Shown: positions 1 to 64,000 of the stretch, one piece after another | Layout of the letters: each line of letters starts with the position of its first letter | Position numbering within the stretch: position 1 is the stretch's first letter | Assembly (NCBI GenBank): GCA_009103225.1 | Contig: RHPI01001202.1 | Coordinates: forward strand, 57,206-121,205 | DNA from: Chlorokybus atmophyticus | Taxonomy: Eukaryota > Plantae > Mesostigma and Chlorokybus algae | Direction: 5' to 3' | Length of the DNA: 64,000 bases | Translations under genes and position numbers: made by a program | The notes under the pieces: generated by a model | Database searches by the model: none | Told to the model about the DNA's origin: nothing | What the model saw: only the letters and a program-made list of their open reading frames with translations

Positions 1-72
<72 letters not shown>

Positions 73-205
73 GCTCTCGCTCGCTCGCGCTCTCGCTCTC
101 TCTCTCTCTCTCTCGCTCTCGCTCTCTCGCTCTCGCTCTCGCTCTCGCTCGCTCGCTCGCTCGCTCTCTCGCGCTCTCGATCTCGCTCTCGCTCTCGCTC
201 TCGCT
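1..205. repeat. (CT)n microsatellite grading into (CTCG)n/(CTCTCG)n, inside a fibrillin intron
   Basis: Directly visible dinucleotide run at the window start. Confidence 0.95.
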
Positions 206-253
206 GTAGACCTGCAGACACTGGGCTTCTGCTTCTTATGACGGTTTGTGCAG

Positions 254-692
254 GTTACAGCTGACCTCACGCCCACATCCGACAGCGCAGTGGCAGTCAA
301 GTTTGATGTGTTCAAGATATTTGGCCTGGTATCTACTTATCGTTGCTGTTGTTTAGTTCATCATTGTTCTTTTGATGCTTAAATAGTGCAGCATCTGTGA
401 GAGTTGCGCTCGCATCAGGCTGCAGGCTAGGTGGTTCACATTGCTTTTGCGTCCTGCAGATTTCGTTTAAGGCCCCGGATAGTGCTCGAGGTTCACTTGA
501 CATCACGTATGTCGACGAAGACTTGCGGTGAGTGTTGCAAATACACATGCACATGTGCAATCAAATTTGTGGCATAGCATGATGTGCTGCTTCATATGTG
601 TGCATAACCTTGCTAGGATATCAAGAGGAGACAAAGGCAACCTTTTCATCTTGGACATGGTGGACGCCGACGCCACTCTTCCCAAGTTATAA
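254..692 (+). CDS. FBN3: Plastid-lipid-associated protein (PAP/fibrillin, FBN3-like), last three exons (254-328, 460-527, 617-692); 5' part lies outside the window
   Basis: GT-AG spliced translation VTADLTPTSDSAVAVKFDVFKIFGL|ISFKAPDSARGSLDITYVDEDLR|ISRGDKGNLFILDMVDADATLPKL* matches the fibrillin C-terminal lipocalin-like motif (LxITYxDxxLRISRGxxGNLFIL). Not in the ORF track. Confidence 0.9.
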
Positions 693-2239
693 GCTGGCGA
701 CAAGCCCTCTCGGCGTTTGTACTCTATGTCATTTCCATTTACATTCTTGGACGCGTTGACTTAACCACGCATTCACATTGATTGCCTCTTGTTTCCAATT
801 GAGTGAATTTGTGTTGTCTTCTATGGGCGCGATGGACTTCGGCATGTATGCTTTTACATGCACTTGACGCGTGATGATATGCATGCCCGCAACAGCATGG
901 ATTGTTCACATCTTTGTATTGCGAAGTGATGTACTGGCATGTTATTCTGCACATAAGTTGAGTAGACGTATGTATCAAGTTGGCGTCGTGTTGCAGTGTA
1001 CATCGATAACAACAACACAAAACACACCCCAAGCCATGTAATGCTACGCAGGCAGTCCTGCTTGTTTGTGCATCTACCATACACCGTCACACTTGTCTTG
1101 TCATCACCATTGTCATGTCGTATGTGTGAGCGTGTGCGTATGTTGATGTGTGAGTGAGCAGGCAGTTTACACGCAGTAAAGTATTGCCCAGCTTTACAAT
1201 GTAGCAGTGAGACAGTTACCGCATGCAGCCATTCCAACACATGCTATGCAAGTCGCACATGCACACGTATGCTCTCACTCTCACAGCAAGTGGAAGTGTG
1301 GGCGCGAGTCTGTATGAGAGTGTGTTAGTACATATGAGTGTTCGTGCGTGCATGCATGCGTGTGCACACGCGGGTATGTGTTGTGTTTGTGCGCGCTCTT
1401 ACACAAAGCACATAGTGCGAGCTCCCCTTGAACGCGCGCACCTGTACGAGCGAGCGTGCTTGTGCGTGTGTGTGTGCGCCTACATAGTATGTTTGGTGCG
1501 CGCATGCATGCACGTGTACGGACGAGAGCATGCCATAGCAACCAAGCGAGCGTGTACGCATGCATGCGTACAGGCAGTCAGTAATGGTGCGAAGGGCATC
1601 ACCAATACTGCAGCCCAAGCGGGTTCCTGAGAGGTCGACTGCCGCCTGCCTGCTCCCTACGCACTTGTGCATCCAAGGCAGTACCTCCACATGGTCGCAG
1701 GAAAAGGTGCAGTTAGCTTGCCCGCACGTGCTTGCAGTCCACACCGAGCCTGTCCGAGTAGGAGTCAGTGCGACATGTGCGCGCGCGTGCAAAGGGCACC
1801 CGCAGTAGCGCACGCGGTACTCTCTGACCCAAACACCAGACCAACGGCAGGTAGAAGTAGACCAAGTGCATACGCGTTGGTTTGCACAGGGGCACCCGTG
1901 AAAGGTCAGACGTGTGCTTGCCTTTTTATGTACCAGACTTGACGTAGACAATGAGCGCACGAAGGCTTGAGCATCGATGCAAACGTTGTGAGAGTTACAG
2001 TCTTTGATACTATGTTGAGGAAAAGTTTGATCCTGCCCCAGGCAATGCTCGCTGCCAACAGCTTGGCTCATACGGCTTTGTGTGTGTGCGCACACACACA
2101 CAGAGTCAAGCGCTACTCTCTTTAACTTCTGCTACAGGATAGTAAGAGTAGCTGCCACGCACCAAGTGTATCTGTGGCTATGCACTCATCCCTTGCGTAC
2201 CATGCACATCCATTGTCCATAGAACCCCTGTCCCCTGCA

Positions 2240-2317
2240 CTCCTTAGGTTGTATTTGATTTGAACCAACGACCCGACGGTTAACAGCCGTCTGCTCTGAC
2301 CCCTGAGTTACTAAGGA
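2240..2317 (-). pseudogene. trnN: Organelle/bacterial-type tRNA-Asn(GTT) pseudogene (probable NUMT/NUPT)
   Basis: The minus strand folds with acceptor stem TCCTTAG/CTAAGGA plus discriminator G and anticodon arm GACGG-CT-GTT-AA-CCGTC. The T arm GTTGG-TTCAAAT is disrupted by a 5-nt insertion (CAAATCAAATA) and there is a D-stem mismatch. Confidence 0.8.
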
Positions 2318-3104
2318 TGGTGTATTTGCTGCTTGCAGCGGTCAATGAAACAACGACTAATCCTACAATTAATATTATTCTTGAATGGGGTTGGTACAAC
2401 TTCGCAACTTGTGCACCTTGGTCATCGTCAACTTCGTTAACCAAGGTACCTTGTTATGTATTACCTTCTATTTCCTATTTTCGAAAACCCTCTTTGTTTA
2501 ATAATGGTTCTTAAAAACAATTGTTTGTTATTGACCTTCCCTAACTAATTACCTTTCTCGAGAGTATCTAGCATTTTACTACATGTAGCTGATTGAGAGG
2601 CAAAGCGTAAGGTTGTGTGTCTTGAGTGTTGTTATGCATTACCGTAATGCATATATGGCCCACGTTCATATACGCCCACATTTGCGCACACCAACTCGTA
2701 TGTGCCGACTCCAGCATGCGCGCTCAATCGCACATGCGGACACACCCACACGCACACATCTAAGCCACACAAACAGGCTCAATGCCTGCAGTTATCTCAG
2801 CTAATTAGATAGAGCTATAGAATATAGAATGTTGACGCCAATTTCACGAAAACGCGCCATGCCAACCTCCTCTGAGCATGTCGGTGGCTGCTCCAGCAGT
2901 CAATGACACAAAGCAATCTATGCTGGCTTATAGATCAGCATTTGCATGGCCATCGTGCTGCAGCACCCGCTGCGGTCACATGCGTGGGTACATGCACACG
3001 TTGACACGCACGAGCATGCGCGCGTGCCTAGACAGGGACAGGCGTTCGTGTCTACACAAACTGTACTGCTTGGGTGCATACAGTGTCATTCGTAGCACCA
3101 CTTG

Positions 3105-4900
3105 GCTTCGCTGTCTTCGTTGGAATTGATCCTGGTAGAGACGTGAGGCACAAGTCCATCGTGCCTGTGTACTTGTTTCTTAATAAAGAAGACAAAGAGC
3201 TGCCCTCACTGTCTGTGCTTTCCCTCAAATCAATAGTGCAATCACTTGTTGTTGACAAACACTTACTTGTAATTGATAGCAAGGCCATAGTATGCGACGT
3301 ATGCGTGTGAACACGTGCATTTGACTGGATATGCAGTCATGGGTATATCGGACTAGACCATGGTGGTTGCAGTACTTTGCGCACAGTAGGTGAGTATTTC
3401 AGTTCATTCAACCAACCAACATTTGCATGATGATGCAGGTACTTTTGCGGCAATGGTGCATGCGCTCGCATATGCGTCTGGCGTGTGTGCTGCGCGCATG
3501 TGCGCGTATGTGCGCGTGTGTGTTTGCGTGTGTGCGCACGTGCGCCTTGAGAGGGAGAGGTCCTCCCACTCCCACCTTCAGGATATGTGATGACGGCGGT
3601 GCCACAACCTGTGTTGTGGTGTACCATTGTTTGCTCTGTAGTATCACACTGTCATCATCATCTGTAAGAGCCAGCAACCTTCCCGTAATCTGGATTATGC
3701 TGCTACTCGGCCAGCATTGTTTCAACGCTAGTGGACTGTGCTGGTGCGGGTATAAAGTACAAATCAAAGGTGCTATTGGTAGTGTATGGGTAGTTGTTGT
3801 TTCAAGCCGATGGTGTGGCACAATGGCTGCGGACAGGTACCGTGTACCGTGTACACAAAAGATGTATGTTGGCGTAAATGAGGGTTGCGTTGTCCGCCAG
3901 CTCGCCCTGTGCACACTGTGACCTGCGCCACGTGCAGGTGATTGACTAACATGCATGCCGCTATGACTAACAGGTTAAGTAGATAGCGTGTTTGGGTTAA
4001 GGTTGTGAACAGCCCGATGGTCAGCTAGTGATATGATGTGAGTGGTGAACTTGGGTGTGGCATGCGCTTGACACTATACATGACAATGCATGTGTGCGAA
4101 ACTTTGCATGCTACTAATTCAGGGCACTACCTCTGATAAAAAAAATCGCAAGACACGTATGCCTGGCAGAGTAAAAGCCTAGCGAATGTTCAGACTTTGC
4201 ACGGTTGCTGTGTACAAAGAATGCAGCCGTGATGTTTGCCACTCATCACGGTACTACGCAAAGGAGCTGCTTGCAGTTTGTGACGTTGTGCTGGGCCGCC
4301 CAAAGCCTTTGACAATGCTCACAATGCAGCGTAATTAATGCGGGTGCAATACGTTGTGCACTGTTGCAGTGTGGTGGACTTCAGGTTGAAATCATAAGGG
4401 ATAGCTCTGAGCCCAGCCAGAGCGGGCAAACTGCGGGCAAAGCAGCGGCAACTCAGCTGTTGATGACACTAACTGAGCAGAGGCAGATTGGGGGCACGCA
4501 TGCACAGCGTGCTGGTAGCAAGCATGCGAGTACAAACCGCCAGATTTACACATACTTGCTAATGCTGATGCTGATGCTGATGCTGATTCACAGCAACAAG
4601 TGTGAATATGGCACTTTGTGTCAGCTTGCGGTAAGTAGGTCTCGCAAGCCCTTGTGTACCACCAGAATGCCACATACTCTTGGTTACCCGTCTCAACGAA
4701 CCAGCACATATGGTAATAGTTACGACCGCAGTGCCTCTTGTTTGACTTGCTTGCCGTCGCTTAGCAATCCTGGAGGATGAAGATGGACATGTACCTGCAC
4801 GACCAGCAGGGCAACATACCACAACTGATGACATCGCTCGACGGTAAGCTTGGTTTGATACTGTCTTATCGCGCAGCTTGCCATGCTAGCCTTGTCCAGC
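3105..4900 (+). CDS. Possible uncharacterised multi-exon gene (boundaries uncertain)
   Basis: Strong plus-strand donors (GTGAGT 3390, GTAAGT 4631, GTAAGC 4844) and an open exon 3105-3299 (VSFVAPLGFAVFVGIDPGRD...LLVIDSKAIVCD). No family recognised and no complete model could be built. Confidence 0.3.
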
Positions 4901-7900
4901 GTGCTGCTCCCTGCTAGACTTTGGCACTGCGAATATGGATGTCCCCGGTGTGATTGCCGTGACAGCCGGCGCAATGCAATAGTACTCTGAGAAGTCCAAC
5001 CGAAATGCGAGGAACTTGAGGTCCACCGAGGACTGCGTCGCGAGCCGCGATAGAAACCCTTCTAGCAGCGACACGTACTCGCTGGCGACGGCGTCGAGCT
5101 GCGAGTGCACCATTCGCACAAAGTCCTCGGGCACGCCGACGTTGGACGAGGCGTGCGTGTCGGCGGTGCTTCTCCCCCACTTGCCGGCGAGGGCGGCGGG
5201 CTGTTCGGCGATGCGGAGCATGAGGTCGCGGCGGGCGGAGGTATCGCGGACGGTCTCGTAGATGCGGTCGGCGAGGCCCTTAAAGCGGAGGATGAGGTCA
5301 AAGAGCTTGGCGAGCTGCTTGTACATGCCATGCGAGGACTCGACGAGGAGGGCCTTCTCGAGGATGGTCTGGAGGTACTTGTCGTGCGCCGTGATGAGGG
5401 CGTCGAGGTCCTTGGCAGCCTCCATCTCGCGCAGAAAGTCCGCCCATGAGCACTCGAGCACCTCCCACATGATGTAGTACTGCAGGTTGGAGATGAGGTG
5501 GTTCATCTCGTTGCGGAGGGTGTGGCAGCGGCGGAGCTCCAGGGCCAGAGTGGTTCCGCCGCCCTGCTGCTGCTTTTTGCTCACAGCGGGGCCAAACTCG
5601 CCGTGATGCAGGCTGTTAGGCTTCATGGTCTGCCAGCTGGCGTTGAGGACGTGCTCCACGCGCTTAAGCCTCCACAGGAAGTTGAAGGCGCGCAAGTACT
5701 TGTTCATGACCTCCTGCGTGAAGACGGTGCTGAGGGGTGAGTCCACGACATACTCCAAAGAGAACACGTCCCACCCCACGTCTCCGCTGCCGTGATCCAT
5801 CAGCTTCACCCGCAGCCGGTTTAGCACGTCCGAGTCGTCGTACTGCGCGTTGCTCGCGCGAATCGCCGCCTCCAGCGTGCTCGCCAGCTTGAACGCCGAT
5901 ATTGAGTGCGCCGGCTCGTTCAGGTCCGGCCCGACCAGGTCCATCAGGTTCTGTATAAAGTCGCCCTGCCCGAGAAGCAGATACCGCTTGATGGCCAGGC
6001 AATGATGCTGCAATCGAAACTTTCCAAACAACATCTCGAGCAGCCTGCGATCAGTATGAGCCGCAGCTTCATCCACCACCGTCTCGAGCGCCGTCGTCTG
6101 GCCATAGATCAAGCCTGACGTTGATGCTGAGGAAATGATATCATCTCTGGAAGAAGAAGAAGAAGCTACTCCGCTCCCTGCCCACCCTTCATCCTGGCAA
6201 CATCTCCGCAGAAAGTTAATCGACTTGCCGATGCGCAGGATGCGGTGGGCGAGGCTCTCCGGAATGAACGCCGGCAGCATCGGGGCCTCCACGTGGTAGC
6301 GGTGCCGCCACAGGTCGGTCTCGCTCACGGATGGGTCCGCCACAACAAAGAACTCGCCATAAGGGTCGATTAGCTCCCCCTCAAACACCCAAGATCGAAC
6401 CATATCAAACAACGGGGCACACACCTGTTGCACAACACCATCTGTTCAGTTGAACACAAAGTCCAACACCACTACCGATCGTGCAGTGGTAGTGAGGCCT
6501 GACCTGACGCAGCAGTTGCGTGACAAACGAATGCACGACGGGGTCGCCATGTTGGGCGTGGGCGTGTATGGCTGAGGCGAGGGCGCCGCCCATCTTGCCT
6601 CGGGTGCTGTCGACGAGGACGGCCATGATGCGCATGCGAAGCGACCCGTCGGTGAGCCAGACCACGAGCCGCCTCAGGGAGAGGTAGTGGCCTCCGCCTC
6701 CCTGGCCATCGACGTGGCCATTGGCGTCGCTAACAGGGAGGCCCACAACGGGCGCCTTCACCTGCGCCTGCGCCTCCAACACCGCCATTAACCGGTAGAA
6801 CTCCGCCAGCTCGCCCTGCAATGCTGAGCAGAAGCTCTGGCCCACCGCCCCCACCGCCTCTACTGGCCCCGTTTCCACGCTGTGCAAGTCAGTTGCTCAA
6901 ACACAAACTCTACTCTCCTGTTCTGACTGTAGCTGGCTTTGCTGCAAAAAGTCGTACCTGCTGACTATGTGGGCTCGAACGCGTTTGTACAGCCACCCAA
7001 GCTCACATATTCGTCTAAGGAGCTCCCGTGTCGGCCGTGCCACCCCAACCTTGGGATCCACAATGTACCCATCGGCGTTGTTATCAAAGCGGATGTACTT
7101 GCCGTCTATGCCTTGACAAGCATATAACACGTCCCGCACGAGCGCAGACTCGGGCACCTGCATGTCATCACGCACGTGCTTCCAGTCAATCCATGCAATC
7201 TTGCTGCTTGTTGCTTGCAAGGCAACAACATACACCCACAACAAACCTGAGAGTCTGTGCGTTCACATTCGGCATACTTTCTGTGGGCGGCAACTTTGGG
7301 GTCGTTGGAGATGACTGTGAGAGCAGCATCACCATTGCTGGCGATGCGCGCCTTGTGGTTGGCCGAGATTGCATCCGTGTTGCGATAATGACTGCTGCCA
7401 TTGACTGCTGTCGGGATGGACGGCAGGGCTCCGGTTGCTGCCGATGCGAGCATGGAAGAGAATGTTGCTGCCGCTGAGCCCGATGGCTCACGCGTTCGAT
7501 CATCTGCTAACGCATTTAGCAGATGGAGCAAAGCCCATTTCTCCCTCAGACCCGGCTGCTGAGCCAACCTCCTGCAAATGTGCACACCATCAGCCGCGTG
7601 ACATACAAGTACAACATAATCACGCAGGAGACGCTACAAAGCTGTTTATAGCCTTTTGGACAAACCAAAACACAAACTGGGCACCTGTGAAGCTCAGCGA
7701 AAGTCAGAGCATCGGCGGTTCTGTTTTGCTGCTGCGCCAGACGCCGTTTGATAGCGTCCGCCACACCGTTCTCGTCACCCGATACGGACGGCGCAATCCT
7801 GCTGCCAATGATGCGCATCGCATACCTGAGGCAAACAGCAGGCATACGTTATGGACACCCACATGTACATATGCATGCATTGCTTTTGAAACTGCACACA

Positions 7901-8652
7901 ACAGGGAAGCCCTCCAATCCCCAAGCATACAGGCAACAAAGCCCGGCACGTTGTGACGTTGTCACCCTGAGGTGGAAATGCGCTAGACAAAGGACACATG
8001 CGCGTTATTTCTAACTGCTTTCAAAAGAAGGGGTCTTCTATTGATAAATGCATGCACCACTAGATCACAGATATGAACTTGTGGCTAGCATGAATATGAC
8101 TGTGAAAAATAATGCAAAGTTGTTTGCTGGTTACCACACAGCTGTGTTGGGCACCGATTATGCCTACAAACATCTTTGCCTTACAATGTCCTTCTCACAA
8201 GCAACTATGGTTAAGTGGTAGTGTGCGCTGCGTCTAACCCTCATGCAATTGGGATAAAGAGCCATGCATTGGCGAGCACACAAAAATTGCTCTTGGCGTA
8301 GAGTTTCTACTTTGCTTTGTAGATGTGTCGAAGCAGCTGTGGAATCTGTTTGTTTATTTCTACAAACACGAGCAAGCAGCCTGCAAGATAGCTGATGTCG
8401 ACTCAAGCATATGCGACTGCTGGATTGAAAATGGATTGTCGCGCGTAAAAAGCAGCTGGAAGACTGTAAACAGTAGCTGTGTGAACCCGTCTGGGCAGGC
8501 TACCTGTACGCCTTGTCGACAACCGCATCCGCGTGCTCGTCATCGCCGTAATCCGCAAGTGAGGAGCGAGGTGAAGGCTGGCTACCTCCAGGCCAGCCCA
8601 GCAGGCGGCGCACCAGCCTGCGCACCAGCTCCGCCACACTGTCTGGATCCAT
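4886..8652 (-). CDS. GCP3: Gamma-tubulin complex component 3 (GCP3/Spc98)
   Basis: Exon 1 MDPDSVAELVRRLVRRLL...VVDKAYR (8652-8504) splices in phase to YAMRIIGSRIAPS...DALTFAELH. Further exons include LVRDVLYACQGIDGKYI and LQGELAEFYRLMAVLEAQ. The 1.5-kb terminal exon has AIKRYLLLGQGDF, GWDVFSLEY and FLAFRLDFSEYY, all diagnostic of GCP3. Confidence 0.95.
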
Positions 8653-9043
8653 CGCGCCGGCAGCGTCAGCAACATTCACCTCAAGTCAACCTGCGTCTGC
8701 ATGGTGACGGCGATGACCACGACCACCCCAACCACCAAGACGGCAGCCACGCCCAAAACCCTAACAACCCGCCTTTCCGCCTTCTGAGCACAGCGTTAAA
8801 CCTGCCCTGGACTTGGCTTCGCCATGATATCGACCACCAGGCTAGGTATCCCGGAGTCGCAGTCTCAGGCCAGCGCCCCGACTATCCGTCCGTACCAGGC
8901 CAGGCGCAGAGTACCAGGCCGGCGCAAGCCGTTTGCGAGTCCCGCTGCTGAGTTTGAAAAGGGCGCGAAATTACGTGCACCTGCACCCGGATAGCATTTG
9001 ATGACAACACGACCCATGAGTTATACCCACATTGCTTACCATA

Positions 9044-9107
9044 CCAGGTATTAATACCTGGCTAGAGAGTCTGGCAGTCTGACCCAGACTGCCAGACTGA
9101 GTCTAGC
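9044..9107. other. 18-bp perfect palindrome abutting a 14-bp-stem hairpin
   Basis: CCAGGTATTAATACCTGG (9044-9061); AGTCTGGCAGTCTG-ACC-CAGACTGCCAGACT (9068-9098) with outer GCTAGA/TCTAGC pairing. Confidence 0.85.
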
Positions 9108-9439
9108 GTTATCTATTTCAATAACATATGCAAGTAAAGATGAACGTGTGAATGTGTCATAAACGTAATTTTGCAATCATGATTACATGCTCATTTTGTT
9201 TGAATACTCGCAAGAAATCAATTATAAATTAACAAAAAAATGCAATCTTATTCGATTTGCAGCCCCGTCTTGCTAATGCTGCTTGCTGGGTGAATGATGC
9301 TAGACACCCGCACAAAGCATCTAGCTATAATTTATGCACGACAATAAGGTTTTCATGTATGCGTTTGTCGTACACCGTAGTGTTGTAAATATAAAATCTT
9401 TGTCGCGCATTGGTCAAAAAATGTTTTTGGATTGTTAAA

Positions 9440-10990
9440 TCCTCACAAATATCGTCGCCAATTTGACACGGTGACTGATAAGGGACTGAGGGACTGACGG
9501 GTCCTTGACTCTGCCTGACCCTACCTGACGTAACGGATTGGTCTATAAAGGGACTTTTTATGACGGCCGTTACTATCAAGCAACATATACAACGGCAAGC
9601 GGTCGACCAATAAGTACAATCGACGGCGGCCTGCCTGTGACGGCAAAACCGCACTTTAAGGTGATGGCCGATTGTCGGTCATCCCATTTGCGCGATGGCG
9701 ACCTATCTGTATAGCAGATAAGTCACGTTTTGGTCACATACAGTGACGGCCGAACGTCGGTCGTACCCTGACCGTCGAAAAGTATGCACAACGGCCTGCC
9801 TATTTTGGCAAGCCAGTCACCGTTAGTCCCTATGAGGTGACCTTACCGTGTTTATAAAGTGACGGACGATCGCCGTTTGTACACTTAACGGCGGCGGCGA
9901 CCTACTTATTGTGTGTCAAGTATGATAAGCAAGTGACCGTCGGTCCTTAAAGGTCGGCAAGTCGGGACGGTGGTACCGGCCGGCAAGTCGAGACGCTGGT
10001 GCAATGCAGCCGCCGTACTATGTCAATGGTACGAACAGTGTCGCAATGGCACTATCGTACCATTATAAATATACGATAATGCCGTCGCGAGTCATGTTTC
10101 GACAACGCGTTTGAATAACTTGGGCTGCCCAAGTTATTTAAACGCTCAACGGCTTCAAGTTGAACAGAGCGTTGTGGGCGGCGGCGGCGGCGGCAACGGC
10201 TAACAGTATGTGAGCTTGGTTGATGTCTGACGTTGTACTACGCGCAACACCGCATGCCATCTAACCACCCTCCTTGCCTTAGGGCGGCCAGGCCAGACCA
10301 GGCCAGGCGGCGGCAGCAGCGGCGGAGAAAGGAACGGCGGCGGCGGAGCTGGTGCGGGCGGTGCAGGAGCCGCAGCTCAGTACAAGGGTAGTACTAGCAG
10401 TAGTACCTAAGGTAATAGTAGCGGTAGAGGTAGTGGTAGCAGTAGTGGTAGTCTAGTTGTACTAGCAGTAGTAGTAGTAGCTAAATATATATTATATTAC
10501 ATTGTAATCTATTCACTTTTTATTATTTGTCACGCATTCTTGCACAGCTGATGGCGACAATCACGTGTGACATGTAATTATGACTGAGTGGTACCAGCAG
10601 GTACCTTTGAAGGTACACATCATCAACGGTAGGTACCTGACAATTTCGCTCAGTTAGCGCACAGTCGCCGGTACCTAACTGATAGGTATTAGTCAGTTAC
10701 CTGTTAGTTAGGTCAAGTCCCCTTTGCTTAACTGTTGAGTACCTGACAGGTACCTATTAATTAGGGTCAGTCCCTTTACGCAGACGGCCGTTATGCTCAG
10801 GTCCCTGTATCGAGATCGCCTGTAGACTGAAGGTCGACAGTCTTAATGAATATCTTCAGGTGCACGGCCGTTGCCAATATTTGGTCGGCCGGCAGGAGAC
10901 ACATTTTGCGACGATATGCGATTCGATGTTGTAATTTATTTTATATGACATAACAGATACATATAACTTCGTTGAAGCAACTTATAGTGT
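9440..10990. mobile_element. Candidate non-autonomous DNA-transposon relic with inverted subterminal motifs
   Basis: AGGGACT occurs on + near the left end (9480-9550) and AGTCCC on + near the right end (10715-10775). GACGGCCGTTA occurs at about 9562 and 10783, and ATATCGTCGC (9449) is inverted at about 10908-10917. No transposase and no clear TIR/TSD found. Confidence 0.35.
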
Positions 10991-11212
10991 ATGCACTGAT
11001 GTAATCCCCCCCCCTTCTTCGCATGCTCACACGGGGAAAGCCACACGCACTGGCGTTACCATCGTAGCTGCGCACCTTAGTGGTAATTATAAACCGTGAT
11101 CTTGACGCTGTTTAAACAAAGCCCTACCATGGTAATGATGATATCGGCCATATGCGTCGTCAATTCGCTTATAAGCACGACGCATATGCAAATCCTATCA
11201 TTGTATCCCCCC

Positions 11213-11249
11213 NNNNNNNNNNNNNNNNNNNNNNNNNNNNNNNNNNNNN
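11213..11249. other. Assembly gap (N run) flanked by poly-C
   Basis: Ns in the sequence. Confidence 1.
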
Positions 11250-12214
11250 CCCCTCCGCCCGACCATGCACCCACAATCACATGTGCGACCATCGCTACCA
11301 TTCGAATTAGCAAGCCTACTGCAGCGGGTTGTTCCGCTATAGCATCGGGCAGCCAATCATCAGATGGCAATTATGAAGACGACATTTGCAAGGTCAATTT
11401 ATTACTTCTATTAGCCTGTCATGCTTACGTTAACAGTTTTGATATCTGCATGTGCGTAATCACTACGCACACAAAACACACTACATGTTTCGCACTTGAG
11501 TCAAGTGCAAATTACATACTTCACATATAAAATGTAAAGTACGTGAAGAAACGTTGCTTTGCAATATGCGATATAAATATTAATATCATCACATATAATG
11601 TTTTATATTTATGGTGCATGCGCACCCCATCATTCACATATATATACAATACGTGGGTACATTATACAGCAGCTGCAAGAAGACAATGCCATAACGGTTT
11701 TGCCAATGGCATGCAATGACTACATTTGCATGTATTCATGTAAGCACACCGAATTCTACCAATGCAACATCACGCAATGGAATACAGTATTACACTCGCA
11801 TAATAACTTTAATCACGTGAGTGTACATGTGAAACTTTATATTAATTTTAATGAGAGGCTCATGCTTCCATTAAAAGCATCACAAATATCTGTATCGTCT
11901 ACACACAACGGACATTGTTACACTATATTAATTCATTGCTGTTTAGCTTAAACAAGTTATTCAATCACTCGTAGTTACAAAACTTAGACAATTATATATG
12001 TAGATTGTCGTGGCATGAAGTTTGTAATCCCAAGATCATTGAACAAAAGTATGCATCGCTTGAAGTAATGTATACGACAACTTGTTAAACGTTGGATTTT
12101 GTCTGCAATTAAGGACTTGTCAAGTGGCATCCGCAATTTTCAGTTAGAATACTGAACAAGTAATGTACGTAGCTTAAACTGACATGGGAGTATTGTCAAT
12201 GCCATGCGCCCTGT

Positions 12215-12598
12215 TCACCGCGCAAGCGCACAAAGAGGCAAGCATGTCGCTTCTACTGCGCGCTCCCTATCAAACTTGATTGCTGCTTCATCAGCAAGCA
12301 GATGAAATGCCAAGCGTAAGCTTGTCATCTGGATCTGTTGTGGTTTATCACCATCGCTTATGAAGAAACTTTGCGCCATCTCTTTATGTTAATGCAAAGC
12401 GACACAATGATAATATTACATATGATGCAAAGCTCACCTACACACACAAGCACACACGCCATGCAACAATCAAGAACAATACCGCTTGAAAGTATATTTA
12501 TATATGGCTACCAATTTTTACTTATCCCACCACGACCGACCGCGATAGCCATTTGTAGCGCTGCCGGCAGAGCCCAACTTGTACCCCACATCATTCAT
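12215..12598 (-). pseudogene. Possible decayed AP2/ERF-like domain
   Basis: Minus-strand pieces TNGYRGRSWWDK / RWR / KLTLG / FHLLADEAAIKFDRE occur in AP2-domain order but in shifting frames with stops. Confidence 0.3.
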
Positions 12599-13211
12599 TG
12601 TAAACTCGTTTCTATTGCCAATTTACTCATGTTCACCCGAATAATATATAAATGATAGCGGAGTCCAAACTACAGGCAATGCTGCGCATAATTCCCATAT
12701 CAAATTAACTTATTAATTATTATCAATGGTCATAGCCCCTCTTTTGTGTGAGTAGCGAGCAAGTTAAAGTCTCTGTAGGCGAAGATATTGTCGTGTGTCA
12801 CTGCCTGGTGTGTGAGAGTAGAGTCAGAGTGGTGGTGTGTGTGCACACTGCATGGGTGCGATTGCACCTTCCATTTGGTGTAAACACACTGTGTGGTCGC
12901 TGCCGGTCACCATTTCCTAAACTCTTTGGGAGTCCGCGAGCCGCACAAATCTCAACGTGACGCCCAATTGTGACAGTCGTGACGAACTTACAGCACCGCA
13001 AACTTAGACAGCCCGACGCTTCAGACTTCCAACGCGGCCTAGTACATAGCTCACGCAATTCGGCGGCGGCGGCGGCGGCAGATTGGACGTTGGCGTGAGG
13101 CGGGCGGTGGAGGAAGGGGAGAAGCCTATGTGGTAGAGCTTGCTAAACTGAGCAACCTGACTGACGGGTGTAAGAGGGGCGTGGGCGTGGGCGTGTGCTC
13201 GACTGCCAGCT

Positions 13212-16116
13212 ATGGCGGCTCTGGCTGCGGCGGCGGCATCGGCAGCGGCGACCTCAGCTCCCAGAGCGCTGTCGTCCGAGTTCCTGCTGGGCACCGGGGG
13301 CCCGCTGCAGCCCTGGCGACAGGCGTCGGCGCAGAGGCTGGCGCTGCGGGCACCTGTGGCTCGCGCCGTCGCCGCCAGCAGCAGCAGTAGCAGCAGCAGC
13401 AAGGCCGCCGACCATGATCACCCGATGGCGCAGGCGGTGCGCCGCCGAGTTGAGGCGATCGATCAGAGGCTGCAGCAGAGCCAAGTGCTTCAGCAGGTCC
13501 GCAAACAGCTGCTTGCTTGGAAAGAATTCCGCATCAGAGCGGACAGCGAGCATCGCGGGCTTCAAGCTCAACTCACAATTGATACAGTGGTCATTACGCC
13601 TCGCCACACAGCAATGGCGACAGCGATTGCTGTTGATTTCGCAACGTCCTGCTAGCTTATTCCTTGTTCAGTATCACGTTGATCAGGCGGGCTGTCCTGC
13701 TGTTGCGTACAGCTCGTTCATGATTGAGAGAAAAATGCATGCTAGCAATTACGCTATGTACGTTGAACCAATCAGTAGCTATGCATTGTCAACTCTCTTA
13801 CGTGTCTAGTTGTGGCGCCTTCATTGTTGAGCACAAGAGTTAGCGACAGTGTTGCCCTTGCCACAAGAAGCCAACAACAAATTGGGGATGGCGTAGGTGA
13901 CTGTGCTTGCTCTGTTGCTCAGTCTGTTGGCACGAGATTTGTTATGTATGTCCCCAGTCGTTGCACATGACTTGCAGTGCACGAGCAACTCACGTGAATG
14001 ACGTGTGGAGCCCTTGCATGGCTGTCGTGGATGCAAACTGCTGGTGATCTTTCCCTGCAGCAAAGGGTGGACGACAGCGAAGCAGCAGATGTGGATGGCG
14101 TGGAGGAAGAGGGCATGGAACATGATATGATGAGGGAGGAGTGTGGGGTTGTGGGCATTTGGGGAGATTCTGAAGCTGGACGATTGAGTTACTTGGCTTT
14201 GCATGCGCTGCAGCACCGAGGGCAGGAGGGCGCTGGTACGCATACTCTACTCTTGCACGATGCATTGCTGACTTGGCCATGGCGCATCTTTCAGTGTCTC
14301 TCGGTCCTCATATGCTCTTCATGGCGTGACACAGTCTCTAGCGGGGCTTTCCATGCTGTTTTGTCCCGTCCTTAGCATTGGGAGTTCAGCTGAAATGTTG
14401 TACGCGATGAGTTGTATTGTTGCTATTTTTGTTAGAAGCAGATAAGGTTGTGCTTAATTGTATAAGTGCAGTTGTGACCTTGTGCTGTGATTGTAGAACT
14501 TGTCGGTAAACTCTGCGCATACATGTACCCTGCTTTATTGTGTGGTAAGATGCAGTTCGTGACATGCGTAGAGGTCTGCGGAGGTTTGTGCCACTGCGCA
14601 AGAAGACAACAGCTTGCCTGCTGTTTGACTGGAGTTGACCTGCAGGTGTTGTGAGTTGTCAACAGGGCAAGATGCACTCCGTCATTGGCAAAGGCCTCGT
14701 GAGTGATGTCTTCAACGGCAACAATCTCAAAGATCTCGTTGGAGATCTTGCTGTGGGTCACGTGCGCTACGGTACTGCCGGAGACAGGACCGTGAAGAAT
14801 GTGCAGGTGCTTTAGGAGTTGATATACATGAGTTTGTAGGTATTGCAGAGTATCAACTCAGTAAGAGACATCTGACTTGTTTGGTCTGTGCAGCCCTTCA
14901 GGGCAGCATATCGCTTCGGGCAGGTCGCCCTTGCACACAATGGCAACATTGTCAACTTCAAAGAGCTCAGGGATGAGCTGGAGGAGACTGGAGCGATTTT
15001 CAACACCTCCTCCGACACAGAGGTGAAGCGATTGGGCCGTGTGCACACACGTGTGGGCGCTGACTCTCTGTGGGTGGTCAGGTTATCCTGCATCTGATTG
15101 CACATAGCAAAGAGGACTCCTTCATTGCGCGTCTGGTGCATGCCTGCGAACGGCTGCAAGGCGCGTATTCTCTGGTCTTGATGACAGAGAAGCAGCTTGT
15201 GGCGGTGCGAGATCCACACGGCTTCCGACCCCTCGTGATGGGCCGCAAGGGCGATTCGGTTGTGTTTGCCTCAGAAACATGTGCCTTGGACCTGATTGGT
15301 TACAAGTACGAACGAGAGATCGCGCCAGGGGAGGTGGTAGTTGTTGAGCAGGATAGCATCAGCTCCCTGTGCTTGCTGCCGGAGCAGCCACGCAAGTCCT
15401 GCGTGTTTGAGCACATCTACTTTGCTCTGCCAACATCCATAGTGTTTGGGCACAGCGTGTACAAGTCAAGGTATAGGTTCGGGGAGATCCTTGCAGAGCA
15501 GTCACCCGTCGATTGTGACTTGGTGATCGCCGTGCCAGACTCCGGCATCGTGTCTGCACTGGGCTTTGCTGCCAAGGCCGGAGTGCCGTTCCAGCAAGGC
15601 CTGATCCGATCGCATTACGTTGGCCGCACCTTCATTGAGCCCTCGCAGAAGATCAGAGACTTTGGTGTGAAGCTCAAGTTGTCTCCCGTACGGCCGGTGC
15701 TGGAAGGCAAGAGGGTCGTGGTGGTGGACGACTCCATCGTGCGAGGCACCACCTCCATGAAGATCGTGCGCATGCTGAAGGAGGCCGGCGCCACGGAGGT
15801 TCACATGCGCATCACATCCCCACCCATCACGGGATCTTGCTACTATGGCGTGGACACGCCCAGCAGGGAAGAGCTGATCTCGTGGCGCATGAACACCGAG
15901 GAGACCTGCAAGTTCATTGGTGCAGACTCGCTAGCGTTCCTGCCACTCGACAGCCTGCATGACATGTTGGGCGAGGAGGCGCCCACGTTCTGCGACGCTT
16001 GCTTCTCGGGCGATTACGCAATACCGCCTCCAGAACTTAAGGCACAGCAGCAGCTGGTTGCCACGATTGCAGCGGAAGGCGCCGATCAGCCGACAAGCGT
16101 GCCAGCTGGTGTTTAG
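13212..16116 (+). CDS. purF: Amidophosphoribosyltransferase (glutamine PRPP amidotransferase), plastid-targeted
   Basis: Ala/Ser-rich transit peptide; REECGVVG (N-terminal nucleophile Cys), [34 protein letters not shown]-binding [13 protein letters not shown] and C-terminal [10 protein letters not shown] Fe-S motif. Exons at about 13212, 14061, 14646, 14894 and 15081-16116. Confidence 0.97.
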
Positions 16117-18731
16117 ATGCTGCTAGTGTATAGCTCCAGCATGACGAGCTTCATAAGTTCTGGGTCTGTAGGCTTGTTACAGCAAGCATCAACCGTTATG
16201 ATGGCCATGGTAGTGTTGCTTCTTGCCTGCTATGGTGGGCTGTAGCCATTGGTGCAATCTTGTTTGGGAACAACATTGTTATTCTCTGCCCTTCAACACA
16301 CGCAGGGCCTTGGCATTGTTACTTGTAGCCTCCCTACTAGGGACAGGACATGCAATAAGGAAAACTGGTCATTGCTTGTTGGCAATGACACGCACAAACT
16401 GTGCTTGCCGGGTTTGTGACTATCTTTGTTACCTACCTTGCTGCCTTGTTGTTTGTGCTTATGGTGCAATGTCAACACCTCTAGAAGGTGCGTTGGACAA
16501 TACCATACAAAGATTGCACAGGTATTTTCACAAATGCCATTCAACAAGTGTTGATGGATTACTATTACTATCCCTTTTTTAACCCTTGTTAAACACTTTG
16601 CTCAACCCCAAAACTACATTATGTTACACACTCACTTCACAGCATGATAATTCATAACGAATTTACAGCTTCATACTGAGATACCAAGTTATGCATTGTA
16701 ATGGCTCTTTGAGTTTGCTTTACTGCAACTCTTGTGAGTTATACTATACGCAATTGATAATGAAGATTGTATCATACACCTTGTGTCTGCTTTGGCTATG
16801 TCGGCGAAACTTTATATTGTGGTGTCCTGAGCTTACCTTTTCATGCAGATCGCTACGTACAGAGCACACTTTGTGCATGAGCTGGTCGTGTTATTGACAC
16901 TTTGGTCGTTGCAGAGTACAGCCAGTGCAAGTTGACTGCGCGCTTGCAACGAGCTTTAGGTGATAAGTATTGGTATGTGTACTCTGAGTTGTATTTGCTT
17001 TGGTTGGTGTGCAGCCAATTGCAGGACGGCGTGGCACGGAGGTGAGGGTGATGATCATCCTTATGCACGAACATCACTCACACTGACAAAAGACACAGGT
17101 AAGTTGTGGTGACATGGTGCGGGGAGCATGCTGTGCCCGCACATGCAGGGTCAGGTCGTGCTTGCACATTGTCAACTTGACCAATTGCGCATGCTCGCAT
17201 GCTCACACTGCTCACTAATTGTTGTTCTCCTGCTCTAATGCTGTTTGTGTCTCATGTCGTGGTGCATGCTTGCAAACTAACGGCTATTTACCCTAATACG
17301 CTAACTAGCTACTTTGCAGTGTTTGATTGTCGTTGCTGTGACAGGGGTTGGTGGCGGTGTTGAGTACGAGGGCGCGGGGGGTGTGGCACTTCGTCAGCAC
17401 GCAAGCACCACACATTGCACAGCACTCCCACACTTGCCGAGCCCGCAAACTCACAAGCGCTCTATCTCTTTCTCCCCTGCTCGGCTGCTGCTAGTGGTTG
17501 TCCGTTGATGCTGCCATTCCTGCTCTGCACGCACATATTGAGGTGTAGTGGTGGTGTATCGAGTGGTTGAGTTAAGCGGTGGCCAGCTGCACCCTCCGGC
17601 CAAATTTTATGTTATCTTGTGCGATTGAGTTGTTCTACTTGTCTAGCTATGGCTTCATGCATGTTTACAATACCATATACAATGTGTATGGTGAAACCAA
17701 TCGTCAATTGACCACCAATTCGGATTTGCATTCTGTCAATGATAACAACTTTCTTTTCTCAATTTAAAAGTTGGGTTGGCAATGAGACGGTTGTAACCTT
17801 TACGTATTGTATAAGCAAAACATGAAGCTTTGTGACAGCATTTCATACTATACACGGTCTACTAATTTTGTTTATGGTGTACTGCCAACATGACAAGAAA
17901 CATGAAAGACATTACGTTTCTGATCCGGTTCGGCGCCAGGCTGAGAACCGGTTTCCCAGCAGCTGCCGCTGAGTACGGGGCTGGCGGCGGCGTTAGCCGC
18001 CTCATACTGCGCCCGGTACTGCCTGTTGCTGACGGGGAGGGGGCTGGACGGACGCAAACGTTCGCTGCCTCGCTTTTCCCGCCAGGTACGCCGGTAGAGG
18101 CCAGGCTCTCCTGGCCAGGCTAGGCCAGGCCAGGCCAAGAGACAGCTGTGGACTCATTGTTTGTAGTTGCACTTGGTTTGTGAGTGTATGGACGAGGGTG
18201 CTCAGCTCGCTTTTGTTCAGGCGGTCTTTCTGTAGGCAGCTAAAGCTGTAGTGCCATGGAATCTGTTTGTGTACTGTAGCGCCGCTTCATCCGGCCAAAA
18301 GCTAAACAACAATATGGTTTGTTTTGAAACACCGTTGGCTCACTTTCCAGCTCAACCGTCGACAGTAGCAGCTGTGATGCCGCCTGGGCATTGACAAACA
18401 AGCTGAACATTGACTCAGAAATGCGCTGCACCCAGACACCGCCATTGCAAACAACAACACCCTACAGCTTATTGTTTGACAGTAGAGCACATCTCGCGTA
18501 AGTCTATTGTTGCTGACAGCAACAGTTTCACGCAAGTAGCACCAGCAGCAGTTCTCCCCGCGCAGCATTCGCGCATGCTGACTATGACTTGTTCTGCGAG
18601 TGCAAAGCAGAGGTTTGGCGTGTTTAACAGGCTGCGGTCCCTCACTTCCCCCCTTTGCTCCGCCAATAAACTATTACCATGCAGGCACAGTTACAACTTG
18701 CATCGCTTAATGCAAGCATTTGCACCCCCCC

Positions 18732-18915
18732 NNNNNNNNNNNNNNNNNNNNNNNNNNNNNNNNNNNNNNNNNNNNNNNNNNNNNNNNNNNNNNNNNNNNN
18801 NNNNNNNNNNNNNNNNNNNNNNNNNNNNNNNNNNNNNNNNNNNNNNNNNNNNNNNNNNNNNNNNNNNNNNNNNNNNNNNNNNNNNNNNNNNNNNNNNNNN
18901 NNNNNNNNNNNNNNN
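18732..18915. other. Assembly gap (N run) flanked by poly-C
   Basis: Ns in the sequence. Confidence 1.
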
Positions 18916-19395
18916 CCCCCCCCCCCCCCCCTCCTTTTCCAGTATGCACTGAACTGTTGGAGAAGGCTAAAGTCAACAGCAGCGAAGAACACTGAACAGG
19001 TGAACACTGGACAAGTGGTTGGTTAATTAATGAACAGCTGAGCCAACAGCGCTTACAGTAAGGTAGCTTGCGCCATGTGCGACAGTGCACCGAAACAGGG
19101 CACAGTCCAACACGCTGCAGTTGGTTAGCAGTTCTTTGTGAGACTGCACCTCACCACCTCACTGAAACGTGCACACACTCATCCTGTCTCTGTTCTGAGG
19201 GCGAAGTGGACCATGGAACAGCCAACCTACCATTTGTATGCTTGCCTCACGACATTCAATTCCATGCTGGACACAACCAACTTGTTAAACATCACAAACA
19301 GGTGGGGAAAGAACATGGCAAGGCTCCGCTCAACATGCAACGAAGAAACAGCGGTGAGCTGGTTATGAGGGCAGCAGGAGTTGCAGTAAGCTCCA

Positions 19396-22300
19396 ATGGA
19401 GGTGGAAGAAAGTCAGGACTCCTTGCAACAAGCATTGCAGCAGCACCAGCCACCATCAACCACATCCCCACAAGTAGCAGCCCTTCAGCACCCGCCAGTG
19501 GTGTTTGGTGCGTGCCAGAGGGCCATCCCGCTGGCCGCTGGCGGCGTTGCCGTAGATGGATGCCAACGCTTTGACCCTGAGACACGTGATGGTGGACCTG
19601 GATCCATGAGATGCGTCGCGTGCGGATGCCATCGCAACTTTCATCTTCCTGTTGGGGTGGGTTGTACACCGACAGGCAGCAGCAAGTTGAGTGTGTATGT
19701 TACTGCCACCTCAGACCTTGTTAAGTTCTCTGTCTTCCTCTTGTGTGGCAGGCGGCTGCTGTAGACATAACAACTACACACACAACACCACCTTCCTTGT
19801 CTGGTGCCCACCACGCAGTGGACGGCTCTGGAGACTTGCAACAAGACCAGAATGCAGTTAATGGTGGGCGTGTCATGCCATCATGCGCTCACCTCTTGCA
19901 TGAACCTGATTGAATGTATTAATTGAAGTTGACTCATCTGTGCGTGAAAACCCGCATGCAGGCACTGAAGAGTTTGACCCGGCTGTTCAGGATGTGGCAA
20001 CCGCGCAGCACGAGCTGGCCATTGTTGACTCATCGAATAGTGACTATCAACAACAGCAGGAGCATGCACAGCAACAGCAACAACAGCAACAGCAGCAACA
20101 CCGACACCAATTGCAACATCAGCAACAGCTTCTGCAACAACATCAGCAGCAGCAGCCCCACTTGATCCTGGCTACGCATCGCGGCAGAAGCTCCGAGCAT
20201 GCTTTCAGACCGTTTGAGCAGGTACTGAGTATCAAGTTGCTTGGTGTTGTATTGCGACACATACATGTGAACGCCACGCCTTCAGCGTGCCCGCACGTGG
20301 TTGTGTGATGAGTGCCTTTTCCCATCTACCACCAGGCACGAGAGTATATCTGGGGACTTGGAATGAAGACGCGTGAAGAGTACAGAGAGTGGAGCCGCAA
20401 GAACGTTCGACCACCAGACATACCTGGTGGGTGTTTGTCTGTCGTCGGCAAATGCACTCTCGAGCTGAATGTCGAAGGATGTACTACATGTGTCAAGCTG
20501 TGGGCTGCGGGCATGCTTGACATCTGCACTTTCCTGCAGGCGATCCAGCCAAAGTGTATAAGAATGCCGGGTGGATATCGTGGATGGACTTCCTCGGCAC
20601 ATGCAAAGGCCGTCCCGCACACGTCGTCTTCCGCCCCTTTGAAGAGGTAAGAGAGTTGTCAACGTGTATCACATGCAATCCGCTGTTGTTTCAGCAGACT
20701 AAGTCAACTATGCATCCCAGGCTCGCGCGTATGTATGGACCCTTGGCATCAAGTCCATAGACGACTACTACAAGTGGGCAGCCTCCGGCGCACGACCACC
20801 CGATATCCCATCCAACCCGGACAAGGCGTACCGCGGCCAGTACATATCCGCTCCAGACTGGTTAGGAACACAGAAAGGCCGTCCAGCCAAACCACCCTAC
20901 CGTGGCAAATACAGGTACGTGCATGTGTGCGTGTGCGTGTGCGTGTGCGTGTGCGTGTGCGTGTGCGTGTGAGCATGCGCGTGCGTGTCTGTTGTGCATG
21001 TAAATCGTAGTACACAGGTGGGCGTACGTAGCTTATGTGCATTCATTGTTAAGCTTGATGATGTTTGGTATTCTCAGATCGTTTGAGGAGGCTCGCGAAT
21101 TTGTTTGGACGCTGGGCTTGAAACACCTGTCCGACTACCACGCGTGGAGCCGCTCCGGCCAGCGTCCGCCGGATATCCCCGGCCACCCGTGTGTATTTTA
21201 CTCGGACAAGGGCTGGATATCGTGGCCAGATTGGCTCGGGACTGAGAAGGGTGTGTTGCTGAGTGTAATGTCACATACTTTATCTCCCCTTGTCAAAGCA
21301 TTTGCTTTGGCTTATACGAAATGCATTCATTGCAACAGGGAAGCCCAAGCAATTGCATGGGGCGGGCTTCCGCACCTTTGCTGAGGCCCGCGAGTATGTT
21401 TGGACTCTTACCATCAAGTCCGAGCCCACTTATGCCGAGTGGAGCAAGTCTGGAGGAAGACCCAGGGACATACCTGCTTGTCCACACCTCGTGTACAAAG
21501 ACCAGGTAGGCTTCGCGCTAGCTGTTTATTGTCATGACCACAAGGTGTTCATCATGTGGACACCCTACCAACCTCACCTCAGGGTTGGTTGTCATGGGCG
21601 GATTTTCTCGGCACTGCAAAGGGGCAGTTGTCTAAACCTCGGCCGATACTCAACAAGGTATGGCGGTGAAGTCGCTCTTACATTCAGTTTGCTCTGACTT
21701 GTGGATGCAATCTCATACTGTAACCCAGCATGCGCCGGAGGGTGTTCGACCGTATGCGGAGGCGTGCCAGCTGGTGCGTTGGGTTGGGCTCAAGCATAAG
21801 CGTGACTATGATGAGTGGGTAAAGTCGGGAGAGGCGCCGGCAGATATGCCGCTGCACCCAAACAAGGTACAGCCGCACTTCGCATGCATGCATGAACGAT
21901 TTGGTTTTGGATTGTATAAACATCGGGCTTTCTCTGCGCCATGCGCACCTTGACATGTGTGCATTACACAGGTGTATCGCAACCTTGGCTGGACTACATG
22001 GGGCGAGTTTTTCGGCACCTCTGCAGCCATGCCTGCCGTCCTGCCCACAATCTTCAGGCCTTTTGAAGGTGATTGCCTTTTGCTGATGTGCACGAAAACC
22101 CTGTTACACATACCCACTGTGTGGAAAGCCCTCCTGTTCGTGCAGATGCGCGGGAGCTCATTTGGAGTCTAGAGTTGAAGAGCCTGGATGACTACCGCGC
22201 GTGGTGTCGCAGTGGTGAGCGGCCAGAAGACATCCCCGTGCATCCTGAGACCGTTTACGTGGACAAGGGATGGCTGAGTTGGCCGGTGAGTACCCGTCGC

Positions 22301-23766
22301 ACGTGAGTTGCGGTGTGTTGCAACACCTCGTGTGGTAATGTGGCTCACCGGTGTGTGTGCAGGACTGGCTTGGGGTGGAGAAAGGACGTCCCGGACCACG
22401 TTATGCGCATGTGTTAGCATATGAAGAGGCCAAGGAGGTGAGGGCATAGCGGCGCTTGGTCATGATGCTTTTCGTGTGTGCTATGCCACAAATGCATGAT
22501 TGTTGGTGTGTTCTTCTCTGCAGGTCATGAGGTTTGAGGGTCTGGGCCTGCGTGCGCCAGAGCAGTACTACGAATGGTGGATGCGAGGAGACATACCGGA
22601 GGGCTTGCCGCAACGACCTTACGATGTCTACAAGCGCAGGTCTGCACAGGCATATGCCATGTATCGTACTGCTGTTTGAGCCCCTGTTTTGATACTGAAC
22701 GGCGTAACACAACAGAGGTTGGGTTTCTTGGGATGACTTCTTGAGCGTCGAGTATGCTGTAGAAGATCAGGATCAGGACCAGCATCAGCACCATGATCAA
22801 GAGCACCTCCAGGACCAGCTTCATCCAGATCAGGACCAGGAGCAAATCCAGGAACACGACGAGTGCCAGGAACAGGAACAGGACCTTGAACAGGTCCAGG
22901 ATCAGGATCAGTGTCTGGATCATGGTGCTGATGACAATCAGGATCGGCTCCACCACCATCACAAGCGTACGCACGATCAGCAGCTGGAGACCAACCTCGA
23001 CACGTACGGCATGGCTGATGAGGAGGATGCCGAGCAATGCGCAAAGCGCCAAGCGGTTGAAGAAGAAGAAGAAGCAGAGTTGAATGAGATGGTGCGAGCA
23101 AACTGTACCATGGGTCCTGTTGTGTCCCCAAGCACATCATGTTGTACTGGCTGCCAATAGCAATGTTGGGCTTTGCCTGTGTCTGTAACATCCACATAGG
23201 TATATAAGAAACCTCTGCCTTGGTGCAGGTGGTTGTGCCGGAGGACCATGTGGAGCAAATGGTGGAACAGGGGATGGACGAGGTCAGTGTGACAATGTCG
23301 CACCTCATCGTTGCATGACAGCTGGATGCATGTTGAAGTTATTGTTCACTCTAACATCCCATACCTGCCTTTTTCTGTCTTGCGGCTGCAGATGGATGCT
23401 CTGGCTGCAGCTGATGCAGAAGAAGCAGCCATAGATGAAGGCAATCAGCTTCCAGAGCAAGAGCAAGAGCAGGGTGGTGCTGCAGAGCCGGAAGGCGACA
23501 TAGAGCACCTCCAGGGTCTTGAGGTCCAGCACCCCAAACACGTCCAGGAACAGCAACAGGAAGAGGAAGAGAAACAAGAACAGTTGCAATTACAACTGGA
23601 ACAGGAACAATTGCACCAGGTCCAAGACACCCTGCAGAACCAGGATCAGGATCAGGACCAGGACCAGGACCAGGACCGGGATCAGGATCAGGATCAGGAT
23701 CAGGATCAGGAACAGCTGCAAGCGCAAGTGGCACAGGAGCAGCTTGAGGGCCATGAGTCCTTATAG
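19396..23766 (+). CDS. ZF-HD dimerisation zinc finger + poly-Q linker + 7 integrase-repeat-like units + acidic D/Q/E tail
   Basis: Exon 1 carries VVFGACQRAIPLAAGGVAVDGCQRFDPETRDGGPGSMRCVACGCHRNFH (ZF-HD_dimer pattern). About 15 in-phase GT-AG exons follow, encoding seven ~55-60 aa repeats of consensus RPFEEARExVWxLGLKSxxDYxxWxxSGxRPxDIPxxPxxVYxxxGWxSWxDxLGT. Stop at 23766. Confidence 0.88.
23638..23712 (+). repeat. (GATCAG/GACCAG)n hexamer repeat encoding (DQ)n
   Basis: Directly visible in the last exon of the ZF-finger gene. Confidence 0.9.
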
Positions 23767-24551
23767 AGTGACACACAGAGCTAGCGACTGCCTACTGCGT
23801 GCTTGAACTACAAGTTCGTATCTTTTATTCAATACCTAACTGTACAGCATTGAAGTGGCTCAGCGCCTACCCGCCTGCTCCCTTGATAATGGGAGTTAAT
23901 ATGCATTAGTAATCAACCCGGTGGTCGCGCTAGCCTACTGACAATGTGCCTATGGTCGTTGCTGCGCGCGGTGGTAGCAGTTTTGGGAATCGTCTGGAGC
24001 AATGGAAAACAGCAGTAGTACTTCTGCAGCACGAAGCATGACAACAATTGTTACTATGAACCGTTTGTCGCATGCACAATAAATTCTAGTTGCATCTTAG
24101 ACCCATTCAGCTCCGTTGCTTCTCACCCCACCCCCCCAAACCCAAAAATGCCATCACCATCACCATGCGCAACATGCATGCATGCACGACAGTGACTCAG
24201 CTCGTCATTTCGGGGATAGGCGGTTAGCTTGTATTCTATATTGGATGTGCATGCTCATGAATATCTATTATATGACACGTTGCACGCGCAAACCAGACAG
24301 AGTTGTGCAGTGTATATGACAACTTATCTTTTCACGGTCATGAGGTATGCTACTTCCATTCCAGGATTGAACTACACCCTTAGTACAGGCCAGAGTCCAG
24401 CAACCTATCACGACTTTCTAAACAGCATATTCGACATCACAAACTCCCACCAGACGCAGTCAAACCTTTGCATATACTCTTATCCACATAACATAGAGCA
24501 TTGTTTCTACGCTTATTGTTTAGTGTAATGCTAGTGTCTTCATCATTTTGC

Positions 24552-27500
24552 TTACTTCCGCGTGCCAGAGTTCCGCAGGCGCAACGCGACATAGAAAAGG
24601 AATCTGTACAGAATGGTAAACCTGCCACGCGACACAGTCATCAGCACCCAGTTGCATCCACCCATGGTGATCTGATGATGGTGTGAATGCAATTTGCTTG
24701 CTTGCTTACCCAATCAGCGCGCCAATGCCTGTCCAGCGGTTGGTGCCGCCCATGTCGCTGTCGTCCAGAAGTTGTTGTGGAGTCAAGAAGCAGTCCCCAG
24801 CGGGAGCTTGACCAGAGCAGCCAAAGTGCGTGTCGCTCGAGAACCCTCTGAACAAATTGACCACAAAACTGTCGAACGCATACTTGAATAGGCTGATGTA
24901 GTAGATCCAGATCCACCACCCGGGAATATCGCCTCGCTTAATGAAGAACCCACTGTAACCGAGGTGCTGTTAGGCTCATGGACAACTGTGTATAACAACT
25001 TTGCATTGTACGCTGCACAGAGTTCTATGAGGGTGCACACCTGAACAGGAACATGAAAGCAAACAGTGCTGTAATCATGGAGTTGCCGACCATGAAGTTG
25101 GTCACCACGGCACTGAAGAACATGACAAAGGCGTTTGCAACGGCCAGGATAACAAAGAGCGTAAGTACGAAGAAGAAGAAGTTGCCAGCCTGCATCATAA
25201 GCAATTGCATATCAGCTTTGTCTCTGATTGTGCAGTGGCAACGCGCGATATTGCTGTGTGAGAAGTGCGCTGAGTATGGAGTATGTTGGTCACTCACTCC
25301 GCCTGGAAGTCCAACGAGCCACCATGTGACGAGAGGGTACACAAAGGCGATTACAGCCATGAAAGGCAAGGGTGTAAATGTGTGCGCCAGGACATACGAA
25401 GATGTGCGGTAGGCTCCTCTGGAAGTCTCTCGCGTGAAGATGTTGCGCTCGAGCAGGAAGATTGGAAGCGCTTCAGCAGACGTAAAGATGAACAGCGCGG
25501 CCGCGTATGCAACAAAAGCCTGTGTTTGTGCAAGTTAGCATAGAGAAGGCATACTGCTTACAGCGTACTGTTGTCAAGTGTTGCAGATGATGACAAGCAT
25601 ACCTTGTAGTTCTGATAATCGCTGTAGGTCTTGTCCAACCGAAGGAACAGAGTCCCAGAGACAATACCGACACCAACTGCAAGCCCCAACCGGGCGAAAA
25701 AGAGCTCCTTCGTACGGAACTGATTTGTGAAAATGCGGTTGGCAAGGATGGCAACCTCCGTCAACGGCGTGTTGGCGTAAGGAGGGCGTGTTGACTCTTT
25801 TGCTGTCGCCTTCGCCTTGGAAGCGTACTCATCTTTGATGATCTGACTCTCTGTCTGCCAGTGACATGAACAGCTTTGCATTAATAAAGGATGTAATATA
25901 CTAATATGGGTACGGAATCATCTACTACTACACCAGACCCAACAGAACGGTACCTTGGGTGCGTCCTGCAATGAGCGCGAGGGTGGACCCACCGTCACCA
26001 CCCCTTCCATAGATGTACGTCTGTGAATCTTGTAGAACTCCTCGAGTGGCTGCAACACCAGCACTAGATGAGTTCAAAGCTTGCCTGGCATTGGTGCTAT
26101 CACCAGTGAGTGAGCTGGAATTCTTACCGCAACGCCTTCATCTTGCACCTTCAGCTCATCAACGATGTCGAGCGCAAACTCAAATGAGTTCATGAAGTTG
26201 GGCATGGGGCGACCGTACGTGGCAAAGAACTCTCTGTGGAAAGGTGGGACTGTTGGTGACGTGTGAGCTGCATGCAGCAAGCACCATCACGATAAAGTCA
26301 GTGGCTCACCCAATGAGCCTTGGCGGACCAGCATATACAAGCTTGCCACCGGACAACACGAGCACTTTGTCGATGAGCTCGATAATACGGGAAGAGGGCT
26401 GATGGATGGTGAGCACCACTGTACGACCAGAGCGCGCAAGATCGTGAAGGCTCTGGCACACGTTCAATGCACTCTTGGAGTCGAGCCCGGAAGTTGGTTC
26501 ATCTAGGAAGATGAGAGCTGGGTCGTGAATCATATCTACACCAATGGACACTCGTCGCCGTTCACCACCTGAAGTAACCCTTGCACGTCAGCTCAACACT
26601 TGACTGGGTGTGCAGGACATGTGTGTGTGCTTTTCACTGCAGTTGTCACCTGAAATGCCTCTGTGCTGCTCGTCACCAATGATACGATTGGCAGTGTGCG
26701 ATAGGCCAAGCTCAGCAAGAGTCTCAACCACACGCCTGCAATGCACATTGTGATGTTGGATACTTGTACATATATAGACTTACTGCAAAGTGCCGACTAT
26801 CAACAGCCCAATGCAACCAAGCCTGCAATGCCTGCCTGTCATGCAGTGCACTTACTGCTGCTTTTCAGCTAGAGGCATCCTCCATGGAAGCCGCAAGCGA
26901 GCGGAGTACAGCAGCGTCTCTTGCACGGTCAAGAGGGGGAAGAGCGCATCATCTGATAGGCACAGCGAGTCATCGCACTGCTTCGTGTGGATTGCGTGTA
27001 GTAGCATTACATGTCACAAAACTGCTTCATGTCTGAACAGTGCACTACCTTGCATGACGTAAGCAGCGCGCTTGCGAAAGCTGTCATCAACAGGTGTGCC
27101 ATTGACGAGCATGGTGCCCTCAATGCTGGACCGCAGCACACGCCCAGCGAGCACATCCAGCAGTGTGCTCTTACTGTTGTACAGAACCACAGAGCAGTTG
27201 CATTGAGTAATCGTTGCAACCAAGCCAGGGGACTCATTCACCTCAAGCACTGCATAATACTCACCCGGCCCCTGACTGGCCAATAATGGCCATGAGCTCG
27301 CCGGGAACAGCAGCACCAGAAATACTGTCAAGCAGGACCAATTCCTTCTGGTCTTTCTTGCCTCCCGTCATGACCTGCTCACTGCCTTGTCAGCAACAGT
27401 AGCAAGCAGCTTGAATCTACCACGCTGACCATGCTGCTGGGTTGCTATAGTGCATTTCATTGTTGAAGCATGCCTGCACCTTGTATGAGATCTTGGAGAA

Positions 27501-27629
27501 CTCCAGGCGGCATGGGGTGATGGTGAGCGTCTTGCGAATGACGGCGGGATTATCATCGCCAATGTTGATGGTCAGCGACTCGACCGCGCCGTTGGGCGGC
27601 GTCGCCACCTCCAGGGCGCCTGGCGCCAT
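24552..27629 (-). CDS. ABCG half-size transporter (WBC type)
   Basis: Walker A GQSGAGKST, signature [12 protein letters not shown] and Walker [14 protein letters not shown]. The TMD includes FRTKELF and [11 protein letters not shown]-terminus [23 protein letters not shown] ends at 24552. Confidence 0.95.
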
Positions 27630-28685
27630 GACTCCTGGTTGCCTTCACCCTGCGCCAATGCCTACTGAACAACCAATCCAAGACAAAAGGTTCAGTTAAA
27701 GCACTCAGTAGTGCAGAAAGCAGCAAGCGGCAAAGTGGCATTGACTCTGCTCGAAGCCATTGTGAGCGCAAAGCTTTCACAAAGAAACTGACGATCCGGC
27801 AAGCGGAGCTGCTCATGGCACTCAATGTGAGCTTGCACGGGAGCACTTGATGCATTACAGCCAACGACAGCCAACAGCAACGCCGCACACAAGTATGAAC
27901 CAGCAGAAAGCATCCAGGCACCCACAGCCACGCTGCCTCCGCATGCACTAGCAGACAGGCAACCCGGCCAGAGGCTCCCGACAACCCGGCAATGCAGCAC
28001 AACGACGCAACCACACAGTCCGACCAGCTTACCAAGAAGGCAGTACACAGCAGCTTCACCGCTGATCCGCCGGCTCCGCCTTCACCGCCGCCGCCTCCGC
28101 CGCCGCCGGCACCGACACTACCAACTCCGAGAAGCTGCTGCGCTTGGCCTTTTCAATGTGACGCCTAACCAGGCCCGTTCAGCTCCTAACATGGTTAATT
28201 TAGGTGTAAGTACCTTGTCTTAGAGGGGCAACAGCGGAGTTCATAACCCTGATCTGGTCTGAGACAAGAGAAGTTCGCGGTTAGCGTGGCCGGCGGCACG
28301 TTCGGCATGCCAGCGTACGGAAAGCCACGACCCGCCCGATGGCACGATGCGACCGGTGCTTTTTCTACTGGTCGCGTTTTTGCTGTTTTCGGGAGCGTGT
28401 CGCTGCTGCTTACGAGGATTCCAAGTTGGAACTTCCAACCGTGACATGCATGTGCACATTCACAACGCTTTGCGCACCGGTTGTCTAGCCGGGTCACCGC
28501 CCGGGTATGAAATGTAAATGTTTTTACATCCGGGCCGTGACCCGGCTAAACCTGTTCAAGAAACACCTGGTACACTCAGTCATCGTGACTCAATGAGACA
28601 TTCAAGCTCATCACGATCTCAGTTTCATGACCACCCTACCAAGTCAAACACTGTTAACGACAGCAGGTGCATGTCATTGCTTGAC

Positions 28686-28808
28686 AACAGGAATTGTTGC
28701 AGATACATTTCCCTCAACTCATGAGTGCTTTGCAATTGTGTGCTTGCTTGAGAACAGGAATTGTTGCAGATACATTTCCCTCAACTCATGAGTGCTTTGC
28801 AATTGTGT
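28686..28808. repeat. Tandem direct duplication, 56-bp identical unit with 67-bp period
   Basis: AACAGGAATTGTTGCAGATACATTTCCCTCAACTCATGAGTGCTTTGCAATTGTGT at 28686 and 28753. Confidence 0.92.
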
Positions 28809-28928
28809 TGAGTCTAGGCGGGTACCCGCTGATGCAGTTGGTTGTGTCGGCCAGACGGTGGACTAGGGGTCTGATGCTTTGAGCCGCAGCGACTGGCCAG
28901 CGCTGCTTGCTAGAAGGCGAGAACGGCC

Positions 28929-28980
28929 GAACTTTCAAGAAGGCCTGTTGCAGGAAGCAACAGGCCTTTTTTGAAAGTTC
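28929..28980. other. ~23-bp-stem inverted repeat (hairpin)
   Basis: GAACTTTCAAGAAGGCCTGTTGC-AGGAA-GCAACAGGCCTTTTTTGAAAGTTC; one G-U pair and one bulge. Confidence 0.85.
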
Positions 28981-29319
28981 AAGGCCGCACGAACAAATGC
29001 CCTCCGCGAACTCTTGGCGCGTCGACGCGCGGTCTGAGGCCACAGAACCTGCGCCTCAGAAGCTGAATCGGTTTTCAGGAGGGCAGGATTCCCTAATATT
29101 GTGGTAAGTCGCTTGATGAGATTCCAATGCGTACGTTGCGTTCGTTGCGTACAGGCTGAGTAAATTTTGTCGTAATGTATTGTACAGGACAATGTGCTGG
29201 TCAGCGGAGGCGTACAGATGTAAACTAAGGTACAACTGTACCAGACTGTGCCTGATAAATGTACCGTACAAGATACTGCGCTGCTCTAACAGTACAAGGG
29301 TATCTAAACTAATCTTGTA

Positions 29320-29405
29320 CTGTATGTTGTGTACTGTGGTACTAATAGTTTATTGTTGTACTGTACTGTACTGTGTTGTTGTACTGCTGTACTGTACTGT
29401 ACTGT
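29320..29405. repeat. Degenerate (TACTG)n pentanucleotide microsatellite
   Basis: gtactgtactgtactg runs are directly visible. Confidence 0.85.
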
Positions 29406-29581
29406 TGTGATGCATGCACAGTGTACCACACTTTGAAGCACAGCTTGTGCGCTGGGCACCCGCTGTGCAGAATACACGTATTCATGCATGACAAGGTGGA
29501 GACGTGACGCGTGACGCTGGTCAGGACGGCGGCGACGGGTGTAGTGATGACGGCGGCGATGTTGCTGTGCAGGCGGGCGTG

Positions 29582-32500
29582 ATGGACAACGACGATGCCC
29601 AGGGTGGCATCACGTCAGACAGGCTCCGCCGCACTGTGGACCTGCAGCAACAGCAAGAACGGTCTGCGCTGGACGGCCTCGGTGACGGGGTAAGTCCATG
29701 ACAAGATGAGTACTGCTGGCATGATCTTTGCTGCAAGCTTAAAGAAGCTGAAACCCTAATCTGTTTGCTTCACTTGCCGCCATCCTTAAGAGAACTGAGC
29801 CATCATTCGTGACGTCACGTCCTCGCATAACGTTAGGCTACACTCGTGTAATGTAGTGCACACAGCATGGCAAATATCAGTGCACTACTTCTGTTTGGCC
29901 CCTGCGTAGTTAGCTGCATACTTGGTCACTGTCCTCTCTTTGCTGTGCCTTCACCGATATACACACACGCACCCACCCAGACGCACACACAGTAGAAGTG
30001 CATAGCCTGTCCGTTCTTGGTGTAGTGTATAGTGTGTGTCATTCGTTGTGAGTGCTTGGCCTATGAGTGTGCATGTCATCCAGAACGTGTGCGATATGCT
30101 TGTCGCATTTACTGTTACCCCGTCCACAGACATACATGCACACGGACATACACATATAGACACCACACAGGCACTTGCACGCACACATGGTCATACACAA
30201 CCAAGCGCGCACAGGCATGCACGCACAGGCACACGCAGGCACACATGCAGGTGGTGGCAATAGCCGCTCCGGTGTCGATATGCATGCTGCTGGTGGTTGT
30301 GCTGGTGCGGCTGCTAGGCGAAGGCGGTGGGCTGGCAGGTCCATCACTTGGAACCATATTCTACCAGGTAACCACTGGCTCATAACTCTCGTCACCAGAC
30401 CATTGCACAGGCCAATCTGGACTAGGCATGCAATGCAAACACAGGAGCATGAGGGTGACTCGGAAGGCGTCAAGTTCGAGGGCGCTCTGCTCAACGCGCT
30501 CGTTTTCGTTGTTGCCATCACCGTCATGACTTTTGTGCTATTTCTCCTCTTCAAGTACCGTTGCACAAAGGTGAGTCAGTTAGTGCTACATGTACGCACA
30601 ATGTTTCAGCAATGCAGAGCGTGGTATATGCACTCAACTCTCAGGTGTGTGCACTTGGCAGTGCATATGGGGCTACATGGGCTTCTCGGGCTTCATCATT
30701 CTCGGCTTCATTGGCGGTGGACTCGCTTTGCAGGTGTGGCTTGGAAGTGTAGTCAGGCAAATCCTGCCTGTCATAGCGGCTCACCTGTCACGCAAGTACA
30801 CGTGAATGCGAGCATGAAGCTGCATACTCCCCTATATGGAAATGCATGCAGCGCTGTGCATGTTTGTGCGTGCATATGCATGCTGCACTGCAAAGCGCTG
30901 CACGTAACGGTTGTCAATCAACCAGACCTTCAAGTATGCAGCAAACGTGATGTCTATTTGTGAGTGGTTACCTACATGCAGCGTTGTGTGTAGGTGATCG
31001 AGGTGCTGGCGATACCCCTAGACATCGTCACCTTCACAGTGGTGCTCTACAACTTCGCTGTGGTGGGTGTGCTGGCGGTATTTTTCTGGCCCGCGCCCGC
31101 AGTCGTCAAGCAGGCGTACCTGGTTGCGATTGGAGCCATTGTGGCATTCTGGTTCACCCGATTGCGTAAGTGCATGCACGCTTCTGTTGTTGCACACCCT
31201 TTCTCGCTGCTTCGCTACGCTAAATTCAATCAACGTCAATCATACATCAACAGCGGAGTGGACAACTTGGCTTCTGCTGGCTGCGATGGCTGTGTACGAT
31301 CTGTTTGCAGTACTTGTGCCTGGCGGACCGCTGAAGGTAACACCCGTTGTTTTATTCAACGACTGCACTGCGTATAGGTTGACTAAGCTGGTACACGCTC
31401 ACTCTGCGTCCAGGTTCTGGTGGAGCTTGCGACAGAGCGTGACGAGGACATCCCCGCATTGGTGTACGAGGCGCGGCCCGGCAATCGGATCCGCGCGGGG
31501 CGTCCGGCCGTGCCAATCATCACGCTGGCCACAATGGCGCAGCCAACACCAAGCGGAGTAAGTGGCTAGGCTTGATTGCCATACATACCGTACAATGCGT
31601 GAGGTGGTCGTGATTGCATGCCTGAGCGAGTGTGCTGACAGCAATTGTGTGTGAAGGAACAATCAGATGCTGCACACGGTGGCACCAACAGCAGAAGCTC
31701 CCGCCTGCATGCGCCGCCTCCGTTGCGTCGGTGTGTTCTTCCCTCATTGACAATTTTTGCATTGGCCTTGTCACATAGCTGCTAGCATTAATTGTCACGA
31801 GCAACACACATGGGGGGCGATGACGACTGCTTGTGCATTTACTGAGCAATGACATTGTACACAGAAGGCGGGGGAGGGGGAGGGCTTGCGTGCGTGTGTG
31901 CACATGTGCGAAGTTGTCTGCGTGCGGCTGTCGTGTCTTGGCATGCAACAGTTGCATGCCATTATGCAGGGCCTGCCCTTGCCACTAGTTGATGTTTCAT
32001 CGTGTATGTTTCATCGTGCTTGCAGACTATTGATGCTTCAAGACTGCATACACAACGACATCTTCGCAACAGCCATGAGTCAGTTTCTACATATGACAGT
32101 ACGCCAAGTGACACACTACGTGATATGCAAATCGCTGCTCTGCAGGTTCGATGAGCTTCATCGCGGCGTTGTGTTGCACCCCATCGCCTCCGAAGCAAAT
32201 GGCACAAATACTAACGAAGTGGGCGGGGACGGGGCTGAAGAAGAGTCTTCCCACCCACTAATTGACCGTGCTTCGGTGAGTCGACACAGGCAAATCCAGT
32301 TGCGGAACCGCTGCTCATGATCCATCCAATGTGCCATGTCTTGCCCAATAACACATGTTGCTTGTGACTGTGTGTGCAGTCGAGCAGCAGAGCACCCCAC
32401 CCACACATGCACGAGAGCGGCTCACCCCGTAGTGAGGATGGCAGCGAGTACAGCTTGCCAGACTCCATCAAGGTGAGTGGGCAGCTTGGTCCTGTTTTGC

Positions 32501-32892
32501 TCTAGTTGGCGGTATGCATGATTCTCCTGAGGATGATTGTGCTGTGTACTGCACGCAGCTGGGCCTCGGAGACTTCATTTTCTACTCGGTGCTTGTGGGA
32601 CGGGCGGCCATGTACGACATGATGACCGTTTACGTTTGTTATCTTGGCATCATCGCAGGTTTAGGTGAGAAAGCTGCTTTGCCTTGAACTGCTGATGTTG
32701 AATCGTGCTTGCGTGTGCAAATGTAATCTTGGCTGCCATGCAGGGGCCACTTTGTTCCTGCTAAGCGTGTATCATAAGGCGTTGCCAGCGTTGCCCATAT
32801 CAATTGCGCTTGGCATTGTACTATACTTTTTGACTCGGTTTGTGATGGAGCCGTTCGTGGTGGGCCTAGCTACGAGCCTGCTTTTCGTGTAA
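29582..32892 (+). CDS. PSEN: Presenilin (gamma-secretase catalytic aspartyl protease); start codon provisional
   Basis: SALDGLGDG|VVAIAAPVSICMLLVV matches the plant presenilin N-terminus. Both catalytic motifs (AVYDLFAVL, KLGLGDFIFYS) and the PALP motif (ALPALPISI) are present. Confidence 0.95.
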
Positions 32893-34149
32893 AACTGTTA
32901 TGAACATTCTTTATCAGACCCGGGGTCGTTCACTTCTTTGCGTGGTCTGCAATACGGTCAAGCGTGTCCACAGCAGGCAACACTCACAGCACAACAACGC
33001 CCATGAAGTCAGTGAAGTCCTGAAGTATTAGAAAAACAACTGCGAATGGGCATGCACTCACACATGCCTCCGCATTCTCAGGATGCCGTGCAAGGATATT
33101 TTACGTTGTAAAGGATGCAGGTTCATTAACCAACAACCAAGCCAGCACACCTTACTCAATGCTGATCCAAGTGTCCAAGCAAACATGGGTGTACAAAAGA
33201 TGGAGTGCTGGTAGGACTGCATGCATGGGGTAATCAGCAGAGACATGCATGCTGTCATGCACACACTGCAAGAAAACAGTCACCAGCAGTCACAGTTCTA
33301 TTTCACCACCAGGTCAAGTACTTCTAACGCACTAAGCTACCACTACTTGGCTACCCCGTTAGTCATGCATGCATGTATGTTGCATAGTCACCTGCAGTTG
33401 GCAGCAGCATGTGCACTGGGTGCACTCGTGCTCATGACTATCAGCCAAACAGTGTTACCCAGTAAGCTCGCATGAATAGCTGCGCTGCTGTGCAATGCCA
33501 GGCAGCACTTCGCGAGCGTTTTGTAACTCCCTGTAGGCATACCATTCCGACGAGGCTGGCTTACAACTTGCCAACAGTAACTGGTATGCGCAGCACAAGT
33601 GTTTGAGTTGTTACTCAGACACTCATGTTGGTCACAATTACAGCATTGGCTATATTCTACATATGGCACTGGTGGGCCTGGCGCACTGAGCAACTCTGAC
33701 CAGAGCTGCCAGGCTGTTTGGGTTGAGGAGGATTGAAGATGGTGTGCGCAACAAACAATAAGTGGTGGCGGAGAGGCAGGGGGGAAAGGCGGAGGGGGAG
33801 TGCTGTTGGGCTGCTTGTGCGTGTGTGAACTGCTGGCGTCTCGGCACTGACAGTACACGCCGTGTGCACAGGTACTTACAGCAACTGCTCATTGTGGGGA
33901 TGTGCATGCTCGGGTTAGCTGACTTAGCATAGGCACATAACATGGCAGTAGGTGTAATGTACAAACAATGCGGGGCGTGCTTGCTCATGCATCATGTCAT
34001 GCATGTAATAGTGTGCGTGTATGTGATGATAATCGTGTGCATGCATGCAACAGAGAGCGCATGTCAACATTGCGTGTGCCAGCAAGTGTATGATAATAGA
34101 GCACCCCATACACAGCCAGGTGAAGCAGGCAAATAGAAAGCGTTCAATT

Positions 34150-35950
34150 TTACAAACAAGCAATGTACAGCGTATATACTCCAAAAACCGTGCTGTTGTG
34201 AATAAACGGTAGTGGAAGGTGCCTGCCAACAATCTCGTTGGCGAGGGGCAACTGGAGTGACAGGAAGCAACAGGGAGGGACCTCTCAGATTTATTTGTCT
34301 GCCAAGGTCCTGGAGGTGCGGCACTGCGTCATCACCATCTTTGTTGTGCGCAAGATGTAGGCAAGCCCTTCGCGGGTTGTGCTGGCTTTCTGGCCCATCT
34401 TCTTCATGTCTGCATGGGAGTAATGCACTGTGGCGACGGGTTTCTTCCGGAATGTGCATTTCAGAGGGGCTGTGATGAAGGGTGGGGCCGCGTTCATATC
34501 TATGTGGTAGGAAACATTGGCTGCGCGAACGGTGTAAAAGTAGTGCAGCGCGTCTTGGTCAGACACATGCATGACAGGTGTTCCATCATGCTTGCGCGTT
34601 CGGATGAAGCTGGTCTTCGCTGGCTCTTGCTCTAAGTTGATGCCGGCAAAGGACGCCACCATGCGCTCATACTCTGAGGCCGAACCGCTCACCAAGCAAG
34701 GCACCTTGTTCTGATGAGTGGTCAGGTTGCCATTGTTGGGCAACTGGCAACCAGGCATGGGCTTGAGACCAACATTGAGCACGTCAAAATCCGCCATCAG
34801 ACCGCCACCAATGGATGCCATCGCAATCCATCGCATGAAACAGGCGAGTTCGTACTGCTTGTTATTCACAGTAGGGAGCTGAGACAGCGCCTTCCTCCAT
34901 TCAGCATACTTTGGATGTTTCTGCATGCACACAGTTGTTCAGCACTAGCACCAAGCAAGACAACTGAGAAACTGCACCTCAGCCTTGCAGGCAAACAGCA
35001 CGCTGTACCGCAGCATCAGCATGGGTCAGAATCTGCGCGCGCCAACCTTGCGCCTCCCAGCTTGCCTTCCAAGCTGCGGTCAGCAGTCGCGCTTGCTGTT
35101 TGAAGTCATGCTGCAAACACATTCGGGTGAGCGACCTGCATGGTCTGCATGCAGTGCCAAAACACGGGTGGCTTGTGTCTCACCTGTGACTTTCTGCTAG
35201 GCACATCCTCAACATAGGTGTACACACGGCACCCTGCTGCGCTTGCATCAGGGACAACTGGTAGGCGTGCAAGTTCTTCATTGATCTCGTCACCTAGCTC
35301 GGCGATATCAAGCCCTGCCAACACAAAGTGATAAGTCCACCAATTCAGGTAGCGGCACAGTGAGACTATTTCAGAACAAGCATGCGGCCAACAAACACGA
35401 AGCCAATAAGAGCTTGCCAGGGGTGCCCCCCCCCCCCCCCCCCCCGGGGGGGATGAGAAATGCACACTTCAGCAACCGTTACCTGCTTCCGCGACCGCAG
35501 CTGCCAAGTCAAGCGTTGCTTCGTCAATGACGCTGAGGCTCCGTTCAGGTAGTCCTGAGTACTGCTCAACGCTGGGATGCTTCTGCCAGTCAATGTCAAA
35601 CGCGTGGCTGTCTTCAAGACTCTGCAACAGCACAACGCCAGGTTAGAACACTCTTCACTGCAAGGCAACATGCACGTTCACAAGAGCCAGCAGATATGTC
35701 GCACCTCCAGAAAGTGAAGGTCGCGGGCGCTTGCTGCCAAGCAGCATAGCTGCAAGACAAAAAGCTTCCACCACACTGCAATCACAAAACATGCAGGTCA
35801 GCAAGGTTGCATGCATGCAAGCATCAACTAGCAACCAGCTTAACTCCAAGACTCGAAGTGCTGCAAACCACGCACCTGTGCTTCTGGCAGCCATTGGTAA
35901 GGTGGGACGCAACGGTGGTAACTGGACTGGCTTAGCAGCTGCTGCAGAGG
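34150..35950 (-). CDS. DxD-motif glycosyltransferase-like protein (algal/protist hypothetical family); both ends uncertain
   Basis: Spliced AAWKASWEAQGWRAQILTHADAA|KHPKYAEWRKALSQLPTVNNKQYELACFMRWIAMASIGGGLMADFDVLN resembles GT32/OCH1-like nucleotide-sugar transferases (W..GW...L; R...L...GG...DxD). Confidence 0.65.
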
Positions 35951-38900
35951 GCAGTACAGTGGCGTTGAGCAGAATGGTAAGCAGAGCACAGGATGAGCAG
36001 CACAAGCGGAGAGGGGTGTGGGCTGGGGGGACAGTCCGTGACACAGGCAACTACTACACACTCGCACACAACTAAGCAGGCCGCAGGGACTGCCCAAGTA
36101 CCTTTCTTCTAGTGCAGGCCGGTGATAAGAGTAAGAAGCACAAACTGCTGCGCTGGAAAGCAAAAGCGCAGTTGCGCTTTCCAAGCTTCAACTGTCCACA
36201 CAACTCCACAGAGCTGCAAATTGGCAGCAAGCTATTGTCGTCTCTTAGCTCCAAGGCGCCGCTGACCCCACAGAGAGCGTGGCACACCGTGCCTTATGCA
36301 CTCCTACAAACGACACGGCTACCCTAGTGATGACCCTCACCTACCCCACCGCCGCCTCCGCCGCCACTGCCTCCGTTTCCTCAACCGCAAGGGTCACATC
36401 CTAACTATATAGCGGCGGGCATTCAAAACACTCAAAATGCAAAACCTACCCTTTCACCTACAGTACGCCGCCGCGGCTGAGCCCTAACCGACGCACTGGT
36501 ACCACCACGCGCAAAGCTCCAGCAAATAACTAACGTTAATATCTTCCTCATGCGCAGCAAAGTACCGTATTAGTTAGTGAGAAACAGAGTTAACAGTAAC
36601 GTTCTCCTAGGGTACGCGGGTCGCTCGTCACAAGCCTATCCTCATGCGCTGCAGACCATGATGATGGCAATGCGCAATGTCCCAATCTTTCGTCCTCATC
36701 TGCCGCGGCGCCTTGGATGGATTCGGACCGGCGCTTGTCGGACTCACGTCGCTTACCATTGTTGCGTGCAACCGGCGAAGCTGCTGTGTTTAGGCTCGGC
36801 GACCGGTCTCGGCGGGACACCTACCACTGCTACGACAAGTAGCGCCAAGGAAGTCGCGGGAAAGCGCGGCCCCTGTCAGTACCTGCCACGAATCTCTACC
36901 GCGGTGACAGAGAGGATGAGCGCGCTGCCCGGGACTGACGCGCAATAGGCTTTCGTGACAGAATGTCTCTCTAGCACCTGATCGCTAGGAAAGTACAGCC
37001 TGTACGGTACAGGCCTTGTTGTGGTTCAGCGGTGACGGGACAGGGCTGGCACTGCGACCGTTCATCATGAGCTGCGACCGTTCGTTACGGGGACGCTGCG
37101 CGCCCCACAATCTGCACATCCGTTGAACGGACGCCTACGCCTTTGAACGGATTCCTGTCAACGGCGGAATTTTCCCACCGCGGGAAGGATGCGTGGTTTG
37201 GCGGCGTCTAGGCGATCTGTGTGGCAGATCAATTGCCGCGAGATCATCAGCGAGGGGATAGCGCGTCTCCGTGACAAGGTGGCGAGAAGTAAACAGGTTC
37301 GAAGTTGCCAAAGTCTGAACCTTTCAGGCACTGACAGCCTCAAGTCAGGCCCTAAGGTACCCTAAGGTAGGCCTGATCAGGTCATAAGCCACGGTCATGA
37401 AAGCTGCTTAGCATTCCTACTAGGAATTTCCTAGCCTATGAAAGCCCAATGAAGCGTAAACTTTAACGTCGTTAAGTTCAATTACTAATGGCTGACTAGG
37501 AGTCCTTAATGCAAGCTTCTCGCGTTGTTGGAGTAAAGCCAGATATTACGTTTAAAAACAGCAATGAAAGCGGTATGTTGATATGTTAACGGTTTAATTG
37601 TTGCATAACATACAATTCACATGCGCGCCCATGTTGGCTACAATTCACATGCTTGAAATCTGTAACCAGATTATGGTATTCAAGTAACAATTAATTAAGA
37701 TGATTATTAATAATATTGTGATGCAGATCTTAAAAGCATCATCAGCTGCAAGTCCAGATGAGTTCGATGCAAGCCTTAATAGCATGTGTTGCAAAAGCAA
37801 GAAGTTGTGTACGAAAACTTAATGTCAACAGCTCAGGCCCATTACCATATATAATTATGGATCCATTTCCGCATCTTCCCTCGGCAATGCCAATATACTA
37901 ACTTGCATGCTATCATATAAGTGTTACCGCATGCGGGCCTATACTATCGCATGGACAAGGGTGGTCGTTGCTTACTAGCCTCTAAAGTCGTGTAGCTTTG
38001 ATGCTATTGCTTGCATTCACTTTGCGAGAGTTGCTAGCATGTGACCCCTTGCCCCTAGTGATGTTGTAAACATGTTTGTAACACATTGTGTGTGCTCGTG
38101 CGCGCACACACACGCGTGTAGTTTGTTCTTGTGTACGTAATTTTAACGCGTATAATGTGTACAAAGAGGTATGTTGCATATGTACAGGATAAGCACGAGG
38201 CTGTTATATGTGGGAGTAGTTTACTAACATTGCATTGCACAATCCTACCTGACCCCAACATAGCTTAAGTTCATGCACAATGCGCATTATATTACGCTCA
38301 CATTTCACCTTAACCCGACTGAATACCATTTCATTGTTCGCAGCTTGACAATTTAATAAACCATGCATTTATCTCATAAATGACATAGGTGATTGAATTA
38401 TCCTCATTCCAATATTGTTGCCTATCTTCAATGATTGAGAAATGAACTGACTGCCCTGGTTGAAAGGGGACTTTGCCCACGGCGCGGCGCACGGGGTGGG
38501 GTTGGGGCGGGGGGGGGACATGATGTTGGTTCTGCAACAACAGCTTGCACGAAACTACAAGGTGGGTACAATAGACATGAGCATATACTAGTGTGGAGTA
38601 GCGAGGTTGGAACAAATAGTGTGTATAGCCCAGTGGTTGTGTCACAATGTGCTTGCATGCTGTTTGGCATGATGTGAGTGATATCATGCATCTACAACTA
38701 TTGGCAGCATATCCTGTATACATAGGCAGCGACGGCGGTCACATACTAAGCACTGCTGACATTGCAGTGCTTATTGCACAAGACAGCCACCCGCTGCCTC
38801 GCGGCCAGCCAACACGCAGGAAGGCAGAGGAGGAGGACCAGGGAGTCATCGTCGCTGCTATGCATGTTGGCGCTATACCTGCTACCAACCACTAACAACA

Positions 38901-39107
38901 ACCCTTGTGGGCAGGTAAACATGTGTTCGTGTGTGACTAACGGGGTGTTGGGCTGTAGTGAAGGTAGATAAGTAGGTAGTATACTAACAAGTGCATAGCC
39001 GGGTGATGTACTTGACTGTGTACAAGAATATTGACGGAATTCTATGTGTATATGCTGGTGGTAGTTGCATGTGTCATGCACGCATGAATTCTGCATTGCA
39101 TATTTTG

Positions 39108-39353
<246 letters not shown>

Positions 39354-39601
39354 CTCGCCCCTGCTCACGATGCGAGCGACAATGCAAATGATGCTACAAA
39401 TAGCTACAGTTGACAAACAACAAGCGCAACAGCCTTGCAACAAACAACTACGTTATGGTGACAACTGCATATCCTCATGCCATGCCACTGCAATCTGCCA
39501 CGTACAACAGGTAAGAATTCTGTGGTACTGGTACATGATCTACATGCTGCTGTCATGTCGACAGCCAAAGACTGTGGACTTGACGCTGGCTGGCTGTGAG
39601 G

Positions 39602-42108
39602 CTACGCTTGTGTTACAGCGGCATGGATGGCATTCGCAAGATGAGGCACAGTGGGCGAGCTGAGCCCCGCCATGCTGATTCGTCCGTCACCCGTCATATA
39701 CACATGGAACCGGTCCCGCATGAATTGCACCTGTCAAGAGCCACCACTAAGCCCCGCTATGCAAGTTACATTGGACGTTACCCGCCATGTGAACTGAGCG
39801 TACCTGTTGAGCATTGAGACCGGTAAAAGTGAACATGCCAATCTGCTTCAATATGTGACTCCAATCACCTGGAGTTCCTGCATCAATCGTGTTTCAGTGC
39901 AGCTCGCTAAAATGACCAACAAAGGTCTTGGCCTCCTCATTATAAGCATGGGCAGCACACAATTTGACCTCCAGCATCCCTCAGTTCACAGGGTGGGTGT
40001 GCATGCTGCATGTGTGCATGCAAATGTGCGCATGCGTTTGCGTGTGGGGTGAAGGGAATGTGTGTAAAAGCCGCACCTTTTGCCTTCAAAGCATCAAAGA
40101 GCTGGTGGCGCATGCTGATGATGCGGTCTGCCATTCCTTTGAGCTCAACAGTCCATTCACAGAACAGGCCACTGCAAAGCAATGCATCACGCGGCTTTAG
40201 GCTTAATATCAACTCAACAAATTCATGCCAATGTAGAGTACAGCTGAGTTGCATGAGGTCATCGATCTGCATGTTGTGCATGTGTACACTTCAAGCTCGA
40301 CTTACGGATCACCCAGGATGGCAGCAACGATGGCAGCGCCATGAATAGGTGGTGAACTGTACATTTGACGGATAACTTGCTTCAACTGGCTTTCCGCAAG
40401 AGAAGCAGCCTTTGAGTTGCTGCACACAAGGGAAAGTGCCCCAATGCGTTCCCCATAAAGTCCCATGTTCTTGGCGTAACTCTGCGCCAGCAAGAGCTCC
40501 TGTCCGCTGGCTACGAATAAGCGCACAGCTGCTGCATCTTTGTCCAAATCGCCAGTAGCAAACCCCTGCCATTACACTGCCGTCAGTTGCTCAACCAACC
40601 ACATTCCCAACGCATATGTTATGGAACACTCGCCATGGCTCATTATGAATGTTCATGTATGCGAACCTGATAAGCTGAGTCAAAGAATGGAAGGTGGCGC
40701 TTAGTTTGAATCACATCACACAGCGTCCGCCACTGGTCAAGTGTTGGGTCTGCTCCGGTTGGGTTGTGTGCACAGGCGTGCAACAGAATGACGGAGCCAT
40801 CTGGAGCATTTTTTATGTCTTCGCACATGCCTGTTGTTAAAGCGCTTAGGTTACATACTTGCAACCACTGTCTAGCATGCAATTGGAACACACCAGATTG
40901 CTCCCATGGCAAGCCAGCCAAGTGAAAACAGAAGGCATGCAGCGTGTATGTCACATGACAGAAACTTTACCATGGAAGTCCACACCCCGCGTTTTGGGAT
41001 CATAGTAACGATAGCTCCTGATCTGGCAGCCAGCGGCAGGAAAAATCTTCTTGTGGTTGCCCCAAGTAGGATCCGGCAGGTACACCACGGGCTGCATATC
41101 CAGTCAAGGTCGCATGAGCTGTTGTGGTGATATCCATCAACCATTACGACAGCAGTCAGGTCGACTATGACTACGTACATTTCGGTGGAAGCCGCGTAGA
41201 AACTCAGCACCGACACGCAGCGATCCAGTGCCTGATAGGCACTGCATGGTGACAACAAGCCCTTCACGCAATGCTGGACTGTAAGCACGCAGAGACCAAC
41301 AGAGTCAGCCAAGCATGCACTCCGATTGGAGTTTGTCACGTAGATATGTGGAACACTGCAATAAAATGACAGGCATGCGCAACACATGCAGTGGCACCTA
41401 TCGGCGCCAAGCATAAGCTGCGCCGTCAGCTTGTTAAAAGCTGCGAGCCCTGCAATAGGCATGTACTCCTTGTTGCGGCTCCTGCACCAGGCATTACTCA
41501 ATTACCGCAGTACAAGCCAGGAATGCTAACGCACGGCAATCGGCATTGGAGTAGTAGTAAAATCAAATGGCGAATTTGTTCATAAAGCTACCTGTCATTC
41601 ACAAGGTGCTGCTCGACTTTGCGGACGACATTCAACACCAAGGGCTTCCCCTCCTGCACAAACGAAAGGGCATCAGCACCAGCGACATATGGAGCTGTGA
41701 GCTGCGGCAGCGCATTCCACAGATGTTTACCTCAGTACGGTACGCCCCAACGCCCAAGTTCAACTTGTGAGAATCTGAATCCTTGTTGTACGCTACTGTA
41801 ACCTGTAGCAACCATGTGCTGTGGAGTTCATGGCATCAAAGCCGAACAGCTCAAGCAAATTCCTACTGAAAGCATATAAGCTTGGAACAGCCAAGATACC
41901 ATTCCACAAACTGATTACTGGTGCAATCAACCACAGTGCCACCTACCCCAAGAATGGGGTCTTCAGGCGCCTGCGGAACAGCGTCCCACACAGACTGAGA
42001 AGCAGCGCTGGTGTGCTGGCGCTCCATGCCACCTGCAACAACTTCTTCACTACTGCTCCCTCCAAGATGGGAGGCCAGCTGCGACAGACGCCTCTGCGCA
42101 CCCTCCAT
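39602..42108 (-). CDS. ASP3: Aspartate aminotransferase (ASP2/ASP3 type) with N-terminal PTS2
   Basis: [34 protein letters not shown]-lysine motif [16 protein letters not shown], and C-terminal DGRISMAGL...[10 protein letters not shown]-terminus RLSQLASHL. Confidence 0.95.
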
Positions 42109-43578
42109 TCCCCAACTCCTCTGTCCACCTATCCGCAGCTACGTCATCGACAGTACCGCCGCCGCCGCCGCCTCCTTCTTAATAAAGCGACGCCTTAATG
42201 CTTATCCTGCTACGCACTCTGTTGAAGACATGCTGACGTCAGCTCGCTGGACCTGACAGCACTTCCGATAAGTACATCGGAAGCGACGGGATCAGCAGCA
42301 CTTGCCCTATTCCAGGAAGCATTGCGTCACTGCACCGTCGGACGGACAGACCTTCCATGACGATTAACTTCCTAGACCTCCCTAGCAAGTTGCTAGTGGC
42401 AACGCCTCAGTGCATTACGTAACGCCACCGTCACGCCAATGTGACGCCTTGCAGTGTGCCACCGTGGGCCGCACGTGCGTGACTTGAGCGAGTGATGTGA
42501 CCTGCGACCGGCGGCGGACCGAAGAGCCAGGCATCACTTTACGGAAAGCTGTGAGACAAGTCGGTCCGCGGGTGCGTTAGCCGCCAGGAGCTTTCGGTCA
42601 CAGGGCAACAACGGCCGGTACAGCGACCGCATGCAAGTCGCAATTGGTCTATGCCAGCTGGCTTTGAGCTTTGGGTGAAGCGCCAGCGTGTGCGTGTGCG
42701 TGAGCGGTGAGCTGGGGACGGCTGCTGGGTTGGCTTTGGTGCATTGAGCAGCTGGCTGCTAGTCTCAGCGTGTCCTTTACAGTGTTGAGCTTGTTGGTGT
42801 GGCCAGCGCAAATCACAGTTGGAGCGGCGGCGTAGGAGGCGTTGGGCTTCGCTGCTGTCGCTGTCAGGCACACTTGACAGCTGTGCTAGCGGTGACGGTG
42901 GTTGTGTGCAGCTGGAAGAAGTGAATAGTGTGAAGGTTGTGGTTATCGAGCGTGTGTGTCAGAGTCACTGGCTGATGGATGGAGTCTGGAGCTTGTTGGA
43001 GGCAAGGCGCCGCTAGACTAGAGATGTCCTTGAGGTAGCGTCTTCTTCTGCTGTGCGCCGTCCCGTTTGCGTGTTGCTCACCGCATGGCAACCGGGAACG
43101 TTGATAGTAAGCACACATCAAGCAGTTTCCCGGGTGCTGCACTGCACAAAACAGACTGTGCTCCACAGACTGTTGTGCAGCCAGCACTCGCGGAATGCAT
43201 GCACGCCACAGAGTGTTGTGCACATGTTGTCATACTGTGCAACACGTTGACATATCTAGACAACACTGCATTGGCTGGGTTAGCAGATACTGATGATGAT
43301 GTGCACCAAGAACCATTCTATTGCCAAAACTGGTCTGGTGTGCAGTGCGTTGCGAGGGAGACCTGCCACGCTTGCTAGCACTGGCAGTTGTGTGCATGTC
43401 AGAGTGTTACAGCTGCAGATACTTACCAGTGGTTGCGCCTGTCATGCGTCGTACAGCAAACTATGTGCGCCATGCAGGCCAATGCGTCTTCCTATGCTGC
43501 ACTAAGTAAATGGCCCCATCTGCTGAAGCTGGGGTCCTGCATGCAAGTGGATGCAATGTACGGCGTGACGATAATCCA

Positions 43579-46067
43579 ATGCATAAAACTGAAGAAAGTC
43601 ACGAACCAATGGAGACAGATGAGCCACCGGACCATGTAAGTGCAAGCATGCAGCCATTGCAAGGACCGTAAGTCCTGCTCTGATGCTCACGGTGTGTTAT
43701 GTGTGCAGTACCATTTTGCCTACATTGTCTTCTTCTGCCTTGGCGCCGGGGTGAGTGTCTACCACCCGCCTCCTGCTGTATAATACCCGCAGCGTCTCAG
43801 TGTTATGAACCTCGTGTCTGCAGTAGTGGCATGGCCAGGTGGCAAAGCTAAGTCCTGCATGTGTTTGTCAGATCTTATTCCCGTGGAACGCCTTCATTAC
43901 CGCTGTTGACTACTTTGAGTTACTCTACCCCCACCAACACGTTGAGTAAGTTGCTGCTGACCCCAGCGTAACGTAGACAAGTAGCTGCTTCCAGCACCGG
44001 TGTTATGCAAAGAATGACCTGCGTGACCATGTGCTTGCAGCCGAGTGTTCCCCGTGTCCTACATGATTACCAACTTATTGAGCATAGTACTCGTTTTCAA
44101 GTATGGCAATAGGTTCCCACCCGCCAACCGACTCCTGTTGGGCTTCTCACTGTTTCTCGTGCTGCTGCTGGTAAGCATGTGTTGTGTTGAAGACAGCTAC
44201 AAGATTAGCCCATTGCACGCCAGCTGGTTTACTGTACCCACACATGCTACAATAAGCCAGCGCTTGCCTTGCAGGTTGTGCCACTGACAGATGCACTGAG
44301 CCGAGGAGGCCCCGGTAGTAGTACTGGACGCACACTGGTTATTACTGCGGTCAGTTTAACCGGCACTGCTGATGCCATCGCGCAAGGTAAGTCAACATGC
44401 TGCTGGTGACTGTCAAAGTTGTTTCAAGCCCTGACGCAGCTTCACTGCCTGCATGCAATGCAGGTAGTATTTATGGCCTCGCCGGCAACATGCCCATGCG
44501 CTACACGCAGGCGGTGATGGGCGGAACCAGTGGCGCAGGGCTTGTTGTGTCACTTTTGCGAGTGCTGACAAAGGTGAGCACTTACCATGCCACCTGTTAC
44601 TGGTAGTCTGCAGAGCTGTGCCCTGCAATAATTGCGCAACAGCATGCACAACTGTCTCACTTCTGTATGAGCTAAAAGACATCTCACAGGTGCTGGCGCC
44701 TGACACCCCTGAAGGATTACGAGCGGGCGCAATGCTTTACTTTGGCATGAGCGCTGCTATGGTTGCCTTCTGCATCTTGTGCTCCATTGCCTTGGCTTCG
44801 CTACCCGTCATGCGGCATTTTCATTCTTTGACAGAGCTGCAGGTATGCCGTCAAAAGTGGTCTCAGTTCCCACGAGTGTTACATTGTAAGCAACCTGTAT
44901 ATTGCAGGTGCACTGTGGGCCTGTGCGCTGGCAGCGTTTGCAAGACACTGCCGCTGAGGAGGAGGCCCATTCCCTAAAAGGTGACATACGGTGGTAACAT
45001 GTGGTTGTCATGATGTACAGGTTCATATTGTGAGTGATCTTGTCGTTGCAGAGAGCATCGTGGATAGTGCGCGCTATGCTTCAGCGCCTACAAGCCACCT
45101 AGGAGTGCTACGCAACATCTGGGAGTATGGCACAATGGTGGCCTTGATTTACATGGTATGTTCATGGGGTTTACCTTCTATATAGATACCTTGTGCACTT
45201 AGCGTGATGTAGCTGCTGACGTGTCTGGTGCAATGTTGTTCTTCGGAACAGATTACGTTGAGTATCTTTCCGGGTTTTCTCGCTGAGGATGTCTCCTCGC
45301 AAGCGCTTGGTGACTGGTACTCCGTGTTACTGGTAAGCACGTGTAAAAACCCTTATGAGATCCGCGTTGCAAATCAATTTGTCTCAAAAGCGACTCTCTC
45401 TTGCTGCAGATATTGGTGTTCAATGCGTTTGACCTGGTGGGCAAGATGATGCCCTGCTCACAGCGCCTGGTTATTGAAAACCGCGCAGTTCTTTGGGTAT
45501 GCCTTGACTGTCACGTTAGTCCGCCAAGTGCACACACTTCACCGCAGTGTGCAGAAATCAAGTGTGCCGCCAAGCATGGCTTGCATGTGCCATGCAGCTA
45601 GTGTGCTTCTATACGCCAACCTTTGTCGGCTTGGGGAAGGGGGCTGGTACACACGCGCAGTCAACTGAAGCTCTTGTCAAGTGCAGGTCATGACTTTGAG
45701 TAGGCTGCTGTTTGTGCCAGCCTTCCTGTCATGTACGCGCGGACCGATGTGGATGCGCACAGAGACACCCATCTTGTTGCTGACTGGTGCTCTTGGATTG
45801 ACATCCGGTTACACTAGCAGGTATGCCTGTGAACATTCTGTGGGAGTTGGTGCTGCTCCGTGTTTTTTGTATGACAACCGGCGCAGAGAGATTGCTGACA
45901 ATGCCGCTGAGGACTGATCTATGACGTGCTTGTGCAGTTTGTGCATGATGGAAGGGCCTAAACGGGTGCCACCGCACGACTCTGAGGTCGCAGGAACAGC
46001 CATGGTGCTGTTTTTGATTGTTGGCCTGACAATTGGCGCTGCATGTGGCTGGTTGTGGTTGCTTTGA
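43579..46067 (+). CDS. ENT1: Equilibrative nucleoside transporter (ENT1-like); start provisional, possible upstream exons from ~42820
   Basis: EPPDH|YHFAYIVFFCLGAG|ILFPWNAFITAVDYF, YTQAVMGGTSGAG, ITLSIFPGF, FNAFDLVGK, LGLTSGY, and C-terminal LIVGLTIGAACGWLWLL*. Confidence 0.93.
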
Positions 46068-46539
46068 GTCTACCAGAAGCAGCCATGGAAGCACGCAGTG
46101 CATAATATTAAGCACGTGCTCAATCTGCAACAGTATTTAGCGCTGTTGCTGTAAATTGTAGTTAGGTGTTGGCTCACATGTTCAGTGGCGTGCAGCTTGC
46201 TGTCATGTAAGTTATGTTTGTTAACTTCTCCTCTCCTTCATGCGGGGTGTCACTGCGCGTGTAGTATGTGCAACAAGTCACCTCAACGCCACGTATACAA
46301 CCATCGAGTTCAAGCGCGCACCTGACGTGCTATCTACCCTCTACCTCTAACCCTACCAAACCGCGCCTCTGTCAGTCATGCATGCACTGCAGCCTTGGCT
46401 AACTGCATGCGTTGTGGTTCACGGCTTCATCGCAGCAGCGGCGACAACGACAGCAGCAGGAGGACGTGGACGACCCCTCCCCTCCCTCCCCCCACACTCT
46501 CGCCGCCACGCTCTCTCCTCCACCCTGCGACTGCCGTCG

Positions 46540-46946
46540 CTTTGTTACGTTTACGCCTACCGGCGCGCAGCACGCATATGAGTGCACGGCCGTGTCGCTG
46601 TGTCACTCAAGTGTCATGCAGATGGCTTGGCATCAGCAATACAGCAGTGAGCTCCGCTAAGCATCATTGGTTGTGGTTTGCTTGCACTTGTGCTCATCAC
46701 AGGAGTGCATGCAATGCTTCACAGATGCAAGTTGGGGGTGGTGATCTCCCAGTTCATCAGGTTCGGGAACATTTCATGTGGGAGATGGTGCAGCTGTTAT
46801 GGGGTATGGTGGCTGAGGGCTATCACATGCGGGCTTTGCTGGGAAAGTTGCGGGCAAAGATGTACCAAATGCAAGGGAAGGTGTACGATATGTCTTACCA
46901 GCAGCTGTACGTCATGGTGGCTACACGGTGTACCACCTCGACATAA
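46540..46946 (+). mobile_element. Degenerate Penelope-like retroelement fragment (RT thumb/C-terminal extension)
   Basis: RLPARSTHMSARP|CKLGVVISQFIRFGNIS (across a putative intron 46592-46724), then a frameshift into FMWEMVQLLWGMVAEGYHMRALLGKLR. This follows the PLE thumb pattern (H.S.....K.GV..SQ..R..RI.....F......L...L...GY). Confidence 0.5.
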
Positions 46947-47914
46947 GTGAGTGAGGTAAGTTTGGTAAGTGGTTACGCATGTGTGGGGAGCAGAGTGTCT
47001 GCCCGCGCATGTACGCATTCGTTGTTGGCTTGGTGCACAGTTCAGTGACTGCCCACTTGACAACTTGACTGATTGCTTGACTGACTGCCTTACTAACTGC
47101 TAACTCAATGACTGTGTGGACATCATTCTCAACGGCATTCGCGCTGGCACCTGCCGATCCCCTGCAGCCATGGCTTCGGTCTTACCACACAACTTACAAG
47201 ACCTGCTACACAGCCTCAGCCGCCATCGCTGGCGCTCATATGCACAGCACTGCAAGCATCCCCAACCTCCGCCCTGCCTAAACTGCCTGCGCTTGCTGCT
47301 GCTGCTACGCGCTATCCATTGTCTTGCCCTCGGCCTGCAAAGCCTGCGTCCTTACCTCTACCGCCTGTTGCACAGGTCTGCTTTGCAAACTCGACACTAC
47401 TTGCCCTGCCCTGCTGCCTCTGCCCTCCCCTCCCTCCGCCTTGCACCAGCACTTAGCTAGTGCACATAGGTTACTTAGTGCCCTTGCCCTTTTTATTGAG
47501 CTGCCATTGCCCGTGTGCTTGCTGGTGCTTGTGCTGCCTGTGCATGCGTTGTGTCAACTTCTGGGAAGCCTATGCACGTGCAGGTTGCAAAAAGTACATC
47601 GCTTTACAACGCTTCTAGACGCCGTAACCTTGGTTGCTTTTGGTTGGGGATGTGTGAAGTGAGAGGGGTGACCAACAGGTGCTGCCCAACATGGCGTCCA
47701 CCACTGCACTGCATGCCGCAGAAACGGCATGGGTGAGTCAACATGCGCAAGCGTCGTGCTGAGGAAGGATGGTGAAGTAACATAACTCACATAAGAGTTG
47801 CGGTGAAGCAAACATGCAATCCGAGTCTACAGTATCCCTGTTCGGATTCACTGCACCACAAATTTCATGCACCAACTCCACCTGAAATGCAGCTGTGATG
47901 CTCTAGCTCCAAAA

Positions 47915-47992
47915 GTAGGTGTGCAGCTCGTGGTCAAGCATGCTGATTACGAGCTGCACACCTACTGCAGCTCGTGATCAGCATGCTTGACT
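47915..47992. other. Nested inverted repeats: 26-bp-stem hairpin with an alternative pairing arm
   Basis: 47933-47958 pairs with 47967-47992 (one G-U, 8-nt loop). 47915-47931 can alternatively pair with 47949-47967. Confidence 0.9.
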
Positions 47993-48460
47993 TGATCAAC
48001 CTTGTGCAGGTCTGGTCATTGCAGCGCTATGGGACTTTGCTGGTGCTGTATGGTGTTGGTGTTGATCAGCCTAGAGCAGGTGTTATGCCAACACAGATGC
48101 CCATGTTGCGTCTGCCCAGGGCTGGCTACGTGCAAGGTCCCAACCAGGCACACGTAATGCGCATTACTGCCAACAATGGATGCCCACTGCTACGGGCTGG
48201 TGTGGAAGTCTTCAACATAACGCACTCACAGCACGATCCATGTTGTAACCAAAAATACCAGTACCTGCGCCAGCAGTACTCTTGGTAGTGACTTTGTGAA
48301 ATGGCTTAAACTGGTGGTTTATCTTCCACACGGCCATTACGCCACCAAGGCAAGGTTGTGTCGCTGTGCACCAGCAGGTGTGACAGTTCCAATCAGCACA
48401 TTGGCTCCACATTAGAGTAGAAATGGCCACATACAGACCAGCAGTACAGGTGTTGCAACT

Positions 48461-51400
48461 TCAGACTACCACAACAGCCTCAACAAGGTCCTGCTGCAAT
48501 GCGGGTACATAATGAGGAAGCAGAACATCTAAGGAGTCCGACAGTGTGTACGTTCCAGACCGTTGTTTCAGCGTCCTCCATCTGTTGCGACACTCTCCGC
48601 CACTCCTGCCATACAACCAATGTATTATGCTTCAGGCAGATCGGCAGTCAGTAGAAACCTCGGCAAGTGCGGCTGACATGTTGGGTAGTAGTGTATCCCA
48701 AGGAACTTCTCCTTCATCGTCCGCGCCAGATTGCATCAAACTGCAACAACACCACGCACTCATAATCATGCTTTGGCAAGTTGTGACAGTTTTGAATATG
48801 TCATGCCTTTGAAGTAATTGCAGATCTGTCTCGTCGCTCCATGCTGATTCTCCCACACTCCTGTTGGGCATAAGCTGCCGGTACCTGCCCAACGCATGAT
48901 CAACTTGCAGAACTGCCTCATTGCAAAAGTTCAGTTTGGCAAGGCAGCATGTACGAGCAAGTCCAAGCACACAAAACGCAAGTCAATTTACCAATGCCTA
49001 AGACACTGGCCATGGGTACGACTGCCAAGCCTGGCTGCTATGGCATCCCAGTTAATGTTTGTTGCTGCGGACAGTTCTTTCCAATTGATGTCCGCATCGT
49101 CAGCCAGCTCCTCCCCCTGTACCGTGCGCTGCGCTCTGATGGACTGCTTCACCAGCTGCGTAAGCAGCACATCCTCTTCATGCGTCCACTTGCCTGTACA
49201 ACATACAAGATTGACCCTATGTGCGCTTGCGAGGAAGTCCAAATAGCAACCCAAGTCACTGCATATGGTGACTCACTGAGCTTCTTGCCCCCAACGCGTA
49301 TGTCCCTCCATCTATCACGGCAATTAGGAGCGGCACGACCGAGCTCCTGACCAATCTTCAACCATGCGTTGCCATGTTGTTCAAACAACCTGCAGCAAGA
49401 ATGACACAGAGAGGTCAGTGTGCTGTTTCAGGGTGATGTCCAAGCGGCAGTGCATGCATACATGTGTCATGCAACGCATACTTCCAACAGCACGTACGCC
49501 AGAAGCTGTCCATCCTGTTCCTGGGTCCATTTGCCTTGATAATTGCCAGGGTCGTACGCTCGCCTTGCATGCGCCCAGCAGGCCTTTGCGGTTCTGCGCG
49601 GAAGCGCCTTAGCTGCCACCACACAACAAACATAAAGTCACGCATCAACGGCAGAAGCCAGTACATAGATTGCAACAGCGAGCCTGTTTGAAGTAGTAAC
49701 GTCATACCAATCTCCAGCCAAGCTCCGCGATACTTTGTATTGCTTCTTGTCTTCAAGACTGCTTCATAACCTTCTGCACCCAACTCCCGATCCTGCAGAA
49801 AGACGTGTGAAGTGCAGACGGAGCAAACATGCATATCTTCATATTTAAAAACTTTGACCAGTAACTAGCACAACGTCTGATGATTGTCACACGGTTGTAA
49901 GCCTTTGGCCACGCTTGAATCTTTAGGGTAAAACTCCACATGATGTGGTTCCCATATATAATAAGCTGTCGCACACCAGCAGGACCAGCCCTTGCTGAGG
50001 CATTCCTACAACGCTTGCATGCGGACACTTACCATTACGTATTGTTGGAGGGCAGCAGCCAACTTCTTGTCTTCCTCTTTGCTAAACCTCCCGTGCTTCG
50101 CGTCCTTGCGGTGGAGGTCCGCAAGCCAAGCGCTCTGTAATGTGCTGGGTTGCCGCTGCACAGCGTCACAGAGCGTAAGCTCGTTGGCACGCAACACACC
50201 CAGTCTGTCGCCGGACAGTTAGCCGCGCACCCAACCCCTGATCATGACCAGACTGTTGGTCTTGTCACGGCAGTGGTCAGCAGCAGCATGATGGCAAACA
50301 TGCCAGCACTACCGGTATCACGACAATGCAGGGTAAGGGCGTCGTCGACCACGCAAAGCAAGCATAAGGTGACCACAATTGGAACTGCTGACACGTTGCA
50401 AGACACAAGCATGCCAGAAACGAACACCGTGCCACCTTGCACAAACAACGCAGCAAGACAAGCGAGGCAATGACTTGCTAAAGCAGCCCGGTAACTGCTA
50501 TTTTGAGTTGCCTGTAGAACTTCATGTTGGTGGAGCGACTAGAAAATGGTGCTTGATCATCATCATTGGACATGATGTCCAATGTACCTTTTTCCGAGCA
50601 GGCACAATCACGTCATTGCCCGAGCTGACCAGCGCTTGCCGTGTCTGCCTCTGCTTCTCCCGCTTTTGCTGAATTACATAAAAGATTAGCGCACACTACA
50701 TGAGAGACAAACTGTCACCAGTAGAAACACACCTGCTGTGTCTCAGTTGTCGTTGGCACCTCTGCGACTGCTGACTCAATGTGACGCTGCTGCATGCAGG
50801 GCAAGTCAATCGGCTGTGCAAGCAGCAAAAATCATGCGAAGAGAAGCTAATGCGAAATGGGCATGTTCACTTGCAAGCCTGCATTCTGCATGCTTGTGTA
50901 TGGCACATCAATAATTCTCTCACACACACGTACAACTGCCGAAGCAAGCAGAAGCAGGGATTCGCTTACCAATGAGCTGTTAGTGTTGTCATATGAGGCA
51001 GTGGCATTGTCAACAGCTCGCTTCCGCTTTTGCTTCTTGCGATGCTCTCGAGGCTGAGCACCATCTGCCACAGTCTGTACATGTATGCGTCTCAGAAGAG
51101 TTTGTATACCCAGCTTTGGCAATGCTTTCTAGCTGATGGCAAGCCTAACATCAGCTACACAGCTGGCTTGAATACGCAGGCAACAACGACAGATGTACGT
51201 CAACGCCACAATGCTGATTGTTGATGCCAGCGTCACCATGCGGTGATCGCAGGCAGCATTTCAAGCAGCTACACACTGCCACTGCGTGCAGATAACTAAG
51301 GACAGTGCGAAGGCGCTGATTGACACATTATGTGCGTAGACCCATACATGTACCTGAATTTGTAGGTTTGTAGGTTCAGCAATCCAGAACTCATTTTCTT

Positions 51401-52391
51401 TCGTTGCCGTTTTACTCTGGCGAAAAACAGCAAAGGATTGGCAAGCTAAGCTCAGGCACATAACCATCAAGTAGTTGGGTTGTACATCATGCCAATTTGA
51501 CACAAACCGATGAAAGCAAAACCACAGCAACTCACCTTGCCATCCAAATTGCCGCTTTCCTCCACAACCGAATGCTTGTGCTTAGACTTACGACGTTCTT
51601 GCGTGGTTTCCGGTGCCATCATCTGCAAGAGGGCAACAAACAGTGCTCAGTACACCACTTGCACCTGCCTTGCTGGTGTCTCACAGACAGGTCCCAACAA
51701 ACCTGTTCCGTGGCTTCAGGCTCGTCGGCAACCTTTCTCTTCCGCTTCTTTGGCTCCTCCTGGCAAAAGACAAGCCAGTATACATGCGAATGGACAGTAG
51801 CACAACTCTTACTGAGCAACAGCAAGCCACAGCACGTTTCAAGCACACTGTAAGTTTGATGTAACAGCAGAGAACGACTTCTCGCGATAAGGCAGCAGCT
51901 TTGACGCCCACCACGCAAAAGCTCTGAACAGCACCTTTGGTTGTTCTGGAAGGTGGCCTTCTTGTAGGACAGCTGAGCTTCTGTGTCGTTCCTCATGCTG
52001 CCAGCATGCATGGAACTTGCATGAGCACCACGGCCGCAAGTGGCGATAATCAGATATGGCTTGATGCAAGCGTACCTGATTGCCATTGATTGTGCTGGGC
52101 AGCATGTTAGCTTCCATCACCTCGTGAGTCCCCGGTACAACACGAGATTGTTTCTTGTGCTTCTTCTGCTTGCTGCTTGGCTGTGGTCGCAAGCGTATGT
52201 CACTCATATATAATTGCTGACAGGGAGAAACCAAATCACTGCTCGAAGAACAGCTTGCAAGCCGGTCTCAATATCAAACGCAAGTTAAATTATACCGTGA
52301 AGTGTGCAGTGTGTTGCTGCTTGCACTGAGCTCTGCAGCTTGCTTTCTAAATGTCTACCTTCTGCTGAACGCCATCCTCGCTGACAGCCAT
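48461..52391 (-). CDS. Myb-repeat protein of the TTF1/Reb1/DMTF1 (cyclin-D-binding Myb-like) family
   Basis: Lys-rich N-terminus, GRFSKEEDKKL, FEQHGNAWLKIGQELGRAAPNCRDRWRDI, GKWTHEED, INWDAIAARLGSRTHGQC and EVPWDTLLPNM|SGGECRNRWRTL. Start (MAVSEDGVQQK) is inferred. Confidence 0.85.
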
Positions 52392-53293
52392 ATCAGGACG
52401 AATGCCAAACCTCCCGTCAAACCTCCTGCATGCCGCGCCCACCACCGCCGCCGGCGCCGCAGTCCCTGACGCCGCTGGTTTCTGCTCTTCCCGATCAGCC
52501 GATCGCGGTCAAGACACGGAGCATTTGCAAACCGGGTTCAATTCGCACGACTGTTGGCAGCTCCGCCCAATCCATAAAACTTGTCGTGGAATCTCCTCGC
52601 TTGCCGCCAAAAGCATCAGAGTAAACGGCAGACAAGCTCTCGAACTTACGCCAGGTTTGCGGGATTTCCTTGAACTTGCGCGCAGCGAGTTCAAAACGTT
52701 TCCGATATCCTGGGGCTGTTTTCTGGGAGTTTAGGCTATGTGCAGCTTTGGGCTGAAGTGGGCGGTGGCATGCACGGGGCGGTGGCTGGGTGGAGGGTTC
52801 GAAGCGTCACCAGCCGGGCGTCGGCAGCGTTGAGGCTGCATGCCTTGATACGGCGCTGTTGCCTGAAGCAGCTGGGTGACGGCACGCAAGCAGGCGACGG
52901 TCAACATCATTTCCTGAGCATAGCCATGGGTGCCTTTACCTCCTGCTACTGCTCGGCAATGTGGAGCTCAACGCTCAAAACAACAGAACGCTCATGCTGG
53001 CTGTCAGAATGCAGCATTGACATGCCAGCTATCAGATATTGCAAGGATAGTCCAAACGCTGTAAGCTGTACCCCGGTGCTTGTCAAGCACAAGCTTGGCA
53101 GCAACAATTTGCTAGTCAAGCTGCTGCTTACAGGAGACAGCAGCGGCAGCAGCTTGCACAGCTTCAGTACCTATGCTTGCAAGCTGGAATTAGGTTAGAA
53201 AGATGGCCTGAGTAGCATTGAGCAACTGCATACTGCGTGGAAGTCAGCTAGCTGTCCTCATGACAATGCTGGACCTCGCGTTGCGGACAAAGG

Positions 53294-58900
<5,607 letters not shown>

Positions 58901-59991
58901 TAAAAGACGCTCGCTATTTCTTGGATTGCAGTGAACACATATTGGTTTGATGAGCAGCTGCTAGCGCGCGCGTTGTTGCGATAGAGTATATAGTTAGCCC
59001 GCTTTGCTCGACTTGTTTGTCAGATTCATTCAATCCGTAGTCAGTTTAGGGGTGCTTGTTCGGGTGCTACTGCAAGCAGAGCTGCAACTATATTGTGCGC
59101 AGCGCCTAACCGGCACTTACAACAGCTGCTAGTATGACAGCACCGCTGCCGACAGGGCAGGGCGCAGGGGCGAGGCAGAGGGGCGGGGCTGAGGGGCGGG
59201 GCTGAGGGGCCCTCAGCCAGGGTTACAACATGCAGAGCTGCGTGGGAATGGCGGGAGGGAGGCTGTGGGTGAAGGAGAACGAGAGAGGGAGAATGGGAGT
59301 CCGTCTGCTGCTCATGCATCTGGCTGCAAACTGCAAGACTAACTGCAAGACTAACTGACCGCACACGTGTGCAGGTAATGCAAATGCATGCATGTATGTC
59401 TGATGGGGGTTGAAGTAGTTACAATGATTACGTGTGGCTAGTGTAGGTAGACCCCGGTGGTAAATAATCATTGTATGATGATGAGCTTGGTGAACAATGC
59501 ATGTGTCATGCATGTTGCATGTATCATGATTACTTGCACTTGCTTTACTGTACACTATCCGTGTCAGTTTGGTGCGTCTGTGTCCAACTACTCTGGACAC
59601 GGGCAAAACAAGCAGTTGTGGCCACTGGCTGAGGTTGTATTGTCGGAGTCTTCTCACATGATAATGGGTGCCTTTGTGCAATGCATGCACATGACATGCA
59701 TCGATAAAGCGCACCCTGTGGTAGTTTTTCTCAGGGGAAGCGTTGCAGCGGCGCACATAGCAAGGTGTGCTGCGTTGCTGCATACCTTGCGCACATGTCA
59801 ATTATAACGCTTGCCACAGCACTCAACAACGCACGGGGACACCGTTTGCATGAAAGTATGCAAAACAACCGCTCTGGCGGCATGATGGGCAGTGCCATCA
59901 CTTAAGTTGAGTGACTGAACGCCAACAGCGACGCATGCTTCAACCAACTCGCTCACTCCCAATACTGCAACCTCGTCACTCCGCGGCGGTC

Positions 59992-63288
<3,297 letters not shown>

Positions 63289-64000
63289 CATGGCGTAGGC
63301 GATCATGCAAGTGATTGTTGTTGTTGTACTGCTGCTGCTGACCATTGCTGGTGTGGCCGCTGGGTACGTTTACTCGGGCTCCCATGTTTAGATTTGGTTT
63401 CATGGTAATGTAATGTACACGAGTAACGAGCTGTGAAGATTGGGACGATTACTGCATGTCAGATTGCGTATACAGGCCTCCACTTGGAAGACATTTTGTA
63501 CCATGACCGCAATGATGCATGTGCTGCATTTTGTGCACGCAGCATTCACATACAACCTGTGAATGGGGCTGTCTTCAATGTTACAATTCTGATTGCGTTC
63601 CAAGATGCATATGCTCCAGTATGTGGCGACATTTTGCATCTGTGTCTGCCATCTACTTGTAAGCACAATTGTGCTTTAGATCTTTATACACCAGGTTGGG
63701 TGTGCGTGAAATTTGCCTACATGATGGTGTTGACTGCTATATTACTCGTTGCATGCTGCCTGTTACACGCATGTGCTGACCTTGCTACGCTCTTTATACT
63801 CTCCTAGTGTAAACACTTATTATGCATGTAGGTGGGTCTATGTATAGGGTCAACTACGGTACTCTCATCTATATTATGAGTCACTTCCCAAGTGCGGCGG
63901 AAGGTCTCAACGCACAAGCAATCCGCTACGTGTGCATGGACACCAAACCTAACATGCGGGTCGCAAGCAATGCCATGTTTTGTCCGCCACGCGCGCAGTC

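Follow-up and report, generated by a model that had tools for sequence, protein, structure and literature searches.

A gene of 17 coding exons was found at positions 19396–23766 on the plus strand of the window (the whole stretch of 64,000 nt of Chlorokybus atmophyticus DNA analysed), with an open reading frame (ORF) of 2811 nt that encodes a protein of 936 aa. The ORF starts at the ATG at 19396, which is preceded in frame by a TAA at 19387–89, and ends with the TAG at 23764–66, all exons being open in frame. Two public runs, X1 and X2, were used as transcript evidence; their sequences are assembled contigs and not raw reads, and the library type is presumed to be RNA, which is a guess. A single spliced X1 contig of 2832 nt covers 19299–23626 and contains the finger exon and all the repeat exons with the introns removed, and X2, a run from a second study, has the same last exon joint. 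The 16 coding-region introns are all missing from this one X1 contig and all have GT..AG borders; for 15 of them the GT..AG joint was listed, and for the remaining one (20915–21077) adjacent pieces of the same record show the removal. The latter intron contains a microsatellite. Six codons are split (Gly, Gly, Arg, Gly, Asp and Arg), and the 5′UTR carries one further intron. The features, all on the plus strand, are as follows:

18058..18085 (+): non-coding 5′UTR exon, 3′ end; a 25-nt loose end of the X1 contig equals 18058–18082 exactly
18086..19301 (+): 5′UTR intron, GT..AG, from the X1 contig; an assembly gap (18732–18915) lies inside
19302..19395 (+): 5′UTR part of the first coding exon, from the X1 contig; in-frame TAA near its end
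19396..19656 (+): coding exon 1, 87 aa, ZF-HD_dimer finger (Pfam PF04770; Atlas neighbours)
19752..19863 (+): coding exon 2, linker, no domain (ORF frames, X1 contig, family scan)
19962..20221 (+): coding exon 3, Q/H-rich linker, its final six codons being the start of repeat 1 (frames, X1 contig)
20336..20646 (+): repeat 1 and basic KGRP linker; exons 4 (20336–20426) and 5 (20540–20646) with an intron between
20721..20914 (+): repeat 2, entirely in exon 6
21078..21250 (+): repeat 3, entirely in exon 7; the unit used for folding
21339..21657 (+): repeat 4; exons 8 (21339–21505) and 9 (21583–21657)
21729..22068 (+): repeat 5, divergent; exons 10 (21729–21866) and 11 (21972–22068)
22146..22437 (+): repeat 6; exons 12 (22146–22285) and 13 (22363–22437)
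22524..22770 (+): repeat 7, degenerate; exon 14 (22524–22639) plus the first part of exon 15, beginning at 22716
22771..23766 (+): acidic D/E/Q-rich tail; the remainder of exon 15 (up to 23091), exon 16 (23229–23282) and exon 17 (23392–23766, including the TAG)
23767..24019 (+): 3′UTR, reaching at least 24019 (X2 contig piece 23859–24019)

A CAG followed by a GT donor lies at 18083–18087. The next gene downstream is ABCG-like and lies on the minus strand. The locus is a genuine and expressed nuclear gene of Chlorokybus, and the finger and the repeat exons lie in one gene, as the sequence-only reading had claimed, since a single X1 contig and a single ORF hold both. The public model of the gene, Chrsp58S06888 (P0005, 627 aa), begins at a Met in exon 4, lacks the finger and is truncated and mis-spliced. 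From this public start, a finger-less isoform may also be made from the exon 4 Met. Because the public model lacks the finger, the combination is uncatalogued, and architecture surveys based on proteomes could not detect the fusion.

Coding exon 1 matched the Pfam family PF04770 (ZF-HD_dimer) with 62.8 bits (E 3.8e-17, cutoff 27) over profile positions 2–50 of 55, so that the CGCHRNFH-type ZF-HD finger proposed earlier passed this check; the finger occupies residues 35–83, about nt 19498–19644. The 30 nearest ESM-Atlas clusters to exon 1 were all PF04770. The ZF-HD_dimer signature consists of five Cys and three His (PMC10415114), and seven of these eight residues are kept in the exon 1 translation, as compared by eye; the C-x2-C-x-C-H-x3-H half is complete, and the His four residues past the first Cys is replaced by Ile, a substitution that may impair zinc site 1 and dimerisation. 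A word search with exon 1, whose reach was proteins of 48–152 aa with long fusions outside its scope, returned six candidates, none of them significant, and a PDB sequence search with the finger gave no match. The Pfam scan found no homeobox family in any exon ≥20 aa, and the ORF stops at 23766 with the next gene on the opposite strand, in agreement with the claimed absence of a homeodomain. In plants, some 10% of ZF-HD genes differ in architecture, and the label of a 'streptophyte-type' dimerisation module is doubtful, since ZF-dimer domains are also recorded in bacteria, archaea, fungi and animals (PMC10415114).

The poly-Q linker described past the finger is present, with 28 Q and 9 H in the 86 aa of exon 3. 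An HMM made only of repeat pieces from the window recovered seven units, of 60–113 bits each, in the public protein of the locus, and the repeat exons contain 27 Trp in 453 residues, which upholds the earlier description of seven spliced Trp-rich repeats. Each unit is about 57 aa (~60) long, has two longer and two short predicted helices, and follows the consensus F-x-E-A-R ... P-x-D-I-P-x-x-P ... Y ... G-W-x-S-W-x-D-W-L-G-T, the units being joined by short basic G-K/R-P linkers (KGRPA, KGRPAKPP and KGRPGPR after the LGT motif). The repeat region is only mildly basic, its 453 aa having a net charge of +9. The protein as a whole is strongly acidic, the tail having 80 D/E versus 8 K/R in 249 aa and being encoded in part by a (GAT/GAC)CAG run at 23644–23709. 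The predicted structure of repeat 3 alone reached a pLDDT of 93.5 and matched Atlas clusters labelled INT_rpt with TM 0.89–0.97. The single-repeat model found nothing credible among solved structures (Foldseek PDB; best Z of the fold search 3.4, to the C-terminal part of RepB), a Foldseek search with the 4-repeat model was uninformative (pTM 0.44, the units having no fixed mutual orientation), and a PDB sequence search with the repeat profile gave no match.

The repeats belong to the INT_rpt family (PF14882, formerly PHINT_rpt), on the evidence of transitive homology, profile searches and predicted structure. The resemblance to PF14882 noted from the sequence holds in the labels of relatives, in profiles and in structure, but it failed in the direct test: the PF14882 HMM (gathering cutoff 26.5 bits) had no match at E<=1 in any repeat exon and none at E<=0.01 in the public 7-repeat protein P0005, and NCBIfam and Pfam scans of single repeat exons found nothing. 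A profile made only from the window's repeats retrieved 7752 clusters at E<=1e-3, and its top relative, P0001 (6e-299), carries a PF14882 match of 62 bits inside one repeat unit. Most of the best 120 relatives from the word search carry a precomputed PF14882 label, the Atlas feature score for INT_rpt is 0.94, and the tandem arrangement typical of the family is present with its seven units. INT_rpt occurs in bacteria, in phages and giant viruses, and also in some green algae. Among 81 non-repeat parts of relatives, the partners included Helicase_C (38), ResIII (23) and Mrr_cat_2 (17), as well as SNF2, methyltransferases, GIY-YIG and DUF559/Vsr-like nucleases, and Atlas and BFVD also placed the unit in LAGLIDADG homing endonucleases, IS66 transposases and giant-virus helicases. 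The finger occurred in none of the 254 fetched relatives, and no paper was found describing a protein that combines the finger with INT_rpt, consistent with the claim that the architecture is undescribed. The supplement of PMC7027972 mentions neither PLINC nor the present gene. The novelty is a new domain combination, both modules being already known.

We give a probability of about one half to the reading that this modular protein of finger and INT_rpt array is a transcription or chromatin factor specific to the Chlorokybus lineage. The ZF-HD finger of plant ZHD and MIF proteins mediates pairing, and the N-terminal finger would let the protein self-associate or pair with further proteins that carry a ZF-HD finger. 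The Q/H-rich linker would be disordered, the INT_rpt array, standing in the place of the homeodomain, would dock on nucleic acid, probably DNA, and the acidic and Q-rich parts might form an activation or chromatin-contact region. We infer a nucleic-acid-targeting role for INT_rpt by analogy, because the partner domains of relatives are mostly DNA or RNA enzymes; a literature search found no experiment or paper assigning the repeat a function.

The same array could instead be a scaffold that binds proteins or other ligands, making the protein an adaptor and not a DNA-binding factor; this is rather unlikely. In its favour, no DNA-binding domain of solved structure matches the fold, the array is close to neutral in net charge, and some relatives join the repeat to ankyrin+RING or have no enzyme domain. 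Against it, the great majority of partner domains are enzymes that act on DNA or RNA, and the inter-repeat linkers are basic. Quite improbable is the reading that the finger is a decaying, non-dimerising relic and that the working protein is an INT_rpt protein like Chrsp98S08475, made perhaps mainly from an internal start. The loss of a signature His, the start of the public model in exon 4 and the paralogue P0100, which has repeats and no finger, fit such a decay, but the finger scores far above the cutoff over 49 of 55 profile positions, one half of it is complete, and X1, the sole transcript contig over the 5′ half of the gene, carries it in frame.

Two further explanations concern the reality and the origin of the fusion. 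That a chimeric transcript assembly, or read-through, joined two adjacent genes is scarcely credible; the support is indeed an assembled contig of guessed library type and the public annotation leaves finger and repeats unjoined, but the 16 GT..AG introns separate a single frame of 936 codons without a stop, exons 2–3 bridge the finger to the repeats within the same X1 record with no stop or second start context between them, and the neighbours on both sides are clearly separate genes. Chimeric assembly was rejected on the continuous reading frame. The array was also considered as contaminant DNA or as recently gained by horizontal transfer, with a bacterium, a phage or a giant virus as the donor, since the INT_rpt family is largely prokaryotic and viral and, in a tree of 107 repeat units and 58 columns, P0002, a bacterial protein whose contig also has PIN and rve genes, nests among the Chlorokybus units. 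This is very improbable: the repeat exons have 12 spliceosomal introns in and around them, of which four share the recurrent position F-x-x-F-E-E|A-R, the GC content of the locus is that of its surroundings, a second Chlorokybus gene has related units, and Pycnococcaceae algae share INT_rpt. Contamination and recent transfer were rejected on the introns, the GC content and the paralogue. Most Chlorokybus units in the tree group with the paralogue, near Pycnococcaceae, but with 58 columns and a nested bacterial protein the tree names no donor and does not polarise transfer. The earlier description of the repeats as possibly 'prokaryote/virus-derived' gained no firm support, given the 16+1 introns, the paralogue, the Pycnococcus and Pseudoscourfieldia copies and a tree without polarity, and an old transfer of the repeats is possible.

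Chlorokybus is an early-branching green alga whose lineage is sister to all other streptophytes, and a ZF-HD finger outside the context of finger plus homeodomain is relevant to the assembly of the ZF-HD/HD-PLINC class, which is specific to plants. For INT_rpt, a family of thousands of clusters, the position of the array where the DNA-binding domain normally is provides a concrete, testable hypothesis. More speculative, and on balance doubtful, is the suggestion that the ZF-HD finger of the earliest streptophyte algae was an independent module for pairing, joined to varied DNA or chromatin readers, and that INT_rpt is a DNA-binding domain which eukaryotes acquired from bacteria or giant viruses and which had so far gone unrecognised. 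If this were true, the gene would represent a new transcription-factor class, and the published counts behind the dating of 'HD-PLINC' to the streptophyte ancestor might partly reflect such finger proteins without a homeodomain.

Compared with known systems, the factor proposed here shares with the plant ZHD (HD-PLINC class) and MIF proteins a PF04770 finger at the N-terminus, its C-x2-C-x-C-H-R-N-F-H core intact, and a low-complexity linker after it, but differs from both in lacking one signature His and in having 16 coding-region introns. The ZHD class has a C-terminal ZF-HD-type homeodomain, which the Chlorokybus protein lacks, whereas MIF proteins are finger only, with roughly 100 aa against 936 aa with seven further domains and an acidic tail. 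The Chlorokybus paralogue Chrsp98S08475 (P0100, 783 aa) has the same repeats, its units grouping with those of the present gene, and a long acidic/Q-rich region, but no finger; the 'methyltransferase domain-containing' proteins of Pycnococcus provasolii and Pseudoscourfieldia marina (P0166, P0167 and P0173) carry the same repeat arrays, also without the ZF-HD finger. In the Xanthomonas jumbo phage XacN1, ORF338 (BBA65486.1, 309 aa) carries the repeat (97.3 hhalign probability against the profile of the window's repeats, 36% identity by tblastn), has no finger and is likewise missed by Pfam. Bacterial, phage and giant-virus INT_rpt arrays have the same ~57-aa unit, in 5–17 tandem units, and the same predicted four-helix fold; unlike them, the Chlorokybus array contains introns and has diverged too far for the Pfam model to recognise it. 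Elsewhere such arrays are joined to nucleases, helicases, transposases and methyltransferases, as in P0007 and P0012 (Mrr_cat_2 and ResIII/Helicase_C with repeat arrays), phage LAGLIDADG endonucleases and a Klosneuvirus helicase, whereas in Chlorokybus the partners of the array are a zinc finger of eukaryotic type and an acidic tail.

A three-frame translation of the raw sequence at 19300–23800 revealed an open reading frame of 17 coding exons on the plus strand (2811 nt, 936 codons plus a TAG stop), as listed below.

Coding exons of the ZF-HD/repeat gene, from translation
19396–19656, 19752–19863, 19962–20221, 20336–20426, 20540–20646, 20721–20914; plus strand; coding exons 1–6
21078–21250, 21339–21505, 21583–21657, 21729–21866, 21972–22068, 22146–22285; plus strand; coding exons 7–12
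22363–22437, 22524–22639, 22716–23091, 23229–23282, 23392–23766; plus strand; coding exons 13–17

All 17 exons are open in their own frame, an in-frame TAA stands immediately 5′ of the ATG (19387–19389), and six intron-split codons (Gly, Gly, Arg, Gly, Asp and Arg) read through, so that the frame is continuous across the exons. The tail of the encoded protein is very acidic, with 80 D/E against 8 K/R in 249 aa. A (GAT/GAC)CAG run in the last exon (23644–23709) encodes D-Q repeats, and a (GTGCGT)n microsatellite was observed within intron 6 (20927–20968).

Five public sequencing runs (X1–X5) were found for the locus and placed on window 18950–24300. The sequence-only reading had assigned the finger and the repeats to one gene, and this was borne out by a single X1 contig of 2832 nt, spanning 19299–23626, which holds both with the introns removed and whose 15 GT..AG joints match the predicted exon borders exactly. 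Removal of the microsatellite-bearing intron (20915–21077) was observed in two adjoining pieces of the same X1 record. The X2 run, from a separate study, has the last joint in common with X1 and provides a 3′UTR piece up to 24019; the X3 pieces are unspliced and represent DNA. The run evidence consists of assembled contigs with a library type only guessed as RNA, though a fully spliced X1 contig can be hardly anything but RNA. Its 25 loose nucleotides at the 5′ end match 18058–18082, indicating a 5′UTR exon and a 1.2-kb 5′UTR intron (18086–19301), inside which lies an assembly gap (18732–18915, a 184-nt run of N). Further N runs occur in the window at 11213–11249, 39353 and 53823. Relative to the window, the X1 contig carries five substitutions and an in-frame deletion of 3 nt, and it therefore stems from a different strain or a closely related species. 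Both the ZF-HD/repeat architecture and its expression are shown.

The profile search also returned the public protein model of the locus (P0005; EukProt EP00898 Chlorokybus atmophyticus, jgi/Chlat1/7245/Chrsp58S06888, 627 aa), whose sequence matches exons 8–17 and part of exons 4–5 at 100% identity. This model starts at a Met within exon 4 and so lacks exons 1–3 and hence the finger, it is mis-spliced from the interior of exon 6 to the interior of exon 7, destroying parts of repeats 2 and 3, and its 3′ end differs from that of the 17-exon model. The spliced X1 contig agrees with the 17-exon structure rather than with Chrsp58S06888; the gene is real, expressed and formerly mis-annotated. Since the public model is flawed and without the finger, the combined architecture is missing from proteome-derived catalogues. 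Upstream lies a large single-exon PurF-like amidophosphoribosyltransferase ORF (15070–16116, plus strand) with GATase_7 and Pribosyltran domains. Downstream, minus-strand ORF fragments with ABC-transporter motifs at about 25–28 kb, including a Walker B or signature-like stretch at 26306–26551, probably represent an ABCG-type transporter gene. Because the neighbours on both sides are other genes, an additional homeodomain exon is impossible.

The finger had been read as that of plant ZF-HD proteins, and exon 1 matches PF04770 (ZF-HD_dimer) at 62.8 bits (E 3.8e-17, cutoff 27) over profile positions 2–50 of 55, while all 30 of its nearest ESM-Atlas clusters carry PF04770 and are mostly Streptophyta. 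The signature comprises five Cys and three His (PMC10415114), of which seven of eight are kept as judged by eye and not by a residue-level profile alignment: nothing is missing from the second half, C-x2-C-x-C-H-x3-H, and in the first half both the initial Cys and the D-G-C Cys are conserved, but an Ile stands where a His is expected, four residues past the first Cys. ZF-dimer domains are reported from bacteria, archaea, fungi and animals, and roughly 10% of the ZF-HD genes of plants are said to be neither ZHD (finger plus homeodomain) nor MIF (finger only) in architecture (PMC10415114); HD-PLINC is listed as a streptophyte-ancestor gain (PMC7027972, PMC7455551).

When the repeat pieces of the window were aligned exon by exon (A1), the unit read F-x-x-F-E-E-A-R-x-x-V-W-x-L-G-L-K ... 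Y-x-x-W ... G-x-R-P-P-D-I-P-x-x-P ... Y ... G-W-x-S-W-x-D-W-L-G-T. The proposed link to the integrase repeat unit (INT_rpt, PF14882) failed in the direct HMM check, with no Pfam or NCBIfam match in scans of the repeat exons and no PF14882 match in P0005, but family membership held by profile, relatives and Atlas. Against 1.84 billion representatives, the A1 profile matched 7752 clusters at E ≤ 1e-3, of which 1839 reached E ≤ 1e-30. The best match, P0001, has 17 units (E 6e-299), and its PF14882 match (62 bits, residues 493–516) falls within an A1-defined unit (461–528). Most of the best 120 relatives of P0005 carry precomputed PF14882, some named 'Phage-integrase repeat unit' by JGI, and exon 7 adjoins INT_rpt clusters at 0.94 in the Atlas feature search. 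The jumbo-phage protein XacN1 ORF338 aligned to the window repeat profile with an hhalign probability of 97.3 and is invisible to Pfam; it is a 'hypothetical protein' of a Xanthomonas phage (L001:2770–3699), adjoining RNase H and DNA polymerase genes. Sequence comparison thus argues strongly for homology of the repeats to INT_rpt, and the escape of the window repeats and XacN1 ORF338 from Pfam shows that the PF14882 model is narrow and, from the unseen units of ORF338, that it under-detects its own family.

Structure prediction is consistent with this. The single-repeat model (exon 7) reached pLDDT 93.5 and pTM 0.75, with predicted helices at residues 2–12, 17–25, 37–40 and 49–53, and the four-repeat model (P0005:146–425, identical to window exons 8–15) reached a mean pLDDT of 86.9 with pTM 0.44, indicating well-defined beads on flexible linkers. 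The predicted unit matched ESM-Atlas models at TM 0.89–0.97 (rmsd 0.5–1.4 Å over 56–57 residues), in clusters labelled INT_rpt with helicase, phage LAGLIDADG endonuclease, IS66 transposase, DUF559 and DUF723, and BFVD matches were giant-virus helicases of Klosneuvirus, Bodo saltans virus and Marseillevirus. Neither a PDB sequence profile search with the repeats nor Foldseek against PDB with the single-repeat fold gave any match, and the best Z in VIA-wide was only 3.4, with no solved structure matched.

The non-repeat parts of the best 150 of the 7752 A1 matches (81 segments) were excised and scanned with Pfam. Helicase_C was found in 38, ResIII in 23, Mrr_cat_2 in 17, DEAD in 15, SNF2-related in four and Methyltransf_8 in three, along with MTES_1575, DUF559, GIY-YIG and one Ank+RING protein, while PF04770 was found in none. 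The sequence-only reading had regarded the architecture as possibly undescribed, and the finger is likewise missing from all 254 fetched relatives of the repeats (phmmer with exon 1 plus a Cys/His pattern). Among the best 120 relatives, the closest non-self relative of P0005 shows 41% identity, and therefore the 5.8-billion-protein collection holds no full-length orthologue of 345–1097 aa. Several INT_rpt proteins of 39–40% identity lie on a 144-kb contig (L004; ENA ERZ25071366 ctg20099l), together with many short unannotated ORFs and faint FHA matches; the contig resembles DNA of a eukaryote or giant virus whose genes were called with a prokaryotic finder. Both modules are already known, and the new part is their combination.

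A possible viral or prokaryotic source of the repeats was examined in a quick tree of 107 units over 58 columns. With weak support, repeats R2–R6 group with units of the Chlorokybus paralogue P0100, near Pycnococcaceae units and units from a set of ENA contigs, while most of the named bacterial units fall elsewhere. The tree nevertheless points to no particular donor, because one protein nested within the Chlorokybus units, P0002, is encoded on a clearly bacterial contig with PIN, rve and HNH genes nearby. Four introns share the position F-x-x-F-E-E|A-R and others are placed differently; this pattern fits an ancient duplication within a gene that has long resided in the nucleus.

We infer the function of the protein as follows. 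The finger would mediate pairing, by analogy with ZHD and MIF proteins, and the repeats may dock on nucleic acid, as their partner domains suggest; the basic, KGRP-type linkers between repeats point the same way. Weak points of this reading are the near-neutral net charge of the repeat region (+9), the very acidic tail and the one lost finger ligand, and no literature on INT_rpt function was found. Unlike the gene under study, P0100 (Chrsp98S08475), encoded elsewhere in the genome, is without the finger, but it resembles it in carrying an INT_rpt array and an acidic region: its N-terminal 436 aa are acidic and Q/E/Y-rich, and five repeats joined by very basic linkers come after them.
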